In this document: positions 1-64,000 of the stretch, piece after piece
How positions within the stretch are numbered: position 1 is the stretch's first letter
Layout of the letters: the number at the start of each line of letters is the position of its first letter
Origin: Bacteroidota bacterium
GTDB taxonomy: Bacteria > Bacteroidota > Bacteroidia > AKYH767-A > OLB10
Direction of reading: 5' to 3'
DNA length: 64,000 nucleotides
Assembly (NCBI GenBank): GCA_016713445.1
Contig: JADJPB010000014.1
Span: 128,317 to 192,316 of the forward strand
Translations under genes and position numbers: made by a program
The notes under the pieces: generated by a model
Database searches by the model: none
Told to the model about the DNA's origin: nothing
The model's input: the letters and a program-made list of their open reading frames with translations, nothing else

Positions 1-571
1 TTCATCATCAAAGGCGCTGAGACAATTTGGCTTGACGGGCCTCTTACAATGGCAGTAAAGAAAGGATATATACTTTACATGGATGAAGTTGCTGAAGCAA
101 GGCCCGATGTTATTGTTGCTATCCATTCCTTAACCGATCATCGTCGTGAACTATACATTGATAAATTAGGCGTAACCATAAAAGCACATAAAGATTTTTT
201 ACTTATTGCATCCTTCAATCCTGGCTATCAAAAGAGGCTTTAAAGAGTTAAAACCGTCTACACGACAGCGTTTCGTTGCACTAGACTTTAACTATCCTGA
301 AGAAAAACTAGAAACAGAAATCCTCATCAATGAAACTGGAATTGAAAAAACAACGGCACAACAATTAGTTTCAATTGCCAATAAGATTCGAAATCTCAAA
401 GAGATGGGCTTAACAGAAACTGTTTCCACTCGCTTATTGGTTGATGCATCTAAACTTATTCGAAGCGGTTTACCAAAGAGACTTGCGGCTAAAGTAGCTA
501 TCTTAGAACCTCTCTCCGACGATCGCGAAGTAGTTGAAGCTTTATGTGACTTATCCAATTTAATCCTCTAA
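1..571 (+). CDS. norQ: MoxR-class AAA+ ATPase, CbbQ/NirQ/NorQ family (5' end outside window; one frame switch near 225-240 as sequenced)
   Basis: ORFs 49-243 and 206-571 join to ...YMDEVAEARPDVIVAIHSLTDHRRELYI...ASFNPGYQ|GFKELKPSTRQRF...STRLLVDA, typical of NorQ/CbbQ. Frame 1 is open back to base 1. A VWA (NorD-like) gene follows. Confidence 0.8.
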
Positions 572-577
572 TAAATA

Positions 578-2336
578 ATGGCATTAGATGAATTTCTATA
601 TGGACGAATAAGCAAGTACTTCAAAACGAAAAGGAAAGATGCTGAATTATCAGGAAAAATATCATCTTTTTAAGTGATATTCATGTTAGATTGAATGTAA
701 TCGCAAATGCGATTACAGGTTCATCTATCGAAATATTTCAGGCAGAAAGAGAAGGTGGATATAAGAATAACATATTTTTTCTTCCCGCGAGCTGTCAACT
801 ATTCCATGATAAAAACTTAAACTTAAGCTTTTACTTTTTTAGAGTTCTATATTTGTCTACTCAAAAAAAGATGAACATCAATTTGAATACTTCACAATGT
901 GGGAGTATAGCAAGTAATGAAGCTATCAACTATAGTGATGAAATTTTAATGCAGTTATTCATCGATTTTCCAAATCTTGAAGATTATTATAAAAACTTTA
1001 TTAAGTCACTTACAAACTCTACAAGACCATCTGACAAAACAGATCTTACTTGGCTTTATGGACGCTTGATGCTAAACGAAACCAATGATGAGAGCAAAGA
1101 TTTATTGCAAAATTTACCCAATAATATCAGGAAGTCTAATTCCATAAAACCTCTAACGATAATAAAATCAAAAGCCGTTGAAGAAATTAAAAATATTACT
1201 ATCGATAAAAAATCGCAGGAAGATTATGTACTAACTCACAATTTTGAAAAAGTAGATACTGCTGATGAGTTCAGTGGTACTTGGCGAGATTTTGATGGAG
1301 AAGATGAATTAGAGGATCATAAAGATGCTCTCGATGAGCTGAATTTAAGATTTACAGTGCGCATAGATGATCCTGTTCATTCAGTATATCAATCCGATTT
1401 TTAGAAAACACAAACATCGCAGAAAGCACCACAACACAAGAAAACGCCAAGCCCATTTTTTTATGATGAGTGGGACTATAAGAAGCGAATCTATAAAAAC
1501 ATTTTTGTCAACTATATCCATTAAAAATTAATTCGGATAGCGAAACTTATTATTTGAAAACCATTCAACAGAATAAGAGTTTATTGAATGGACTTCGTAA
1601 AATGCTGACCAATGTAAATAATCGTTTGCAACTTCAACGTAGACAACCATCAGGTTCAGAATTTGATATTGATGCAGTCACCGATCTATTTGTAGAACTA
1701 CATTCAGGACATTCTCCAGAAGAAAAAATATATTTATCAACTCGAAAAAAAGAGAAGGAAATTTCTTTGATTCTACTCTTGGACTCTAGTCTTTCTAGCG
1801 ATGGATATGTAAATGGAAATAAAGTTATCGATATTGAAAAAGAAATTTCCATTATATTTGGTGAGATCTTAAATGAATTTAACATCGACTTTAATATTTC
1901 TAGTTTTTATTCAAATACTCGTAACCACTCCAGCTTCCATCAATTAAAGGGTTTTGACGATAAATGGATACATGCAAAAAATAATATCGGTGCTATTGAA
2001 CCCTCAGGATACACAAGAATTGGCACGTCCATACGACATGCATCGACATTACTGGAACAACGTGATTCGAAAAGCAAATGGCTAATTCTTTTGTCAGACG
2101 GCAAGCCGAATGATTATGATCGATATGAAGGTAAATATGGAATTGAAGATACGAAGCAAGCACTTCGTGAGCTCAACTCAAAATACATTAATTCCTATGC
2201 TTTAGCCATTGAAGCCAATGCGAAAGATTATCTCCCGCAAATGTTTGGACAAAATCATTATCAAATATTATCCTCTACAAATGAAATGATTACTTCTCTA
2301 GTGAAATTATATGAGCGTATAAAGCAATTAAAATAG
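578..2336 (+). CDS. norD: VWA-domain protein, NorD/CbbO-like (at least 3 frame switches as sequenced)
   Basis: ATG at 578 lies 7 nt after the norQ stop. Pieces 578-670, 691-1404 and 1554-2336 are in different frames. The C-terminal piece has a VWA/MIDAS-like signature (LLLDSSLSSDG ... LLSDGKPNDYD). One switch maps to the A5 run at 655-659. Confidence 0.7.
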
Positions 2337-2429
2337 CTTTGATACTTTTTTATTGAGGCAGTTGTTCAATTTTTCCGGTGCAGATTATCAATTGATTTTC
2401 TTGAAAATATTTTGACATAATTTTTGTTT

Positions 2430-3734
2430 TCACCTAATCTTTTTTTTCCTTAGTATACTATATGCTAGCAGAAGGATGGCTATAAATAGCCCAATTCCTG
2501 AAAGGTAGATAATTTGAAATTGTGGTCTTAATCCATTCATCATTTCTGAAAATTGAATTGGCTCAATTGAAAGTTGCCATATTCCTTTTGTAATACCTGC
2601 CCAATTAAGTGTTATCCAAAATATAAATAGACTTACTTGAAGTAGCCAAAAGGCAAGATGCATGTTATTTGGAATTGTACTTTGTTTGCTATTGTATAAA
2701 TAAGTGAAGCAAGTTGAAAGTAAAATCATACTGTTGATTCCAATCGTAGTACCCATTGCATGAGCAACGGTGACGTGTGTTCCATGTGTATAGAGATTCA
2801 CGGCAGGAATTGACATTAAAATCGCTTGTCCCATATTAAGGAAGACCCAAACATTTGTAGCTGCTATAAATTTGTAAGAGTAAGACCGATTTAAATTTTT
2901 TATTGATTTTATTTCCTTTCTCCAGTTCCAAACAATTTTGATAAAGAAGACCCATTCTGTCATGCTCACAAAATACCCGATATAGCGAATGTAGTTTTCG
3001 GTGGGAAGCGTATAGATGTGATGACCCCAATTGAACATTAGATTAAACAATCCAAGGAAGTACATGGAGAAGGCTAGTTTTGAGCCGCCAATTGTTTTTT
3101 TGTCGTCGTTTTTGTCCATTAAGAAAAACGCAGTTCCATATAGAATTTGATTCCATGAGCCTACTAGCGATCCATTCACTTTCCATTGTATAGTCATATC
3201 AATGATGATGTTTTCTCTAAAATAGGGAATCGTCCATAAGTAATTTTCAAGGAATGTAAACAAGAAAAAGAGAATTCCTGTGAACCACATCCAAAAATAG
3301 ACAGGCCATTTTTTTATTGATTTTAAGAGCGGAATCGTATTGTACATAAAAAGTAGCCAGGCTATTAAAATTGGAAAAACCCATTCTGTTCGAAACTCCC
3401 AATATTCTCTCCCTTCGAAATCTTTTGTGAAATAGTTGTTCATAATTCCGAGAATGGCAATGATCCAAAGCACCCATTGAAGGAATGAAATCGTTGGATT
3501 GCATTTTTTTTCTGTGTATTCTTCAATTCCATAATACACGCAACCCGTTGCTCCTAATATGATCCAGAATATAGCCAAACTTACGTGTAATGGTCGCAGA
3601 GATGAAAACCCCAATTCCTCTTTGAGAAAGTAAGGAAAAAGGTAAGTAGTAGCTGAAAGTAAACCAAAACTAGCAGCGCAAACCAATAGGATTAGTGCTG
3701 TAATTAGGAAGAGTTTTCCGTTTTCAATTTTCAT
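2430..3734 (-). CDS. 12-TM heme-copper oxidase subunit I-like protein (CcoN/NorB-like, divergent)
   Basis: Intact 434-aa ORF, very hydrophobic, with His motifs RPLHVS, NWGHHIY and THGTHVTVAHAMG. Its start overlaps the stop of the upstream cytochrome c gene (3731-3734). It is linked to norQ/norD. Confidence 0.65.
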   Translation of the reverse strand: MKIENGKLFLITALILLVCAASFGLLSATTYLFPYFLKEELGFSSLRPLHVSLAIFWIILGATGCVYYGIEEYTEKKCNPTISFLQWVLWIIAILGIMNNYFTKDFEGREYWEFRTEWVFPILIAWLLFMYNTIPLLKSIKKWPVYFWMWFTGILFFLFTFLENYLWTIPYFRENIIIDMTIQWKVNGSLVGSWNQILYGTAFFLMDKNDDKKTIGGSKLAFSMYFLGLFNLMFNWGHHIYTLPTENYIRYIGYFVSMTEWVFFIKIVWNWRKEIKSIKNLNRSYSYKFIAATNVWVFLNMGQAILMSIPAVNLYTHGTHVTVAHAMGTTIGINSMILLSTCFTYLYNSKQSTIPNNMHLAFWLLQVSLFIFWITLNWAGITKGIWQLSIEPIQFSEMMNGLRPQFQIIYLSGIGLFIAILLLAYSILRKKKIR

Positions 3735-4146
3735 TTTTTCTCAGTAAGTCCTAAAGTATTTACTTTGAATTCGCGTGGATCCGCTTTTCCACAAGCATCA
3801 GCCGATTTTAAAAATTCTAGTATTGCGAGTATCTCATCTTCTTTCAAATTAAATTCCGGCATTTGTCGTGTACCAGATTTTAACATCGCTCTAATAAGTG
3901 TTTCCCCTTTTTCTGGATGGGAGTAAATATTAGTTAAGTCAGGACCTAAATAGCCTCCTAAACCATAGAGCTGATGGCAACTTTGGCAATTGTATTTTGC
4001 CATACCAATTTACCTTCTCCTGCTCTTTTCTGATGAAATATATTATTCTTGGAATGAATGGAAGGTTGATAATAAATGAATGATGAATAGATGAGGAACA
4101 ACATACAGAGTGCAATAAAAATATGTTTCGGTGTAATTGTAAACAT
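3731..4146 (-). CDS. Membrane-anchored mono-haem cytochrome c (one frameshift as sequenced)
   Basis: ORF 3958-4146 gives an N-terminal TM helix ending ...GKLVWQ. ORF 3731-4003 continues KYNCQSCHQLYG (CxxCH). The two join if CAAAATAC (coding strand, ~4000-4007) is read as CAAAAATAC. Confidence 0.7.
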
Positions 4147-4179
4147 AGTTCAGTATTAAAATCTATTACTTAAATTGTT

Positions 4180-5553
<1,374 letters not shown>

Positions 5554-5597
5554 TCATATTTCGCGTTGCGTATGTTGTGAATATAATTTATATTCTT

Positions 5598-7399
5598 TTA
5601 TTCTAATGAATGGAATATTTCCTGAATGGAAATTTTGTTTTCTTCTAGAAGGATGATGTTTTTTTGAAAAATCGAAAGATTATCAAATAGATATACCTTA
5701 AAGTAGTTCTCGTAGTATTTTATACCTTCTAATAAATTGGTTTTAAATAATGAAAAGTATGATTTGCGTTTTTCAGTTAAATTGCTTCTGTTTTTTCGAA
5801 TTCTCTTTTGATGTAAGAGATATATAGTTCGAGTTCATTAATGAAAGCATGTGGCCTAAAAGTTTCATTTAATAATTGTGTTCTTCCATAAATATGATCA
5901 ACCATTTGCTTTAATGAAAAACTTCCTGAAAAATATGCGAGGTTTGGACCAGGACAAATAGTTACTGCTGTTAAATTATTTGAGGGTTTGTGATGATTTA
6001 CTATGAGTGCAGACGATCCCAGTCCAGAACAGAGACAGTCTTTTTCTGTGGCTTCCTGTATTTGATCTTTTAGCTCAATTTCATTGTAATAGTTTCTTGA
6101 AGTTGTTTTATTTTAAATGTTGATATTGTCTGGAAGCTGTGCAAATAATTTTTCTGTAAATTCTGTATTGTTCGTCAAAAATTTTTTTATAACAAGGACT
6201 TCCCTGGTTTGTTTTGTGATATTCTATGCTTTCTTTGTTTCTCTGAGCTACTTTCTTTAAAATTATTAAAGGGGACTCCTAATGGTGATGCATGACTAAT
6301 AAAGTAGTCCGATTTTTTGCTCTAATTAATTTTAATAAAGTTTCATTGTCAACATTAGTGGCTTCAGGTACCATTAAAAATGGACTTCCCCATCCAATAG
6401 CGTTGAGTTGATAATATTCCAGTAAGTTTTATGCTCTTCTGACGTACCTATTCCTCCCTGTGCTGTAATAGATAAGTGAGTGCTCGAAAGTAAAAGATAT
6501 TTTTCCTTTGCTAAAAGTGTTTTATTGCATTCGTTAAATAACTCTTGATAAAGGTCATCTCTTTTTTGTTTAAATTCTTCGAGTATTGGACCAAGAAGCA
6601 AACCATTGGAGACAAATGCATGACCTCCACAATTAATTCCTGATTCAATTCTGAATTCTGAAATCCAAAGCCCTTTTTTTGCAAGATATTTTCCTTGTAT
6701 TAATGCAGATCTATAATCACTTACTTTTAAAATTATTTTTTTCTTGATGAACCCATTTTCATTTGGATAAAAGTCTTTGAAGTTTTCACAATACGCGAAC
6801 AGACGTGGATTCAATCCTGCCGAGAAAACAATAGAGGAACATAATTCACTATTTGCATAGCCCCTTAATGCAGATAATGCATCTGAATACTCTTGAGGTA
6901 AAGCGTCTCCTGATTTTGTGAAATTTGGCTTGTCAAGTTTGGTCATGATGTTTACGTCAATTGACCCTGCTTTTATAAATGCTTTTAATTGGTCTTCTAT
7001 TGTTTTTTTCTGCTCCTTGCTTGTCTTTAATGAAAGGTAAAGAGATTTTAATAGCGAAGTATTGGACAACAATTCGAAATACTTATTGATATCTTCATCC
7101 TTGTCAAAATCTTCGTTTTTAAGTTTTGAACCTGTCGGTTCAATACTTTTTGAAGTAAATTCAAGTAGCTGGTTATTCTTTTCGCTCTTGAATCATCTTC
7201 TTTTACAGTTATTTTTTTCAAAAGGTATATTTTCTCTGGTAGAGATAATTTCACGCATTTGTTCCACAAGGTGATCTTCAATGATTGATACTACTGATGA
7301 AATCCCAAATTTGCCTACCTTAATTGGAGTGTCTATAGTGTATCCCAACCCCATAACTGGAATATGAAATGAGTGAAGTGGTGTGATGGGCATGGTCAA
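5598..7399 (-). pseudogene. Conserved hypothetical protein of about 600 aa, heavily frame-disrupted
   Basis: Pieces 7193-7399 (IPVMGLGYTIDTPIKVGKFGISSVVSI), 7048-7281 and 6374-7072 (..GINCGGHAF..) are followed by readable fragments down to a TAA at 5598-5600 (..EKDCLCSGLGSSAL..AVTICPGPNLAYFSG..). I do not recognise the family. Confidence 0.45.
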
Positions 7400-7952
7400 T
7401 TTAATTAATTATTAATCGGACAAAAATATCCGAATTAAACAATCTTGGACATGATAATAATCATGTTATCATTTAAAGCGTTTATTAGTAGGCTGAAATG
7501 AATTAGGTGTATTTGATTTAAACATATTAGAAGCAGTATAGTTAAAGGGGATTTCGTTGTGTTGTCTTCATCTCAATTTACTTGATACTACCTAATGAAA
7601 TATTCGAAAATTATTTAAAGAATATAATGTAGTCAGAAAAGTTCAACTAAACGCCAGTTGGTTTCTTGAGAAACTTTCTAATTGCCACGAAAGAATAATT
7701 CCTTTACATGTTAAATGAAATTTCTTAGCTTTTTTGTAAGTTTCATTTTTTGAAAGTCGAAGATTTTCAAATGATTTTAGAAAGGATTTATGCAAGTATG
7801 ATTTAGGACAAGTGAAAAAAATGGTTTTGTGATGTAATATAGAATTCGCAACATTAGAAAACTTCTAAGAAGGAGCGAGAGTTCGAAGTAAAGCAGTCCC
7901 CATAGCAATCGGGGCCGCCATTATTATGAGAATTTATTCTTTAATTGATCTA

Positions 7953-8207
7953 TCAACTCTGAAATTCTTTCAAATGTTGAATGTATTTCCTGCTCTTCAT
8001 TTTTTTGATATGCATCTCAATATTCCTAGCTTGCTGAAATAGTAGATCATCAATGGAAAGATATAAAATCCAATCATCAGTTTTTTGAGTAAAAGCTGAA
8101 CTAAAGAATTTGCTGTTGTGTTGATTTAATCTTTCCGAAAGATCTAAGCAACTTCCGACATAATATCGGTCAATTTTTGAGGAATAAAGAATGTATACAG
8201 ATGCCAT
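7953..8207 (-). CDS. Small GIY-YIG nuclease family protein (copy 1)
   Basis: 84-aa ORF MASVYILYSSKIDRYYVGSCLDLSERLNQHN...ARNIEMHIKKMKSRKYI, with the GIY..YVG..R..H..E pattern of stand-alone GIY-YIG (URI-domain) proteins. Confidence 0.8.
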   Translation of the reverse strand: MASVYILYSSKIDRYYVGSCLDLSERLNQHNSKFFSSAFTQKTDDWILYLSIDDLLFQQARNIEMHIKKMKSRKYIQHLKEFQS

Positions 8208-8353
8208 TTGAAAAATGATTTATATTAAATTTAGACGAATAGTCTGCTAATTGAATAAAAGCACATGCTTTCATGCATGTGAAAAAAGAAAAACAGAGAA
8301 AGTAACACCGCTCTCGCACTGTTTCTCTCCCGATAGCTATCGGGACTGTTTCG

Positions 8354-8473
8354 TACCCGGAGCCGGAGTCGTCCCGATAGCTATCGGGACGGCATGCCAG
8401 TGAAGGCACAGGTGTTTGATCGCGAAGCTTCGCGACAGCGCGTCTACCACCCCGATAGCAATCGGGGCCGCCA
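8354..8473 (-). pseudogene. tRNA-Leu(CAA)-derived relic lacking the 5' acceptor strand, with palindromes inserted in the D-loop, anticodon stem and T-loop
   Basis: The minus strand reads TGGCGG[CCCCGATTGCTATCGGGG]TGGTAGACGCGCTG[TCGCGAAGCTTCGCGA]TCAAACACCTGTGCCTTCACTGGCATGCCG[TCCCGATAGCTATCGGGA]CGACTCCGGCTCCGGGTA. Outside the brackets it is identical to the tRNA at 10965-11047. Confidence 0.85.
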
Positions 8474-8505
8474 TTATTATGAGAATTTATTCTTTAATTG
8501 ATCTA

Positions 8506-8760
8506 TCAACCTGGAAATTCTTTCAAATGTTGAATGTATTTCCTGCTCTTCATTTTTTTGATATGCATCTCAATATTCCTAGCTTGCTGAAATAGTAGAT
8601 CATCAATGGAAAGATATAAAATCCAATCATCAGTTTTTTGAGTAAAAGCTGAACTAAAGAATTTGCTGTTGTGTTGACTTAATCTTACTGAAAGATCTAA
8701 GCAACTACCGACATAATATCGGTCAATTTTTGAGGAATAAAGAATATATACAGATGCCAT
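8506..8760 (-). CDS. Small GIY-YIG nuclease family protein (copy 2)
   Basis: 84-aa ORF, near-identical to 7953-8207. Confidence 0.8.
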   Translation of the reverse strand: MASVYILYSSKIDRYYVGSCLDLSVRLSQHNSKFFSSAFTQKTDDWILYLSIDDLLFQQARNIEMHIKKMKSRKYIQHLKEFPG

Positions 8761-8906
8761 TTGAAAAATGATTTATGTTAAACTTAGACGAATAGTCTGC
8801 TAATTGAAAAAAAGCACATGCTTTTCATGCGTGTGAAAAAAGAAAAACAGAGAAAGTAACATCGCTCTCGCACTGTTTCTCTCCCGATAGCTATCGGGAC
8901 TGGGTC

Positions 8907-10964
8907 GTACCCGGAGCCGGAGTCGTAGCGAAGCCTCGCTACGGCATGCCAGAACAGTAATAACTTATTTTTTTATTTGGTTTAAAATTAAAAGAGGGGA
9001 GTAACACCGCTCTCGCACTGTTTCTCCCTCTGTTTTGTACCCGAGCCGGAGTCGTAGCGAAGCCTCGCTACGGCATGCCAGAACAGTAATAACTTATTTT
9101 TTTATTTGATTTAAAATTAAAAGAGGGAGTAACACCGCTCTCGCACTGTTACTCGCACTGTTTTGTACCCGGAGCCGGAGATCGTAGCGAAGCCTCGCTA
9201 CGGCATGCCAGAACAGTAATATCTTATTTTTTTATTTGATTTAAAATTAAAAGAGGGAGTAACACCGCTCTCGCACTGTTTCTCCCTCTGTTTTGTACCC
9301 GGAGCCGGAGATCGTAGCGAAGCCTCGCTACGGCATGCCAGAACAGTAATATCTTATTTTTTTATTTGATTTAAAATTAAAAGAGGGAGTAACACCGCTC
9401 TCGCACTGTTTCTCCCTCTGTTTTGTACCCGGAGCCGGAGTCGTAGCGAAGCCTCGCTACGGCATGCCAGAACAGTAATAACTTATTTTTTTATTTGATT
9501 TAAAATTAAAAGAGGGAGTAACACCGCACTCGCACTGTTTCTCCTCTGTTTTGTACCCGAGGCTGGAGTCGTAGCGAAGCCTCGCTACGGCATGCCAGAA
9601 CAGTAATAACTTATTTTTTATTTGATTTAAAATTAAAAGAGGGAGTAACACCGCTCTCGCACTGTTTCTCCCTCTGTTTTGTACCCGAGCCGGAGTCGTA
9701 GCGAAGCCTCGCTACGGCATGCCAGAACAGTAATAACTTATTTTTTTATTTGATTTGGGATTAAAAGAGGGAGTAACACCGCTCTCGCACTGTTTCTCCC
9801 TCTGTTTTGTACCTGGAGCCGGAGTCGTAGCGAAGCCTCGCTACGGCATGCCAGAACAGTAATAACTTATTTTTTATTTGATTTAAAATTAAAAGAGGGA
9901 GTAACACCGCCCTCGCACTGTTTCCCCCTCTGTTTTGTACCCCGAGCCGGAGTCGTAGCGAAGCCTCGCTACGGCATGCCAGAACAGTAATAACTTATTT
10001 TTTTATTTGATTTAAAATTAAAAGAGGGAGTAACACCGCTCTCGCACTGTTTCTCCCTCTGTTTTGTACCGGAGCCGGAGTCGTAGCGAAGCCTCGCTAC
10101 GGCATGCCAGAACAGTAATAACTTATTTTTTTATTTGATTTAAAATTAAAAGAGGGAGTAACACCGCTCTCGCAATGTTTCTCCCTCTGTTTTGTACCTG
10201 AGCCGGAGTCGTAGCGAAGCCCCTCGCTACGGCATGCCAGAACAGTAATATCTTATTTTTTTATTTGATTTAAAATTAAAATAGGGAGTAACACCGCTCT
10301 CGCACTGTTTCTCCCTCTGTTTTGTACCCGGAGCCGGAGTCGTAGCGAAGCCTCGCTACGGCATGCCAGAACAGTAATAACTTATTTTTTTATTTGATTT
10401 AGATTAAAAGAGGGAGTAACACCGCTCTCGCACTGTTTCTCCCTCTGTTTTGTACCTGAGCCGGAGTCGTAGCGAAGCCTCGCTACGGCATGCCAGAACA
10501 GTAATAACTTATTTTTTATTTGATTTAAATTAAAAGAGGGAGTAACACCGCTCTCGCACTGTTTCTCCCTCTGTTTTGTACCCGGAGCCGGAGTCGTAGC
10601 GAAGCCTCGCTACGGCATGCCAGAACAGTAATAACTTATTTTTTTATTTGATTTAAAATTAAAAGAGGGAGTAACACCGCTCTCGCACTGTTTCTCCCTC
10701 TGTTTTGTACCCGGAGCCGGAGATCGTAGCGAAGCCTCGCTACGGCATGCCAGAACATTAATATCTTATTTTTTTATTTGATTTAAGATTAAAAGAGGGA
10801 GTAACACCGCTCTCGCACTGTTTCTCCCTCTGTTTTGTACCGGAGCCGGGAGATCGTAGCGAAGCCTCGCTACGGCATGCCAGAACAGTAATATCTTATT
10901 TTTTATTTGATTTTAATTAAAAGAGGGAGTAACACCGCTTCGCACTGTTTCTCCCCTCTGTTTT
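8907..10964 (-). repeat. Tandem array, 16 units of 126-130 bp, each = tRNA-Leu trailer hairpin + AT-rich spacer + tRNA-Leu 3' fragment with a palindrome in the T-loop
   Basis: The anchor 'gtac' (tRNA 3' end) recurs at 8907, 9037, 9165, 9295, 9425, 9553, 9681, 9809, 9937, 10066, 10194, 10324, 10452, 10578, 10707 and 10837. The next period is the tRNA itself (3' end 10965). Confidence 0.95.
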
Positions 10965-11047
10965 TACCCGAGCCGGAGTCGAACCGGCATGCCAGTGAAG
11001 GCACAGGTGTTTGAGACCAGCGCGTCTACCAATTCCGCCATCCGGGC
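10965..11047 (-). tRNA. tRNA-Leu, anticodon CAA (long variable arm)
   Basis: Minus strand: GCCCGGA TG GCGG AATTGGTAGA CGCG CTGGT CTCAAAC ACCTG TGCCTTCACTGGCAT GCCGG TTCGACT CCGGC TCGGGT A. The D-arm is identical to E. coli tRNA-Leu. Caveats: one U-U mismatch in the anticodon stem, and the 3' acceptor strand as sequenced is one C short (TCGGGT versus TCCGGGT in many array units, which pairs fully with G1-U72). No CCA is encoded. Confidence 0.65.
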
Positions 11048-11298
11048 ATTAACTTTAGAGGCCAAACTCTTTTTTTTAGCCATTCTTTTCCTGAACCGCT
11101 TTTAAGTTGTTTTTCTCTTTTCCTTGCTTCTGCTCTTGTTGAATAATGTTCAACTAAGATTAGATCGAAAGGTTGATAAGGTTTGGTAGTTTTTTCCTTA
11201 CCATGATTATGTTGAGATACTCTCACATCAACATTTTGTGTCAAACCTACATAAATGTAGCTTCTGATTTTACTAGATATTACATATACAAAGAACAT
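11026..11298 (-). CDS. Small GIY-YIG nuclease family protein (divergent copy 3); 3' end overlaps the tRNA-Leu gene
   Basis: 90-aa ORF MFFVYVISSKIRSYIYVGLTQNVDVRVSQHNHGK...RAEARKREKQLKSGSGKEWLKK. Its last 7 codons and TAG stop (11026-11028) lie inside tRNA positions 1-22. Confidence 0.8.
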   Translation of the reverse strand: MFFVYVISSKIRSYIYVGLTQNVDVRVSQHNHGKEKTTKPYQPFDLILVEHYSTRAEARKREKQLKSGSGKEWLKKRVWPLKLMPGWRNW

Positions 11299-11311
11299 TC
11301 ATCCTTACTCT

Positions 11312-11365
11312 AGACCAGCGCGCCTGCCTGCCGGCAGGCAGGTCTACCAATTCCGCCATCCGGGC
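11312..11365 (-). pseudogene. Duplicated 5' half of tRNA-Leu (through U33), interrupted by a 20-nt perfect palindrome
   Basis: Minus strand: GCCCGGATGGCGGAATTGGTAGA[CCTGCCTGCCGGCAGGCAGG]CGCGCTGGTCT, then AGAGTAAGGATGA-ATG (GIY-YIG start). Outside the bracket it matches the first 34 nt of the tRNA at 11014-11047. Confidence 0.85.
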
Positions 11366-11571
11366 AATTTTAATATTAAAATAGAAATCATTGAATTTTA
11401 AGAACTTACGATTCTGCTAGTTGAACCGGCAGGCAAAAATACACCCTTTTTCGACAAGCAGAGCGCAAAAGTATAAAAACTCTTCATTTTTCAACACCTA
11501 TTTGTTAAATTCATTTTGATAAAGCGTTATTTTTTAGTTTCTTTGCAGCCCTTTTAAAAGAAGGAAAACCA

Positions 11572-12503
11572 ATGGCTAGGCAGGTAAAAATATTCTCCGG
11601 AACAACCTCAAAATATCTCGCAGAACAAATCGCAGATTGTTACGGCTCGCCGCTTGGCGATGTGAAAGTGGCGCGCTTTAGCGATGGTGAGTTTTCTCCG
11701 TCTTTTGATGAAAGTGTCCGAGGTTGTGACGTTTTATTATCCAAAGCACCTTTTCGCCAACTGATAATTTATTCGAATTGTTGATGTTGATTGATGCGGC
11801 TAAAGAGCATCAGCACATTACATTACAGCTGTAATTCCTTATTTTGGATATGCTCGCAGTGATCGTAAGGATAAACCAAGGGTCGCTATTGCATCTAAAA
11901 TGGTAGCTAATTTATTGGTGGCTGCAAGGTGTAACTCGTGTGATGACTATGGACCTCCATGCTCCTCAAATTCAAGGCTTTTTTGATGTTCCTGTGGATC
12001 ATATGGATGCTTCAGCCATTTTCGTCCCTTATATTAAGAGTTTGGATCTTCCTAATATGATGATTTGTGCTCCCGATATGGGTGGCGTTCATAGAGCTCG
12101 TACTTATGCTTCTTATTTTAGTGCAGATATGGCTGTAATTGATAAGCATCGTAAACGCGCAAATGAAATCGAAGGAATGCAAGTGATAGGAGATGTATCT
12201 GGTCGTGATTGTATTTTGGTTGATGATATCGTGGATACTGCAGGTACGTTGACCAAAGCCGCAAGTTTGCTGGTAGAAAAAGGCAGCAAGCGTGCGTGCT
12301 TTTGTACCCATCCCGTCTTAAGCGGAAAAGCTTATGAACGTATCGCCGATTCTAACTTGACAGAACTTGTAGTATGTGACACTATCCCGTTGATAAAACC
12401 AGGAAATAAAATTAAACAATTACCAACCGCCGCATTATTCGCAAAAGCCATTCAAAGAGTGTACTCTTACGAGTCTATTAGTTCACTTTTTGTAAAAGCA
12501 TAA
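11572..12503 (+). CDS. prs: Ribose-phosphate pyrophosphokinase (three frame switches between ~11745 and ~11935 as sequenced)
   Basis: [26 protein letters not shown].. plus ..[33 protein letters not shown]... The gap region reads [22 protein letters not shown] / [26 protein letters not shown] / [12 protein letters not shown] in shifting frames, and each shift sits at a short T or A run. Confidence 0.9.
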
Positions 12504-12517
12504 TATAATTATTACAA

Positions 12518-13096
12518 ATGAAAACGATTGAAATTCAAGGATTATTAAGGTCAGATTTGACCAAACAATCACTAAAAGCTCTACGCCTCGATGAGCAGGT
12601 GCCATGTGTTCTTTATGGCGGCGCTGACCCCGTTCACTTCTCAGTTCCTTTGGCTCAGTTCAAAGGATTAGTGTATACACCTAATGTGTATATCGTGAAA
12701 GTGGTTGTCGATGGAAAAGAATACTCTTGTGTAATGCAAGATATTCAATTCCATCCAGTTAATGATATTATCCAGCATGTTGATTTCCTAGAAATTACAG
12801 ACAATAGTCCAGTTATAATTAATGTTCCAATTAAAGTAACAGGTGTTTCTGAAGGTGTTAAGCAAGGTGGAAAGTTGGTGACGAAAGTACGTCGCCTAAA
12901 AGTAAAAGCATTGCCAAAGCAATTACCTGATTATATCGATGTGGATATAACTCCATTGAAAATTGGTGGTAATATTCGTGTCCGTGATCTCAAGGTAAAT
13001 GGTGTTGAATTTTTAGATTCTCCATCAAATGTGGTTATTGCAGTTCGAACTACACGTAATGTAGCTGCTGCTGAACCTGCAGCTGATAAGAAATAA
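12518..13096 (+). CDS. rplY: 50S ribosomal protein L25 / general stress protein Ctc
   Basis: Intact 192-aa ORF between prs and pth, the conserved prs-rplY-pth order. It has an L25/Ctc-like N-terminal domain and an Ala-rich tail. Confidence 0.85.
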   Translation: MKTIEIQGLLRSDLTKQSLKALRLDEQVPCVLYGGADPVHFSVPLAQFKGLVYTPNVYIVKVVVDGKEYSCVMQDIQFHPVNDIIQHVDFLEITDNSPVIINVPIKVTGVSEGVKQGGKLVTKVRRLKVKALPKQLPDYIDVDITPLKIGGNIRVRDLKVNGVEFLDSPSNVVIAVRTTRNVAAAEPAADKK

Positions 13097-13166
13097 TTAA
13101 TCGATAATCGAATATCCGTGAGGAACCTGAATAAGGTTCCTTTCGGTGTTTAATAAAGGTCTTGCA

Positions 13167-13731
13167 TTGAAGTATCTAATTGTCGGATTAGGGAATATTG
13201 GTTTGGATTATGTCCATACCCGTCATAATATTGGTTTTGACGTGGTTGATGCTGTGGCAAGTTCTCTGGGTGCAACTTTCAAAAACGATAAAAAAAGCCT
13301 GGGTAGCAGAAGCCAAGTATAAGGGTAGAGCGCTTTTCTTAGTAAAACCAACCACTTTTATGAACTTGAGTGGAGAAGCTGTAAGGTATTGGCTCACTTC
13401 ATTGAAAATTTCTAAAGAAAATTTGTTAATTGTATCTGATGACCTTGCTTTACCTTTTGGTTCGCTCAGATTAAAGCCTTCTGGAGGTGCTGCAGGCCAT
13501 AATGGATTAACTAGTATTATCGAATGTCTTCAAACTGACCAGTTTGCACGACTTAGATTTGGGATTGGTTCCGATTTCCCCAAAGGTCGCCAATCTGATT
13601 ATGTGTTAGGAAAATGGACCTCTGAAGAGGGAGGGCTTCTTCTCGAAAAGATTAATATGGCGTCAGATATTGTGAAAAGTTTCTCTTCAATCGGTATTCA
13701 GTCGACGATGAACTTATTTAATAATAAGTAA
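13167..13731 (+). CDS. pth: Peptidyl-tRNA hydrolase (one frameshift at the A7 run 13290-13296 as sequenced)
   Basis: The TTG-start frame gives [29 protein letters not shown].., and the ORF 13198-13731 frame continues ..[45 protein letters not shown]... Confidence 0.9.
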
Positions 13732-13776
13732 CGGCAAGGTATTTGTAAAGTTTATAATATCTAAAAACCAGTACTC

Positions 13777-14138
13777 ATGAAAAATATTTTTTACACTTCT
13801 ATGCTCGTAACCTTAGTGTCCCTGACCATGACTCCTGTCCTGGCTCAAAATAGTTTTGGTGATTTAAGAATTTCTCCTTCTCAAAAAGAAACTACAATTT
13901 CTATGTTCCCTTTGCCTACTGATGGTGTTTTGCACATAGCATTTAATAAGACGATAACGGATTCACCCTCTATTTTAGTATATGATATGATTGGAAATTT
14001 AGTAGAGCATGTAAATGTGGATCGTGAAAACGCATCTTCGTTTACAATTAACCTCACCGGAAAGAAAGCAGGTTTTATTTTGTAAAAGTTCAAACGGATA
14101 CAGAAACCTTTTCGCGCCGAATTACAGTAAAGCAATAA
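13777..14138 (+). CDS. Small secreted protein with T9SS C-terminal sorting domain (frameshift in a T run near 14073-14081)
   Basis: It has a signal peptide (MKNIFYTSMLVTLVSLTMTPVLAQ). After correction the C-terminus reads ..LTGKKAGFYFVKVQTDTETFSRRITVKQ*, a typical T9SS CTD ending. Confidence 0.65.
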
Positions 14139-14151
14139 AAAAATATAATTT

Positions 14152-14189
14152 AAAAAAAAAGCTGCTTCCATGGAAGCAGCTTTTTTTTT
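14152..14189. terminator. Bidirectional intrinsic terminator between convergent genes
   Basis: A9 run, then the perfect 20-nt palindrome gctgcttccatggaagcagc (14161-14180), then a T9 run. Confidence 0.85.
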
Positions 14190-14228
14190 AATAGAAAACT
14201 TAAGGAAAGTTATCTATTAATGGGGTTA

Positions 14229-15414
14229 CTATTGTTTAATTAATTTCTTAGTAGCAATTCCTTCATTGCTGATAAATCGAATAAAGTAAACTCCTTTCGC
14301 TAAAGACTTGGTATCAATTGTAGCATTTACTAAATTGTTCTTTTGCTCTTTGTATACTACCTGACCCACCATGTTAACAATTTCTACATTGATGTTTTGT
14401 GCGATAGAACTATTTTGTACTGTGATTAAATCAGTAAATGGATTAGGATATACAGAGAAATCTTTCGCATTGATTTCATTGATTCCTGTAGAAAGTGCGT
14501 TAACAGTAAATGAAAATGCTCCAATAGCTCCACTGAATCCATCAATCATAATATAATAATTGACTCCACCTGTTAAAGATGCAGTATCAGCCCAAGGTGT
14601 GCCTGGAATTGCTCCTTCTAAACAGTCAACATAAACTAATGGATCAACACAGGTAGGAGCATTAAATAATCCTAACCAAAGGCTAGATCCCCCAGAAAGA
14701 GGAGCATCAGATGCGAATTCATAATCACCAGAAACTGCTGGAGTAAATGAATACCATAAAGTATTGTTCGGAAGGCTACATGCAAAACCTGAACCTACTA
14801 CATCTGCATCACGCTCATCAGTAGCACTCGCATAAGTTGTATTTTCAGAATACATAGTACCTACAGTGACTGGAATTGCGTTACATATTGAATCATTGGC
14901 AGGTGCAGGGAAAGGAGTGCAATTAGTGATGGATGAAGCATTGTTTAACTTGATGGCCGACGATCCAATAGCTACACTTCCTAGGTTTAAACAGTTATTG
15001 TCCGCATCATATACGATGAAGTATTTACCGCTGTAAGGCGCGATAAAATTTAAACTGTTAGGACATGCCGCTGCAACATAGGCTCCAGCAATGATGTTTC
15101 CTTGTCCGCCTGTTCCACCTGTTGAATCAACAATGGTTAATGATGCAGGACTTGCTGTACAACTATCTGTATAAATTGTGATGTCAGAACCAGCAATTAA
15201 ATTTACAAAATAACCGTCCCCATCATAATATTGCCATCCCGCTCTAGTAAATAATGTGTCATGACCTATACACATAAATCCAGTATAAGGCGTAGCAGGG
15301 GCAGAAGGCTCAGCCCAAGCGGAAGGAACATAAGTGGCTTGTGGAGTACATTGACTGTAAGCCTCCATTCCAATGAATAATGTAATTAAAGCAATAAGGG
15401 TAAATTTTTTTCAT
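14229..15414 (-). CDS. Secreted protein with T9SS C-terminal sorting domain (start lost by a 1-nt indel in an A7 run as sequenced)
   Basis: The C-terminus ..FSVYPNPFTDLITVQ...GVYFIRFISNEGIATKKLIKQ is T9SS CTD-like. Upstream, ATG at 15414 plus A7 gives MKKFTLIALITLFIGMEAYSQ if read as A6. Confidence 0.7.
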
Positions 15415-15875
15415 GCTATTTCAGTGTTTTTTGATTTGAATGGCGAAGTTAAGCATATCAGTCGTTTTTTAGCCATTATAAATGTAAAAAATGTGATAGG
15501 TAGATGTTCAATATGGCAAATTCTAAAGATTCAAATCGTTTTATTTTCCAGTTGAGGAATTTACAAGTTTAGTATTCAATTTGCTAATGTGAATTTGACA
15601 GCTTTGCAGATGCCGCATTCACTTAATTTTTTAGGGTCCTGATGGTTGGTCCTTAAAGCAGTAATTGATATTGTTGTTAAACGAAAGCTAGTGTTGGTTA
15701 ACCACATACGTAAAGATTAATCGATTACTTAACGGACCTCTCATCCCGGCAAAAGTTTCGAAATGCAATTTTCATATCAAAAGACAATTGTAGTATGCAC
15801 CTAGCTTCTTACCAGTTTTATAGGTTGCATTGCTTCAACTAAAAAAATCCTTTGCAGAATTAACGAAAGTTGAAT

Positions 15876-17627
15876 TTAATCCGAATGGGTTGTGTTTATT
15901 CCAAGTTCTTTCAATTGATCTGCATGAATAGTTGATGGCGCATCAATCATCACATCTCTTCCCGAGTTGTTTTTTGGGAAAGCAATGAAATCACGAATGC
16001 TCTCTGAACCTCCAAAAAGAGAACAAAGTCGGTCGAAGCCAAATGCAATTCCTCCATGTGGAGGTGCTCCGTATTCAAAGGCAGTCATTAAAAAACCGAA
16101 TTGCGCTTGCGCCTCTTCATCTGTAAATCCTAGAATGCTAAACATTTTTTCTGCAATTCTTTGTTGAAGATGCGAATACTCCCCACCACCCACTTCAACT
16201 CCATTAATAACCATGTCGTAAGCGTTGGCACGGATCATTCCAGGATCCGTATCTAATAATGAAATATCTTCCATCAAAGGAGAAGTAAAAGGATGATGCA
16301 TCGCAAAGAAACGAGATGCATCTTCACTGTATTCTAACAATGGAAAATCCACGACCCATAAACATTGATATTTATCTTTATTGCGCAATCCTAATCGAGT
16401 TCCCATCTCTAAACGTAACTCATTTAATGCTTTTCGGGTTTTGTTGGGTTCTCCTGCCATGATCATTAATAAGTCGCCCGGTTCAGCATTGAACACATCT
16501 GCCCATTTATTTAATTCTTCCGTGGAATAAAATTTATCAACTGTCGACTTAATACTTCCATCAGCTCCTATTTTCGCATATACAATGCCGTTAGCTCCCA
16601 CTTGGGGGCGCTTTACAAATTCAATCAATTCATCCGTTTGCTTTCTGGAATATTCCGCACATCCCTTCGCACAAATTCCAACTACTAATTCGGCATCGTC
16701 AAATACTTTGAATCCTTTTCCTTTTACCACTTCATTCAATTCGCAAAAACGCATTTCAAATCGTGTATCAGGTTTGTCGCATCCATAGTATTTCATTGCA
16801 TCAGCATAGGTCATTCGTGGTAATTCACCGATGTCGATCCCTTTTACGGTTTTGAAAAGATGACGAACCAGTCCTTCAAAAGTTTGTAGAATGTCTTCTC
16901 TTTCTATAAAACTCATCTCGCAGTCAATCTGTGTAAATTCGGGTTGACGATCCGCTCTTAAATCCTCGTCGCGGAAACATTTAACGATCTGATAATAACG
17001 ATCAAATCCAGCTACCATCAACAGTTGCTTAAAAGTTTGTGGGGACTGAGGTAAGGCATAAAATTGCCCCTGATTCATCCTTGATGGAACTACAAAATCG
17101 CGAGCACCTTCAGGGGTAGATTTAATAAGAACGGGTGTCTCGACCTCTAAAAATAATTGCTTGTCGAGATAATTTCGAGTTTCAATCGCCATGCGGTGGC
17201 GCAATTCTAAGTTCGCACGAACACTACTTCGTCTAAGGTCGAGGTAGCGGTATTTCATACGGATATCATCTCCGCCATCGGTGTTTTCTTCAATGGTGAA
17301 TGGTGGCGTGATGGCCGCATTGAGCACTTCAAGTTTTGTAACGATGATCTCAATTTCTCCAGTTGGCATTTTGAGGTTTTTACTCTCCCGCTCTTTTACT
17401 GTTCCATGAACTTTGATGACATATTCGCGACTAACCTCTCGGGCTGCTTCACACATGGGCGCATTGCTTTCCATATTAAATGCAAGTTGAGTAAGTCCGT
17501 AGCGATCTCGTAAGTCTATGAAAGTCATGCCGCCTAGGTCTCTGGAACGTTGCACCCATCCACATAAAATTACTTCTTTTCCAATGTCGCTATTTCGCAG
17601 TTCCCCGCAAGTATGTGATCTAAACAT
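15876..17627 (-). CDS. aspS: Aspartate--tRNA ligase
   Basis: 583-aa ORF with [11 protein letters not shown].., [10 protein letters not shown] and a class II AspRS C-terminus (..[14 protein letters not shown]). It contains a short compensated out-of-frame stretch at 16151-16184. Confidence 0.95.
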
Positions 17628-17767
17628 GTTTATTGATTATAAGGCTACGAATTTAGTAGGAATATCGCTATTCAAAGGGGAAAATATGAATTCTTTACTT
17701 GGTATTTATGATCTTTGGCAAAACAATAATTAACTGTAGCTTGAGTTATTATACCTCTGAGATTATT

Positions 17768-20083
17768 ATGAATCGAATACTTGCTCTATTACTTGTGTTG
17801 TCCTTTTCCATTCACGATACGTTAAATGCCCAGTCATTGTCCATCGGGTCTTGGCGCGAACATCTTCCATATTTACAAGGAAAAGTAGTGGCGAGTGCAG
17901 GTTCTCGTATTTTTTGTGCCACAGATGATGGACTCTTCTCTTTTGAGAAAAATGATAATAGCATCAATCGATTTTCGAAATTGAATGGATTGAATGACTT
18001 TGGGATGAGTTCGGTGGTGTATTCGGATGCTTATCAGATGCTCATCATTGCTTATAACAATACCAATATCGATTTATTAAGTGACAATAATCAAGTGTTA
18101 AATCTTAGTGACATAAAGAGAAAAAATATTCCGGGAAGTAAACAAATTAATCATTTAAGTGTGGAAGGTCGTTATGTTTATTTTTCATGTGGATTCGGAA
18201 TCGTGGTGTTGGATTTGCTTCGAAAGGAAATTAAGGAAACTTATTTTATTTCGAGTGCAAGCGTGCATCCTGAAGTGATGGACGTAGCCATTAATGGAAA
18301 TGATATTTATGCTGTAACAGATGATGGTGTTTATCAAGCACAGCTGAATAATCCCTTCATTGCAAATTATACAGCTTGGACAAAAATTTTAAGTGATACT
18401 GGGAATGTGGGTGTGTTTAATCGTGCAGTGTATTTTAATAATAAATTGATCGTAAATTATTCACGGACCAATTCAGATACAATGATGGCCTGGAATGGAT
18501 CCTGGGGCAATTCTTTACCCGCAGAAATGATTACATCTACACTTAAACGTAGTCTTCGTACCGAAAACGGTAAATTGTACATGACTATTTCATCCGGCTT
18601 ATTGGTCTTTGATCAAAATCTCAATGTTATTCGTAATGTAGATGGTAGTGTAGTGCCAAATCCTGATTTTAATGACGGTGTAGAGGATAATAATGGTGTT
18701 GCCTGGATTGGAGATAAAACGCGAGGGTTGATAAAAGTAAATGCTTTGTCGTATGATGTTGTTTTACCAAAAGGACCTAACAATTCTCGTTGTGCTGCAA
18801 TGCAAGTGGTTGATGATAAATTATGGGTTGTACATGGTCCAAGGACAAAGGCTTGGCTAAATGCTTATCAATACGACGGGTTTTCCGAATATGAAAATGG
18901 TACTTGGATTACCTATGATGGAAAATCTGCAGCAACGCCTTTTTTTCCTCAGTATAATTTTTTTGATGCAGTGTCACTTGCTGTCGATCCTTCCAATAAA
19001 AATCATTTGTACATTAGTTCTGGTGGATCGGGTTTAATTGAATTTAAAGATGGTCAAGTCCTAAATAGATATGACACGTCTAATTCTACAATAACAGCAC
19101 AAATTGGAAATACGACCCAATTCAAAGTGCATGGCATAGCACTCGACCAAAATCACAATTTATGGATTTCTAATGCCGGAGTGAAAAATGTTTTGAGTGT
19201 TTTAAAGACGGACGGAACCTGGAAGACTTTTAATTTTCCTGGAAAAATAAATGCACAAGCGAAAACAGGAGATTTGATTGTCGATAATAATGGATACATA
19301 TGGACCACCATTTTTGAAAACGTGGGCGGGAATGATGGAATTCTAGTGTTTAATCCGAACTATACAATAGATAATACCTTAGATGATAAATACGACGTGG
19401 TCGATTTTGCATCAAATAGAATTCGAGCCTTAGCTTTGGATAAGGAAGGTACCGTTTGGGTAGGTACAGAAACGGGAATTTATTTATTCTATCCACCGTC
19501 TCTTTCACCACAACAGATTTTGATTCGTCAAGATAATACTTATCAATATTTGTTAGCAGCGGAAGTAGTAACAGCAATTGCAGTTGATGGTGCCAACAGA
19601 AAATGGGTAGGAACAGAAACGGGTGGAGTATATCTGTTTTCTCCTGATGGACAAAGTCAAGTGAATCATTTTACAATTGAAAATAGTCCACTGTTTTCAA
19701 ATAATATTAATTCTATTGCCATCAATGGTAAATCAGGCGAAGTGTATATTGGGACAGATAAAGGATTGATGAGTTATCAAAGTGATGCGATTGAACCCAA
19801 TGAGGATGTAAAGGGTTGTGATGACATTGTTGTTTATCCAAACCCTGTAAGAAATGACTACGACGGACCCATAGCTATAAAAGGATTGGTGCCAAATGGA
19901 GTGGTGAAAATTACCGATGTAAGTGGAGGACTCGTCTTTCAAACTACCTCTCTAGGTACACAAGCTATTTGGAATGGCCGAAATTTAAAAGGAGAAAAGG
20001 TTGCCACAGGTGTTTATCTTGTTTTTTCTTCAGATGACACTAGCGAAAATAAATGCGTCACTAAGTTGATGTATTTTAAATAA
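17768..20083 (+). CDS. Beta-propeller protein with T9SS C-terminal domain, PorZ-like
   Basis: It has a signal peptide (MNRILALLLVLSFSIHDTLNA), repeated propeller-like blocks (..VWVGTETGIYLF.., ..KWVGTETGGVYLF.., ..EVYIGTDKGLMSY..), and the CTD ..VVYPNPVRNDYDGPIAIKGL...GVYLVFSSDD...KLMYFK. Confidence 0.55.
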   Translation: MNRILALLLVLSFSIHDTLNAQSLSIGSWREHLPYLQGKVVASAGSRIFCATDDGLFSFEKNDNSINRFSKLNGLNDFGMSSVVYSDAYQMLIIAYNNTNIDLLSDNNQVLNLSDIKRKNIPGSKQINHLSVEGRYVYFSCGFGIVVLDLLRKEIKETYFISSASVHPEVMDVAINGNDIYAVTDDGVYQAQLNNPFIANYTAWTKILSDTGNVGVFNRAVYFNNKLIVNYSRTNSDTMMAWNGSWGNSLPAEMITSTLKRSLRTENGKLYMTISSGLLVFDQNLNVIRNVDGSVVPNPDFNDGVEDNNGVAWIGDKTRGLIKVNALSYDVVLPKGPNNSRCAAMQVVDDKLWVVHGPRTKAWLNAYQYDGFSEYENGTWITYDGKSAATPFFPQYNFFDAVSLAVDPSNKNHLYISSGGSGLIEFKDGQVLNRYDTSNSTITAQIGNTTQFKVHGIALDQNHNLWISNAGVKNVLSVLKTDGTWKTFNFPGKINAQAKTGDLIVDNNGYIWTTIFENVGGNDGILVFNPNYTIDNTLDDKYDVVDFASNRIRALALDKEGTVWVGTETGIYLFYPPSLSPQQILIRQDNTYQYLLAAEVVTAIAVDGANRKWVGTETGGVYLFSPDGQSQVNHFTIENSPLFSNNINSIAINGKSGEVYIGTDKGLMSYQSDAIEPNEDVKGCDDIVVYPNPVRNDYDGPIAIKGLVPNGVVKITDVSGGLVFQTTSLGTQAIWNGRNLKGEKVATGVYLVFSSDDTSENKCVTKLMYFK

Positions 20084-20112
20084 ATAAAATGAAGTTTCGG
20101 TATTTCTGAGAC

Positions 20113-20147
20113 AAAAAAAAGGCATTCCTCCTTTGAGAAAATGCCTT
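20113..20147 (-). terminator. Intrinsic terminator for the small minus-strand gene
   Basis: On the minus strand AGGCATT...AATGCCT forms a hairpin followed by T8 (plus-strand A run 20113-20120). Confidence 0.6.
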
Positions 20148-20166
20148 TGTAATGACTTTAATTAAT

Positions 20167-20349
20167 TTATCCTTTCTTAGCCATGAAGTTGTCACCGCCA
20201 CGTTTTACTTTTGCATCGTACCAAAGCCAATAAATAACTCCTATGGTAATGGTTAATCCAAAAAACCAATTAGCTAATGCGCCAAAACTTGGAAGTATAG
20301 GGAAGATGGATTCTGCAGCAGTTGCAATTCCTTTAAAGATAGCAGTCAT
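20167..20349 (-). CDS. Small (60 aa) two-TM membrane protein
   Basis: Intact hydrophobic ORF with its own terminator, divergent from the next membrane protein. Confidence 0.5.
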   Translation of the reverse strand: MTAIFKGIATAAESIFPILPSFGALANWFFGLTITIGVIYWLWYDAKVKRGGDNFMAKKG

Positions 20350-20404
20350 TTTTTCGTTTAATTTGTTGCAAATTTATAGAAAATTATCACTGAATAAAAT
20401 TTAA

Positions 20405-21307
20405 ATGCTAATACAAAGCTTTCGCACCACACAAATTTTCCCATTAGTGATACTGATCATTTTATCAGCTGCTATGTGGTTTGTTTCAAAATCAGGTACT
20501 TATGGAATAGTTGGTGAAACAGGTATGCCTCTTTATGACCTGGTTGTTAGAACTTTAGCTTTTTTGCCGGTTGGACTTACTACGATTGTTGCGTTTCTTT
20601 TATTTACAAGTCAAGCCATTCATATTAATCACGTTGTGAATAAACACGAAGTGCTCTATAAACAATCTTGGCTTCCGGCCTTGATGTATTTAATTGTCGC
20701 TGGCTTGTTTCCTCCTTTTTTATCAATTCATCCAATCTTGTTTGTAAATAGTCTACTCATTTTTGTATTTGACAAACTTTTCTCACTTTATAAAAACCAA
20801 TCACCGTTGGCCCTGTCGTTTGATGGTGCATTTTTGTTGTCAATGACAGCGTTGTTTTATCTGCCTGCTGTTTTTTTATTCGTCTTTTATATTCTTTGTA
20901 TTTTGATCCTGCGCCCTTTTTCATGGCGTTTGTGGATCGTTAGTTTTATGGGATTGTTTCTTCCTTTCTTTTTTGCTTTTTTCTTTTATTTCTGGAATGA
21001 TGAACTAATGTCATTTTACGAATATGTGTTTGTGTCAGGAATTAATAGGAAGATTGATTTATCACATATATTTAATGTAAAGTATGTATTAAGTGTAGTA
21101 ATCGTTGGAGGATTGTTTGTGCTTTCTTTGCTAAAACTTCAAACAAATTATTTTAAAAATGTGACGAAGTCAAGATTGATACAACAACTGCTCGTCCTAC
21201 TAATTCCCATCGGCATTTTGTCAGTGCTTTTTTCAAGAGATGAGTCTTTGTACCGTTATAGTATTATTGCGCTTCCCGTTTCTATATACCTCGCCTATTA
21301 TTTTTGA
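20405..21307 (+). CDS. Polytopic membrane protein of unknown function
   Basis: Intact 300-aa ORF with 8 or more hydrophobic segments. Confidence 0.6.
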   Translation: MLIQSFRTTQIFPLVILIILSAAMWFVSKSGTYGIVGETGMPLYDLVVRTLAFLPVGLTTIVAFLLFTSQAIHINHVVNKHEVLYKQSWLPALMYLIVAGLFPPFLSIHPILFVNSLLIFVFDKLFSLYKNQSPLALSFDGAFLLSMTALFYLPAVFLFVFYILCILILRPFSWRLWIVSFMGLFLPFFFAFFFYFWNDELMSFYEYVFVSGINRKIDLSHIFNVKYVLSVVIVGGLFVLSLLKLQTNYFKNVTKSRLIQQLLVLLIPIGILSVLFSRDESLYRYSIIALPVSIYLAYYF

Positions 21308-21401
21308 GTGGCAAAAGAAATGGGTGATGGAAGTGATGTTTTTGCTTTTATGTGCTAGCTGGATTTACAATTATTTTGTAATCTAAAAACAGTATAGTGA
21401 T

Positions 21402-21896
21402 CTAAGCCTCATAAGCTATTAAAAAGGCTTTATGCTCATCTGGACTTATTACGATAGGAAGTTTGTTTTTCCTTTCAATAAGGATAAAATTATTTCTTCT
21501 GCTACAAAACCAAATCATGGATCCAATGTGTTTGGTATAATACCGACCAGTATATCCGAAAAGTCCACCATTGCCAAAAGTTCGAACGGGCCAAGCCATA
21601 TCGTGCTTAGAGGGAATTCGAAGCGCTTTGATATCATCTTTTAAAATGATTTTATCGCCAAGCATTCGCGATATTCTAATGTTTCCATTTTCAATGCTGT
21701 ATTTTAATGGACGATAAAAGTAAAACACGACGCAGAGAAGTAGAAGTAAAAGGCTACTAAAAAGCAAGGCAAAATGTATGCGTTGGTCAATAATGAATTC
21801 GCCAAAATAAAAGATGATTACTCCAGCAAGAGCAAAAGCAATTACTACGGAGGTGATAATAATTGAAAATTTATCTCTGCTGAGTGTAAATTCCAT
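21402..21896 (-). CDS. Membrane protein with C-terminal bacterial PH-like domain
   Basis: Two N-terminal TM helices are followed by ..IENGNIRISRMLGDKIILKDDIKALR..FGNGGLFGYTGRYY... Confidence 0.45.
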   Translation of the reverse strand: MEFTLSRDKFSIIITSVVIAFALAGVIIFYFGEFIIDQRIHFALLFSSLLLLLLCVVFYFYRPLKYSIENGNIRISRMLGDKIILKDDIKALRIPSKHDMAWPVRTFGNGGLFGYTGRYYTKHIGSMIWFCSRRNNFILIERKNKLPIVISPDEHKAFLIAYEA

Positions 21897-21952
21897 AAAT
21901 TATTTATTAGTTTTTAGCGCCGTTATAAATCTTTAGTAACATTTCATTGGTT

Positions 21953-24514
21953 TCATTCTTTTTTTAAGTCATCGAGATATTTAGAAGCAATTTTAATATG
22001 ATTGATCCATTCTGTTTCTGTAGTAGTATCTGCTGCTTTAACAGCGAGTTTAGCTTGACTGTTGCAATGGTTGATGATGTCTACAAGTGCCTGCACTCCA
22101 GCAAGACGTGTAATCCATTCTTCGTTTTCTTTTGAAAAGCTGTAGATGGTTTCTAAGCCATCATTAATGTTATTATGAATATTACAATTTTTTAAAAATT
22201 TTCCATAATTCTGCATATGTGAATAAGACGAAAATCCTGTGCTGCTTAATAATGATTTTTTCATATATACAGATTGAGCATCACTCCCCGATTTACTATA
22301 AAGTCCGCTAAGTATTCGCCGTATTCTCGAATGATTGTCTCCTTCCAATTGCGATGCGATGAGCAAGGTGCCATCTTTGTCTCTCTTAGCAAGTGCTAGA
22401 ATGGCAGTTTCAACAACCGAATAAGCACTATCATGAATTGCATTTTTAAAATAAATTATTAATTCGTCGTCGTTATAATATTCGTCTAGAGCAGTCATTG
22501 CCGCATCTCTCACATCACTTTTGGAATCATTTATTCCAAGAGTCATTAATGTTTTCTTGAGGATCGCTTTATCTTCTGACTTTGCCAATGTCTCTATGTT
22601 ATTAATGGCGTATTCTCTGATTTTCCAGTTCTTGTCGTTCAGTGCAAGGCGAATTATTTCAGCTTCCGAACTTCCCGCCTTGTAATCATTAGAAAGGGCT
22701 TGTAAGGCATCGAAGCGATCCTGAAAAAGAGATCCTTTTTGATAGAGCGTTACCCATTCTTGGGGGGTGTGGTTATCTTTGCGTACGGCAAGAAGCATTT
22801 TTTCGGCATCAACATTTACTAATTCAGGTTTTGTTTCTGCCGGGAAACTGAAGGTCTGTTCAACTTGATTCAATATAATTTTTTTTCGTTGGATGGTATT
22901 GTTGCTATAGAAATCTATTTCTATAGGCAATTGATAGAGCGGAAATTCTTGTAGATTTTGTTCTTGACGGATCGTAACTCTTTGAATTTTTAAAGCAGCA
23001 TCGTAATTGTAATCGATGTTGAGAATCGGATGCCCTTTTGCTAAATACCATTGATTGAAAAACCAATTCAGATCTTGCCCACTCACTTCTTCGAAAGCAA
23101 GACGTAATTGATGTACCTCTACATTTTTATATTGGTTTGCCGTTAAATAATGTTTTAGCGAAGCAAAGAAGATTTCATCTCCTAAATATTTTCGAAGCAT
23201 ATGAATGACTAGACCACCTTTCTCGTAACTGTGTTTGTCAAACATGTCTTCCGGCGCATCATAGTGAAATCGAATGAGATTTTCATTTTTTGTTTTCGAT
23301 TCACGCAAATAGGAATTCAAATCGTTTTGATGGTAAATATCAGCTTCTTCTTTTCCGAATTTATACTCGTTCCATAAGTATTCACCATAGGTTGCGAAAC
23401 CTTCGTTTAAAGTAGTATTCGACCATGACTCACACGTTACATAATCACCAAACCATTGATGAAAAAGTTCATGTGAAATAAATTCTTGATAATCTCCATC
23501 TAATAATTCACGTTCGTCTCGCTGTAAGAATTCGCCATGAATGGTCGCCGAAGTATTTTCCATGGCTCCACTTACGTAATCACGAACTACGATTTGACTG
23601 TATTTGTCCCATGGATACTCAACCCCCAATTTGCTGGAGAAAAAAGTCATCATCTCCGGCGTGTTACCAAAAATTCTACGAGCTACTTTTTCATATTCGG
23701 GTTCTACATAATAGCTAACCTCTTTTCCTTTCCATGTATCTTTTACAATCGCAAAATTCCCGATAGCCATCATGCACAAATAAGGAGAGTGGGGTAAGTT
23801 GTGTTTCCAAGTATCTGTTCGCGTTCCATCTACATTGATAGCACTATTCGCTAATATGCCATTGCTAACGGTTTTGAATTTATTATCCACAGTGATCTTG
23901 ATCTCTTGCGTCATTTTCTGATTGGGTGCATCAATGGTTGGAAACCAAACAGAACTTGCTTGTGTTTCCCCTTGCGTCCAAATTTGCATGGGTTTGTTTT
24001 TTTCTTTTCCATCAGGATTTATAAAGTATAATCCTTTGTCACTGGTAATAGCTCTGCTTCCTCCAATATTCGACAACTCGTCTGGCTTAGCAATGTAATC
24101 AATATACAAAGTGATGGGCTCATCTTTAGTATAAGCACGCTCTAAAAAAACATGTAAACTATCGTTCGCATAGTCGTATTTCACAGGTAAAGTATCTTTT
24201 CCATTTATTTGCTTCACGTAATTTATTTGCATTCCACGTGCATTTAACCAAATATTTTTTTGTGGCAAAGCATGAGCTTTTATCGTCAGCGTTGATGTGC
24301 CCAATAAATATTTTTTACTCCAGTCAAATCGAACATCCAATTGCATGTGAATCAAATCGTGCAGCTTTGTAACAGACGCTCTGTAGTCCATATTCTCCGG
24401 GCTTACATTGATCTCTGGCAATTGTCGGATTTCGGTTGAAATTGGCTGCTTAGTCTTACAGGAAAAGAGGAATAGAGTTGGTATCAGCAGGGTGAATATA
24501 TTTATGTTTCTCAT
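21953..24514 (-). CDS. pepN: M1 family metallo-aminopeptidase (aminopeptidase N-like) with HEAT-like C-terminal region
   Basis: GAMEN motif (VSGAMENTSA), HELFHQWFGDYVT zinc motif plus a downstream E (WSNTTLNEGFATY), and a signal peptide or lipoprotein start. Confidence 0.9.
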   Translation of the reverse strand: MRNINIFTLLIPTLFLFSCKTKQPISTEIRQLPEINVSPENMDYRASVTKLHDLIHMQLDVRFDWSKKYLLGTSTLTIKAHALPQKNIWLNARGMQINYVKQINGKDTLPVKYDYANDSLHVFLERAYTKDEPITLYIDYIAKPDELSNIGGSRAITSDKGLYFINPDGKEKNKPMQIWTQGETQASSVWFPTIDAPNQKMTQEIKITVDNKFKTVSNGILANSAINVDGTRTDTWKHNLPHSPYLCMMAIGNFAIVKDTWKGKEVSYYVEPEYEKVARRIFGNTPEMMTFFSSKLGVEYPWDKYSQIVVRDYVSGAMENTSATIHGEFLQRDERELLDGDYQEFISHELFHQWFGDYVTCESWSNTTLNEGFATYGEYLWNEYKFGKEEADIYHQNDLNSYLRESKTKNENLIRFHYDAPEDMFDKHSYEKGGLVIHMLRKYLGDEIFFASLKHYLTANQYKNVEVHQLRLAFEEVSGQDLNWFFNQWYLAKGHPILNIDYNYDAALKIQRVTIRQEQNLQEFPLYQLPIEIDFYSNNTIQRKKIILNQVEQTFSFPAETKPELVNVDAEKMLLAVRKDNHTPQEWVTLYQKGSLFQDRFDALQALSNDYKAGSSEAEIIRLALNDKNWKIREYAINNIETLAKSEDKAILKKTLMTLGINDSKSDVRDAAMTALDEYYNDDELIIYFKNAIHDSAYSVVETAILALAKRDKDGTLLIASQLEGDNHSRIRRILSGLYSKSGSDAQSVYMKKSLLSSTGFSSYSHMQNYGKFLKNCNIHNNINDGLETIYSFSKENEEWITRLAGVQALVDIINHCNSQAKLAVKAADTTTETEWINHIKIASKYLDDLKKE

Positions 24515-24657
24515 AGCTCGCGATTATTCCCTCAAAAGTAATATTTAAATAACTATTATCCATAAGAGGTCTCTTGGTCGATGGAATAATTGAGTTTATC
24601 GGATGGGAAAGAAAAAAGCCCACCCAATATGGATGAGCTTTACTTTTTTTAAATTTT

Positions 24658-25470
24658 TTATTTCAATGTAAAAGAAATGGGAAGTTGGAATTGTACATTT
24701 ACCGCTTGTCCGTTCTGTTTGCCCGGTTTCCACGTCGGCATTGTTTTGATTACCCGAATGGCTTCTTCTTCACATCCACCACCAATTCCACGGAGTAATT
24801 CTATGTTTTTGATTTCTCCTTTTTGATCCACAATAAAACTAATATTTACGATTCCTGAAATATTGTTCTCTCGAGCTGCGGATGGGTATTTAATGTTTTT
24901 ACGAATAAATTTTAACATTTCATTTTCTCCACCTAGAAACATCGGCATTTCTTCCACCCAGATAAAAGTTTTGGTGTTGCCATTTCCTGTATTATCTTTT
25001 GTGTCTGGCATTGGATCTTTCCCCGGTACAGAATCTACATCATTGGTTTTGGTGGCCAAAGTGAGTTTTGATAGATCTTCTTGTGTAAACCCCTTGGAAA
25101 TACTGTCAACATCTCTTACTAATAGATTTGTATATTGCTTACTTGAACTGGGTGGAGTAGGTGGTTGTACTTCAGTTTTTTCTGGGAGGGGAATAATTTC
25201 ATCAGGCAAAATGACCTCGGTAATATCTAGAATGACATCCGGTTTTTCAAAGGGTAAAATTATTTTTTCGGGACTAAAGTGCCGGACAATGCTTGGGGTC
25301 AATACAAGTAGAGTTAATCCAATGAAACTTAAGAGTACGGCTTTGATTACCGTGCGATTGTAGTCGCGACGAATGATGTAGGCTCCATATGCCTGGTTTC
25401 TGTCTTGAAATACGAGGGCTAGTCTTTCGGTGGAGATGGGGTTATCCCAATTGTTGCTGAAGGTTTTCAT
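24658..25470 (-). CDS. tonB: Energy transducer TonB family protein
   Basis: N-terminal TM anchor, a Pro-rich linker (PLPEKTEVQPPTPP), and a TonB C-terminal domain (..YPSAARENNISGIVNISFIVDQKGEI..). Confidence 0.8.
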   Translation of the reverse strand: MKTFSNNWDNPISTERLALVFQDRNQAYGAYIIRRDYNRTVIKAVLLSFIGLTLLVLTPSIVRHFSPEKIILPFEKPDVILDITEVILPDEIIPLPEKTEVQPPTPPSSSKQYTNLLVRDVDSISKGFTQEDLSKLTLATKTNDVDSVPGKDPMPDTKDNTGNGNTKTFIWVEEMPMFLGGENEMLKFIRKNIKYPSAARENNISGIVNISFIVDQKGEIKNIELLRGIGGGCEEEAIRVIKTMPTWKPGKQNGQAVNVQFQLPISFTLK

Positions 25471-25680
25471 AATATTATTTTGTTAGGATCTATGAGCTTA
25501 ACGATGCAGATCGTCGGCATATTCCATACGATGGTCAGCACTTTGTCAGGTTTTGCCGATGGAATATTGAGCAAAAGAAGCGGTTGGCAAATGGATTAAG
25601 GACTTTTGTTTGAAATTTTGATAACCGCACTCTTTTTTTTCACCCCTAATTATTACTATTGTAATCTAAATCTAAAAGCT

Positions 25681-26139
25681 ATGTTTATCGGACTCTTGCA
25701 TTTCCACAGTTTGTTAAGATGGGTGCTTCTTATCTTATTGATAGTCGTTGTTATTAAAGCCATCAGAGGTCGCAATGGCGGTATTCAGTTTTCGAAGGGC
25801 GATAAAAAGCTTTCGCTGTTTACCATGATTTCGGCTCACTTGCAATTGATTTTAGGCGGTTTTTTATATGCTGTGAGTCCGACCGTCCAAAATGCTATTT
25901 CGAATATGGGAGCAGCAATGAAAGATGGAGTAGCACGATTTTGGGCTGTCGAGCATATTTTGATGATGATCATTGCCATCGCATTCTTAACGATCGGACA
26001 TATTAAATGCAAAAAGGCTAAAGGGGATGAAGCTAAATTCAAAGCCCAAGCTTTGTATTTTACCTTAGGACTTATCTTAATCTTAGCATCTATCCCTTGG
26101 CCCTTCCGTGAAGTAGGTTTTGGGAGAGGGTGGTTTTAG
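25681..26139 (+). CDS. Four-TM membrane protein of unknown function
   Basis: An in-frame ATG at 25681 gives MFIGLLHFHSLLRWVLLILLIVVV.... The ORF track starts it earlier, at 25606. Confidence 0.5.
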   Translation: MFIGLLHFHSLLRWVLLILLIVVVIKAIRGRNGGIQFSKGDKKLSLFTMISAHLQLILGGFLYAVSPTVQNAISNMGAAMKDGVARFWAVEHILMMIIAIAFLTIGHIKCKKAKGDEAKFKAQALYFTLGLILILASIPWPFREVGFGRGWF

Positions 26140-26439
26140 TTTGTTGAAGATTTAATTTACTAGAATCTACAATGGAACCTGCCTATGATTCGGTAGGCAA
26201 GCACTGATTTTTTAAGATGGTAATGATTTTTATGATTAATTTCGAAAGAATACAGAATTGGTCTCAAATTCATTCGCATAAAAGATGGAAGTTTTCGTTG
26301 CTATCGCTGCTGAATCGTAGCGACCGTTGCGCCTGCCTGCAGCAGGCAGGTTTAAGATGAATTCTATTTTTTTCTGAAGTTTATTTTTCAATATTGATTC
26401 AAGTAGTGTTTTTGTATTGATTTAAAATGGTATTATCAG

Positions 26440-26492
26440 TTCTCAGTGTTTCTCAGTGTTTCTCCGTGCCACCTCTGTGCCTCCGTGGTTAA
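26440..26492. repeat. Copy (inverted orientation) of the CAC[N]GAG-type dispersed repeat
   Basis: The reverse complement, ACCACGGAGGCACAGAGGTGGCACGGAGAAACACTGAGAAACACTGAGA, matches the cores at 27995-28040 and 28172-28215. Confidence 0.8.
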
Positions 26493-26664
26493 AAATGGAT
26501 TTCTATGAGGTCTGGATTTTATTTTCTAGTATAAATCCCTTCTATTTTCTATGTAGTTGAATTTTATTCATTATTTCTTCTTTTAATCCAGAATTATGAA
26601 TCCAATCAATTTCCTTAACTTCGCACATCAATTCACCTTTATTTATCTCTAGTAAAATAATTCA

Positions 26665-27894
26665 TTGCCACATACTCCACACGATTTAACCATAGCGCCT
26701 GAGCGTATTATCCTCATCGGACTTTCAACTCGCGATAACGACATGGATCGCGTCACCGAATACCTCGATGAACTCGAATTTTTAGCCGAGACTGCCGGCG
26801 GATTTACTGTAAAACGCTTCACGCAAAAACTCGATCGTCCCGATATCCGAACATTTGTTGGAAAAGGAAAGATGGAAGAGATCATTGCGTTTATTAAAGC
26901 TAACGATATTCAAATTGCGATCTTTGACGATGAACTTTCGCCATCACAGCTACGCAATATTGAAAAAATAATTGGATGTCGAGTGTTAGATCGTACAAAT
27001 CTCATTCTCGATATTTTCGCAAAACGAGCTCGCTCTGCACAAGCAAAGGTGCAAGTGGAGTTGGCGCAGTATCGTTATCTCCTTCCCCGACTCACTCGTA
27101 TGTGGACTCACTTAGAGAAGCAGGCAGGAGGCATCGGAGCACGTGGTCCTGGTGAATCGGAAATTGAAACCGACCGTCGTGTGATTCGCGAAAAGCTTAC
27201 ACGCTTGCGTGAAAAGCTTTCTGAAATTGAAAAGCAAAGTGTAACACAACGTAAACGCAGAGCGGATGTAGTGCGTGTGGCATTGGTAGGTTATACCAAC
27301 GTTGGAAAAAGCACGCTGATGAACTTACTCGCCAAGAGTGATGTGTTCGCCGAGAATAAATTATTTGCTACGTTGGATACCACAGTGCGAAAAGTTGTCA
27401 TCGATCGCATTCCGTTTTTGTTATCCGATACCGTTGGATTCATCCGCAAACTTCCTCACGATTTAATTGAATCGTTTAAATCTACTTTGGATGAAGTACG
27501 TGAAGCGGATATCTTAGTGCATGTAGTCGATATCTCACATCCTAATTTTGAAGATCATATTCATGTAGTGAATGAAACTTTGGCTGATTTAAAAGCAATT
27601 GACAAACCCATTCTTTTAGTTTTCAATAAAATTGATGCTTACACTTTCATCAAAAAAGACGAAGACGATTTACTCGAAGCCGGTCCCGAAAATCGCAGCC
27701 TCGACGATCTCAAAAAATCGTACATGGCTCGTGGTACGCATCCTGTTATTTTTATCTCTGCCATGAAAAAGCAAAACATCGACGAACTCCGAGCTGCCAT
27801 GATGGGCTTAGTAAAACAAACTCACTTCATCCGCTACCCGCACAACCAACTCGAAGCCGATATTGATTTTCAAGAGGAAGAAATTCCTGAGTGA
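26665..27894 (+). CDS. hflX: GTPase HflX
   Basis: HflX N-domain (..ELEFLAETAGG..), G motifs (GYTNVGKST, DTVGFI, NKID), 409 aa. The start codon (TTG at 26665) is uncertain. Confidence 0.9.
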   Translation: MPHTPHDLTIAPERIILIGLSTRDNDMDRVTEYLDELEFLAETAGGFTVKRFTQKLDRPDIRTFVGKGKMEEIIAFIKANDIQIAIFDDELSPSQLRNIEKIIGCRVLDRTNLILDIFAKRARSAQAKVQVELAQYRYLLPRLTRMWTHLEKQAGGIGARGPGESEIETDRRVIREKLTRLREKLSEIEKQSVTQRKRRADVVRVALVGYTNVGKSTLMNLLAKSDVFAENKLFATLDTTVRKVVIDRIPFLLSDTVGFIRKLPHDLIESFKSTLDEVREADILVHVVDISHPNFEDHIHVVNETLADLKAIDKPILLVFNKIDAYTFIKKDEDDLLEAGPENRSLDDLKKSYMARGTHPVIFISAMKKQNIDELRAAMMGLVKQTHFIRYPHNQLEADIDFQEEEIPE

Positions 27895-27940
27895 TATTCA
27901 AGTTTATTTGCCGTTTAGTTTATAGTGAATATCCTTCGTT

Positions 27941-28255
27941 ATAAACATAAATTTTTCAAGTGAAAAAAATGGCATCCATATAATATCTATCTTTTACCAC
28001 GGAGGCACGGAGAAGGCACAGAGAAACACGGAGGTATTCCAATAAATTAATAATTTTTAGTCTTCCTAAAAAAATTCTCCTGCTATCTGAAATTAGTAGT
28101 TTGAAGCTTTTCAAAATAAACATAAATTTTTTCGAGTGAAAAAAATTGAAGTCATTATATTATCTATCTTTTTACCACGGAGGCACGGAGGAGGCATAGA
28201 GAAACACGGAGGTATTCCGATAAATTAATAATTTTAAGACTTAATAAAATTCTCT
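27941..28255 (+). repeat. Two direct copies (175-bp offset) of a ~140-bp element containing the TACCACGGAGGCACGGAG... core
   Basis: 27941-28080 aligns with 28116-28255 (ataaacataaattttt..gtgaaaaaaat..tatctatcttttaccacggaggcacggag..gagaaacacggaggtattcc.ataaattaataatttt). Confidence 0.85.
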
Positions 28256-28449
28256 AGAGTCCAGAATCTAAAATTGGACACGAGGTACAATTATTTTAAT
28301 AGCCTAGATGTTTTCCAATCCTTCAACTCACCAATTTGCCATCGCGAAGCCTCGCGAAACCAATTTGCCAATTCGTATGTAAACGCTTATAGTCGACTAT
28401 AAACGTTTATCTCCCGAGTAATTAGTTCATCCTTCCCTATCCTTGCATC

Positions 28450-29154
28450 ATGTGGACAGGAATAAAAATAATTATTGAAGATCTTCTCAATTTCTTCTAT
28501 CCAAATTTATGTGCAGCTTGTAGCGAACATCTAGTAAAGGGCGAAGATGGAATTTGTTTAGGGTGTATGGTGACGATGCCGGTGACTTCTTTCGAGAAGG
28601 ACGCTAGTAATCCTGTCATCAAGCAATTTTGGGGCAAGGTGCCCATAAGCGCAGCCACAGCTTATTGTCATTTCAGTAAAGGTGGACGCATCCAACGAAT
28701 GATCCATCAACTTAAATATGAAGGGCGGTCGGATGTGGGCGTAAAGCTAGGGCAACTTTGTGCCTATCGATTACTAAAATCTCCGCATTATGCCAACCAT
28801 GATCTTGTGATTCCGATACCCTTGCATCCGCATAAATTACGTTTTCGGGGATACAATCAAGCCGCCAGTTTTGGGAAAGGATTGGCGGAAGTGATGGGAA
28901 TTCAGCAAATGGCCGATGCACTTTATCGTAAAAGAAATACCGTCAGCCAAACCAGCAAACACCGACTCGAACGCGCCGCCAATGTGTCGAATGTGTTTGA
29001 AGCCTTGGATGAGAACATCTTAAAAGGAAAGAAAATACTATTAGTAGATGATGTAATTACCACAGGATCAACATTAATAGCTGCAGCTGAAGCCCTTTTA
29101 AAAATTCCAGGCGTGCAGGTGAGTATTGTGACCATTGCCTTTGCTCGCCTCTAG
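28450..29154 (+). CDS. ComF family protein / amidophosphoribosyltransferase-like
   Basis: N-terminal CxxC...CxxC zinc-finger pattern and a C-terminal PRTase motif (KKILLVDDVITTGSTL). Confidence 0.8.
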   Translation: MWTGIKIIIEDLLNFFYPNLCAACSEHLVKGEDGICLGCMVTMPVTSFEKDASNPVIKQFWGKVPISAATAYCHFSKGGRIQRMIHQLKYEGRSDVGVKLGQLCAYRLLKSPHYANHDLVIPIPLHPHKLRFRGYNQAASFGKGLAEVMGIQQMADALYRKRNTVSQTSKHRLERAANVSNVFEALDENILKGKKILLVDDVITTGSTLIAAAEALLKIPGVQVSIVTIAFARL

Positions 29155-29176
29155 AGAGCGACTATCTTTGTGCCCG

Positions 29177-29695
29177 ATGGCCGAAGCATTGGAAATAGCC
29201 CCAAAAGGAGCAAGTAAAAAGGAGCGTTATGAAATGCTCTTGCCCCAGTTGAAGTACTTGGTGGAGGATGAAGATGATTTGATCGCCAATTGCGCTAACA
29301 TCATGGCGGCATTGAAAGAAGCGTTTGGCTTTTTCTGGGTCGGTGTTTATTTCGTTAAGGCGGAGGAGTTAGTCCTCGGTCCGTTTCAAGGCCCTTTGGC
29401 TTGCACTCGCATCGGCTACGGAAAAGGGGTGTGCGGATTAGCTTGGAAAGAAGCCCGCGTTATTTTAGTTCCTGATGTTGATCAATTCCCCGGACATATT
29501 GCTTGCAGTTCCTTGTCAAAATCAGAAATCGTATTACCCATCCTATACAAAGATCGCGTAGTGATGATTTTGGATGTGGACAGTGATCAGCTCAATGATT
29601 TTGATGAAGTGGATGCACAGTATTTGCAATCGCTTGCATCATTAATGAGTGAAATATTCGCTAAATCAATTCCCGTTGAAAAAAGTAATTTATAG
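29177..29695 (+). CDS. GAF domain protein (free methionine-R-sulfoxide reductase-like)
   Basis: MAEALEIAP...FFWVGVYFVKAEELVLGPFQGPLACTRIGYGKGVCG...VLPI... matches the single-GAF YebR/MsrC type. Confidence 0.7.
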   Translation: MAEALEIAPKGASKKERYEMLLPQLKYLVEDEDDLIANCANIMAALKEAFGFFWVGVYFVKAEELVLGPFQGPLACTRIGYGKGVCGLAWKEARVILVPDVDQFPGHIACSSLSKSEIVLPILYKDRVVMILDVDSDQLNDFDEVDAQYLQSLASLMSEIFAKSIPVEKSNL

Positions 29696-31282
29696 TCTCC
29701 TCGTTTTATTCTTGGCATCTTGTGCGAATAGAGTCACACCAACAGGTGGTGATAAAGACGTGGAAGCACCTAAATTATTAGAATCAATTCCCGAGAACAA
29801 GAGTACGCAATTTGCTAGCAAGGAAATTCATTTGCATTTCGATGAGTTCATCACCTTAAACGATTTGCAAGGACAATTCTTAGTGAGTCCGCTCATGAGT
29901 AAAATGCCCGAAGTGAAAGCAAACAAGCGCGAAGTCATCATCACCTTGCCAGATGATTTAACTCCCAACTCAACGTACACTTTAAATTTTGGTAAATCAA
30001 TTGTAGATGTGCACGAAGCAAATCCACTGGAGAATTTCCAGTATGTTTTTTCTACGGGTGATTATTTAGATTCATTAAAAGTGGAAGGAAAAGTGGTAGA
30101 TGCATCCACCGTAGTTGGATTAAAAAGTATAACGGTATTGGTGTACCGTAAATCGAAGGACACTTACCAAGACAGCATCGTTTTTAGAAAACGCCCCGAT
30201 TATTTCGCAAAGACGAATGAAACTGGCGAATTCAAAATTGAGAATATGGCTGCAGGTTCATACCAACTTTTTGCGGTAGATGATAAAAATAGCAATTACG
30301 TATGTGATAGTAGCGGAGAGGAAACATTAGCCTTTATGGATTCTAGCATTGTGTTACCTGGAGATGCTCATCCTGAATTACGCCTTTCTAACTTAGAACC
30401 TGCATCACCACGTTTCTTAAAAGCGCTCCGACTCGATCGTTACTCGGCCATGATTTCTTTCAATAAAAGAATTGATTCTTTAGTATTAAAAACTTTAGAC
30501 AATAAATCTTGGAAAGGAACAAAGTATTCCACTGCCAACCGCGATACTTTTTATTTTTACTCTCCAGATACCATTTCCGATTCCTTATCCTTGTTAATGT
30601 ACGAGGGTGATAAAATTATTGATACACTTGTGCAAACTTTAGCACCTCCCGTAGGAGTGAAAGGTTCAATATCCCGACTTCGAATAAATCCTCGACACTC
30701 TCCCGCTTCCTTTGGTCCCTCTTCTCCATTTATACTGAATGCCAATCACCCCTTGCAACTGAAATTAGATTCAGCCGAAGTCGTGGAAGACAGTTCAAAA
30801 GCGATTCGTTTACCCTTAGAAATGATAGATGCGTTGACAGGATATTTTAAAATTGATTTCCCTTGGCAAAACGGGAAAAAATATAAAGTCACCATTTTAC
30901 CGGAAGCCATAAAAGACATTTATGCCCTCACTAACGATACAGTCAAACTAGAATTTTAGTTCCTACCGAAGAAAATACAGCGATGCTAAGCATCAAAACG
31001 CAAAACTTAAATTCGGATAAAAATTATTTACTTCAAATCCTCACCGAAAAATTCGAGCTCCTCCGAGAACTTGAAATCAGCCACGACTCTTCCTACACTT
31101 TTTCCTACCTCAATCCAAGTCCTATCAAGCTCCGCCTCGTAGAAGACACTAACCGCGATCATCGCTATACCTATTCGCATTACGCCCAAAAGCGCCAACC
31201 CGAAAAAGTCTTCATTTATCCCGAAACCATCACACTGAGAGCCAACTGGGAACTAGAGGTCGTGTTCATCTTACCGAAGTAG
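29676..31282 (+). CDS. Ig-like domain lipoprotein (one frameshift near 30950 as sequenced)
   Basis: A TTG start gives MKKVIYSLLVLFLASCANRVTPTGGDKDVEAPKL.. (lipobox). ORF 30983-31282 continues the protein after the frame break. Confidence 0.6.
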
Positions 31283-31475
31283 ATTTCGTTACATCTAATT
31301 TTCGGCCCGCATCAGCATTACGTGTATTGCAAATTGGCAAATTGGTGTATTGGTGAATTGCTGCGCTTTGTTTTCGTGATCGCGTCCATTTTTTCGAATT
31401 TTCGCATTTTCGTGCCTGCCTACCGAAGCTTGCGCCACCGCTTTAGTTTTAGCGCACGCGGTTAGCATAGGTAGG

Positions 31476-31790
31476 TTCATTCGCATTTCGCGTCAAGAGA
31501 TTTTAGTAAATTCGTAAATTCGCGTATTCGTATCGCGAAGCCTCGCGACGTACTTTCGTATCGATTCGTTCCCTATAGTTATCGGGATCGCCTTCATTTT
31601 TTTCGCATTTTCGTGTTCATTCGCATTTCGCGTCAAGAGATTTTAGTAAATTCGTAAATTCGCGTATTCGTATCGCGAAGCCTCGCGACGTACTTTCGTA
31701 TCGATTCGCTCCCAATAGCTATCGGGATCTCGTTCATTTTTTCGCATTTTCGCATTTTCGTGTTCATTCGCATTTCGCGTCTGTACGATT
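31476..31790 (+). repeat. About 2.3 tandem copies of a 137-bp unit rich in TTCG motifs, each carrying two palindromes
   Basis: gttcattcgcatttcgcgtcaagagattttagtaaattcgtaaattcgcgtattcgtatcgcgaagcctcgcgacgtactttcgtatcgattcg... recurs at 31476 and 31613, with a partial third copy from ~31762. Confidence 0.85.
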
Positions 31791-31813
31791 TCGTTTATAT
31801 TTGTATTACTATT

Positions 31814-32226
31814 ATGAACTCAAAAATCAATTCCTCAAAAGCCCCGAACCTGTCGGCCTTTACCCTCATGCACGCCGTGTTGGCGATTTATTATTCTTAT
31901 CGGGTGTAGGACCGCGAGAACGTGGCACCAAAATTATTCCAGGTGTAGAACAAGATGCAACTGGAAAAGTAATTTCTTACGATATCGAAGCGCAATGCCA
32001 TTCTGTTTTTAGAAACATCAAATACATTTTAGAAGATGCAGGCAGTAGCTGGGATAAAATTATTGACGTCACTGTTTTTTTAACGAATATGAAAGACGAC
32101 TTCGCGACTTACAATCGAATCTATGCAGAATATTTTAAAGATAACCAACCTTGCCGTACCACGGTTGAGATTAATTGCTTGCCTACGCCGATTGGGATAG
32201 AGTTGAAGGTGATTGCAACAGTTTAG
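31814..32226 (+). CDS. ridA: RidA/YjgF family reactive-intermediate deaminase (frameshift near 31845 as sequenced)
   Basis: ATG at 31814 gives MNSKINSSKAP, then the ORF frame continues EPVGLYPHARRVGDLLFLSGVGPR...CRTTVEINCLP...ELKVIA. Confidence 0.8.
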
Positions 32227-32386
32227 TCTTGTCTATTGAAATTTTAGGCACATAATATTTATACTTAAACGCGGGGGGCGCAGCGGTTACGCAGCGATCA
32301 CTCCTTTTGACAAGTTCAGTCTAAAGTAAACAAATCAGTGAAAATCCGTTTTATCCGTGTCATCCGCGTTCCTTTTTTTAAAGCTA

Positions 32387-33134
32387 TTAATCAAACCACA
32401 CATAAAGTTTTTCCAACGAAATTTCATTTTTCGAAACGGCAGAAATATCTTGTTCCACCTTCCCTTCTTTCATAAAAAGTATCCTATTCCCGAATTGAAT
32501 ACAATCTTTTAAGCGATGTGTTACCAATAAAGCGCAAATCTTTTTTTCTTGAATGATGTTTTTTGCGAGTTCCATGATGAGCTCTGAGGAGCGAGGATCT
32601 AAAGCAGAGGTAGGTTCGTCCATCAGCAATATTTTGCAATTGTCCATGGTACTCATTAGAAGCGTGAGCGCCTGTCGTTGACCGCCACTGAGTTGTCCCA
32701 TGGGTGTGTCGAGTTTGTTTTCTAATCCCATCCCTATGCGTTGAATACTATCGGATACGCCTTGCCGAAATGTGGCGTTGATGCCAATTTGTAATTTTTG
32801 AAGAGGTGCGTAATGCAGCCAATCGAAAATTTTCAAGTATACTTAAGTCTGGCGCCGTGCCCATCAGTGGATTTTGAAAGAGGCGAGCGATGTATTTGCT
32901 TCGTTGATGCTCCTGTAAGTTGTTTACTGAAACTCCATCAAAAAGTATAGTTCCTGCATCGGGCGGATAGGTTCCCGCCAACAAGTTTAATAATGTTGAT
33001 TTTCCCGATCCATTCGCACCGACTACCACCACAAAATCTTCCGACGCTATTTGTAATTGCAAATCCTGAATGGCTTTAACTTCCATCGCTTCTCCCGAAT
33101 GAAAAGTTTTATGGATATGTTGCAACTGAATCAT
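32387..33134 (-). CDS. ABC transporter ATP-binding protein (one frameshift near 32750-32830)
   Basis: Walker A GANGSGKST (piece 32748-33134) and the signature LSGGQRQ plus Walker B ILLMDEP (piece 32387-32836). Confidence 0.85.
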
Positions 33135-33135
33135 A

Positions 33136-34001
33136 TCACTTTTCTCTTTTTACATTGCCGATGGCGATGATGAATAATACAATGAGGAAGTGATGAGTCG
33201 GAGGTAGTTGGGATCAACACCTGCCGATAGTGCTCCGGCAATGGCTAATCGAAAAAGGATGCATCCCATTGCAACTGCACTTAAATGAAGGTAAATATTT
33301 CGTTTTATTATTTTGCCAAAAACCGCTTCGCCCATCATCACCGCACCTAATCCCGAAATCACAATTCCAATGCCCATGTTGATATCAGCAAAACCTTGGT
33401 ATTGTGTGATGAGTGATCCACTCAAAGCTGTGAGCGCATTGGCAATGGAAAGTCCGATTACTTTCATACTCGATACGTTTACGCCCATCGCTCGTACCAT
33501 GGCTTCGTTGTTTCCAGTTGCCCGCATGGCAATTCCGAAATCGCTTTTTAAGAGATAGCGGAGAAGTATGGTGATAAAGAACAAAAATGCAAGTAAAGCA
33601 AATATAGATTTCGATAATGCCGAACCAAATGGAATTAATGTAAAGAAGGAAGGAGTATCGATCAACGGTAAATTGGGTCGACCAAGTAAAATTAAGTTGA
33701 TAGAGTACAATGCAGTCATGACTAAAATTCCAGCCAACAGCGCATTTACTTTGAGATGTGTGTGGATGAGCCCACTGCACATTCCTGCAAGAGCACCCGC
33801 CACCGCCGCAATACTCATAGCATAAAGTGGATGCATGCCCGAAGTAATGCAAATAGCAGTAACTACTCCGCCTAATGCATAACTTCCATCGGTAGTGATA
33901 TCTGGAATGTTAAAGATACGTAGCGAAACATAAATCCCATAGCCTAATCCCGCAAAAGCAAGTCCTTGTAAAATGGCCGTGAGAAGGAAGGCTGCATTCA
34001 T
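33136..34001 (-). CDS. ABC transporter permease (the C-terminal few codons are probably frame-shifted)
   Basis: ~283-aa polytopic ORF directly upstream of the ATPase. The alternative frame ..LIVLFIIAIGNVKREK* ends at 33136-33138. Confidence 0.75.
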
Positions 34002-34639
34002 CTTGCTAAAATAGTATTTATACTTTAATTGTTATTAGAAATGATAGTTATACCCCATCGCTTTGGTCGAGAACGGAAACCCATAGGGCGACAATTCATT
34101 GGTAAATCCATGAATTGTAGGGATTAATACTGACTTTGATTTTGAAAAGATTCTTGTCTTCGTTTTAGCAACATTATCTAATACCAATTATATTTAATAG
34201 GTCGTCCATTAAATTATACACAAAAGGGAGCATATTTCGAGCAATAAATATTAATAATATTAAGTTTCGTTCGGTACAGTGCGGAGGTCGTCCATCCCGA
34301 TGCTTCGGACGAACCGATTTTGCTGTACAGATGAAGAAAAGAGATAGCACAAAGAATTTTCAGTTGTTGCAAAGATTGTAGAAAGCAGAAACTGCAAAAA
34401 TGGGTTGGTGTTGGGTGGCGTGCTTTTTGGGTTCCCCCCGGCGGCGGGTTACTTTCTTTTCACGTAAAAGAAAGTAACAAGTAAAATGAGATTGAAATCT
34501 TAATTAAAACTAGAATTTATATTTAAAATAGGGCTGCCAACTTTTTGGGCTTTATTTTTTGTAGGATAAACTTATGGGGTGATTAATGTGAATGAACTGT
34601 CAGGAATTATTTTGAATTGCTTGGCAACTTGTTCGTTCA

Positions 34640-35551
34640 TCACTTTTTTCGATTGTTTACAAGTTGAGGCTGTAAATTTTTTGTGGATTTTTCTTTTAAG
34701 AACTTCGCTGCCTCCATCCCCGATTGATATCCCCACTGATACATGTCGGCACCAAAGCTCGCCAAAGCTCCCCGACTCACTAATCCGGCTTCGCTGGTGA
34801 TGATGGGAATGTTTTTATCGTGGCACGATTTCACAATGGTTTCGAAGGATGAAAAAATAACATTGTCGGGCAAGGCGAAGAAGACATCAATGTTTTTGGA
34901 AAGTAAGGATTCGGTGATGAGTTGTGTCTCGGATGAATTGGTAACGGGAATAGTTTCTAATGTAATTCCCATTTTTTCGCAACTTGCTTTTAATCGATTC
35001 AAAGCATCTATACTTTGTGATTCGGAAGCACTGTAAATGGTTCCCACTTTTTTAGCAGATGGAAATAATTGTTGAATTAAAGCAGCAGATGTATCAATAT
35101 AATCTAAGGTTTCATACACGCCGAATAAGTTAGGTGGATTTTCTCCTGCTTTAGTGGTTAGACCCGCTATATCAGGTCGAGGGGCTACCATCATAAAAAT
35201 TGGAATTTCTTTAGTGCGTTGAACGGTGTTTATCGTAGATAAAGTAGTGTTGGTAGCAATGAAATCGGGCTGTTGTGAAATGATATAATCCACCGTTTGC
35301 AATAATACCGCTTGATCACCTTGTGCGTTTCGGTAAATTATTTTTAGCGTGCCTCGGTCTTCACTGAATCCCGATGCGCTGAGTGCATCGTAAAATCCGT
35401 TGCGGGCTTGTGCTAGGGTAGCATCTTCTACATAGTCAATGAAACCAATGATAGGAATGTTTTTGTTTTGGTTGGATTGACAAGATGAAATAATAAAAGG
35501 AATGGTGAGTAAAATTATAAACAGTATTGATTTTCGATTCAATCTTTTCAT
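34640..35551 (-). CDS. ABC transporter substrate-binding lipoprotein
   Basis: MKRLNRKSILFIILLTIPFIISSCQS (lipobox), a periplasmic-binding-protein-like alpha/beta pattern, and the same strand as the permease and ATPase. Confidence 0.7.
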   Translation of the reverse strand: MKRLNRKSILFIILLTIPFIISSCQSNQNKNIPIIGFIDYVEDATLAQARNGFYDALSASGFSEDRGTLKIIYRNAQGDQAVLLQTVDYIISQQPDFIATNTTLSTINTVQRTKEIPIFMMVAPRPDIAGLTTKAGENPPNLFGVYETLDYIDTSAALIQQLFPSAKKVGTIYSASESQSIDALNRLKASCEKMGITLETIPVTNSSETQLITESLLSKNIDVFFALPDNVIFSSFETIVKSCHDKNIPIITSEAGLVSRGALASFGADMYQWGYQSGMEAAKFLKEKSTKNLQPQLVNNRKK

Positions 35552-35648
35552 TTTATGTTTTCTATGGAATAAAGATACCCAAAACACGTTAAGTTCATTT
35601 TTTGGATGAAATTTTATTGGAAGATTATTTCATCTCCCCCAAATAAAT

Positions 35649-37148
35649 TTATTCCGAGATGACTTTGGTTACTTTCTTCGACTCAACGAGTTCGATTATT
35701 TTCCCCATTACTGCTGAATAAAAAGGTTCTTTCATCTCTTGTAACAGTAGAGCGAAAGTCAAGGCTTCATTTTTCTTTTTTGACTTACTTAATTTAGCAC
35801 TGAAATATTTATCAAAGATCTCCCAAGGGTGTTCGCCTTTATTTTTGCGATACGATTTGGCTCTGTCGAAATTGCTAGCCGCTTGATTTAATTCATTGAA
35901 TATGTAATGTTGCAAACCTTTCCATTCTAATAGTAAAACGGAAATTTCATGTCGATGTCGACCCATGTCTTCTGCCAACTGTTGCAATTGCAAGAATCGT
36001 TCGGTGGGAATAGATTCACCCTGTAACACCTTTAACGTAAAAATTAAGGTTCGGTATTCACTCAATCGAATCCAGTTGTTGCGAGACGACAAGCTTCGGG
36101 TGCTGGCTTTGTAAATAAGATGTTCTGCTTCATTAAGACATTTGATTGCCACATCAAATTGGCTTGCATCGGTTTCTATGATGCAACGAATAAATCGAAA
36201 TCCAGGACGTTCATCATGTAATTCTTGATGTTTAGCCTCCAGTTCTGCTGAATCGAGCCATGCTAAACGTTGTTCTTTGCTCGAAGAAACACTGTATTGT
36301 GCCAGCACCGTAAATATTTTTCGCTTTGCTTCAGGAAGAAAGAGAAGAATTTCTTGATGAGATGATTGAAGGTAGTCGAGATAAGTAGCTAAATAACGGT
36401 ATGGCGATGCCGTTAGTAAACTAGCACGAATAATTTTTAAAAGGAGATGGTATTTATTAAGTGTGGAGGAAGTCAAGGTAAGTAATACTCCCAATTCTTC
36501 ATATACTTTTACAACTTGCTCTTCTTGTTGTTGTCCCTTGTCGGCCGATTGTTCTAGGCGAATTAATTCAAATCCTAATCGCACTTCTCGCTGACGTTGA
36601 CGTTGTCGCTCTACTAATGTATCGTACTTCTCAATAAATTTTTCGATTCCGTCACCTTGATGTACTACTTCTAAAAAATGGGTTTGTTGTCGGTACAAGC
36701 ACAAAAGAATTTCTTCAGATTCGGCTTGCTCGCATTTATTTTCAAAAGTTTCTAATTCACTCGTGAGGGAAAGTGCGGGATGAATTTGTATGGCTTGTCC
36801 AAGTTCAATATATTCTTTGAAGAGGGGTGTGAAATTCGATTTTTCTGCAATAAATTGTTTGTATTCGTTGCTCGAAATAAGCTGTCCAATTTCCTTATCA
36901 ATCTCCGAAAGAGAGGCTCTAAAGTCAGCTGCTTTTAGTCTTTTAAACCGTCCTTTCGACATCGCAAAAGGATCAAATCCCGTGGAGGTTCGGTACATAT
37001 CGAGCAACGATTCTATGATTTCATAGCGCTCTGGACTTGCTCCTTCCCCCAGTTTTTGAACCACAAAATCAAGAATTGTCTTTTCTTTCGGAAGTCGAAA
37101 TAGCTGAAATGAAGCGTCTTGAGGGTTTCTTGGCTCGAGTGAGTTCAT
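35649..37148 (-). CDS. Hypothetical all-alpha protein (499 aa)
   Basis: Intact ORF with no motif I recognise. It is divergent from the amidohydrolase pair. Confidence 0.5.
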   Translation of the reverse strand: MNSLEPRNPQDASFQLFRLPKEKTILDFVVQKLGEGASPERYEIIESLLDMYRTSTGFDPFAMSKGRFKRLKAADFRASLSEIDKEIGQLISSNEYKQFIAEKSNFTPLFKEYIELGQAIQIHPALSLTSELETFENKCEQAESEEILLCLYRQQTHFLEVVHQGDGIEKFIEKYDTLVERQRQRQREVRLGFELIRLEQSADKGQQQEEQVVKVYEELGVLLTLTSSTLNKYHLLLKIIRASLLTASPYRYLATYLDYLQSSHQEILLFLPEAKRKIFTVLAQYSVSSSKEQRLAWLDSAELEAKHQELHDERPGFRFIRCIIETDASQFDVAIKCLNEAEHLIYKASTRSLSSRNNWIRLSEYRTLIFTLKVLQGESIPTERFLQLQQLAEDMGRHRHEISVLLLEWKGLQHYIFNELNQAASNFDRAKSYRKNKGEHPWEIFDKYFSAKLSKSKKKNEALTFALLLQEMKEPFYSAVMGKIIELVESKKVTKVISE

Positions 37149-37244
37149 GATGGTCAGATAATTCTCTCCCCTTGATTTTTTTGTTGGGAGGATTCCCTTA
37201 CGCTTATAAAACTATTACCTTCGTTGCCCTGCCCTCAACTCCCT

Positions 37245-40200
37245 ATGAAAAAATACTAACATTGTTATGCACGTTGTTTTTTGGCTTTCCATCGCTCTTC
37301 GCGCAATCTACTCAACCCGTCATCGGGCTCGCTGATGAACGTGAATTGGTTTATGCTTTCAAGCATGCCAACATCGTCATCGAGCCTGGAAATATTTTGA
37401 AAGATGCGACACTACTTATTCAAAAAGGCAAAGTTATTGGTGTTGGAAATGCCATCGCTATTCCATCATATGCGGTCGTTTATGATTTGCAAGGTCAATA
37501 TATTTATCCTTCTTTCGTCGATGCTTACACCGACTACGATCAGGCAGATACGAAAATTGCAACTCCAGTAAATCGTCGTGACCGCCGTCCGCAAGCGGAG
37601 TCGGCAACAGCGGGTGCTACGAGTTGGAATCAGGCCATACATCCTGAGTTTGATGCCTTTGTTGCTTTCGTTGCGAATGCGAAGGAAGCACAAGAGTTTA
37701 GAAAACTCGGTTTTGGTATTGGCTTGTCTTTGCAGAAAGATGGAATTGCAAGAGGGACAGGTGCTGTTGTGTTGATGGGCGATGGTGACATCCATAAACT
37801 CATCATAAAAGACAAAGCTGCGAATGCTTTTTCATTTAGCAAAGGTACTTCTACACAAGATTATCCTTCTTCTTTGATGGGAAGTATAGCGTTACTTCGA
37901 CAAACGTATTTAGATGCACAATGGTATAAGAATGCGAAAGAAAAAGATTTTGATCTTTCCTTAGCAGCGTGGAATGATAATTTAAATTTGTTGCAAGTTT
38001 TTGAAGTGAATGATTATCGATCGGCTTTACGGGCAAATATCATTGCAAAAGAATTTGGTCAGCAATATACCATTCGTGGCGGTGGCGATGAATACAAACG
38101 GATTGATGAAATAGCGAATTGTAAATCAACTTTTATTGTTCCCTTAAATTTCCCCAAAGCCTATGATATCTCTAATCCTTTTGATGCATTGAATATTAAT
38201 TTGGACGATATGCGTCATTGGGAAATGGCACCTGCCAATGCTGGAGTATTGGAAAAGTCCAAAGTAAATTTTGTTTTAACAACAGATGGATTAAAGGACA
38301 AAAAAGAATTTTCATCGGCATTGCAAAAAGCAGTGAAGTGTGGTTTGTCAAAAGAGCAAGCATTGAAGGCATTGACAACCATTCCTGCGAAATTATTAGG
38401 AGTAGAAAATCAAGTAGGCTCCTTGAAGAACGGAATGCTCGCCAACTTTTTCATCTGCACGAAAGATTATTTTGAAAGAGAAAATGTTATCGTTGAACAC
38501 TGGATTTCGGGAGAACGTTACATCATTAAAAATTCGGATAGCATCGAGGTAAGGAATAAATATAAATTGTCATTGGATACTTTGCATGGATGGAATTTGT
38601 CGGCGAGCGGTGATGCCTTTACACCTGAATGGACTTTGCACCACGATACCATCAAAGTAAAAGTGGAGGCTTCCTCTTTTAACTCGCAATGGACATTTCG
38701 TTTTGAAACGAAAAAAGGAATTGGAGCTTATCGATTAAATGGAAGTTTCAATGCAAATGGGACGCGCATCAGCGGACAAGCACAAAATCCAGATGGGAAG
38801 TGGATGACTTGGTCGGCGGAGAAGATGGGTCCAACCGAAGCAAAGAAAGATACTACGAAGAAAGATTCTGCTTATGTCATGCCACAAATTTGGCTTCCCA
38901 ATATGGCCTACGGATGGAAAAGCAAGTCGGAGATCCCATCTGCAGGAAGCGTATGGATAAAAAATGTAACGGTATGGACATGCGAAGATCAAGGCATCTT
39001 GCAAAATGCTGAAGTAATTTTAAAAGACGGAAAAATTATTGCCGTTGGAAAAATTAGTGATGCCGATAAAAATAAATATAATGGAAGCGAAATAATTGAT
39101 GGCACTGGTATGCATCTCACACCTGGAATTATCGATGAACATTCTCATATCGCCATCAACGAGGGTGTGAATGAAGGGACGCAAAGTATCACCTCGGAAG
39201 TGCGAATTGGTGATGTGATCAATCCTGAAGATATTAATATTTATAGACAGTTAGCAGGTGGAGTGACCACCTCCCATTTATTACATGGAAGTGCCAATGC
39301 CATTGGCGGTCAAACTATCTTAATAAAATTACGTTGGGGCAGAACGGCGGAAGAAATGAAATTCAAAGGCGCTGATGGATTCATCAAATTTGCTTTAGGT
39401 GAAAATGTAAAGCAATCGAATTGGGGCGATAATAACGTTACCCGCTATCCGCAAACACGAATGGGCGTGGAGCAAATTTATATAGATGCATTTACCAGAG
39501 CTAAAGAATACGATAACAGTTGGAAGAAATTTAATCTGAGCAAATCAAAAGGTATCGCACCACGTCGGGATTTGGAGTTGGAAGCACTAGCTGAAATATT
39601 ATATAAGAAAAGATTCATCACTTGTCATAGTTATCAGCAAGGAGAAATTAATATGTTGATGCATGTTGCTGATTCATTTCAATTTCGAGTAAATACGTTC
39701 ACACATATTTTGGAGGGATATAAAGTAGCCGATAAAATGAAAGCGCATGGAGTAGGAGCATCTACATTTTCTGATTGGTGGGCATATAAATACGAAGTGA
39801 TCGACGCAATTCCGTATAATGGTGCGATCATGCACAATATTGGATTAGTAACAGGATTTAATAGCGACGATGCAGAGATGGCCCGACGATTAAATCAGGA
39901 AGCAGCAAAAGCTTGCAAGTATGGAAACATATCGGAGGAAGAAGCACTGAAATTTGTTACGTTAAATCCTGCAAAATTATTACATGTAAGTGATCAAGTA
40001 GGAAGTATTAAAATCGGAAAGGACGCTGATATAGTATTGTGGAGTGGTCCGCCATTATCCGTGTATTCAAAGCCAGTCAAAACATTTGTAGATGGAATTT
40101 GTTATTTTGATTTGAATCGCGACGAACAACTTCGCAACGATATTCAATTGGAGCGACAACGCATCATTAAAAAAATGCAAGATGAAAAAGCGGCAGGTGG

Positions 40201-40273
40201 ACCTATTCAAAAAGGTGGAAGTACGCCGCACGAAGAGTACCATTGTAACGATATGGAAAACGCACCTCATTAA
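37245..40273 (+). CDS. Large amidohydrolase family protein (start lost by a 1-nt indel in the A6 run 37248-37253)
   Basis: ATG+A7 would give MKKILTLLCTLFFGFPSLFAQ (signal peptide). The metal-binding motif is ..GIIDEHSHIAINEG.. and the C-terminus reads ..GSIKIGKDADIVLW... Confidence 0.8.
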
Positions 40274-40284
40274 TTCGACAGACC

Positions 40285-41568
40285 ATGAAAAAGATATTCA
40301 TAATCCTATTGTTGATTTCTCAAGCGGTGATGGCTCAACGTCCAACACCAGCGATTGTAAATAAGCAACGCATATTATTATTAGGTGCAACAGCGCATAT
40401 TGGAAATGGTCAAGTTATTCCCATGAGTGCAATTGGAATTACGGGAGGGAAACTAAGTTTCGTGATGGATGCCAAGGGTTATAAACCTGATCCAAAAGCC
40501 TTCGATACTATTATCTACGTTCATGACAAACACGCTTATCCCGGTTTCATCGCCTTAAATTCAATTTTAGGATTAAGCGATCTAGAAGCAGTACGTGCTA
40601 CTAATGATTACCGAGAAAGTGGAAGTATCAATCCAAGTGCGCGAACACTGATTGCATACAATTCCGATTCTAGAGTGATTCCTACAGTATGTGACAATGG
40701 TATATTGATGGCGCAAGTGTCACAACAAGGCGGATTACTTTCAGGAAGTTCATCGGTAGTGCAATTGGATGCATGGAATTGGGAAGATGCGACTGTCAAA
40801 GCCGATGATGGTATTTGGGTGAATTGGCCATCGATGCGTCAACAGCGATTGGCTACACCAGATGCGGAAGCGGAGCAAAAAGCAAAGAATGAAAAAGCGA
40901 TGCAAAGTTTGTACAAACAATTCGACGATGCGGCGGGGTATGCTAAATCAAATCCATCTGTAAAAAATAGAAGCTTAGAAGCCATGAAAGGATTATTTGA
41001 TGGCAGCATGAATTTATATGTGCGATGTGAATTTGCAAGAGAAATTATTGAAGCCATCAACTTTGGCGATAAATACAAATTAAAAGTAGTGATTGTAGGA
41101 GGTAACGATAGTTGGAGAGTGGTAGATCTTTTGAAAGAGAAAAATATTCCTGTTATTATAACACGCACCCATGCACTTCCTTATCGTGAGGATGATGATG
41201 TTGATATGTCTTATAAGCTGCCTGCGATTTTATTTAAAGCAGGAATAAAAGTTAGTATCACCGATGAAGGATTTTGGCAACAACGCAATTTAGGGTTTCA
41301 AGCGGGAATAGTTGCAGGCTATGGTTTAACAAAAGAAGAAGCCTTGCAATGCATCACCTTATCATCTGCACAAATCTTAGGCATCGACAAAACTTGCGGG
41401 TCCTTAGAAGATGAAAAAGACGCTACTTTATTTATTTCATCGGGAGATGCATTAGACATGACGGGAAATAAAGTGGAAATAGCGTTTATACAAGGTAGAA
41501 TGATTGATTTGGATAATTACCAAAAAGAGTTGTATCGTCGATACAAAGAAAAGTACTCAACCAAATGA
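40285..41568 (+). CDS. Amidohydrolase family protein (second of pair)
   Basis: Signal peptide MKKIFIILLLISQAVMAQ and C-terminal ..CGSLEDEKDATLFISSGD... Confidence 0.7.
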   Translation: MKKIFIILLLISQAVMAQRPTPAIVNKQRILLLGATAHIGNGQVIPMSAIGITGGKLSFVMDAKGYKPDPKAFDTIIYVHDKHAYPGFIALNSILGLSDLEAVRATNDYRESGSINPSARTLIAYNSDSRVIPTVCDNGILMAQVSQQGGLLSGSSSVVQLDAWNWEDATVKADDGIWVNWPSMRQQRLATPDAEAEQKAKNEKAMQSLYKQFDDAAGYAKSNPSVKNRSLEAMKGLFDGSMNLYVRCEFAREIIEAINFGDKYKLKVVIVGGNDSWRVVDLLKEKNIPVIITRTHALPYREDDDVDMSYKLPAILFKAGIKVSITDEGFWQQRNLGFQAGIVAGYGLTKEEALQCITLSSAQILGIDKTCGSLEDEKDATLFISSGDALDMTGNKVEIAFIQGRMIDLDNYQKELYRRYKEKYSTK

Positions 41569-41580
41569 TGTAATTATAAG

Positions 41581-41612
41581 AAAGGGTAGAAAGTTTCCTA
41601 CCCTTTTTTTGT
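41581..41612 (+). terminator. Intrinsic terminator after the amidohydrolase pair
   Basis: AAGGGTAG aaagtttc CTACCCTT followed by T7 (41582-41611). Confidence 0.8.
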
Positions 41613-41765
41613 TTTATTATTTAATAATTGAATTTTGCACTTCCTGTTTTACTATCAATAAAATCAATTTGAGTTCTAACTCAAATTTTCTAGAAGCTTG
41701 CAGCCAGAAGCTTTAGCTTTTGCGAGACAAGATATCCTCACCTCAATAAACCCATTTCGAACAAA

Positions 41766-42056
41766 TCACTTCGTTGGTTTCAAATATTCTTGCAAAGAAG
41801 CAACATATTCCTCAAATGCTTTTCTTCCATTTTAAGTAACAGAGCAAGTTGTTAATGGATAATTTTCTTTGAAACTTTTCTTTACTTGAATATATTCTGC
41901 TTCTGCCAATTTATTAATCTGCACACTCAAATTCCCTGCTGTCGCACCTGTTTTCTCGCGGATATAAGTAAAGTCCGCTTCCTTCACATTCATCAGCAAT
42001 GACATTACCGACAAGCGCAACTGTTGATGCAATAAAGGATTGAGTTCATTAAACAT
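41766..42056 (-). CDS. Winged-helix transcriptional regulator (in-frame TAA at 41832-41834 as sequenced)
   Basis: ..LRLSVMSLLMNVKEADFTYIREKTGATAGNLSVQINKLAEAEYIQVKK..LTTCSVT*NGRKAFEEYVASLQEYLKPTK*. The same frame continues after the TAA. Confidence 0.65.
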
Positions 42057-42666
42057 AACTTTCCTTAGATGAATTCGGATTTAATTTAACGGCCTTGTTA
42101 TATTTATTTCTTAAGATATATCCAGGAATTATATAACCTAAAAGTACTGCTGTTCCTAATAACACCAATTGCAATTCAAATTCTACAAAGAAGGCTGCAA
42201 TGGCCAACACCCAATTGATGATACCACCTATTCTTAGCGGACGAAAATTAATCACACCACCACTTATGTAAAGCCAGAATCCATAAACCATCATGATTAA
42301 CGGGTAGGTACTGAGTCCGAGCTTTGGCATAAATCCTAAAACAATAAATAGGGATACAAGGAACGCAATCAACACATGTTTCATAAACTCATCAATATGG
42401 GTTTTTACTTTTTGCGATTTGCCTTCGCGCAGTCCTTTGATGAAACTAATCACACCGCCGATTGGCATCAGCATCCAAGCAAGGTAAGGTTTTTCATAGC
42501 CTACTCCCATCAAAGTGTAATGAAGAATGCAAGCAGCAAATACAAGCCAACCCCAGAGTAGAAACCAAGATCCATTATCGCGTAAATCTTGTTTAGTGGA
42601 CTCAATCATTGAACGGATAATGCGTAAACTTTCTTCGTTACTCATTATTGATTTTTCGTTTTCCAT
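42049..42666 (-). CDS. Membrane protein (205 aa) co-transcribed with the winged-helix regulator
   Basis: Intact ORF with 4-5 TM segments. Its stop overlaps the regulator's start. Confidence 0.55.
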   Translation of the reverse strand: MENEKSIMSNEESLRIIRSMIESTKQDLRDNGSWFLLWGWLVFAACILHYTLMGVGYEKPYLAWMLMPIGGVISFIKGLREGKSQKVKTHIDEFMKHVLIAFLVSLFIVLGFMPKLGLSTYPLIMMVYGFWLYISGGVINFRPLRIGGIINWVLAIAAFFVEFELQLVLLGTAVLLGYIIPGYILRNKYNKAVKLNPNSSKESYV

Positions 42667-42721
42667 GATAATGTTTTTTAATTGTTGTTTCGAGGCTTCA
42701 CGATTAAGCTAGTAATTATAA

Positions 42722-43395
42722 TTATTTTTTACTGTCAATTTCAGCCAATAATTTCAGAGCGCGATCTTTTCCCCAAGTTGGCCATGCTGGATCTTCGTGT
42801 TTATCGTTTTCGAATTTCTTTAAAGCAATTTCTAAGTTTGCTTTTGCAACTTTCAATCCACCACCTGCTTCTTCTGGCATATGCATATACGATTCGCCTA
42901 ACACTAAATATACACGCGGATTTTCTGCATTCAATTTTTTAGCTTCTGCATAACCTTTCATTACATCAGGTCCTAAAGTCGCACCAAGTGTTGGATTCAT
43001 GCCAATACGCATACCGTTAATCATAGCTCTCAGTAAAACAATTTCTGATTCATTTGGTTGAATGGAATTGGCAGTTTTAATATACTCTTCTGCCTTGTTT
43101 AACATCTTCCTTGCTTCTGAAGTATCTTTTTTCTCACTAGAAAGTACTGCATTTTGAAAGGCGGCATGGTATTGCGAAATCCAATCGGATTTTGAGGAGG
43201 TAGCAACAGTTTCTATACCTTTTAATAAGGTAGCCTTCGATTCAGGAGTACTTGCAGAATCCATGAAACTGATATAACGCAATAAAAATCGACGTGTTTT
43301 TCTGTAGGTACATTGCCGTCCTTTTGAGCAAAGACACTCTGGTAGGAGCCTGCGATTAACAAGGCTGTAAGGATTGAATAGATTAGATTTTTCAT
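42722..43395 (-). CDS. Secreted helical-repeat protein, possibly a lipoprotein (frameshift near 43280-43330)
   Basis: ATG at 43395 gives MKNLIYSILTALLIAGSYQSVFAQ.., and ORF 42722-43282 follows in another frame. Confidence 0.5.
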
Positions 43396-43753
43396 TATTG
43401 TTTATTTGTATGTTGCAAATGTAAAGTAGTTTATATCATAAACCAATTTATGAATACTAATTAATTCATATTTGTTTGATAATCAACTATAAAAAATTCA
43501 AGAAGGAATTGAAAAAATTAAAAAGAAGACACAAAAAGTCCAGTTAACCATCAAAAGTTCAATAAGAACCTACAGCTGAGGGAACTAATTTACCATTCCA
43601 AAAGTTTTAAAGAAACAAATTTGCCATCCCATCAATAGCAAAGCCTTGGGAAACAAATTCATTAATAAACCCCCAGTCGTACTCAACTCCACAACGATTG
43701 CTGAGCGCAGCCATTTGCCAATTTACCAACTTACCAACTTACCAACTTGCAAT

Positions 43754-44706
43754 TTACTTCGCGAACACTTCGTCCACCCAACCTTTACCCCAATTATCCA
43801 TTTCATCTTGGCTCCATAACTCAGGATAGAAAATTCTTTTTGAAAACGGGGAGGTAAATATTTCTGCCAGTTCGTTCCGCCTGTAGCGGCTATGTCGGCA
43901 GGATTTGCTTGTAGATATTTTGCAGCGGATCTAAAATGAACCAAAGGCCAATTAATATTTACATTCACATCCAATTGCTTCATTGCAATTCGCAAATCGT
44001 CGCGATCTTGATCCGCTTGTGGTAACGATTTAAATATAGCCCACATGTTTGTGATCTGTAATCGTTGTGCAGTTTCAATGAGTTGCTTCGAATATTTTTC
44101 TTCAAATTGTCGAAGTGTTAAGGTTTTCTTTCCTGTCGACAATTCAGTTGCTCCTGCTTTCCAATATATATGTTCAAACATTTCTTCAAGTGAAGCATCC
44201 TTTTTTTCAAAAGACTCACGCACATCTTTATCGACGAGACGAATAAAATCCGTTGCATAAATTTCGATGGTTCGATACTGCGCACTTTGAAATCCGCTCG
44301 CCGGCAATAAACTCATTCTGAATTTTTGAAATTGCTCGCGTTCCATGCCATCGCCCATGATATCAAATGAACTGGTGAGTACAGCGAAATATCGATTCAC
44401 GCGCTGAAGTCGAGCCGCCATAAACGCAGCATCCGGACCTTTATCTACGATTTGTTGTAACTCATGCAATGCTAATTTAAAATATAGCTCCGTCACTTGA
44501 TGATACATAATAAACACTTCTTCATCCGGAAATTTGGTACGAGGTTGTTGAAGACTTAATAATGTATCGATGTGGATATAATCCCAATAGGTGCATACAT
44601 CAGCATACAATAATCCATCTAGATAAGATAATAGATCTTGCCCCATGGCAGTATATTTCTCCTCTAGGAGTTTTATTCGGTCAATGATCGGTTGTGGTAG
44701 ACTCAT
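43754..44706 (-). CDS. kynA: Tryptophan 2,3-dioxygenase (C-terminal frameshift at the T5 run 43837-43841)
   Basis: ..YWDYIHIDTLLSLQQPRTKFPDEEVFIMYHQVTELYFKL.. matches the family. The corrected tail is ..PPRFQKRIFYPELWSQDEMDNWGKGWVDEVFAK* with the stop at 43754-43756. Confidence 0.8.
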
Positions 44707-44807
44707 CCGACAAAAATAGTGATTCCGTTAACTGATAAATGTCAAAATCATTAAAAAGAAAGATTAATCAGGGGAAAAAAATATAAATTAATTTTTTGGA
44801 ATATAAC

Positions 44808-46780
44808 TTACAACTTGTAGTGTCTGAAAGTGGTTAATTTGTCATTGTAACTCACTCTTAAATATAGCGATTGAGAAGGAAGACATGAAATATCAATCCC
44901 AATAGGAATTTTGCAGTTATTTAGTTCATGCAGAAGCCTACCATCTGATGAAAACAAAGCGATTTTTGCACACCCTATATCTTCATTTGACCAAAGTAAT
45001 AAAGAATTCCCCCCCGGCTCAATAGTTAGCTTCAAGGGGTTTTGATTATCATTCAGAAATCGAACCACAACAGTTTTTGAAAGAGTTGATAAACCATTAA
45101 AGTCTACTTGTCGAATCTCGATAATAGATGACTCCATGGTTAGGAAATAGATCATTGAACTGATAATCTAATCTATGATTTGAATTGCCATTCCCATCTT
45201 CAATGCCTAGGTATTCCCATTCTAATCCATCATAACTACGTTGAATTTCAAAATAGTCATTTTCTTTCTCTGATAAAGTTGTCCATTTGATAACCCACAT
45301 AATTGGATTTAGGAATCGCAGCAATTGCACCCCATTCAACTGGCAATGGGCTTCCGGCATTAAGTTTAAAAAAGAAACCATTCCCACTGGCTGGTGTGCT
45401 GTTTGTAACCGACATAACTCCAGCACCCATTAATAAATCGATAGTTCCTGTAGTCAATCTGCCCATAAAATAGGCATGTCCAGCAGGTGAAATGGTCATC
45501 GCCATAATTTGCTCAAAATTTACCGTTCCTTCAGGGTCAAGAAGAGATTCAAAAAAACCATTGTTATCAAGACGTAACACAAATGCATCTTCTAATGTAT
45601 TGCTTGCTGTTCCTGTTACTACACTCGGACCTGGGTCAAAATCAACTGTATTTTTAAAAGCACCTGCAAGAAATATTTTTCCTGATGGATTGACTTCTAT
45701 TATAGACGGTAACATCGAAAAACCACTAAATTGTCGCACCCATGAAAAATTCCCAATAGAGGAGATGTTTAATAAATATCCATCAAGACTTGAGGCAGTA
45801 AGGATAGTCGTTCCTGGTCCTGGATCAAAATCTATTGTGTTATTAAATCCCCCTATTACTAAAATATCACCACTATTTGAAAAGCAAACATCATTCGGAA
45901 AGTCGAATCCCGGACTACCGATGGAGGACGACCATAAGTAATTACCAAGTGCATTTAACTTCAGAAAAAAAATATCAGAAAAAGCGATAGCAGTTAAAGC
46001 ATTTACTCCAGCATTTGGATTAAAGTCTCCTGATCCGCTGAACGAACCTGTAATTATTATATTGCCTGCATTATCAACATCCATTCCTCCGATGTTTTCT
46101 GAAGTATTTGTTCCGCAAGAAACTGCCCATAAAAAATTACCAGCTGCATCTAGTTTGAAAACGCATACGTCGGCTCCACCTACTGAGGTAAGCGACGTAA
46201 TTCCTGGCCCTGGATCAAAATCAACGCTTAAACCAAAAGTGCCGCAACAATAAACATTTCCGAGTGCATCACTACCAACAGATATACTTTCTTCACTAGA
46301 TGTAGATCCTATAGACTTCGCCCAAATTAAACTGCCTGCAGGTGAAAATTTCGCAACTACAAAATCATTACCACCAGTTGATACTAGATTAAATACTCCA
46401 GGACCTGGGTCAAAATCAACAGTGCCACCGAAGTGCCCAAATGCATAAATATTTCCAGTTGCATCAAAGGAAAGAGAATTGAATACTTCCCAGCTTCCTC
46501 CCGTAAAAGTAATGACCCATAAAAAATTCCCAGATGGATCCAGCTTTTGAATAAAGGCATCCGTAAATCCACTCGCAGTAAAACTACTTATGCCTGCGGT
46601 AGGGTCTAAATCTACAGTACCCACATACCGTCCGGTATTGTACACATTCCCTGCTGCATCGGCTAAATTATCTTGCGGAAAGAAATCACTGCTCCCTGGG
46701 CAGATTGTTGCCCATTCAAGGGTATACGAACTTGCAGAAAATGATAATAAAACCAGTCCAAAGAACAAAAAGGGTAACAT
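44808..46780 (-). CDS. SBBP-type beta-propeller repeat protein with T9SS C-terminal domain (2 or more frameshifts)
   Basis: The block ..GGTVDFDPGPG..L.S.GG.D.F..K....G...W recurs about 7 times. The signal peptide is MLPFLFFGLVLLSFSASS. C-terminal pieces 45097-45426 and 44808-45155 end ..LYLRVSYNDKLTTFRHYKL. Confidence 0.65.
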
Positions 46781-46861
46781 ATTTAATCATGATACAAAAA
46801 ACGGGATTGTTCTAGAGTAGTCAATAACTCATATGTAGTAAAAGCAAAATGTAATAAGCGC

Positions 46862-46892
46862 AAAAAAGGGGCTGCATTTTTGATGCAACCCC
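46862..46892 (-). terminator. Intrinsic terminator after the zinc metallopeptidase gene
   Basis: On the minus strand GGGGTTGCAT caaaa ATGCAGCCCC is followed by T6. Confidence 0.7.
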
Positions 46893-46920
46893 TAAAGCAT
46901 GTGATTATTATTAAATCTGA

Positions 46921-47601
46921 TTAATCTCTTCTTCCCATATAAATCATGACATAATACATCAACGTTGCCAATGCTGCCAATGCGGCTACTACATAGGTCA
47001 TCGCAGCCCACCACAATGCATCTTTCGATTGAACGTGTTCTTGAGAAGTAGTAACATTGGAACTTTCTAACCAAACTAATGCTCTCTTGCTGGCGTCAAA
47101 TTCAACTGGAAGCGTTACAAAACTAAATGCCGTGGTTGCAGCAAATAGTGTGATGCCTAACAATAATAAACTTGGGAAGGTATTTACCATTACGATTCCA
47201 GCAAGTAACACCCAATGCACCCATTTGGAAGCAAAGCTAACCATCGGTACTAAAGCGGAACGTAATTGTAACATGCTATATGCACGTGCATGTTGTACAG
47301 CATGACCACATTCATGGGCAGAAACGGCAGCCGCAGCAGCGTTTCTTCCATAATATACATCGTGACTTAAGTTTACTGTTTTATCGAGTGGATTGTAGTG
47401 ATCGGTTAATCTTCCCTCTACAGAAATAACTTTTACCTCGTGAATATTGTGATCACGTAACATTTTCTCGGCAATTTGTTGTCCACTTAACCCCGAACTA
47501 ATTGGTGTTTGTGAGTACTTTTCGAATTTGCTTTTTAATTGTCGGCTCACTAACCAACCAATTATCATAAATGCAATCGAAATTAAATAAATCCCCATCA
47601 T
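46921..47601 (-). CDS. Putative neutral zinc metallopeptidase (YugP-like)
   Basis: 226 aa, with an N-terminal TM helix, HECGHAVQHA (HExxH) and C-terminal TM helices. Confidence 0.75.
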   Translation of the reverse strand: MMGIYLISIAFMIIGWLVSRQLKSKFEKYSQTPISSGLSGQQIAEKMLRDHNIHEVKVISVEGRLTDHYNPLDKTVNLSHDVYYGRNAAAAAVSAHECGHAVQHARAYSMLQLRSALVPMVSFASKWVHWVLLAGIVMVNTFPSLLLLGITLFAATTAFSFVTLPVEFDASKRALVWLESSNVTTSQEHVQSKDALWWAAMTYVVAALAALATLMYYVMIYMGRRD

Positions 47602-47718
47602 GGCTTTTTCAGTTTTTAATTTTTGTTGTATAGGTAGAAACGATTGTTCCTACTTTTTGTTTTACACTTTCGGACTATCAATTAGAATGCCCATGCAAAG
47701 TTAATGTCATTCCGTCAT

Positions 47719-48820
47719 TTATTCCCAACGGAAAAATTTAACCGCTAAGGCATAAATGAAAATGCCCCATGCTGAAATAACAGCAAGCGGAATTAGGATG
47801 TCCCCAACCCCGGCTCCTTCAAAGGCAACAAGTCGCATAGCATCATTTAAATAGGTGAGAGGCAGTACTTTGCAGATGGGCTGAAGCCATTCTGGAAAAT
47901 TTTCTATCCCGAAAAAAGTCCCAGATAAAAGAAATTGAGGTAACGTGACAATGTTCGCTAAAGGGCGGAATGGTGCTCTCACTTTTGGCTATTCCAGATA
48001 CTACAAAGCCAAATCCCATAAAGACAATAAGTCCTAACGCTGACAAAAACAGCATGGTGGCGAAGGTGGCAAATCCGTGAATAAGTGTAAATCCAAAGGC
48101 GAAATAACCCACTAAGATTAAAAAGGCAGCGCCCAAAAGAGCAAATACAAGTCTACTGATGGCTTCTCCCATCACGATAAAAGGTTTGCGAATGGGTGTA
48201 GCAAAAAATCTTTTAATCACTAAGGTTTGCCGTAAATTAAAAAACACGAAGGCTGTTCCGAAAACTCCAGAACTTAAAAGTGAAAAGCCAAGTTGACCAG
48301 GTAAAATAAAATCAATGGTTTTATATTCTCGAATATGTATTTCTTTTGAACTTAACGCAACCATCGGTTTTTCCATGGCCGCTGCTTGCAGATTGGCTTT
48401 ATCAACCAGATGTTCTAACATCGATCGAATAATGATTCCTTTTTCACGAGAAGCTATGTTCGTAGTGACTTCAACGTTATACGAAATCGTATTGTCTGCT
48501 AATCGTTTTTGAATATTGATGATAGCATCAATATCTCCTTTCTGTAAGTTGTGGTCTATTTCTTCTTTTGTCAAACCCGGAATTAAATGGAGTCCTTGCA
48601 TACTCGCGATACTATCAAAAACAGGATTATGTATATCACTATTCCCATCTAAAGCAACATCTAAGCGAATACCTCCGCCATTGATAAATCCAAAAACTAA
48701 AATAAAAATTAACGGAAACAACAACGTAAAAACCACTGCCGATGGGCTTCGCATGATCGACCTAAAACTCGCCCGAGCAATTGCCATCATGGCTCTGTAT
48801 TGTGAATAATTATTTTTCAA
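47719..48820 (-). CDS. ABC-2 type transporter permease (one frameshift near 47850-47980)
   Basis: Pieces 47843-48820 and 47719-47982 have a large extracytoplasmic loop followed by 5-6 TM segments, and lie downstream of the ABC ATPase. Confidence 0.75.
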
Positions 48821-48889
48821 TTTTTTTGATTGTTTTTACGCAATTAATTATTTTAAATATTATTACTATCCCCGCTTTTGTGTGCTTTT

Positions 48890-48977
48890 AGCTTCTAGCT
48901 TCTGGCTTCTGGCTTCTAGCTAGCTTCTAGCTTCTAGCTTCAAGCTTCTAGCTTCTGGCTATTAGCTTCTAGCTTCT
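48890..48977. repeat. Heptanucleotide tandem repeat (AGCTTCT/GGCTTCT, about 12 units)
   Basis: agcttctagcttctggcttctggcttctagctagcttctagcttctagcttcaagcttctagcttctggctattagcttctagcttct. A partial inverted copy (gctagaagccagcagccagcagc) lies at 49063-49093. Confidence 0.9.
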
Positions 48978-49090
48978 CCGCTCTTCGCTCTCATCTTCAT
49001 TACGTCCTTCGTACGGCAGCAGGGCAAGCGCTCTTCTTCAGTTAATCTTCTAATTACAAAATCCAGCAGCTAGAAGCCAGCAGCCAGCAG

Positions 49091-49856
49091 CTACCCTTCG
49101 CGCCATTCATGCCCTGTCAAATGAATAAACACATCTTCCAAATTCGCTTTCTTCACTTCCTTTTTTCTTTCAAATCCGGTTGCGACTAGTTTATCAATTA
49201 ATGCATCGGGTGCATCCAGTGCAATTATTTTTCCGGCTTCCATCACCGCAACACGATCACAGAGTTGTTCGGCTTCGTCCATGTAGTGTGTAGTGATGAC
49301 AACCGTCGTTCCGTTATCTCTTATTTTCCGAATTAAGTCCCATAAGTTTCTTCTGGCTTGTGGATCTAATCCCGTAGTAGGCTCATCTAAAAAAACAATT
49401 TTAGGCTGATTGATTAAAGTAGTTGCAATGCTAAATCGTTGTTTTTGTCCACCACTCAACTCTTTGAATTTTGCTTTGTGTTTGTCTTCAAGACCTACTT
49501 GCTTTAACATTTCCATGGGATCAACTTCTGCATTATACAAACCGGCAAACAATTCAATGAGCTCAGTTAAAGTTAAACTGGGATAATAGCCTGCTGCTTG
49601 CAACTGCACTCCAATTATTTTTTTGATTTCATTGGGATGTTGATCGATCGAAAAACCTGCTACTGTAACTTCACCCGAAGTTTTCTCGCGTAATGTTTCA
49701 ATGATTTCTAATGTGGTGGTCTTGCCGGCACCGTTTGGACCTAATAGTCCAAAAAATCTCCTTATCATAAACTTCAAAACTAACACCCTTTACGGCTTCA
49801 AATTTTTCGTAAGTCTTTTTTAGGTTCGTAACAGTAATGACAGGAGTGAGGTTCAT
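49091..49856 (-). CDS. ABC transporter ATP-binding protein of the ABC-2 system (one frameshift near 49700-49790)
   Basis: MNLTPVITVTNLKKTYEKFEAVKGVSFEV.., then ..GLLGPNGAGKTTT.. (Walker A), LSGGQKQR and IVFLDEPTTGLD. Confidence 0.85.
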
Positions 49857-49938
49857 TGCCCTCAAAGATAGCTGTATTTTTTTCAAATCAGGAATCAAGA
49901 ATAGGCTAACCACCCCTTATTAAAATTAAGCTATGGCT

Positions 49939-50374
49939 TTATCCTTGGCGCAAGAAAGCCCAGCGCCTTCTGATCGATAAGTAATTCAAATCGTCTTCGT
50001 GTTGGTAGGCTTCCTTTTCAAAGGAGATGGATCGGTAAGCAGCATGATGTGTGTAGCCTTTCAATCGAAAGAATAAATATTCAATAAAGTACCAGATGTA
50101 AAAAGGCAGGACCAGCAATTCCAACTGTTGTGTCAAGTGGATGCGTTCATGGTTTAGAAGTTGTGGTGAATGGGGTAGATCTTTTTTTCTAAGCACGATA
50201 AATGGAAATAGTGCCATGCCTGAAGCTGGTAGTCGCCGCAAAATAATGAGAATTCCGTTCATAAATGCCGAGAGTAGTTAATTGGAAAATAATATCGTCA
50301 AAGGTATTAGCTTTCATGTGATCTGGATGAATATTATCGATTAATTGAAAATAGCGGATTGATTTTAACTTCAT
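49939..50374 (-). CDS. Hypothetical protein with an NHERIH motif (one frameshift)
   Basis: Pieces 50189-50374 and 49939-50262. No family is recognised. Confidence 0.35.
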
Positions 50375-50607
50375 TTTTTTCTGGGCGATCTACAATGGCT
50401 AGTTTGGGAAGAAATCATCCAGGTTGCTACCATAGGAGGTTGCCCAATTAATTTGTATTTGAGCTGATATATTTTGCAGGTGGAATAGAGTAAGCCATCT
50501 GAATGCCACTCGTTTTTTCTTAATGATTTTTATTTAAATTGTTAGTGTTTTGCTTTGGTAGAATAACCCTTACAGAGTTTAAAACTATGTAAGGGTTAAG
50601 CGCGGTA

Positions 50608-53600
50608 TCAATCCTTCACCACTTTAACAATGCTGTTTATATTTGAAGAAGTGATTCTTAAAAAATAAATTCCTGCATTTATTTTTTCGGTACAGCAAAG
50701 GTTGATGTCGTTAGTTCCTATGGCTAACTGGATCGTTTCTGATTGTATAATTTTTCCGGTTAAATCAATCAGTTGCATAGTTGCTGCTTCTGCAATTTCG
50801 GAATTGAATTGTGCATTTAAATTGTTGTTAAACGGATTGGGGTAAACTAAAACTTTTGTAGTGCTTAATTCAGATTGATTTGTTAATTCATCGTTATTGC
50901 GCAATGGAAATGTTGTAGAAGCTAAGGTGTAGAAAGTGAAACCTACCGGAAGGGTAGAAGAATAGTCCAGTTGTGACAAACCACTATTTGCAGTAACTGT
51001 ATTAGTAGTTGTATTAACAGTTGATGGTAATAACTGCCATACACCTTCCGGATCATTCATACTTCTGCGAAAAATAGCAAGGTCGCTTTCGTTTACAATT
51101 AGCTCACTTTCGTCATATTTTAATTTAATAGTAGCATTTAAGCCAATTCCACCTGATGAATTGCTTACGAAATAAACTCTATTAATGGACGAATTACCGT
51201 TTAATCCTGCAGTCTGCTCAGGGACTCTGTAAATATGTATATTGTTTAATGGATTGTTACAAGTAATTATAAAACCAAGGTTGCCAATATTTAGGTTCGA
51301 CACGGGAGTAACTACTGTTGTATCTTTGCTAATTGAGAAAGCGTCTAATCCAGATATAACTTCTGAGTTTCTAAAGGTATTACCTGGGGTTTCCGTTACA
51401 CGACCTTGATTTCCGGAACTTGAAATTGGGCTCTCGACTAAGAATATTCGCGATTTTCTCATATCAAAACTTCCAGAAATAAGTTTTGCGTTACCAAACA
51501 ATTCCATCTTTCCAGTGCTTTCGTGCGCAAAAGGCAAATCGAACTCGTTGTTCAATTTTACGCCTGCCGGATTGTTTAAAATAAAATTATTCAGGTTCTC
51601 TGCAACCAATTCATAAGGTGGATGACTGATGTTACCTAAAAGAGAAAGTGTTCCCTGTGCTATGCCTGCACTTATTAAATCGCAATCTAAAAATCCGGTT
51701 GCTGTAGTTTTAGAGCCAATTGTTACATTACTTCCTGCCATTGAAAAATAGCCATTCACTTTTAACGTATCAAGCGTAAGATCCTTTAGTAGATACAGCG
51801 TATCGTTTGCTGACAAACCAAATCCATTATATTCAAAATATCGCAGTTTATCCATGCGGATAAACTGAAAATCCTGATCGGCACAATATGCGGGATCGTT
51901 GTAAATAGATAATCTTCCCTCGAGTGGTTTTGAATTAGTAATTTTTTTTGTGGTTGCTTCGTTGCCAAGATAAACAACCTTTCCGGCAATAATTATTGAG
52001 CTTCCTGCAAGGTTGAAGTTTTCGAAAATATATAGATTATTAAAAATAATATCGCGATTGGTATTAATAAGTTTTACCAATGGATTTACAATTTCAACAT
52101 CACATGACAGTCCGGCAATGTTGGCTGAAACATTATTATTGAATTTCATAGTTTGAGAGGCTGAGCCTGTAAAACGTAGTGACGGAATTAAATAATTATT
52201 CGTTAATGGAAGAAGACTTCCATCGATTCCTATATGACCCTGATTAACTATTAAATTTTTCTTTAATGAAATTTCATCTCCTTCATCCATCTTGATGTTG
52301 GGAACATCGGCTCCATTGCCTGATGCAGTTCCATTTAATTTCAAATCACCATTGATAGTTGCAACATCACTGAAATCATACGTGTTGTCGCTTAATAAAT
52401 TATTTAAGCTCTTTAAGGTAAGATTATTAAATTCCATGCCCACAGGGAAAACACTGCTATGATTCAGTATCATAGTGCCACCATTTAAATCAAACATATT
52501 TGCATCGCTAGCAGTAATTTCTCCATACACATTTAAGGTGCCGCCCGTCATTGATAACGTGCCTCCCGTTTGAATTTCCAATTTACGACAAGACGCTGTA
52601 CCTGTTGTAATAACCGGATAGTTGGGTCTGCCGTCCGGTATTTTAACATTGTCATCTTTCAAGGGAATTTGTTGTGGTTCCCAGTTGGTAATGCCAAACC
52701 AATTGGAGGAGGTGTTTCCGGTCCAGACAATAGGGTTTAATGCATCTACGTAATACACTTCCCTGCCAATCAGATTGTCATAGATGGCATCGTAGTATAA
52801 TCTTTCACCAAAAACGGTGAGATTTCTGGGAAAGACGTTGGTGCTATTACTGTTTGTTGGTTTTACTTCTTCTAATGTTGCCGGATCCTCTCCCTGTCCT
52901 GTAAAGAAAGGTACCTGGAACCTCCAACAGGAGTGGCGCTGAAATATAATTTATTGTCAAAGGCAGTAAAGAGGGTAATATTGTTAAAAGCAGGAGTGGT
53001 ACTACTGCTAAGAAACAATTGAGTGCCACTTACTGTTCCATCAGTAACCCATACTTCCTTAACAGAAGGTGTTACCTGATTAAAAAAATACATTTTGCTA
53101 CCTACAATGGTATAGCTTGGATTGGATGACACATTTATATTTCCAAACAATTGTGTGCCGCCCGCAGTACCATCGCTGATCCATAATTTATATGTACCCC
53201 AGGTGCTCCGGCCGCGAAAAACATATGATTATTAAACTCAATAAAATTTCTTGGGTTGCTAGCGGCTGACCCGGGTACCAGGTCTGCAAAGAGGTTTGTG
53301 CCTGCTGTTGTCCCATCAGAAACGAAAAGTTCAGTACCGTTAGTACCGTCGGTCGCGGTAAAAAACAATAGCCCGTTGAAGTCAAAAGAGTTAGCAAACT
53401 CTCCCAATTGAAGAGATCCTATAAAGGGATTGGGATCTAAATCCTTTACCATGGATGCGATTGTACCTGTTGTGGACCACAATTCCGTACCGCTGCCTGA
53501 AGGGGGACCACTTGCTGAAAAGAATAATTTATTATTAGATACGATTAAGTGATTCGGGTTAGAGGAACCTCCTCCGACGGCAATATCAAATAAGGTTATG

Positions 53601-54095
53601 CCTCCTAAAGCGTCTGCAGCATATAACTCCATTCCTGTTGATCCTTGTGCCCCGAAAGTAGGCCTTCCCGTCATATTCTGTTATAACTGTTGTGTTGGAC
53701 TGACCGCTGCTGCCGGAGTTTATATTCGAAAGCCCATTTGTTCCAAATTCAGTACCATCAGAGGACCATATTTCATTGCCGGCAGCACCATCATCGGCAA
53801 AGAAATATAATTTTGGTCCTACTGCTATCAAACTATGAGGATTGCTAGAGCCCGTACCGGGTCTTATATCCTTTAGCAACCGGGTACCTGCTTCCGTGCC
53901 ATCGGTCACCCAAGGCTCGACTCTGTTACTCCATCAAAGCCTGTAAAGTAGATCTCACCATTGAATTCTTACATAGGGCCCACCAGATCCACTGCTGGTA
54001 GGATGAATGTCTTTGAGCAGCACCGGTTCCTGTGAATAAACATTTAAATTCAGCAAGAGAAACAAAATCAGAAGGAAGGGAGACGTGGTTTTCAT
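50608..54095 (-). CDS. Very large T9SS cargo protein with N-terminal ELWxxDGT-type repeats (many frame switches in 52760-54095)
   Basis: ATG at 54095 gives the signal peptide MKTTSPFLLILFLLLNLNVYSQ. The repeats include GTELWSTTGT, GTELFVSDGTTAGT, GNEIWSSDGTEFGT and MTDGTEAGT. The intact 716-aa C-terminal ORF ends ..VLVYPNPFNNNLN...GIYFLRITSSNINSIVKVVKD (T9SS CTD). Confidence 0.7.
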
Positions 54096-54220
54096 ATGGT
54101 TTTAATTTAGTTGATAGTTTTAAAGTTGAATTTCAGTAACAAATGTATATGGCTGTTTTCCAACTTTAATCCCCGATATAGGGTAGATTCGAAAAGATTG
54201 CTATGGGAATAAGAAGTCGG

Positions 54221-54241
54221 CTCACCCAAATGGGGGAGAAG
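54221..54241. promoter_or_regulatory. Motif copy c (CTCACCCAAATGGGGGAGAAG) about 125 bp upstream of the ELWxxDGT gene
   Basis: It resembles the sequences at 57613-57634 and 58198-58235, in the same orientation relative to the downstream gene. Confidence 0.35.
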
Positions 54242-54347
54242 ATCAGGATAAAAATCAGTCGTAGACCAAATTGCGTAAAAGCTTTAAAGCGATTTAGATA
54301 TTTAAGTTTCGTGGAGTTGGGAAAAAATACCAGCTAAGAAAAGAAGT

Positions 54348-56626
54348 TTATGATGCTAAAGGAAGAGATAAGCTTATTCGTGTACCCTTATCCATGCTTT
54401 GAATATCTATTGCTCCATTAAGTTCACTCGCTCTTTCCTTCATATTTCTTAAGCCATTCCCACCATTAGTTGATGTCGGATCAAAGCCAATCCCATTGTC
54501 GCTGATCGTGATATTCATCAGGTTGTTATTTTTTCTGATGTCCACATCTACGAGTGTTGCCTGCGAATATTTAGCGCAATTGTTTATGGCTTCTTTGAAA
54601 ATAAGAAACATGTTTTGTTTCATTTCAATCGAGTAATTAATAGAATGAAGTGATTTGTCACTGGTGAAGTTCAACTTAATTCCTTTGGATGAAAATAAAG
54701 AGTAAGCGAACGTCTCCATTCGATTGAAAATAACTTCACCACTATCATTGATCGGGTTTATACTCCAAACAATGTCGCTCAGATTGGAAATAGTTTCACG
54801 CGCATTTTCTCCGATTTTATTTACGAGATCCATTACTTTCTCGGTTTCGTTATGCGTCAGTTTGTTTTTGATGGCCTCGCTGTAAATACTGATGCTGCTC
54901 AGCGTGCTGCCCACATCATCATGGAGGTCTGCACTGATGGCTTTTCGCTGACGCAAGATGGCTTCTTTTTGTTCCAGTTGTTTTCTCAGTTTTAATCGGT
55001 TGAAGACCAGAAAGCCGATGATGAGTAAGGCCAAAGAGCCTCCTGTGGTCACACCTCTTAAGAGTTTCTCTTCACCAAGCTCATTGTTCTTCAGGTCCCG
55101 CTCTTGCTTTGATAATTGAAGTTCATAGGCCTCTGCTTTTGATTTCAATAGTTGCTTTTCCAGTTCTTGTTGGGTGCTGGTTAGTCGGAGTTCGGAAATG
55201 GCATTTGAGGAGCTTAATAATTCTATTTCATTCTTGTTTTTTTCATCACGCAATTTTGAAATCAGCAAAGCGGAAAGTTGTTCTTTTAAAGAAATGTCTT
55301 TGAAAGCGTTTTCTTTGTTTAATAAAAGTATTTCATTGTCTTTTTTTTCTGTTTCATACCGAATTTTTAGTTCTTCAATTTGTTTTTTGTTTTCTTCATT
55401 AAGGAGTTCTTTTTGCGCTTTGTATGATAATTTTAAGAAAGTTAAAGATTGCTCTGCATGAAAGAGTCGGGTAGTTGTGGAAAAACTAGTATCGGCAGCC
55501 ATGGTACTGTCTAAAATCGAAAGGTTTTTATAGGTACTCGGTAAATGTATTTTATTATCCAATTTCTTGAGAAGTTCAAGTGCTTCATTTAATCGTTCTC
55601 GTGATTCTGCATATCTTTTTTGAACAGTATAGAGGTATCCTAGATTTACCCAATCTGCTGCAATAAGACTGTTTTTAATTCCGTCTACAGGAAAACTGTT
55701 TATAGATGTCAAAAGTAATTTTTCTGCCTCTGCGAAGTGATTTTCAGCTTCTATTTTATTATTCGCTTCTAATTTCCGTAAACCCATATCTTTTAGGACA
55801 AGAGATAGTGTTCTAGAATTTGACAAATAGCCACTTCTATTGGTTGTTGATTTGAGATAGAGTTCATTTGACTGTGATAAAGCAAAGTAAGCCGAGTCGT
55901 ATTTCTCCATATCTCTGTATATTATACCCATGTTAGAATATACATTGGCAACACCCTCTGTGTAATTTATTTTTGAAAAATAGAATTTGGCTTTTGAGTA
56001 ATAATCAATGGCTTCATTGAGTTTATCCTGAACTTGAAATAGTGATCCTAGGTTAAAGTAATTTGTAGCCATTCCGGCTGTGTCTTTTACTTCCTCATAA
56101 ACTTTTAGCGCGCTAAAATAGTACTTGGCGGCTTCGGTGTAATTCGCCATTAATTTGTACATCACTGCAATATTTAAATAGCTGTTGCCTATACTTTTTT
56201 TATGATTGAGTAACAAAGATAACTGCAACGCTTTTTCATGATATTGCAGAGATTTGGAAATATTCTCCAGATCTTTGTATAGTATCCCAAGAGCAGTATA
56301 TATTTTTATTTCACCTAAGGTATACTTAACCTTTTTTGCCAATAGAAGACCGGAGTCAGCGCATTTAAGTATAAAATCCGCTTCTACTTTATTGATTAGC
56401 ACTCCTTTTTTCTTCAGCAGTTTTCGGGTAAAAATGGCAAGGGAATCAACCTTAGCGGAGTCGTTCTTTAGTAAAAGAATTTTTCTAGCTGGGCGTTATT
56501 GGAATTTACATCTTGCGCTTTTACTTGACTGGAAAAAATTAATAAAATAACAAATAGAAATTTATGGATTGTTTGAAATAAGCATTCAAGCCAATTTTTG
56601 TAATGCACTATTATAGTAAGATTCAT
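54348..56626 (-). CDS. Sensor histidine kinase with N-terminal TPR repeats (HisKA_3 / HATPase_c; frameshift near the N-terminus; start uncertain)
   Basis: TPR-like repeats (..YLNIAVMYKLMANYTEAAKYYFSALKVYEE..), a coiled coil, a TM segment, the H-box ISADLHDDVGSTLSSI, and the N/G boxes ..EAINNCAKYS..DNGIGF..GNGLRNM... Confidence 0.8.
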
Positions 56627-56870
56627 TGTGGTTTAGTAAGGGTATGGAACCGCGGATTTTTTTCTTACTGTAAATATATTTATTTTTTGAATCCAAATTA
56701 TTTTTACAAATCGATCACTGAACTAAAAACAAAAAATGAATATCTACATGTGATCAAATAGTAAGTTCATTTGAATTTTATTAGGTTAGATGATTTAAAT
56801 TAACTTGCAAAAAGCTGTATCGAAAATTATTAATTTAGTCAATCAAAGACGAAGACGGTACTTTCTTCCT

Positions 56871-57523
56871 TTAAGGAACTATCTTTTGATTGATCGCTTT
56901 CGCTACTGCTTCTGTCATACTGGCAACATGTAGTTTCTCATATATATTTTTCATGTGCGATCGAACTGTTTCGTAAGTTATGCCGCAATGATCAGCTATC
57001 ATTTTATAGCTTAATCCGTTGACCAAACAAGTGAGTACCTCCTTTTCTCTTATGGTTAAATTGTATTCTTCCGTTTTCTTGTTGGAAGTGTTTGCTTCAA
57101 TCGGTTTAAACAGAAACCCCAAGACTTTGCGGGCTACGCTGGGACTCATCGGGCTTCCTCCCTGGTAGACTTCAACAATATATTCTAAAATTTTGGAAGG
57201 AGCTGTACTTTTCAAAATATATCCAGAGGCACCGGCACAAATGGCATTGAATACATTTTCGTCATTTTCAAAAGCTGTTTTCATGAGGACGTTGATCCTA
57301 GGGAATTCCTTTTTAACGATTTTTACCGCTTCAATTCCATTAATGCCAGGCATTTCAATGTCCATCAAAATCACATCGGGCTGGCTTTTGTAATTTTGGT
57401 TTGTAGGTCAGAACAATCGGTATAAATACCTGCTATTTGATATCCCGGTGTACCATCAATTAGTACACTGAGTGAATCCAATAATCGTTTGTTGTCATCA
57501 AATATAGTTACGCGAATGGCCAT
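56871..57523 (-). CDS. LuxR/NarL-family response regulator (one frameshift near 57375-57400)
   Basis: ATG at 57523 gives MAIRVTIFDDNKRLLDSL..., then ..DVILMDIEMPGINGIEA.. (receiver domain), and a C-terminal LuxR HTH (LTIREKEVLTCLVNGLSYKMIADHCGITYETVRSHMKNIYEKL). Confidence 0.85.
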
Positions 57524-57612
57524 AAGTTTCTGTTTAATATAAAGCGAATTGGTAGATTAAGACGCCAATTTTATTTCAAGGGCTAAAATTAGCATATCAT
57601 TATTGATAAGAC

Positions 57613-57634
57613 TTCACCTAATTTGGGGATAAGC
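57613..57634. promoter_or_regulatory. Motif copy a (TTCACCTAATTTGGGGATAAGC) about 90 bp upstream of the response-regulator gene
   Basis: See the copies at 54221-54241 and 58198-58235. Confidence 0.35.
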
Positions 57635-58197
57635 TTTTTTTGTTACATTATCTTTTTTATCTGGCATGACCACTTTAAATAGTTAGTTTAAACTTGTTGA
57701 ATGTTAAGCAAAAGTGGTAAAATTGTTTCTAAGTATCCTAATGAAATACATATTATTGCATTGAAATGCATTTTGTTGAACATAACGAACCTTGGTCAGA
57801 TATATGTTCCATTTGAATTCTAGTTGGAAAATTCCAAAAAAATGAATTGACGGCCAAACTGTAAACGATCTCCATATGAATGGTAGCTGGAAATTTTTGA
57901 TGTATTTAGATCACCCATCCCTCAATATGTGGTTTTTTTTAAAAAAAGGGTAAAAAGGGGTAAAGTAAACCTGAGCAAGAAAGTGTTTTGCATTTAGTAA
58001 TCAGATGATGGTAAGTTTTAAATGCTATTAATAGTAATGTGCCATTGACTGACTTTAGATTATATTCGAATTGTTGACCAACTTCACTGTTTTCCGCTGA
58101 TTCGTAATTACTATACAAAGCTAATTTGATTATTATATAATACGACATCTGCGTCTTTGCAAAATTTCTTCAAGAATCAGTTTTGGTAAGAATTCTA

Positions 58198-58235
58198 CCT
58201 CACCCCAAACTTTGGCTTATCCTAATTGGGTTATG
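58198..58235. promoter_or_regulatory. Motif copy b, an inverted pair (CCTCACCCCAAACTTTGGCTTATCCTAATTGGGTTATG), about 150 bp upstream of unknown protein A
   Basis: It contains both orientations of the CACC..AA.TTGG core. A further half-site, TCACCGAATTTGGTTATTGG, lies at 58280-58299. Confidence 0.35.
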
Positions 58236-58384
58236 AATTTGCGAATATTTCAAGCAGCATCTGCATTTTACGCATTTCATCACCGAATTTGGTTATTGGT
58301 ATACAAAGCCGTTGAAGCGACGTTTGCAATCAGAAGTAAAACATAAATAAATAGCATCATCCATTTAATTAAAAAATAACTCCT

Positions 58385-60683
58385 ATGGTAAACGAAGTAA
58401 AAATCATTAATGACTTCTGCGTCTCCGCAAAGTTAAAAGTTGGAATCAATCATTATTTTAAACAATGCTTTTTATTAATTGTTTTTTTAATTGCCAGCAA
58501 TCAAACCTATTCCAAGGAAAATTATTACTGCAATCCCAAAGCCATTACACTTTGTTCAAAAAATGGTGTAGCCTCAGTTTCTATAACGGGATTGGGTATC
58601 GCGAAAATCAAGGATTTTAAAATTTTAAAAGACGGAAAAGAAACAAAAGATATTTCAGTTAAAATTGCAAAGATTGATCCTGAATTTAAAGATATTATAG
58701 AGTTAAGTTTTTATGTGGTCAATAGAAATACTTTAGCAGGCAAATATTCATTAGGATGGGGATTCGATATAAATGTTGTGGATTTTGATTTACCAATTAC
58801 CGTTATTAATTGCCCCACGAACCCAAAAGTGGATATTATACAGAACAAATATGTTCAATTCGAAAAGTATACGGAGAGCAATATTTATAGTGCAATTATT
58901 GCAAATATTAACCCCTTAAAGTTAAAAAAATACGATTTTAACAAATTACTATTAAACGATCCTGTTGTTCGAAGAGATCTTATGTTAAATGCTTTTGCTG
59001 AAGAAATTTCGAGCGGTACTCCGAAAATCAGAGATTGGTTCCCTAAAACGGTGGGCGCAATGGGTGGTACCCTGGTATTAGTTGGAGAGAACATGAATAT
59101 GATTCGAGAGGTAAAAATTGGTGATAAAATCTTAACACCTGTGACTGTAGTAGAGGTTCAACAGCAAATCTTTAAACCCGGTGTATCCAGGGCTGTATTT
59201 GAATTACCGAAGTTGCCTGCTCAAGGTGACTTAACGGTTATGGGGATATCCAGTAATCTTAAGTTTACAGTTGAACAAGGTTATAAAACGGTTGATCAAA
59301 AGGGTGCGGAGTGGCCCGCAACACGCAGTACACTCATAAGCGCGGTGTATGCGACGTCCGGTAGTTCAATTTCAAGCACCATGGAAAATGGAATTGGAGA
59401 TGCCATGCGATCTATTCAATATTCTTATTTGATCGAATATGTGCCCGGGAATGTACTAGGATCATGCACCTTTAAAGATTCGATCCCCGAATTACTAAAC
59501 AAAGCGGGGGAGAGTGTTTCTGCACTTGGAGCTTATGGATTTGTAGATGCATCTTATAATTTGGGGTTTTTCGGAAATGCTATCCTGATTTCTTTTACAA
59601 AATATATTAAAAATACCAACCCCACATCTAATCCAACAACTTTGAGTATTGATTTTTATATTAACTCAGAGTCTTATCAAAACACGGAATCCGCCCAAAA
59701 TAATATCTTTCGAAGGACCACTGGGATGTCACTTAAATACAACGCACTTAAACGGTACACCATTGAAAACACAACACAGCTAAACCGAATATTTGATTTT
59801 CAAAATAGTCATGCGTGGGGTACCGTCTCTGGTATGTCCACAAATATTGACGGAAGTAATCCAATTGAAGTTGGTCAAATTGTTGTCGATAATGATATCG
59901 CATTCAGAATTGCTTCCGGACCATTTGGCACGGAGGCAAGTTGGTTCAGCTCAGCATTTAGAATGCCACAGGGGTGGCTGGTGGATAAAATGATCTGGTC
60001 GGAGAAAAGAGACTATTCTGAAAGTGAACCGAATAAAATGGCTTTTTCGGGGCAGGAGAATGTTACTGGTTTTACTAGCTATATGGATTTTATTCTCGCT
60101 CCATTTAACGGTCTATTCGATGGTAATTGTTTCGGAAATAGTAGTCACCATTATTGGCCGGGTAGTGGTCAAGCCGGCTTTTCTTCTTGTTCCGGTAGAT
60201 GGCTCAGTCCTCAAACTATAAGACTTTATTCGGGAACTGGAGAGTTTAATATTCCGACTGTTGGTTCTAGATGTACAACACCGTGTCTACAATTTAGTGA
60301 TTGTTATCCAATATCCATCGGATTGTCAGTTGACCAAGAACGAAAAATGACATACTTTCGAGGTCCGTGTAAAGTCGAGCCAGCGATTGAAATGAGAGAA
60401 TCTACTTCTGGTCAAATCGTGAGAGGTACTGTGATCATTCTTAGGAGTACGGGTTATTCGAATAATAGCCTTAGAGTGCTTCAAAAAATTAGACAAAGTA
60501 GAGTTTTTAGGTCCTCACGGCGCAAACTTCAATGAGTTACTTTCAAATATATACCTCTATAACGCTAGTTCGTTCAGCGCCCAAAACGGAGACAGACCCA
60601 CAGAGGAATATACGGGTCCCTTTGATGCCATAAGTAGGTATAAAACGACTACTGTGAATTATTACATGAACCCATTGCGATAA
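58385..60683 (+). CDS. Unknown secreted protein A (~765 aa; IPT/TIG-like segment; frameshift at the A6 run 60483-60488)
   Basis: 716-aa ORF with a hydrophobic signal (CFLLIVFLIASNQTYS). The corrected tail ..RVLQKLDKVEFLGPHGANFNELLSNIYLYNASSF...NYYMNPLR* parallels the paralog's tail. It has no T9SS CTD. Confidence 0.7.
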
Positions 60684-60696
60684 ATTTAAAACTAAA

Positions 60697-62857
60697 ATGA
60701 TGAAAAATAGAATGATCATAACATTACAACCCGTTATAATATTATTTATGATGATGGGACTAAATATTTTAAATGCTACTGCTGTAGGATTTAGTTGTTC
60801 GCCGCATAAAATTAATCTCCACGCCAATTTCGGAAGTGTAACGATTTGCGTGATGGGAGATAGCGTGCATCAAATGAATGAATTTGCGTTTTTAAAGATG
60901 ATAAACTGGTCAAAGAAATTATTGTAACGCGAATGGCCAGTTCAAACATTGCAAACGATAGATTGACCATTTTAGTACAGGTAATAAATAGTAGCATAAC
61001 GGACGGTTCATATAAATTAAAGGGAAATCTGAAAGCAAATAAAAGTATATTTATTACACTGCCACTGGATATTAAAATCGATAAACATATTCCAGTTAAA
61101 AAACCAGAGTTATTGCTGGCTCCATATATTAAGCTTGGGAAATATAGCGCTTTAGATATTCATAGAGCAATTTCGGCAAGTAATAAGCCTACGACTGGAT
61201 TTGTTTATATGCCAGGACAGAGTATTCTCAATGATCCCACAGTGAGAAGAAATATGATGCTGGACGCATTGGCAGAAGAAATAGTTGCCGGCATGCCAAA
61301 AGTAAAAGACTGGCTCCCTAAAACAACTGGCGCTATAAATGGTACACTCGTAATTGCCGGAGAAAATCTAGAAATGTTGGAAGAAGTAAGAATTGGTCAA
61401 ACTGCCCTTAAGCCAATTCTACCGACAGAATACAGTACTAATATTAATGCTAAAAAAACGAAGGTGTTTAAATTACCTGATGGTCCAGTTCAAGGTGATT
61501 TAACTGGAAACGTCAAGGATCTTCGGTTTATATAACGATTGAAAATAATTACAAAACTGTTTTGGAATCCGGACCGGATTGGCCCGCAATCAGAACCACC
61601 TACTTAGGTGCCGCAAATATGTACACCGGAGAAGGAGAATCTGTAAATAACAATTTAAATCGTGGGCGGGGTGATGCCATGCGTCTTACTCAGTTCACCT
61701 TTCTAGTAGAATATATTCCTGGGAATATTTTAAATAGCACTTACTTTTTAGAATTACCAAAGTTGGGTGTTAAAGCTGGCGAGGCCTTTAGCAGCATCAG
61801 TGCATATAGTTTTGCCGACGCATCCGGCAATAAGGGAATTTTTGGAAACGCAATAGAAGTTAGTTTTCAAAAATATGTGCGGGATGTAGACCCATCTGTG
61901 AATTTTGAAGTGAGAACATTACCCTGTTCCATTAATGTGAAATCATATATAAATACCGCTTCAATGCAGAGTAATTTGTTTAATCGGTATGCAGTTCTAA
62001 ACCTTGAATACAATGCACTTAAAAAATATACTATTGAACGTACCAGTGTGAGTAATGTAGAAAGACTCTTTGCGTTCCAAAACACATTTGCATGGGGTCA
62101 GGTCTCTGGAGAATCACGCAATCTGGATGGTTCTAACGGCATCGAAGTCGGTAGAACAACAGTAGATGGGGATATAGCCATTCGGATAGCTTCAGGCCCT
62201 CTGGGAACGAATGGAATTTGGCTTAGTCCGGCAATGTTAATGCCGCATGGGTGGCTTGTGGATGGCATTGGCTGGAGTGAAAAAAGAGAATATAGCAATA
62301 GTCAAATAATGGCTTACAGCTCCGAAACAGAATATAATGGAATACCTACTTCGCAAACCTACGTTTACATGATTGGTTTGTATAATCCATTTTGCGGAGG
62401 TTCCGGTTCACGTTATAATCCTGGCATGGGCAAAGCGAAATCATTCAGCAACAATGTTCCAAAGATTACTGTTTTTGATGGTAAAAGTTTATCCTTTGGA
62501 ATTAAACCAGTGGTGTTAAATTCAACGACCAACCATTTATGTAATATTAAAGGTCCTGTTACAAATGAGCCTACTAATGGGCAGTTTGTTAAAGGAGCGG
62601 TCATAAGTCTCGCTGCAGATAGTTATATAGATAATAGTGTTCGTGTACTGATGAAATTGGATTACCTCAATATTCTTGGGCCTCACGATGCTGATCTCAA
62701 TTATATGTTGAGCAAAGTTTACCTATACGATAGCAACTCCTTTGAGTGGGATCGCAATGATGGTCATCCTTTTGGCCGGCCCACACCTTACGCACCTAGT
62801 CAATTAGAACGTTATATTCAGTTTCCAGTGGATTATTATATGTTTACGGATAGATAA
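60697..62857 (+). CDS. Unknown secreted protein B, paralog of A (~720 aa; two frameshifts near 60925 and 61540)
   Basis: Pieces 60697-60927, 60933-61535 and 61562-62857 are collinear with A (e.g. NDPTVRRNMMLDALAEEIVAGMPKVKDWLPKTTGAINGTLVIAGEN versus NDPVVRRDLMLNAFAEEISSGTPKIRDWFPKTVGAMGGTLVLVGEN, and IRIASGPLGT..GWLVD..WSEKREYS versus FRIASGPFGT..GWLVDKMIWSEKRDYS). Confidence 0.7.
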
Positions 62858-62868
62858 AAGGATAATCC

Positions 62869-64000
62869 ATGCAAAAATCAAGAGTATTGGTAATTGTATT
62901 CTGCCTTTCTGTTGTATTCTCTGTAGATGCCCAAAGCAACGGAGAAACGGAAGTGCCGGATAAGCTTTTTCCGAAGGAACTCAATGTTTCATCCTCCGCT
63001 GTGTTTGAATTAATGGGTGTCACCCCGTCACAGATATCCCGTTCATCAGATGTGAAGGATTTTAAAGTGGACTGGTCGTTTAAATCATGGCGACTAAATC
63101 CCAATATAAGTCTGCAAGGTCAGCCGATATGGGAATTAATGTACAATCGAAAAGATATTTCGAAGTATGTCAAAGCGTCTGCTTTCATGCAGAAGCTTTC
63201 CTCGCTGGAGTTATCATTAGGAACCGTACAGGATGAAGATGGAAATCGACGAATTGGGTTTGGTGGTAAAGTAAATATTTTACGTAGCCACGATCCATTA
63301 CTCAAAAGAGGATATTTTGATTCTACGTTGGTGAATTATAAATCTGAAATTGAATTAAACAGGCAAGCACGTCAACAATTAAAAAACACACTGGATACAT
63401 TAAAAGATCTTTCTCAATACAAAGCGCTCTCTTTGCAAATTATTGATGTAGATAATCAGTTAAATCAGATCTTGGCAAGGCAACGGATGAAATACTCGCG
63501 CAATCCAAATCATTTGCTGATCAATTTTGGAATAGCTCATTTCTTGATGTTGGAGGCGCCGCTGTTTTTACTTATTTAACAGATAGTGTGGGTTCTTTAA
63601 AAGAATTAAAGGTAAATAAAAAGACAGGCAACGCTCTATGGCTTACTGGAGGTTTAGGTTTAGGTAAACGATGGCTTATCACTGGGATGGTACGTGGATT
63701 ACAATATAGAGAAAAGCTTGATTTTGTTCTAAGAGATACACTTGCCTTTACAGAAGTTCCACTAGATACTACAATTAATCAAGTGTTATTGACATATGGT
63801 TTAAATATTCGATATGGCTCACCTTACTTCAATTTTTTTGTGGAATATTTTTCCGATTTGCGGAGTATTTCCGATAAAACAAAAGTTATTCTCGAGGGAA
63901 ATAGTGAACGAATCAGCGAAATGGGTCCTGCGGTAGTGGTTGATATAAAAAGTATAACCTGGAATCTTCAACCCGCGCATTCCCTTACTGTTGGAGGAGA
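62869..64000 (+). CDS. Unknown signal-peptide protein C, possibly an outer-membrane beta-barrel (frameshift near 63500-63580; 3' end outside window)
   Basis: MQKSRVLVIVFCLSVVFSVDAQ starts 12 nt after B. The later frame reads ..ALWLTGGLGLGKRWLITGMVRGLQYREKLDFVLRD..LLTYGLNIRYGSPYFNFFVEYFSD.. (alternating beta-strand-like pattern). Confidence 0.5.

Follow-up and report, generated by a model that had tools for sequence, protein, structure and literature searches.

The window, 64,000 nucleotides of a Bacteroidota genome contig, contains a tRNA-Leu(CAA) locus that is organized, along the minus strand, in the order 5' tRNA fragment, ORF A, tRNA gene, 16 copies of a 128-bp unit, ORF B, tRNA relic, second copy of ORF B and relic stub (Table 1). 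The relic is flanked on either side by tandem copies of ORF B, a small single-domain GIY-YIG gene. This key context, and also the fourth palindrome at 8328-8345, had been overlooked in an earlier note on the relic. The latter palindrome has a twin copy at 8882-8899. A 1-nt deletion shortens both ORF B copies of the window, and these may be inactive; in copy 1, it lies close to the 3' end and leaves 84 aa, versus 94 aa in the relatives. The ORF A frame enters the tRNA gene, and its stop codon is the TAG in the D loop.

The full-length tRNA-Leu(CAA) gene is the source of the relics. Each unit of the array consists of the 3' part of tRNA-Leu (with the class C palindrome GTAGCGAGGCTTCGCTAC in place of the T loop), a terminator hairpin and a spacer. 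Class C copies related to TCGCGAAGCTTCGCGA are found in this array and also at positions 28342, 31533 and 31673; a cognate nuclease gene for this anticodon-arm hairpin is not present in the window. In the 5' tRNA fragment, the class A palindrome CCTGCCTGCCGGCAGGCAGG (11323-11342) is inserted at the boundary between D loop and D stem. There is no integrase gene between the tRNA repeats, only the two types of GIY-YIG gene and short unannotated ORFs (40-79 aa), and the repeat units (128-555 bp) are too short to contain one.

Table 1. Features of the tRNA-Leu(CAA) locus (positions in the window)
Feature	Position	Strand	Evidence or remark
Relic stub immediately behind ORF B copy 2, TGGCGG and degenerate class B palindrome	7897..7920	-	sequence
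ORF B copy 2, second unit of a ~555-bp tandem duplication	7953..8207	-	GIY-YIG nuclease gene
Class B 18-mer in terminator region downstream of relic, replaces AGG	8328..8345	.	absent from relative L002
tRNA-Leu(CAA) relic, position 8 to discriminator, three palindromic inserts	8354..8473	-	sequence; no tRNA call
T-loop palindrome TCCCGATAGCTATCGGGA, class B 18-mer, replaces GTT	8372..8389	.	sequence; palindrome search
Palindrome TCGCGAAGCTTCGCGA at anticodon stem/loop junction, class C 16-mer, replaces GTC	8420..8435	.	sequence; palindrome search
D-loop palindrome CCCCGATTGCTATCGGGG, class B 18-mer, replaces AAT	8450..8467	.	sequence; palindrome search
ORF B copy 1, GIY-YIG nuclease gene, 84 aa	8506..8760	-	Pfam PF01541 E = 1e-7; family profile E = 1.7e-44
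Array, 16 tandem copies of a 128-bp unit	8907..10981	-	Tandem Repeats Finder; sequence; palindromes
Full-length tRNA-Leu(CAA) gene	10965..11047	-	ARAGORN; Rfam 38.3 bits
ORF A, second GIY-YIG nuclease subfamily	11026..11298	-	Pfam PF01541 E = 8e-18; family profile E = 7e-44
tRNA-Leu(CAA) 5' fragment, positions 1-35, upstream of ORF A	11312..11365	-	sequence; palindromes

As the earlier note had recognized, the relic is a 5'-truncated copy of tRNA-Leu(CAA) with three inserts, each in place of exactly three nucleotides. From 8473 to 8354 on the minus strand, it consists of TGGCGG, CCCCGATTGCTATCGGGG, TGGTAGACGCGCTG, TCGCGAAGCTTCGCGA, TCAAACACCTGTGCCTTCACTGGCATGCCG, TCCCGATAGCTATCGGGA and CGACTCCGGCTCCGGGTA, with CCCCGATTGCTATCGGGG, TCGCGAAGCTTCGCGA and TCCCGATAGCTATCGGGA as the inserts. 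When these are swapped back to AAT, GTC and GTT, a sequence of 77 nt results that is identical (77/77) to the orthologous tRNA-Leu(CAA) of L003 over positions 8-84. The sole mismatch to the tRNA-Leu gene of the window is a C missing from the 3' acceptor strand of that gene, a 1-nt deletion relative to both the relic and L003. The relic retains the CAA anticodon and lacks the 5' acceptor strand (positions 1-7), and thus does not have the complete cloverleaf of a functional tRNA gene, with both acceptor strands. Neither ARAGORN nor Rfam called a tRNA at 8354-8473, even at E ≤ 1, in agreement with the earlier view that the relic is probably not a functional tRNA. For the entire window, Rfam reported the intact tRNA alone at gathering level, and all that was added at E ≤ 1 were array sequences that resemble plastid psbA 3'-UTR models by chance.

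The inserts split the 77-nt homology of the relic into pieces of 6, 14, 30 and 18 nt. Together with its tRNA flanks, the T-loop palindrome forms a perfect palindrome of 22 nt (8370-8391). Perfect GC-rich 16-nt palindromes are in ~20-fold excess in the window (6 versus 0.26 expected from shuffles), and five of the six fall in the tRNA-Leu region. The relic RNA is predicted to fold more stably than shuffled sequences (z = -2.8). The inserts had been thought simply to extend a helix out of each loop, which holds locally, but the minimum-free-energy fold pairs the D-loop palindrome with the T-loop palindrome, because the two sequences are almost the same.

Pfam PF01541 is the only significant domain in the ORF B and ORF A proteins, which have 94 aa and about 80 aa, respectively, in the relatives. 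The catalytic residues Y5, Y16, R26, H30 and E64 are invariant across both subfamilies. Sequence searches of the PDB returned no match for ORF B and only weak matches to UPF0213 proteins for ORF A (nearest E = 2.5e-4), and the sole NCBIfam match, to TIGR01453 (group I intron endonuclease), was far below the cut-off. Searches for exact sequence matches to ORF B and ORF A returned none, and a peptide-pattern scan detected no ORF B relatives in IMG/VR. Named isolate strains among the carriers include Pedobacter ginsengiterrae JCM 17338, Flavobacterium azooxidireducens and Tunicatimonas pelagia.

Genes of the ORF B family are associated with tRNA genes. A tRNA gene on the same strand was present within 600 nt of the ORF B relative in 48 of 61 GTDB loci, and 39 of these 48 were tRNA-Leu genes, while the distal flanks of the GTDB loci contained only 3 tRNAs in 405 kb. 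In many lineages, the stop codon of ORF B abuts tRNA positions 4-8 (TGAtggtgg, TGAcggcgg, TAAtaatggcgg), and both flanks of the ORF B-type gene carry copies of the terminator. The idea that the 6 nt between stop codon and palindrome travel with the ORF was rejected, as Val relics have Val-specific flanks.

In both its D loop and its T loop, the relic carries a copy of the 18-nt hairpin TCCCGATAGCTATCGGGA, which is a conserved companion of the ORF B family. About 50 of the 58 ORF B copies have the 18-mer no more than 450 nt away, often on both sides, and it is present near ORF B genes with protein identities down to about 45%. Its 14-mer core would be expected to occur ~0.004 times in 587 kb by calculation, versus dozens of occurrences observed. 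In a set of 161 hairpin instances, retrieved with no more than the central 12-mer as the query, covariation is seen in the terminal pair (T-A 121, C-G 21, A-T 5), and the pairing of class B ends exactly at 18 nt, with no constant flank beyond.

The hairpins are specific for the nuclease subfamily. Relatives of ORF A (L114-L119, including F. azooxidireducens and T. pelagia) have their own palindrome, CCTGCCTGCCGGCAGGCAGG, with the same usage. The insert in the anticodon arm of the relic comes from another family of hairpins, the one that fills the 128-bp array. The hairpins described here are also present in 5' fragments, orphan arrays and phage terminators. No nuclease gene was found within 700 nt for 16 of 56 metagenomic D-loop instances, and none of the hairpin copies on phage contigs had a detectable ORF A or ORF B relative nearby. 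A nuclease, if acting on such copies, must therefore manage in trans.

Insertions are preferentially found in loops. After excision of the palindromes, relics were aligned to tRNAs, and partial tRNA copies near ORF B were found to carry the 18-mer in the D, anticodon, variable or T loop, with insertion sites between positions 13 and 17 (D loop), 31 and 35 (anticodon loop) and 68 and 72 (T loop). Loop insertions were seen in copies of Leu-CAA, Leu-TAA, Leu-TAG, Val, Met and Gly tRNAs; in Lys and Val copies, the whole anticodon arm is replaced by the hairpin. The net length change was +15 nt in 37 of 51 tabulated insertions, the signature of 18 nt in place of three. Palindromes as the junctions of a transposon inserted in a loop were considered and rejected, since most relics continue the tRNA sequence on both sides. 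Outside tRNAs, flanking stems of ≥5 bp accompany 18-25% of hairpin copies versus about 3% in controls.

The relic was once considered a possible isolated decayed duplicate of no interest, which is refuted by the recurrence of its architecture across Bacteroidota and metagenomes. The D-loop site is used in >25 other relics and in the 56 metagenome instances. The T-loop site of TCCCGATAGCTATCGGGA is also occupied in L047 and L157, the latter being a relic of the same type without the anticodon insert. Independent multi-loop relics are present in L028 (Leu-TAA, three loops), L010, L006 and L009, and in the metagenomic L126/L162, L127/L151 (four palindromes), L128/L160 and L157; those of L028, L010 and L126-L128 have three or four palindromes each. 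Part of the site recurrence among tRNA-Leu copies could result from shared ancestry and gene conversion. Rfam searches of 12 related loci yielded tRNAs and one Flavo-1 match only.

At tRNA loci, only spare fragments and terminator hairpins carry palindromes, and in the GTDB and ORF A loci, no intact tRNA recognized by ARAGORN has one. Tolerated insertion inside functional genes, for which the Rickettsia palindromic elements had been cited as a parallel, is therefore not what is seen here, although these elements were a fair lead on account of RPE-4 and RPE-6, which belong to the CGTC repeat class discussed below.

The relic turns over fast and is not conserved, as is evident from the orthologous positions, where the relic of L003 is shorter, with positions 8-33 and two palindromes, and L002 has only a TGGCGG stub with a degenerate palindrome. 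The terminator site provides an empty/filled pair (AGG in L002 versus the 18-mer in the window and in L003). Neither an empty nor a filled form of this site turned up when metagenomes were scanned.

Taken together, the comparative data make it likely that the relic is a non-functional by-product of a selfish element composed of a nuclease and its hairpin, with a mechanism of insertion that we infer as follows. A local duplication around the ORF B gene would have produced a dead, 5'-truncated copy of the neighboring tRNA-Leu(CAA) gene, and very short mobile palindromes would then have colonized its loops. By analogy with the Ssn nucleases discussed below, the putative nuclease would bind its own hairpin in single-stranded DNA and nick nearby. 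GIY-YIG enzymes hydrolyse DNA and cannot join strands, and the insertion step would therefore need host repair. Repair of the break may copy the hairpin into exposed single-stranded loops of foldable DNA (the cloverleaves of tRNA genes, terminator hairpins), the 18-mer taking the place of three loop nucleotides in each insertion. The same repair might drive the tandem duplications. Selection would preserve one clean tRNA copy, so that hairpins would build up in spare copies only.

An unlikely alternative is a mobile cassette, made up of the ORF and a hairpin-studded, 5'-truncated mimic of tRNA-Leu, that enters tRNA-Leu genes by homologous recombination (Campbell-type or homing-type) via the tRNA sequence. 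The relic would then be an integration arm and not a scar. The palindromes, which cut the homology into short pieces, would force the crossover to the 3' end, so that the upstream tRNA copy remains intact, and would later block deletion by direct-repeat recombination. Such a cassette would agree with the ORF B stop codons abutting the tRNA sequence, with the terminators duplicated on either side of the ORF and with the predominance of tRNA-Leu (39 of 48 associated tRNAs), which have the D-arm sequence in common, but the variable arms of relics match the tRNA of their own host and not a shared cassette sequence, and Val, Lys, Met, Gly and Asn tRNAs are used too, each with its own flanks. Upstream 5' fragments, T-arm-only fragments and orphan arrays without an ORF do not fit a cassette, and the empty/filled polymorphism indicates that the 18-mer moves independently.

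It is even more improbable that the relic is a functional structured RNA with hairpins selected as RNA, for example a tRNA-like regulator or a 3'-UTR module that stabilizes or terminates the nuclease mRNA. An expressed structured RNA had been suggested for the relic. The relic has the same orientation as ORF B and comes immediately after its 3' end, with a terminator-like hairpin behind it; this arrangement, the fold stability and the covariation of the terminal pair are in line with the suggestion. Yet it receives no comparative support, as orthologous and similar relics vary (shorter in L003, a 6-nt stub in L002, no anticodon insert in L157). Furthermore, the sequence of the hairpin itself is conserved beyond its pairing and is specific for the nuclease subfamily, the same hairpins are found in 5' fragments, orphan arrays and phage terminators, and no Rfam family matches. 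The Ssn enzymes are inactive on RNA (PMC11893778).

Chance, an assembly artefact or plain decay of a tRNA duplicate can be dismissed, even though the region is highly repetitive and several frameshift-like 1-nt indels in the window (in prs, a beta-eliminating lyase, ORF B and the tRNA acceptor stem) suggest an error-prone assembly, because the comparative data already refute it, with the same design in dozens of independent assemblies and with different tRNAs, beside the palindrome excess over shuffles concentrated in the tRNA-Leu region and the abundance of the 14-mer core.

A Bacteroidota-wide system of GIY-YIG genes beside tRNA genes, with hairpins in the loops of spare tRNA copies, has apparently not been described. 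Literature searches found the 14-mer core in no paper, and keyword searches retrieved no report in which GIY-YIG genes and palindromes occur together at tRNA genes of bacteria. Going beyond the selfish-element interpretation, we tentatively raise the possibility, which is the less probable outcome, of a previously unrecognized structure-targeted mode of insertion. An Ssn-like GIY-YIG nuclease and host repair would put an 18-nt hairpin into the single-stranded loops of self-folding DNA (tRNA cloverleaves, terminators), swapping it for exactly three nucleotides, and the same breaks would yield the tRNA-fragment arrays. If this were true, a whole class of minimal selfish elements of Bacteroidota, each a nuclease with its hairpin, would have its natural home at tRNA genes.

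The loci provide natural before and after states (AGG versus 18-mer, relics with one to four hairpins), a sharp 18-nt boundary, a constant footprint (net +15, with 3 nt replaced) and a preference for hairpin loops in tRNA genes and terminators. Together with the adjacent nuclease genes and the isolate carriers, this makes hairpin multiplication experimentally approachable. The loci also account for the breaks in short-read assemblies at tRNA-Leu regions of Bacteroidota, and for the clustering of partial tRNA-like sequences and small 'hypothetical endonucleases' in these regions.

Several known systems resemble this locus in part. Like tRNA-targeting integrative elements, it has an intact tRNA on one side and a displaced partial copy on the other, but there is no integrase, the insert is about 0.3-0.4 kb, and either the 5' or the 3' part of the tRNA is duplicated, often in arrays and with palindromes in the loops. 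SegB, a T4-type homing endonuclease, is larger and binds DNA through a domain of its own, whereas the proteins described here (80-94 aa) consist of the catalytic domain only, which also separates them from enzymes of the I-TevI type. This phage GIY-YIG endonuclease cuts dsDNA and drives segmental amplification at tRNA genes (PMC13096335). The co-occurrence of a GIY-YIG gene with tRNA genes is similar, as would be the nuclease-dependent tandem amplification of tRNA-containing segments, but SegB is phage-encoded, and neither a cognate hairpin nor hairpins in tRNA loops have been described for it.

Palindromes clustered around a dedicated enzyme, with dispersed copies and local clusters, are also a feature of REP/RAYT systems. 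In these systems (REPtrons) and in IS200/IS605, the spread of short palindromes is attributed to a dedicated enzyme that works on hairpins in single-stranded DNA. The enzyme described here is a hydrolytic GIY-YIG nuclease and not an HUH/Y1 transposase, so that the palindromes do not flank a Y1/HUH transposase gene as in a REPtron. The GTAG head is also missing from the class B hairpin, and only the array variant GTAGCGAGGCTTCGCTAC starts with GTAG. Moreover, the elements are 16-20 nt long and replace 3 nt, and their targets are hairpin loops and not a tetranucleotide.

Rickettsia palindromic elements and CGTC REPs are likewise small mobile palindromes that can land inside genes. The classic gene-interrupting elements (RPE-1) are about 100-150 bp long and are tolerated in frame in functional genes, unlike the inserts of 16-20 nt described here, which are confined to intergenic DNA, terminators and tRNA copies without function. 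We know of no transposase for the CGTC repeat class. RPE-4, RPE-6 and the Neisseria dRS3 belong to this class, in which the stems of the short hairpin units measure 8-9 bp (Di Nocera et al. 2013, PMC3733652). About half of the dRS3 copies contain the longer NTS motif, which is tied to the GIY-YIG nuclease Ssn (PMC11893778).

The closest known system is this Ssn nuclease with its NTS/SRM hairpin repeats. The gene of an Ssn enzyme is bordered by hairpin repeats, beside which the enzyme cuts single-stranded DNA (Chenal et al. 2025, PMC11893778); the main text of that study does not mention tRNA or Bacteroidota, and the mode of repeat spread is left open. The hairpins described here differ in being perfectly symmetric 16-20-mers without a CGTC head or tail, which are few per genome region and concentrated at tRNA genes, in the loops of partial copies. 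The SRM pattern HGTCWYN(0-2)YYVSBRHN(0-5)WNVSBRGN(0-2)RNCYNB had a single chance match, away from the palindromes, in 587 kb searched on both strands. The likeness is drawn from domain, size, layout and stem motif. Both systems have a single-domain GIY-YIG protein of about 90-100 aa (ORF B, 94 aa; ORF A, about 80 aa), and a cognate GC-rich hairpin borders its gene on one side or both (TCCCGATAGCTATCGGGA for ORF B, CCTGCCTGCCGGCAGGCAGG for ORF A). In both, the hairpins differ between nuclease lineages, the layout is insertion-sequence-like, and the stem motif TCCCG...CGGGA is common to the Neisseria NTS and the hairpins described here.

Read on the minus strand (8473→8354), the relic, a disabled partial copy of tRNA-Leu(CAA), consists of TGGCGG + CCCCGATTGCTATCGGGG + TGGTAGACGCGCTG + TCGCGAAGCTTCGCGA + TCAAACACCTGTGCCTTCACTGGCATGCCG + TCCCGATAGCTATCGGGA + CGACTCCGGCTCCGGGTA, with CCCCGATTGCTATCGGGG, TCGCGAAGCTTCGCGA and TCCCGATAGCTATCGGGA as the inserts. 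When AAT, GTC and GTT are restored in place of the three palindromes, a 77-nt sequence results that matches the tRNA-Leu(CAA) orthologue in L003, a close relative, at every one of positions 8-84. The earlier note was therefore right in all particulars of its description: the relic runs from position 8 to the discriminator without the 5' acceptor strand, retains the CAA anticodon, and has exactly 3 nt swapped out by each insert. In addition to the three palindromes reported there, a fourth lies just downstream. In the predicted RNA fold, the D-loop palindrome pairs with its near-identical T-loop counterpart, so that three separate extended arms do not form. The interpretation given in the note is supported in part. 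The palindrome content of the region is beyond chance, since 6 perfect GC-rich 16-nt palindromes were observed in the window versus 0.26 expected, 5 of them in this region.

The restored relic differs from the window's own tRNA-Leu only by a C that is absent from the 3' acceptor strand of the window gene, the sole tRNA called in the window by ARAGORN and Rfam and located on the same strand as the relic (Rfam score 38 bits, versus 51-58 in orthologues). Other 1-nt frameshift-like lesions divide prs into two ORFs and split a beta-eliminating lyase gene, and both copies of ORF B stop 10 codons early; either error-prone assembly or real gene decay could be the cause.

In minus-strand order, the locus spans 11365 to 7897. 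Its flanking genes (prs, rplY and pth) and all of the relatives assign the window to Bacteroidota. ORF A and ORF B represent two subfamilies of small single-domain GIY-YIG nuclease genes, and the catalytic residues are kept in both. A tandem duplication of about 555 bp has "tRNA part + terminator + ORF B" as its unit, and by the order of the elements the relic therefore corresponds to the tRNA part of unit 2. The array unit combines the 3' part of tRNA-Leu (T loop replaced by GTAGCGAGGCTTCGCTAC), a terminator hairpin and an AT-rich spacer, and its copies differ from each other by small indels in C/G runs.

Features of the locus in minus-strand order, followed by other features of the window and of related loci (L-numbers)
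Feature	Sequence	Coordinates
tRNA-Leu 5' fragment, positions 1-35, CCTGCCTGCCGGCAGGCAGG at D-loop/D-stem boundary	window	
ORF A, small GIY-YIG nuclease gene	window	
Full-length tRNA-Leu(CAA), minus strand	window	10965-11047
Array, 16 tandem copies of 128-bp unit, directly after intact tRNA	window	8907-10981
ORF B, second kind of GIY-YIG gene	window	
Relic, minus strand	window	8354-8473
ORF B, second copy	window	
Stub, TGGCGG + degenerate palindrome	window	
Fourth palindrome	window	8328-8345
ORF B lesion	window	8506-8520
Split prs	window	11572-12503
Split beta-eliminating lyase gene	window	4180-5514
~140-bp tandem repeat	window	31480-31760
TCGCGAAGCCTCGCGA in this repeat	window	31533-31548, 31673-31688
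Degenerate class B palindromes in this repeat	window	31570-31587, 31710-31727
Solitary TCGCGAAGCCTCGCGA	window	28342-28357
Solitary CCTGCCTGCAGCAGGCAGG	window	26332-26350
Dispersed repeat	window	26437-26490, 27995-28040, 28175-28215
tRNA-Leu(CAA) 5' fragments with longer hairpins	L114	1240-1440, 1750-1810
Anticodon-arm replacement	L054	6260-6278
Anticodon-arm replacement	L017	5412-5429
Anticodon-arm replacement	L059	570-623
Anticodon-arm replacement	L062	109-202
5'-fragment array	L147	3986-4342
5'-fragment array	L141	891-987
5'-fragment array, near contig end	L154	239-368
Flavo-1 RNA match	L006	1835-1990

The hairpin accompanying ORF B (class B) is a discrete, mobile, nuclease-linked element. 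Among 161 distinct instances detected by the central 12-mer alone, the terminal base pair of the 18-mer covaries (T-A 121, C-G 21, A-T 5) and is formed in 147 cases versus 106 expected, while one nucleotide further out pairing falls below chance; the unit is therefore exactly 18 nt. Empty and filled sites can be compared directly: the window and L003 read ...AAACAG TCCCGATAGCTATCGGGA GAGAAACAG..., and L002, another close relative, reads ...AAACAG AGG GAGAAACAG... The relic 3' of ORF B covers positions 8-73 with three palindromes in the window and positions 8-33 with two in L003, and is a 6-nt stub in L002, so turnover is fast. Turnover at this rate makes a function of the relic at the RNA level unlikely. 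In IMG/VR contigs, the 18-mer was found outside tRNAs in 51 stretches (a raw count, of which some may be chance matches), often at the tip of terminator-like hairpins (L086, L091, L094, L112). Stems of 5 bp or more flank 18-25% of copies, versus about 3% of control positions.

The architecture of the relic is part of a general system. Sampling one genome per GTDB species for relatives of ORF B yielded 61 loci across Bacteroidota, 48 of them with an intact same-strand tRNA within 600 nt (upstream in 39), compared with just 3 tRNAs in 405 kb of distant flanks. Most of these tRNAs (39/48) are tRNA-Leu isoacceptors, the others being Val, Met, Lys and Asn. TCCCGATAGCTATCGGGA or a close variant lies within 450 nt of about 50 of 58 ORF B copies, frequently on both sides, and the association persists despite divergence of the ORF B protein to about 45% identity. 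The palindromes (pal) are embedded in tRNA-derived sequence, for example GGCGG[pal]TGGTAGAC in the D loop, CGCAGG[pal]TAAAA in the anticodon loop, GGGTTCA[pal]CCCGC in the T loop and GTTAGCTC[pal]TGGTTCAGAGC in a Val-tRNA, and also occur in terminator hairpins after tRNAs. When each intact tRNA was aligned with its own neighbourhood after excision of the palindromes, tRNA 5' fragments were found upstream of the intact gene, and 5'-truncated or T-arm fragments downstream of the ORF. Insertions in tRNA copies fall at local positions 13|17, 31|35 and 68|72 and replace 3 nt each time, with a net change of +15 nt in 37 of 51 tabulated cases. Independent relics with a palindrome in each of the three loops occur in L028 (tRNA-Leu-TAA; AAT, ACT and AGT replaced) and L010. 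A metagenome scan with the D-loop form alone as query gave 56 instances, 22 with more palindromes downstream, including three- and four-palindrome relics (L126/L162, L127/L151, L128/L160); in L157, the T-loop site is exactly that of the window's relic and the anticodon arm is intact. Among the intact tRNAs that ARAGORN identified in the GTDB loci and the ORF A loci, none contains a palindrome.

ORF A has a palindrome of its own, CCTGCCTGCCGGCAGGCAGG, and thus nuclease subfamily and hairpin go together. In L114-L117, the 5' fragment that precedes ORF A carries it in the D arm; in Flavobacterium azooxidireducens (L119), the 3' fragment that follows ORF A carries it in the T loop; in Tunicatimonas pelagia (L118), it takes the form of a longer hairpin with the same stem, located in the D loop.

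The D-loop site takes many hairpin types. Several 5' fragments in L114 carry other hairpins there, about 31-35 nt long with ends TCCCG...CGGGA or TCTCG...CGAGA. Copies of Lys- and Val-type tRNAs have TCCCGAT-NNN-ATCGGGA in place of the entire 17-nt anticodon arm; the two are of equal size, so one hairpin has been exchanged for another. Arrays of roughly 65-100-bp units (tRNA 5' fragment with D-loop palindrome) occur upstream of intact tRNAs; no GIY-YIG gene lies within 700 nt of those in L147 and L141, which are therefore orphans. In 99-aa versions of ORF B (L005, L021, L026, L035, L036; ends near 6298), the frame passes through the T-arm fragment and stops at a TAG within the palindrome (C terminus ...SR). 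A Flavo-1 match in L006 (44 bits) suggests a large insertion in this motif, because it spans 156 nt for a 76-position model. Elsewhere in the window, a few further hairpin-class copies lie within other intergenic repeats. An intergenic ~140-bp tandem repeat has no tRNA-like sequence around its palindromes, one further TCGCGAAGCCTCGCGA and one CCTGCCTGCAGCAGGCAGG, the latter a variant form of the hairpin of ORF A, are solitary and intergenic, and a dispersed intergenic repeat rich in CACGGAGG/CCTCCGTG (e.g., ccacggaggcacggagaaggcacagagaaacacggagg) is present in either orientation.

The relic is best explained as a dead by-product, a spare tRNA copy produced when DNA around a selfish nuclease/hairpin element was duplicated, and colonised by hairpins afterwards. 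Since spare tRNA copies escape selection, the strictness with which hairpins occupy loops most likely points to sites of insertion rather than to sites of tolerance; unrelated tRNAs are struck in the same three loops. The main rival explanation, that the ORF and a hairpin-studded tRNA mimic form a cassette integrating by homologous recombination through tRNA sequence, accounts for the constant junction of stop codon and tRNA and for the tRNA-Leu bias, but not for host-specific relic sequences, non-Leu tRNAs or hairpins moving alone. For duplication followed by colonisation, the nuclease may bind its own hairpin in single-stranded DNA and nick nearby; repair could then place copies of the hairpin in loops that are exposed when DNA folds on itself, with a 3→18 nt footprint, and the same breaks, or replication stalled at hairpins, might generate the tandem duplications. 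All three steps, with the putative catalysis and joining, are inferred by analogy with Ssn. The loci offer a tractable natural record of hairpin movement, of value to mobile-DNA specialists.

Of the systems described so far, that of the Ssn nucleases comes closest (Chenal et al., 2025; PMC11893778). Ssn nucleases are about 94 aa long and consist of a single GIY-YIG domain; they bind to a hairpin repeat (NTS/SRM) in its single-stranded DNA form and cleave beside it, and their genes typically have such repeats on their flanks (PMC11893778). The main text of that study mentions neither tRNA nor Bacteroid*, and its SRM search pattern has a single match, by chance, in the 587 kb of loci analysed. 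The core 14-mer is absent from the literature searched, and keyword searches yielded no account of the GIY-YIG/palindrome/tRNA arrangement there; given incomplete coverage, this is absence of evidence only. REPs fall into GTAG- and CGTC-tagged classes, the latter including Neisseria dRS3 and Rickettsia RPE-4 and RPE-6 and having no known transposase (PMC3733652). The hairpins of the present loci are symmetric and lack a tag. For the tRNA-fragment arrays, SegB offers a useful precedent: this phage GIY-YIG homing endonuclease occurs in association with tRNA genes, whose segmental amplification it drives (PMC13096335). Among these systems, the loci would represent an Ssn-like GIY-YIG nuclease/hairpin variant specialised on tRNA genes, with putative loop-targeted hairpin insertion.

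Follow-up and report, generated by a model that had tools for sequence, protein, structure and literature searches.

Segmental amplification beside tRNA genes has been described for SegB, a free-standing GIY-YIG homing endonuclease encoded in the tRNA cluster of T-even phages, which together with recombination genes is required for ladder-like segmental amplification. In T6 the mechanism was shown to be nuclease-made breaks combined with homologous recombination, and the amplicon comprises the full tRNA-Tyr and segB, raising tRNA dosage under selection; the reported cleavage motif of SegB is RAWTSGAAC (PMC13096335). Read on the other strand (GTTCSAWTY), this motif looks like the T-arm box, and the palindromes of the loci studied here often replace bases within that box. 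In fungal mitochondria, free-standing homing endonuclease ORFs lie between a host gene, e.g. cob or atp6, and a partial duplicate of its 3' end (PMC6279837). Such ORFs resemble ours in that the nuclease ORF sits at a conserved gene of which one intact copy is kept, with a displaced partial duplicate beyond the ORF, but their targets are protein genes and their hosts organelles. The Allomyces atp6 gene is reportedly separated from a partial 3' duplicate by a nuclease ORF, and GC-rich palindromic elements coexist in such fungal mitochondrial genomes; we know of no precise replacement of 3 nt by an 18-nt palindrome and no tandem arrays of ORF-less fragments at these ORFs.

Two further classes of elements bear comparison. 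Integrative elements targeting tRNA genes (phages, ICEs) likewise bring a replacement tRNA part that keeps the gene intact, leave the displaced fragment at their far end and can be stacked, whereas here the cargo is a single gene for a nuclease of about 90 aa or nothing, no integrase was found among the neighbouring genes scanned, and the fragments are 5' or 3' parts with varied start positions, interrupted by palindromes. REP/BIME elements and mitochondrial GC clusters are also short GC-rich palindromes at many sites, but the palindrome described below is 18 nt long, swaps exactly 3 nt and is concentrated around one nuclease family, and no RAYT-type transposase was seen.

We analysed a locus within a window of 64,000 nucleotides from a Bacteroidota bacterium (contig JADJPB010000014.1). 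It shares with the SegB system a GIY-YIG gene among tRNA genes and a head-to-tail amplification of unstable copy number; the amplified segment lies at a tRNA locus directly beside GIY-YIG genes. In contrast to the phage system, the array is located on a bacterial chromosome, the proteins are bare cores of 80-94 aa lacking the extra DNA-binding parts of SegB, and installation of a palindrome has not been described for SegB. Neither a full-length tRNA nor an anti-defence gene is found in the amplicon, the units consisting only of a 3' fragment (position ~47 to the end) with a disrupted T-arm, and a terminator. The T6 amplicons contain a nuclease gene and a full tRNA; that both are absent from the units speaks against a nuclease-driven view of the array.

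Anatomy of the composite tRNA-Leu(CAA) locus

Three small genes for GIY-YIG nucleases lie in the locus, and partial copies of tRNA-Leu, broken by short palindromes, flank each of them. The 5' fragment and ORF A come first, then the tRNA and the 16 units, then cassette B with its full pseudo-tRNA and, after it, cassette C (Table 1).

Table 1. Features of the composite locus, with positions in the window, strand and the basis of each assignment or its context.
Feature	Position	Strand	Basis or context
Left-over 5' fragment of tRNA-Leu (positions 1-33)	11312..11365	-	Direct reading and comparison with the intact tRNA
20-nt perfect palindrome CCTGCCTGCCGGCAGGCAGG	11323..11342	.	Inserted behind tRNA position 24 in the 5' fragment, with no nucleotides replaced
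GIY-YIG nuclease gene A	11026..11298	-	Pfam GIY-YIG, E = 1e-17
Intact tRNA-Leu(CAA)	10964..11048	-	ARAGORN; Rfam tRNA, 38.3 bits
Array	8907..10963	-	16 units of terminator-like trailer hairpin, 41-nt AT-rich spacer and tRNA-Leu 3' fragment
Palindrome TCCCGATAGCTATCGGGA (8882-8899), then derived trailer hairpin	8845..8899	-	Upstream of GIY-YIG B
GIY-YIG nuclease gene B, 94-aa family	8506..8760	-	Pfam GIY-YIG
Left-over pseudo-tRNA-Leu (positions 7 to end)	8354..8474	-	Comparison with the intact tRNA
Second copy of TCCCGATAGCTATCGGGA-type palindrome (8328-8345) and derived trailer hairpin	8290..8345	-	Upstream of GIY-YIG C
GIY-YIG nuclease gene C	7953..8207	-	Tandem paralogue of B, cassette period ~553 bp; frameshifted in the window like gene B
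Truncated left-over tRNA start: ATGGCGG and degenerate D-loop palindrome	7897..7921	-	3' of gene C; end of the composite locus

The original prediction of 16 units abutting the tRNA-Leu(CAA) gene was confirmed by Tandem Repeats Finder (8907-10981, period 128, 16.1 copies, 95% matches, score 3754), by splitting the array on CTGGCATGCC, which yielded 16 palindrome-bearing 3' fragments and the true tRNA, and by ARAGORN and Rfam, which call one tRNA at the locus and no full tRNA within the units. The units are arranged head to tail and are 127-130 bp long, their number being taken from one error-prone assembly. Their anatomy is also as first described: a trailer hairpin with GAGA at its apex is followed by TTTTAATTTT, the 3' fragment extends from the variable arm (from about position 47) to the discriminator base, and comparison with the intact tRNA shows TAGCGAGGCTTCGCTA, a 16-nt palindrome, in place of GTT in the T-arm. 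Chance is excluded as the source of the repetition, since 17 copies of the trailer 24-mer are present where 0 are expected. The statements that the array is not a CRISPR and that no ORF accounts for it held as well. The entire 128-bp period is repeated with no unique spacers, and no cas-like domain was detected among the neighbouring genes scanned; the unit spacer was also considered as an ORF remnant and rejected, since alignment of a unit with cassette B revealed homology in the hairpin and the tRNA fragment alone.

It is very improbable that the array is functional, whether by acting as a decoy for a factor that binds or cleaves tRNA or by insulating the nuclease genes from the tRNA through multiple terminators, even though folding of a single unit gives two stable hairpins (z = -3.5) and the array occupies just the interval between the tRNA and cassette B. 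Transcripts initiated at the tRNA promoter should already end at the first of the terminator-like hairpins; the units showed no promoter-like site, and they lack the T-loop and the entire 5' portion of the tRNA. Searched against Rfam in gathering and permissive modes, the tRNA is the sole match, the unit itself matching plastid 3'UTR hairpins at chance level only (23-25 bits, where the gathering scores are 48-56). Furthermore, the array is missing from a strain about 99% identical (L095) and other relatives have one unit, so that the decoy or structured-RNA option put forward at first is not sustained. The array probably has no function of its own: a terminator-like hairpin stands at the start of each unit, and the first two-thirds of the tRNA, counted from the 5' end, are absent.

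Direct repeats of the 3' part of a tRNA are the hallmark of integrase-type elements, and one related unit (L003) has AbiE genes on one side and, on the other, a gene with a primase-type domain (AEP-TOTE). That the array is an accumulation of att sites, scars from elements integrating and excising repeatedly at the tRNA-Leu 3' end, is nevertheless extremely unlikely: Pfam scanning of the neighbouring genes on either side of the locus revealed no integrase or recombinase, the DNA between the repeats is just ~80 bp of the tRNA's own trailer, and the repeats are disrupted by palindromes and do not match the tRNA.

The left-over 5' fragment stops in the anticodon loop, directly upstream of gene A, and the same fragment with its palindrome precedes ORF A in five relatives (L089, L095, L096, L097 and L098); a palindrome of the CCTGCCTGCCGGCAGGCAGG type occupies the same tRNA position in L004, L008, L086 and L088. 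Upstream of gene B, TCCCGATAGCTATCGGGA replaces AGG, the array units reading ACAG-AGG-GAGAAACAG and the cassette ACAG-palindrome-GAGAAACAG. In the pseudo-tRNA-Leu between genes B and C, three palindromes are located in the D-loop (8450-8467), the anticodon arm (8420-8435) and the T-arm (8372-8389), each replacing 3 nt; homologous pseudo-tRNAs come after the nuclease gene in L004, L008, L086 and L088.

All three ORFs belong to the GIY-YIG superfamily, with PF01541 scores of 64.7, 32.9 and 35.2 bits for A, B and C against a cut-off of 22.6, and the catalytic residues Y5, Y16, G18, R26, H30 and E64 are invariant. The true product of gene A has 80 aa with a stop at ~11055, as in the 100% identical protein P0107 (80 aa); an extra A at 11070 in the window lengthens the ORF into the tRNA, an indel shown by four short-read contigs. 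Gene B is cut to 84 aa by a 1-nt deletion in the window, its 98% identical homologue P0001 having 94 aa. The AlphaFold2 model of the 94-aa protein (pLDDT 93) is a bare GIY-YIG core, to which 1zg2, Slx1 and I-TevI are the nearest structures; in Foldseek, UPF0213 and Slx1 came out nearest with weak E-values (6e-3 to 0.1). The predicted likeness is thus to Slx1 and UPF0213 (YhbQ-like) proteins, of which Slx1 cuts branched and stem-loop DNA, but these are housekeeping repair factors not tied to tRNA genes or to a cognate palindrome. A phage origin of the nuclease was considered and rejected: a tblastn search with P0001 gave no match in 50,697 phage records, and the stretches fetched around 51 palindrome matches in viral contigs contained no ORF of family A or B.

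Sequence quality, variants and copy number of the array

Where four short-read contigs, independent of one another, give one and the same sequence, the window departs from it by three indels; two of these are in base runs, and one of the three lies within the acceptor stem of the tRNA. Frameshifts are also present in prs and in the GIY-YIG ORFs, and the window is therefore an unpolished, error-prone long-read consensus. One C of the 3' acceptor strand is missing from the tRNA at 10969, where L095-L098 all read CCGGCTCCGGGTA; this loss is probably a sequencing error, as probably are the frameshifts of ORFs B and C. Private changes of single units cluster mostly at CTCCGGGTA and in A/T runs, and most of them are likely sequencing errors too. 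The original argument from internal structure against assembly stutter consequently stands for the higher-order structure and the shared variants, less so for the private variation.

Two variants are shared among units, and comparison with relatives indicates that they are genuine. The GATCT variant is present in four units and also in the pseudo-tRNA of two metagenomic relatives, L086 and L088, which makes it a true polymorphism. The AAGATATT variant is found in four unit spacers and in the trailer of the true tRNA, and four of these five spacers come directly before a GATCT fragment. Moreover, the variant block a-G-a-G-t-A-t-A appears at both ends of the array, which points to growth by internal duplication rather than by stepwise addition at one end. 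Inflation of one or two units to 16 by the long-read assembler would fit the indels and frameshifted genes of this error-prone window. It is hardly to be expected, since the two shared variants each occur independently in relatives and are ordered along the array, unlike pure stutter, a 2-kb array is easily within the span of long reads, and similar arrays are present in other long-read assemblies (L041, L049).

Copy number differs sharply among relatives. In L095 (98.8% identity over 565 bp) a palindrome-trailer-GIY-YIG cassette comes right after the tRNA with no unit in between; L002 and L003 have one unit each, and the long-read assembly L008, the closest among the species representatives fetched (83-93% identical across the aligned blocks), has none. 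Relatives with no or one unit are mostly short-read contigs, which can collapse arrays, but the direct tRNA-to-cassette junction of L095 cannot result from the collapse of 16 units. Given these relatives with no unit (L095) or one (L002, L003), the array is a young and strain-variable tandem amplification. As to the origin of the unit, its T-arm palindrome and the GATCT variant are also found in the pseudo-tRNA after the GIY-YIG gene of L086, L088 and L002. The cassettes vary as well: gene A is intact in the window and degenerate in L007 and L008, and cassette B is missing from the syntenic L089. An ORF in or beside a conserved target gene together with presence/absence polymorphism among close relatives is what defines a free-standing homing endonuclease, and both are observed here.

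Could the units themselves be mobile, as ORF-less mini-cassettes mobilised in trans by the GIY-YIG nucleases, each insertion restoring the tRNA 3' end and the array recording ~16 such events? The L003 unit is 97% identical, lies ~2.2 kb from a GIY-YIG gene and has GGTAC at both bounds, and the ORF-less units of L025 have the same ends as ORF cassettes. In addition, the gene-A cassette with its tRNA is 99.3-99.5% identical in L096 and L097, where it has a different downstream flank and a tandem upstream copy, possibly a second locus of the same genome. We regard this explanation as improbable, however, because the four-unit variant block at both array ends favours block duplication over serial insertion at one end, and no unit was found at an unrelated genomic site; a metagenome scan for the unit's palindrome returned two syntenic contigs without the array and one chance match in a high-GC contig, and no further arrays of the exact unit.

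GIY-YIG cassettes and palindromes across Bacteroidota

To the extent that 79 Bacteroidota loci coding for the 94-aa nuclease represent the phylum, the arrangement of nuclease, tRNA and palindrome is a recurrent one. A same-strand tRNA lies within 600 bp upstream of the nuclease ORF in 44 of the 79 loci and a same-strand tRNA or tmRNA within 600 bp downstream in 21 (65 instances in total), so that the co-occurrence with GIY-YIG genes suggested at the outset proved strongly positive. The targets are structured-RNA genes (tRNA-Leu, tRNA-Val, tRNA-Asn and tmRNA), the cassettes being located inside or beside them and always accompanied by a duplicated part of the target, with one intact gene and a left-over fragment across the ORF. 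In the left-over fragments the 18-nt palindrome NNCCGATAGCTATCGGNN takes the place of exactly 3 nt, a replacement seen in at least 8 different target contexts.

These palindromes are short, GC-rich and present at many sites in an AT-rich genome, sometimes nested in other hairpins, and a 14-nt core is conserved phylum-wide and in phage contigs. Up to 600 bp from the ORF there are 1.13 of them per kb, against 0.029 per kb outside, a 38-fold concentration around the nuclease family; direct extension beyond 18 nt is rare. The idea that they always sit in the apex of a larger hairpin was given up, having modest support (inverted repeats of 5 nt or more flank 28-29% of the palindromes and 13-17% of controls). 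The same palindrome has 51 matches in viral contigs, with no family A or B ORF in the stretches fetched around them; its occurrence in phage contigs with no nuclease nearby would mean that it can spread independently too.

Tandem duplication of fragments or cassettes was found, besides the B/C pair of the window, in L025, L028, L029, L038, L041, L049, L053 and L075 among the 79 loci. Four of these (L041, L025, L028 and L049) have independent arrays built like that of the window. In L041, tRNA-Gly is followed by three 63-bp units of trailer and palindrome-bearing 3' fragment; L025 has a tandem array of 2.4 x 130 bp, L028 one of 2 x 50 bp made of 5' fragments, and L049 six ORF cassettes of 376 bp at the tmRNA gene, while 5' fragments are stacked in L089. 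The architecture had been thought to be without a known counterpart. This does not hold for genomes, where it recurs in L041, L025, L028, L049 and L089, but it does for the literature searched: papers on GIY-YIG genes with tRNA or tmRNA, palindromes, pseudo-tRNA, YhbQ/UPF0213 and Bacteroidetes contained no account of the arrangement, and the palindrome string was found in no relevant paper.

This recurrence bears on the possibility that the array is a plain neutral minisatellite, in which side-by-side copies of the tRNA 3' end and trailer were expanded by replication slippage or unequal crossing-over with no involvement of the nucleases. The units are near-identical 128-bp direct repeats, the higher-order variant blocks are compatible with unequal exchange, relatives stand at 0, 1 or 16 copies, and no sequence feature requires a nuclease. 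We consider it rather unlikely all the same, since tandem duplication recurs at many independent nuclease loci, above the expectation for ordinary intergenic DNA, and the amplification at SegB of T6 is nuclease-dependent in a comparable setting (PMC13096335).

Origin of the array and the proposed element

With reasonable though limited confidence, we favour the view that the array is a VNTR-like minisatellite, an amplified ORF-less left-over module that arose as a by-product of GIY-YIG cassettes nested into the tRNA-Leu(CAA) gene and was expanded by out-of-register recombinational repair, probably stimulated by the nucleases. Each unit is such a left-over, composed of the tRNA 3' part with its T-arm palindrome, the tRNA's own terminator and the spacer, with no ORF. 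The tRNA 3' end and a left-over fragment would serve as direct repeats for misaligned repair, so that a break near the tRNA, repaired out of register from a sister copy, could lead to gain or loss of units, possibly by unequal exchange or by synthesis-dependent strand annealing. Judging from their position and from precedent only, the GIY-YIG nucleases encoded on both sides probably supplied the breaks. The nuclease cut-and-repair scar, one of the options listed in the original prediction, is the closest of these to the comparative evidence and is in part supported by it. RecA-dependent unequal crossing-over between 128-bp repeats would suffice for changes in copy number, a consideration that speaks against the need for a nuclease.

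More tentatively, and with less confidence than the amplification itself, we propose that the array might be the footprint of a hitherto undescribed selfish element of Bacteroidota, whose nuclease, a bare GIY-YIG core of ~80-95 aa resembling Slx1/UPF0213, would invade genes for structured RNAs together with a replacement part of the target and a cognate palindrome. The cassette would bring a replacement copy of the target part, and only the RNA gene would then be needed as homology on both sides; in the displaced fragment, the cognate 18-nt palindrome, in lineage-specific variants, would be put in place of exactly 3 nt. The palindrome may inactivate the nuclease target, disrupt the homology through which the cassette could be deleted or act as a structured substrate of the nuclease. 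Repeated cutting of the regenerated intact gene would give rise to stacks and arrays of palindrome-tagged fragments.

If this proposal is correct, tiny GIY-YIG genes, which form a large family (~700 clusters at 50% identity with E <= 1e-10) annotated merely as "GIY-YIG nuclease family protein", may be mobile cassettes. Essential RNA genes would be colonised by target duplication with no splicing, and tRNA and tmRNA loci would have been reshaped across a major phylum. This would represent a third lifestyle for endonuclease genes in essential genes, beside introns and inteins and intergenic free-standing genes, with the exact exchange of 3 nt for an 18-nt palindrome as a sharp molecular signature. 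The array alone is of modest interest, being probably a neutral by-product. In practice, such loci yield pseudo-tRNA calls, collapsed or inflated repeats in assemblies, and hypervariable markers beside tRNA genes.

Array anatomy and consensus quality

The original prediction of a 16-unit tandem array next to tRNA-Leu(CAA) was confirmed at the level of the sequence with Tandem Repeats Finder (period 128, 16.1 copies, 95% matches). On the minus strand, 16 units of 127-130 bp come after the intact tRNA. Each consists of the tRNA trailer (CAAAACAG-AGAGGGAG...GAGA...CTCCCTCT-TTTTAATTTT), which forms a long hairpin whose apex is of GNRA type, an AT-rich spacer of 41 nt, and the part of the tRNA that runs from its variable arm as far as the discriminator base (CTGGCATGCCG-[TAGCGAGGCTTCGCTA]-CGACTCCGGCTCCGGGTA), where the 16-nt palindrome TAGCGAGGCTTCGCTA stands in place of the T-arm GTT. 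The trailer 24-mer occurs 17 times, with 0 expected, and a single unit folds into two hairpins (z = -3.5).

The window was checked against four independent short-read contigs (L095-L098), which agree mutually and differ from it at three indels, two of them in base runs. Together with the split prs gene and the frameshifts of ORFs B and C relative to their 94-aa homologues, these indels mark the window as an unpolished long-read consensus, in which other seeming pseudogenes may be artefacts. The gene of a tryptophanase-like beta-eliminating lyase is broken into at least two ORFs, of 158 aa and 151 aa, and could be either a real pseudogene or a sequencing error. Among the 15 full units, 32 substitutions and 18 indel columns were counted; since the differences cluster at CTCCGGGTA and at A/T runs, most of them are probably errors. 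Two variants are real: GATCT, present in four units, recurs in the pseudo-tRNA of the relatives L086 and L088, and AAGATATT, present in four unit spacers and the tRNA trailer, recurs in the relative L003. In their order along the array, these two variants form the block a-G-a-G-t-A-t-A at units 1-4 and again at units 13-16, which indicates that multi-unit blocks were duplicated.

Features of the window and their positions; numbered elements belong to the composite locus, in minus-strand order
Feature	Position	Detail
1. prs	11572-12503	split
2. tRNA-Leu 5' fragment		positions 1-33; carries 20-nt palindrome CCTGCCTGCCGGCAGGCAGG
3. GIY-YIG gene A		80 aa
4. Intact tRNA-Leu(CAA)	11048-10964	
5. Array	8907-10981	16 units
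6. Palindrome TCCCGATAGCTATCGGGA, then derived trailer		
7. GIY-YIG gene B	8478-8760	frameshifted
8. Pseudo-tRNA-Leu		positions 7 to end; palindromes in D-loop, anticodon arm, T-arm
9. Second palindrome and derived trailer		
10. GIY-YIG gene C	7925-8207	frameshifted
11. Truncated pseudo-tRNA start		
Indel 1, extra A	11070	ORF A falsely lengthened into tRNA
Indel 2, missing C	10969	within acceptor stem
Indel 3, missing C	10964	
Lyase gene	4180-5514	split
Intergenic palindrome TCGCGAAGCCTCGCGA	28342-28357	
Second tandem repeat	31475-31781	intergenic
Heptamer repeat	48884-48977	

The composite locus in relatives

In the composite locus, the derived trailer is an array-type trailer with an 18-nt palindrome in place of AGG. 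The neighbours are housekeeping genes (pth, rplY, aspS, PorZ, cytochrome oxidase), and no integrase was found among the neighbouring genes scanned. Individual stages are visible in syntenic contigs. L089 has pth-rplY-prs and then stacked tRNA 5' fragments bearing D-loop hairpins, before gene A and the intact tRNA with its own terminator; cassette B is absent. L004, L086 and L088 carry the tRNA, the trailer, gene B and a full pseudo-tRNA with four palindromes, the T-arm palindrome in the latter two being TAGCGAGGCTTCGCTA, then the GATCT variant. In L002 the tRNA is succeeded by exactly one unit, then another pseudo-tRNA and gene B; the single unit of L003 lies past an AbiE gene pair, and the long-read MAG L008 has no unit. 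In L095, which matches the window at 98.8% identity across 565 bp, the intact tRNA is joined straight to the palindrome-trailer-GIY-YIG cassette. Thus the unit is a piece of a cassette left-over (a displaced partial copy of the target RNA gene), kept in 0, 1 or 16 copies among close relatives.

In a relative (L003 2601-2741; L002 10483-12208), a 128-bp unit copy is placed between an AbiEii/AbiEi pair and an AEP-TOTE (primase-type domain) gene, so the tRNA-Leu locus may also gather defence or mobile genes. In L089 (2763-3330), four tRNA-Leu 5' fragments are stacked around gene A, two of them with longer, different D-loop hairpins (e.g. TCTCGTCACATCAAAACAAGTTTGATGCGACGAGA), so the same tRNA position can take up more than one hairpin family.

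Nucleases and palindromes across Bacteroidota

A gene B profile retrieved 414 relatives among species-representative genomes, and 79 loci across Bacteroidota were examined; the family comprises 705 clusters at E <= 1e-10. Of the 79 loci, 44 have a tRNA on the same strand (mostly Leu-CAA, Leu-TAA or Leu-GAG) within 600 bp upstream, typically about 50 bp away. Downstream, within the same distance, 21 loci have a same-strand tRNA or tmRNA; eight of these genes are tmRNA, six of which start 4-17 nt past the stop codon. The GIY-YIG catalytic residues are conserved, and the AlphaFold2 model (pLDDT 93) consists of the GIY-YIG core alone and has no extra DNA-binding domain. The closest solved structures, all with weak E-values, were UPF0213 BH0048 and Slx1, then the I-TevI catalytic domain and UvrC.

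Tandem duplication is common at these loci. Whole cassettes are repeated in 2-2.6 copies at six loci (L028, L029, L038, L041, L053, L075), and in the long-read MAG L049 (3411-5702) six copies of a 376-bp cassette, 99% identical, immediately precede the intact tmRNA gene, each with a tmRNA 5' fragment in which a palindrome replaces AGT, then a GIY-YIG ORF. ORF-less arrays designed as in the window were found in L041 (tRNA-Gly, then 3 x 63 bp), L025 (2.4 x 130 bp) and L028 (2 x 50 bp of 5' fragments).

The palindrome core CCGATAGCTATCGG was counted 98 times, in 59 of 85 loci (L001-L085). Matches to a relaxed pattern of it have a density of 1.13 per kb up to 600 bp from the ORF and 0.029 per kb farther out. 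When left-over fragments were set against the intact gene at their own locus, one rule emerged: an 18-mer, in which two complementary pairs are added to a 14-nt core, takes the place of exactly 3 nt. Among the triplets lost are AGT, AAT, GTT, ACT, TTT and GTA, at sites in D-loops, T-loops, one anticodon loop and several tmRNA positions; in 99-aa nuclease forms the palindrome contains the stop codon. It is possible that the palindrome ruins the nuclease target in the left-over fragment, that it splits homology into blocks of at most 30 nt and so shields the cassette from deletion, or that it offers a hairpin or cruciform to a structure-specific nuclease.

The palindrome was also found in 51 stretches of viral contigs, sometimes inside terminators or a phage tRNA D-loop, and the DNA fetched around them held no family A or B ORF; the palindrome-nuclease link is therefore strong in genomes and not exclusive. 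In seven viral contigs (L102, L105, L113, L114, L128, L132, L147) the 18-nt palindrome lies repeatedly within one arm of a GC-rich inverted repeat, CCCCTCTCC-NNNN-GGAGAGGGG, which suggests nested palindromic elements in phage-like contigs, and in two others (L103, L126) it takes the place of the D-loop in a tRNA-like sequence. In the window itself, the intergenic palindrome TCGCGAAGCCTCGCGA has the direct repeat CCAATTTGCCA on both sides, which could be a target duplication or merely a local motif.

Origin of the array

On either side of a cassette lie direct repeats of the target RNA gene, of which one is intact and the other disrupted. Recurring fragments are both stacked and amplified, and unit copy number differs between strains. 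A break within or close to the intact gene, likely made by the flanking GIY-YIG nucleases, would be mended with a sister copy as template, for which homology to the RNA gene on each side is enough, and out-of-register annealing of the tRNA 3' end with a left-over fragment would add or remove units. In phage T6, ladder-like amplification at a tRNA locus depends on SegB, a GIY-YIG enzyme, together with the recombination genes uvsX and uvsY, and in the absence of selection the amplified state collapses (PMC13096335). Unlike in T6, the array units carry no functional tRNA or gene, and we therefore regard the array as a by-product: a young minisatellite, probably neutral. The interpretation first proposed was partly supported: among its options, a scar of repeated nuclease cutting and repair came closest.

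The surrounding nuclease-tRNA-palindrome system merits attention. The closest known cases are SegB-type amplification, mitochondrial free-standing endonuclease ORFs with partial host-gene duplicates (PMC6279837), tRNA-targeting integrative elements and REP-like palindromes, none of which unites a bare nuclease core, duplication of part of the target RNA gene and exact replacement of 3 nt by an 18-nt palindrome. A literature text search found no published description of the arrangement, an absence that is no proof of novelty.

Two other tandem repeats were noted in the window. The one at 31475-31781 (140 bp x 2.1, 92% match) also contains ATCGCGAAGCCTCGCGAC and TCCC(T/A)ATAG(T/C)TATCGGGA palindromes; neither a tRNA nor a GIY-YIG ORF lies near it. 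At 48884-48977 the heptamer GCTTCTA is repeated 13.9 times with 81% match.

Follow-up and report, generated by a model that had tools for sequence, protein, structure and literature searches.

The tRNA-Leu(CAA) locus and its minigene

Why would a nuclease minigene lie between an intact tRNA-Leu gene and a second, partial copy of that gene, and why would the partial copy be split by a palindrome? The question is raised by a locus in a 64-kb stretch of Bacteroidia DNA (called the window below), which contains the following features:

10964-11048 (ARAGORN) or 10965-11047 (Rfam, 38.3 bits), minus strand: intact tRNA-Leu(CAA)
11055-11298, minus strand: GIY-1 minigene, predicted to encode an 80-aa GIY-YIG protein of the Slx1/UPF0213 type (A8 run at 11070-11077 taken as A7)
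11312-11322, minus strand: redundant copy of tRNA-Leu positions 24-34 (11/11 identity with 11014-11024)
11323-11342, no strand: palindrome P, perfect, 20 nt, CCTGCCTGCCGGCAGGCAGG, between the two tRNA pieces
11343-11365, minus strand: tRNA-Leu positions 1-23 in redundant copy (repeats 11025-11047 exactly over 23-25 nt)
11419-11434, minus strand: degenerate T-arm-like remnant, GCCTGCCGGTTCAACT against GCATGCCGGTTCGACT in the tRNA (repeat comparison, 88% identity)
11466-11473, minus strand: TACTTTTG, a TAnnTTTG match (string match) about 100 nt upstream of the tRNA fragment

The first-pass annotation of this DNA had described both the duplication of the tRNA 5' part and the perfect palindrome splitting the redundant copy, and both were recovered here, the duplication as two exact pieces. 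The longer piece covers the acceptor 5' strand, the D-stem 5' strand and the D loop; the shorter one covers the D-stem 3' strand and the anticodon-stem 5' strand through U33. Within the fragment, P sits where the D loop ends on its 3' side, and it occurs once in the window, where zero copies are expected from shuffled sequence. The unique DNA between the tRNA copies amounts to 264 bp with a single ORF; identity between the copies ends after U33, and the ATG follows 13 nt further on. No terminator-like site was found between the fragment and the tRNA, and TACTTTTG, which matches the Bacteroidetes -7 promoter motif, is a possible but weak candidate for the promoter of the whole unit. In a scan of the window at Rfam gathering thresholds, tRNA alone was matched and no other RNA family, and the ideas of an intron or a riboswitch at the locus were dropped on that account.

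With the window letters as given, the GIY-1 ORF extends to 11026 and encodes 90 aa. On this basis it had been proposed that the ORF stops inside the tRNA and that RNase P would cut the mRNA before its stop codon. Four independent short-read contigs with a gene 100% identical to that of the window (L002-L005) carry A7, not A8, giving an 80-aa protein with the C-terminus EFGL and a stop 7 nt upstream of the tRNA. Because of these contigs, we read the overlap of ORF and tRNA as probably a 1-nt homopolymer error in the window, and the RNase P argument, which depends on it, loses its footing. P0001 is an 80-aa protein 100% identical to GIY-1, the homologues of GIY-1 measure 76 to 82 aa, and the 90-aa form had no match in an exact-sequence lookup. 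Other 1-nt indels are present in the window: the tRNA is without one C of its acceptor 3' strand that is present in six other contigs, prs is split, and two ORFs of the GIY-2 family described below are frameshifted.

The identification of the ORF as a GIY-YIG gene was confirmed. GIY-1 matched Pfam PF01541 with 64.7 bits (E = 1e-17; cut-off, 22.6), which places it in the GIY-YIG superfamily, and the domain, at residues 1-71, fills the 80-aa protein. The catalytic residues sought were the Tyr of "GIY," the Tyr-x-Gly of "YIG," and an Arg, a His and a Glu; Y5, Y16, V17, G18, R26, H30 and E62 are invariant in 38 homologues. The closest profile relatives were 1zg2 (E = 6.4e-8), 1ywl (E = 1.3e-7) and Slx1 7cq2 (E = 1.5e-3), and by these matches the protein is a bare catalytic domain of the Slx1/UPF0213 (YhbQ-like) branch. 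An I-TevI/Seg-type homing endonuclease was rejected, with TIGR01453 scoring 16.7 bits against a cut-off of 56.05 and the C-terminal DNA-binding module absent. GIY-1 had no match in PHROG, and the PADLOC anti-phage defence models gave no family at E <= 0.01.

The P/GIY-1/tRNA feature is one edge of a 3.5-kb nest (7898-11434), the remainder of which contains:

8907-10981, minus strand: tandem array of 16.1 units of 128 nt (TRF, 95% matches; also repeat comparison)
8882-8899, no strand: palindrome Q, TCCCGATAGCTATCGGGA, with more copies at 8372-8389 and 8328-8345
8506-8760, minus strand: GIY-2a minigene of a second GIY-YIG family (PF01541, 32.9 bits)
8353-8474, minus strand: near-complete pseudo-copy of tRNA-Leu(CAA)
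7953-8207, minus strand: GIY-2b minigene (PF01541, 35.2 bits)
7898-7921, minus strand: truncated start of another hairpin-bearing tRNA copy, where the nest ends

Each 128-nt unit combines the tRNA 3' part, bearing the T-loop hairpin GTAGCGAGGCTTCGCTAC (15 exact copies in the array), with terminator-like sequence from downstream of the tRNA. GIY-2a and GIY-2b are the two units of a 553-nt tandem duplication (450/466 identical); GIY-2a is cut by a 1-nt deletion, and its full protein has 94 aa (P0121, 94 aa, is 98% identical). The pseudo-copy carries palindromic hairpins in its D loop (8450-8467), anticodon loop (8420-8435) and T loop (Q at 8372-8389).

Recurrence, empty sites and cognate palindromes

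Other GIY-YIG copies, which the first-pass annotation had proposed looking for, do lie at tRNA-Leu genes with half-gene duplications. We compared 80 homologous loci, the best-scoring of at least 545 relatives and not independent in phylogeny; in 73 of them a same-strand tRNA-Leu gene directly abuts the minigene. All five anticodons are represented among the abutting genes, and the layout occurs in Bacteroidota, Patescibacteria, Ignavibacteria, Omnitrophota and other phyla. The other flank of the minigene bears a fragment of that tRNA, in most cases with P interrupting one of its loops. The canonical map, seen in roughly 50 of 82 loci, runs P, 12 to 35 nt, GIY gene, 5 to 20 nt, tRNA-Leu. Mirror-type loci run tRNA, GIY gene and then a 3' fragment with P.

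Whichever isoacceptor is involved, the fragment agrees with the local tRNA to the left and to the right of P, and the acceptor stems are diverse. Because of this two-sided match, the fragments point to local duplication or gene conversion. The idea that P marks the left end of an element bringing in donor tRNA pieces was rejected, since both flanks match the local isoacceptor, anticodon stem included. Several features look like footprints of recombination. At position 7 the fragment and the gene change together, both copies having A in the window and G in the syntenic relative L006, and the L130/131 pseudo-tRNA has a mosaic sequence drawn from two tRNA-Leu(CAA) alleles. Tandem units of GIY gene plus fragment were found at L003/L004, L173, L093, L214 and window positions 7953-8760. 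Such units beside tRNA genes, and the 128-nt array with them, are the pattern looked for in SegB-like amplification, in which nuclease gene and tRNA are repeated in tandem.

Empty tRNA-Leu(CAA) sites, which the annotation had also proposed seeking, do exist. Loci L132 and L138 have a tRNA identical to that of the window at the orthologous prs locus with the cassette absent, and at least 12 further loci are empty. This is the presence/absence polymorphism at a conserved site that characterizes homing endonuclease genes. The behaviour originally proposed is thereby supported: the nuclease gene acts like a small cassette linked to a tRNA gene that has been made whole again. GIY identity between the window and L006 is 82% (flanking genes, 64-89%) with a dS of 1.3, and for this reason we take the cassette to be old at the window locus. 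Long vertical residence there also fits a host function, which weighs against a selfish cassette.

The palindromes sort with the nuclease families. P lies near 60 of 89 GIY-1 ORFs versus 1 of 11 GIY-2 ORFs (Fisher p = 3e-4), whereas Q lies near 10 of 11 GIY-2 ORFs versus 1 of 89 GIY-1 ORFs (Fisher p = 7e-12). Each family has a cognate palindrome: P for GIY-1 and Q for GIY-2. The same 20-mer P interrupts tRNA-Leu fragments beside GIY-1 genes across phyla, and by this comparison P is the most conserved noncoding part of the architecture.

Among species-representative genomes, the best matches of the window's gene came from Saccharibacteria (70%) and other phyla, level with the Bacteroidota matches, which for a gene of Bacteroidia points to horizontal spread. 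A phage vector lacks support because a GIY-1 scan of IMG/VR, from which GIY-1 is almost absent, gave three weak matches alone. A pair of near-identical GIY genes in different tRNA surroundings would have defined the ends of the element and shown recent transposition; the search for one yielded tandem copies and contigs of the same strain but no such pair. In the searchable literature (subscription-only literature lay outside the search), we found no description of an architecture of nuclease, tRNA and palindrome, and the layout looks like an undescribed selfish DNA cassette.

Explanations weighed for the architecture

We regard the feature, with confidence that is about evenly balanced, as a copy of a widespread selfish cassette in which a GIY-YIG gene of about 80 codons sits in a partial tRNA-Leu duplication and is maintained by break-induced recombination inside tRNA sequence. 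From the architecture, its recurrence and polymorphism, the purifying selection and the family-specific palindromes, all of which were observed directly, we infer a nuclease activity, its target, a repair route and a role for the palindrome. The polymorphism includes the P indel between L130 and L131, and the selection is that measured against L006, both detailed below. The minigene, co-oriented with tRNA-Leu, would form one transcription unit with it, laid out as redundant tRNA piece, minigene and intact tRNA or as the mirror image. The nuclease would break DNA at or near the palindrome or the tRNA loops, and homologous repair would take the highly conserved tRNA sequence as its homology. Such repair would create and keep partial and tandem duplications, hold fragment and gene identical, and copy the cassette into cassette-free tRNA-Leu alleles, across lineage boundaries as well. 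Only products with one intact copy of the essential tRNA would survive, and the palindrome would tag or inactivate the redundant copy. The palindrome itself is probably the binding or cutting site of the nuclease.

A bolder proposal, which we put forward as possible but rather unlikely, is that each mini GIY-YIG nuclease family, paired with its own palindrome (family 1 with P, family 2 with Q), belongs to a so far unrecognised class of nuclease/palindrome mobile system. The nuclease would mobilise 18- to 20-nt palindromes, with no target duplication, into single-stranded DNA loops such as those of tRNA-gene cloverleaves or the tip of another palindrome, and duplicated tRNA-Leu would offer a safe harbour and a universal homology across phyla.

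Much of the palindrome evidence bears on a related alternative, modelled on REP/RAYT systems, which we consider unlikely. Acting in trans, each mini nuclease would move its own palindrome (P, 20 nt; Q, 18 nt) into loops left single-stranded when DNA folds. An essential tRNA could bear such hits only in its duplicated copy, so hairpin-bearing fragments would accumulate by the nuclease gene. Beyond the family-specific pairing, this is consistent with the sites themselves, as all of about 55 P insertions in tRNA copies lie in D, anticodon or T loops and none in stems. P differs between L130 and L131 as an exact 20-nt indel, without target duplication and with 1 substitution in 262 nt otherwise, and in L065 it is nested at the centre of another P. 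One pseudo-tRNA can carry several hairpins (window 8353-8474; L131), 35 viral stretches have dispersed copies of P with no nuclease gene nearby, and L209 has a fragment and P but no GIY gene. Slx1-type enzymes cut at junctions of single strand and duplex. However, P is present once in the 64 kb of the window, the viral P sites are not enriched in predicted hairpin loops (14/58, against 33% of controls), and DNA joining by a GIY-YIG enzyme is not known. Mobilisation of the palindrome would also leave unexplained the precise position of the gene between tRNA pieces and the preference for tRNA-Leu.

We also weighed whether the nuclease is a long-resident, host-useful protein co-transcribed with tRNA-Leu, with the palindrome acting as an mRNA-stabilising hairpin or an autoregulatory binding site. 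GIY-1 is under strong purifying selection between the window and its syntenic relative L006 (dN/dS, 0.11), co-orientation with the tRNA is strict and the stretch between fragment and tRNA is terminator-free, as noted above. In most loci of canonical order the distance from P to the start codon downstream of it is about 24 nt, and Slx1-like GIY-YIG domains fused to a TrmH-like tRNA methyltransferase are on record (PMC1564403). Despite this, domestication seems to us quite improbable. Close relatives with an identical tRNA have no cassette, and the regulatory geometry is not fixed, as the palindrome lies downstream of the ORF in mirror-type loci and in the GIY-2 family. Conservation of P at 20/20 positions across phyla exceeds what a simple hairpin needs. 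A housekeeping operon would not be expected to show tandem copies, pseudo-copies and mosaics, which speak of conflict and instability. Covariation of an RNA hairpin among P variants speaks neither for nor against this reading, the common variant CCTGCCTGTCGGCAGACAGG (and its reverse complement) not being compensatory.

The first-pass annotation had favoured a single insertion event, exactly between U33 and C34, of a cassette that brought tRNA positions 1-33 along; the palindrome would have arrived later and independently. In the window itself the break does fall in the anticodon loop, exactly after U33, with the ORF beginning 13 nt later. Elsewhere it does not: the fragment boundary ranges from t26 to t46 across loci, a variation that the annotation had named beforehand as refuting, and in the syntenic L006 the fragment takes in the CAA anticodon. 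Nor does the cassette seem to carry a tRNA half of its own, as the fragments always fit the local isoacceptor and differ in their acceptor stems. The mirror form duplicates the tRNA 3' part instead, and a conserved, family-specific palindrome is hardly incidental. We consider this model very improbable.

Ordinary causes (an att remnant of an integrase element, decay of a tRNA-Leu group I intron, local duplication by chance or faulty assembly) are scarcely credible even though tRNA-Leu genes are classical integration sites, cyanobacterial tRNA-Leu(UAA) has a group I intron and the window has sequencing indels, because integrase and ribozyme are absent, Rfam gives tRNA alone, the 264-bp cassette has one ORF, duplication affects the 5' portion of the tRNA rather than its 3' end, and the structure is repeated in independent short-read assemblies and MAGs and recurs in at least 70 loci.

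Relation to known systems

The selfish-cassette reading has a close counterpart in the Seg-type enzymes of T-even phages, which share the GIY-YIG gene among tRNA genes and the tandem units of nuclease gene plus tRNA (PMC2330249; PMC13096335). Phage SegB, a GIY-YIG enzyme encoded beside tRNA genes, cleaves within tRNA genes of the phage that encodes it and so drives tandem amplification of segB plus tRNA, which requires both recombination and the catalytic activity of the enzyme (PMC13096335). By analogy, the cassette would share with it selfish inheritance and cutting in tRNA genes of its own genome. SegB, however, has about 220 aa with a DNA-binding region, is phage-borne and has no isotype preference, whereas GIY-1 is an 80-aa bare domain found in cellular genomes, is nearly restricted to tRNA-Leu, and is accompanied by a partly duplicated tRNA and by its conserved cognate palindrome. 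If a tRNA gene were the target, the regenerated intact tRNA would stay cleavable; if P were, the cut would fall in the donor and not in the empty allele, which is not classical homing. Both points count against the cassette model.

REP/REPIN-RAYT systems may offer a parallel: a lone nuclease gene accompanied by a short palindrome specific to its family, copies of which also occur elsewhere, with the hairpin probably the form recognised by the enzyme. The pairing here is strong, and dispersal of P is seen in viral contigs but not within the window. RAYTs are HUH/Y1 (IS200-like) transposases, whereas the sole palindrome-associated protein here is a GIY-YIG protein; REPs are intergenic and number hundreds per genome, compared with one P in 64 kb and palindromes in the loops of tRNA copies.

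Slx1 and the UPF0213 proteins (YhbQ, BH0048, EF2693) are the closest relatives with solved structures and share the catalytic core and small size of GIY-1. Eukaryotic Slx1 acts with Slx4 on branched DNA, and UPF0213 proteins, unlike GIY-1, have no known link to tRNA genes or palindromes. Two points sit awkwardly with the cassette model: an 80-aa catalytic domain without a DNA-binding module would be unlikely to recognise a long site alone, and the closest characterised relatives are structure-specific, not sequence-specific.

Bacteroides NBU1 integrates in the 3' end of tRNA-Leu. As with such tRNA-targeting integrative elements, the putative target of the cassette is a tRNA(-Leu) gene, and the insertion leaves tRNA sequence directly repeated and the gene intact. 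Those elements have a tyrosine integrase, duplicate 10-50 nt of the 3' end and are kilobases long, whereas the window cassette has no recombinase and a 264-bp insert, and either tRNA half can be duplicated. The group I intron in the anticodon loop of tRNA-Leu(UAA) shares with the window the tRNA-Leu, a break near the anticodon loop and, through intron-encoded endonucleases, the GIY-YIG superfamily, but here there is no ribozyme, the tRNA is duplicated and uninterrupted, and the nuclease belongs to a different branch. Fungal mitochondrial GC-rich palindromic clusters and double-hairpin elements (cf. PMC7218506) are likewise short palindromes that occur as indels in AT-rich DNA, nest in each other and co-occur with homing-endonuclease genes. 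They are organellar, however, with a cognate nuclease not demonstrated and tRNA-loop targeting absent.

The cassette would account for the many small ORFs called "GIY-YIG nuclease family protein" beside tRNA-Leu genes in Bacteroidota and the Candidate Phyla Radiation (Patescibacteria), and would be a cellular counterpart of SegB-driven phage tRNA amplification. It also suggests a way for a 0.3-kb selfish cassette to spread across phyla, with tRNA sequence, which is some of the most conserved DNA known, as universal homology arms. Among known site- or structure-specific nuclease systems, the two natural pairs of an 80- to 95-aa nuclease and a short perfect palindrome might be the smallest. The architecture also flags instability at tRNA loci, assembly breaks, pseudo-tRNAs missed by gene finders and ORF calls that run into tRNA genes.

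The tRNA-Leu(CAA) minigene and its reading frame

The GIY-YIG minigene of the window (GIY-1) lies between a tRNA-Leu(CAA) gene and a redundant partial copy of that tRNA (the fragment), and this feature forms one edge of a more extensive nest.

Features of the nest, with the parts downstream of the tRNA in minus-strand order
11343-11365, minus strand: exact repeat of tRNA positions 1-23, upstream of the ORF
11323-11342: perfect palindrome P, CCTGCCTGCCGGCAGGCAGG, between the two fragment pieces
11312-11322, minus strand: exact repeat of tRNA positions 24-34, upstream of the ORF
11026-11298, minus strand: 90-aa ORF as written in the window (ORF call)
10964-11048, minus strand: tRNA-Leu(CAA), ARAGORN
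10965-11047, minus strand: tRNA-Leu(CAA), Rfam, 38.3 bits
8907-10981: tandem array, 16.1 x 128 nt, directly downstream of the tRNA
8882-8899: palindrome Q, TCCCGATAGCTATCGGGA, after the array
8506-8760, minus strand: GIY-2a minigene, second family, Pfam threshold passed
8353-8474: near-complete tRNA-Leu copy, palindromic hairpins in D, anticodon and T loops
8328-8345: further copy of Q
7953-8207, minus strand: GIY-2b minigene, Pfam threshold passed
7898-7921: truncated further tRNA copy

The core of the first-pass annotation, a duplicated tRNA 5' part split by a 20-nt palindrome beside a GIY-YIG ORF, is correct in the window: both pieces repeat the tRNA exactly, and the ORF product scores 64.7 bits (E=1e-17) against PF01541, the GIY-YIG catalytic domain. 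P occurs once, with zero copies expected from shuffles. The protein is a lone catalytic domain from the Slx1/YhbQ branch, because the nearest solved structures in a profile search were UPF0213 proteins (1zg2, 1ywl) and then Slx1, and the score against the group I intron endonuclease model was far under threshold. Catalytic residues are invariant among homologues. PHROG and PADLOC gave no match, and the family is almost missing from IMG/VR.

As written, the 90-aa ORF ends inside the tRNA, but this overlap most probably reflects a homopolymer error. The run at 11070-11077 is A8 in the window and A7 in four independent contigs (L002-L005), short-read assemblies of different samples, in all of which the gene has 100% nucleotide identity; the A7 version encodes 80 aa ending in ...KKEFGL, with its stop 7 nt ahead of the tRNA. 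The exact 90-aa product had no record on exact-sequence lookup, the matching protein on record (P0001) has 80 aa, with its first 76 residues 100% identical to the window product, and homologues span 76-82 aa. Other single-nucleotide indels point the same way: one C that six other contigs have in the 3' strand of the tRNA acceptor stem (about 10968-10972) is missing from the window, its prs gene is divided between two frames (frameshift at 11733-11754), and the GIY-2a and GIY-2b ORFs each have a different 1-nt deletion when compared with a 94-aa protein of 98% identity (about 8500-8510 and about 7950-7960). The window thus resembles an unpolished long-read assembly in which ORF ends are not to be trusted, and the proposal that RNase P would cut the mRNA upstream of its stop, which was built on the overlap, most probably loses its footing. 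Such overlaps do exist among GIY-1 relatives, since the ORF reads into the tRNA before its stop at 8 other loci.

Recurrence, fragment boundaries and empty sites

Scanning species-representative genomes with the homologue alignment gave 80 loci at 56-70% identity, the best 80 of at least 545 relatives, spanning Bacteroidota, many Patescibacteria lineages, Balneolales, Ignavibacteria and Omnitrophota, with some in MAGs labelled Planctomycetales or Gammaproteobacteria. A tRNA-Leu directly adjoins the minigene in 73 of these best 80, on the same strand every time and with all five Leu anticodons represented; several of the other seven stop at a contig edge. The architecture therefore recurs across phyla and isoacceptors. 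In type A loci the minigene precedes the tRNA, its stop 0-20 nt ahead of tRNA position 1, and in type B loci it follows. On the opposite flank there is almost always a fragment of that tRNA, a 5' piece with a variable end (t26-t46, tRNA positions) in type A and a 3' piece with a variable start (t5-t57) in type B. The predicted tRNA half-duplications at other GIY-YIG copies were thus found, though with a variable boundary and, in type B, from the 3' side. No terminator-like site was found between fragment and tRNA.

These comparisons also bear on the proposal that a cassette entered at tRNA position 33/34 bringing its own copy of positions 1-33. Identity in the window does end after U33, with the ORF ATG 13 nt further on, but in a syntenic Bacteroidia MAG (L006) the fragment also takes in the CAA anticodon, and its boundary thus differs from 33/34. 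Acceptor stems differ widely among loci, yet each fragment agrees with its local tRNA to the left and right of the palindrome; the fragment therefore appears to be a local duplicate, or to be held identical by gene conversion, rather than imported with the cassette.

L006 shares the window's pth-L25-prs neighbourhood and its order of fragment with P, GIY and tRNA-Leu(CAA). The GIY genes are 82% identical and under purifying selection (dN/dS 0.11, dS 1.3), the flanking L25, pth and prs proteins are 72%, 64% and 89% identical, and P is identical at 20/20 positions. Fragment and gene evolve in concert, position 7 being A in both copies in the window and G in both in L006. L006:5761-6342 contains four further tRNA-Leu 5' fragments, one of them between GIY-1 and the tRNA and the others upstream of P, and the D loop of each carries a hairpin of 30-35 nt (e.g. 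TCTCGTCACATCAAAACAAGTTTGATGCGACGAGA); in three of the fragments these hairpins differ from one another.

Empty sites, which the first-pass annotation had proposed looking for, were present in relatives. Querying metagenomes with the prs protein next door gave 80 orthologous loci. Of these, L132 and L138 (prs 95% and 82% identical to that of L006) have a tRNA-Leu(CAA) upstream of prs identical to the window's, with no GIY gene, fragment or P there, and at least another 12 loci are empty too. An alignment of the ~95 intergenic nt nearest prs confirms that the window and L132 loci are orthologous. The cassette is thus polymorphic for presence, and so is P. Two near-identical strains of the same species as L006 (L130 and L131, prs 100% identical to its own) differ from it in carrying tRNA, a GIY-2-type ORF and a tRNA copy with four hairpins; they differ from each other by 1 substitution in 262 nt and by P, an exact 20-nt indel between GGTAGA and CGCG, absent in L130 and present in L131, with no target duplication. 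Their second, hairpin-riddled tRNA copy is a mosaic, of L006 type in the 5' part and the 3' strand of the acceptor and of window type in the variable arm and T stem; heterologous tRNA-Leu(CAA) alleles have thus left a recombination footprint there.

Family-specific palindromes and a proposed mechanism

In most loci the fragment is interrupted by P or a close variant, and the canonical order reads P, 12-35 nt, GIY, 5-20 nt, tRNA-Leu. With the alignment register normalized, every one of about 55 P insertions mapped to a loop: the D loop (at its start, in its interior or at its end), the start of the anticodon loop, or the T loop. The tRNA stems had none. Certain fragments carry two copies, and others carry P inside the centre of another P (L065). 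Pairing of palindrome and nuclease family is specific: P lies near 60/89 GIY-1 and 1/11 GIY-2 ORFs (Fisher p 3e-4), and Q near 1/89 and 10/11, respectively (Fisher p 7e-12). Six further GIY-2 loci, picked solely by the length of their contigs, all read tRNA, GIY-2, then a tRNA 3' fragment split by Q in the T loop; their tRNAs are Leu-UAA, Leu-CAA and, once, Asn. In the window, GIY-2a and GIY-2b belong to a 553-nt tandem duplication with the hairpin-riddled tRNA-Leu copy in between, and three copies of Q lie in 7898-8899. Each 128-nt array unit comprises the tRNA 3' part, with hairpin GTAGCGAGGCTTCGCTAC in its T loop, and terminator-like sequence. The short-read contig L002 passes from the tRNA straight to sequence past the array, which is therefore either absent or collapsed there.

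From these arrangements we propose that the nuclease breaks DNA at or near its palindrome or tRNA loops and that the break is repaired by recombination with tRNA sequence as the homology. Repair would create and keep partial or tandem duplications and may copy the cassette into empty alleles; the survivors would be only those products that retain one intact tRNA. Among experimentally studied systems, phage SegB comes closest: this GIY-YIG enzyme, encoded beside tRNA genes, makes its cuts within tRNA genes of the genome that carries it, and it drives a tandem amplification of segB and tRNA that depends on recombination (PMC13096335). The chief alternative would be a system resembling REP/RAYT, with the palindromes themselves as mobile entities. 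A host function for the minigene is also conceivable, given the long residence of the cassette at the window locus.

A search of openly accessible full text turned up no description of a minigene with a split tRNA-Leu fragment and palindrome. Preferring nuclease-driven recombination, we file the system with the known free-standing selfish nuclease cassettes at tRNA genes, as a variant so far undescribed; we see a substantial chance, though below even, that the nuclease/palindrome pairing constitutes a new class of mobile system.

Palindromes and repeats outside the nest

Exact P was found in 35 IMG/VR stretches, most without a GIY gene or tRNA close by, and these sites were not enriched in predicted hairpin loops. 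In viral contigs, P lies inside the variable loop of a tRNA-Met still called by ARAGORN (L096:8616, L119:2284), once forms a tandem array (10 x 21 nt; L128:3916-4125) and once interrupts a tRNA-Lys-like fragment in its D loop, with a GIY ORF 27 nt further downstream (L126:515). At L209:2742-2830, an intact tRNA-Leu(CAA) lacking a GIY gene is preceded, 65 nt upstream, by a tRNA-Leu 5' fragment that carries a P variant; this is either a cassette that has decayed or a sign that fragment and palindrome can form when no nuclease is present in cis. Within the window, a 140-nt x 2.1 repeat at 31475-31781 carries TCGCGAAGCCTCGCGA- and CCCAATAGCTATCGGGA-type hairpins and GCGAAGCCTCGC also occurs at 28344, so the same hairpin families are found outside the tRNA nest as well. 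A 7-nt repeat, GCTTCTA x 14, occupies 48884-48977.
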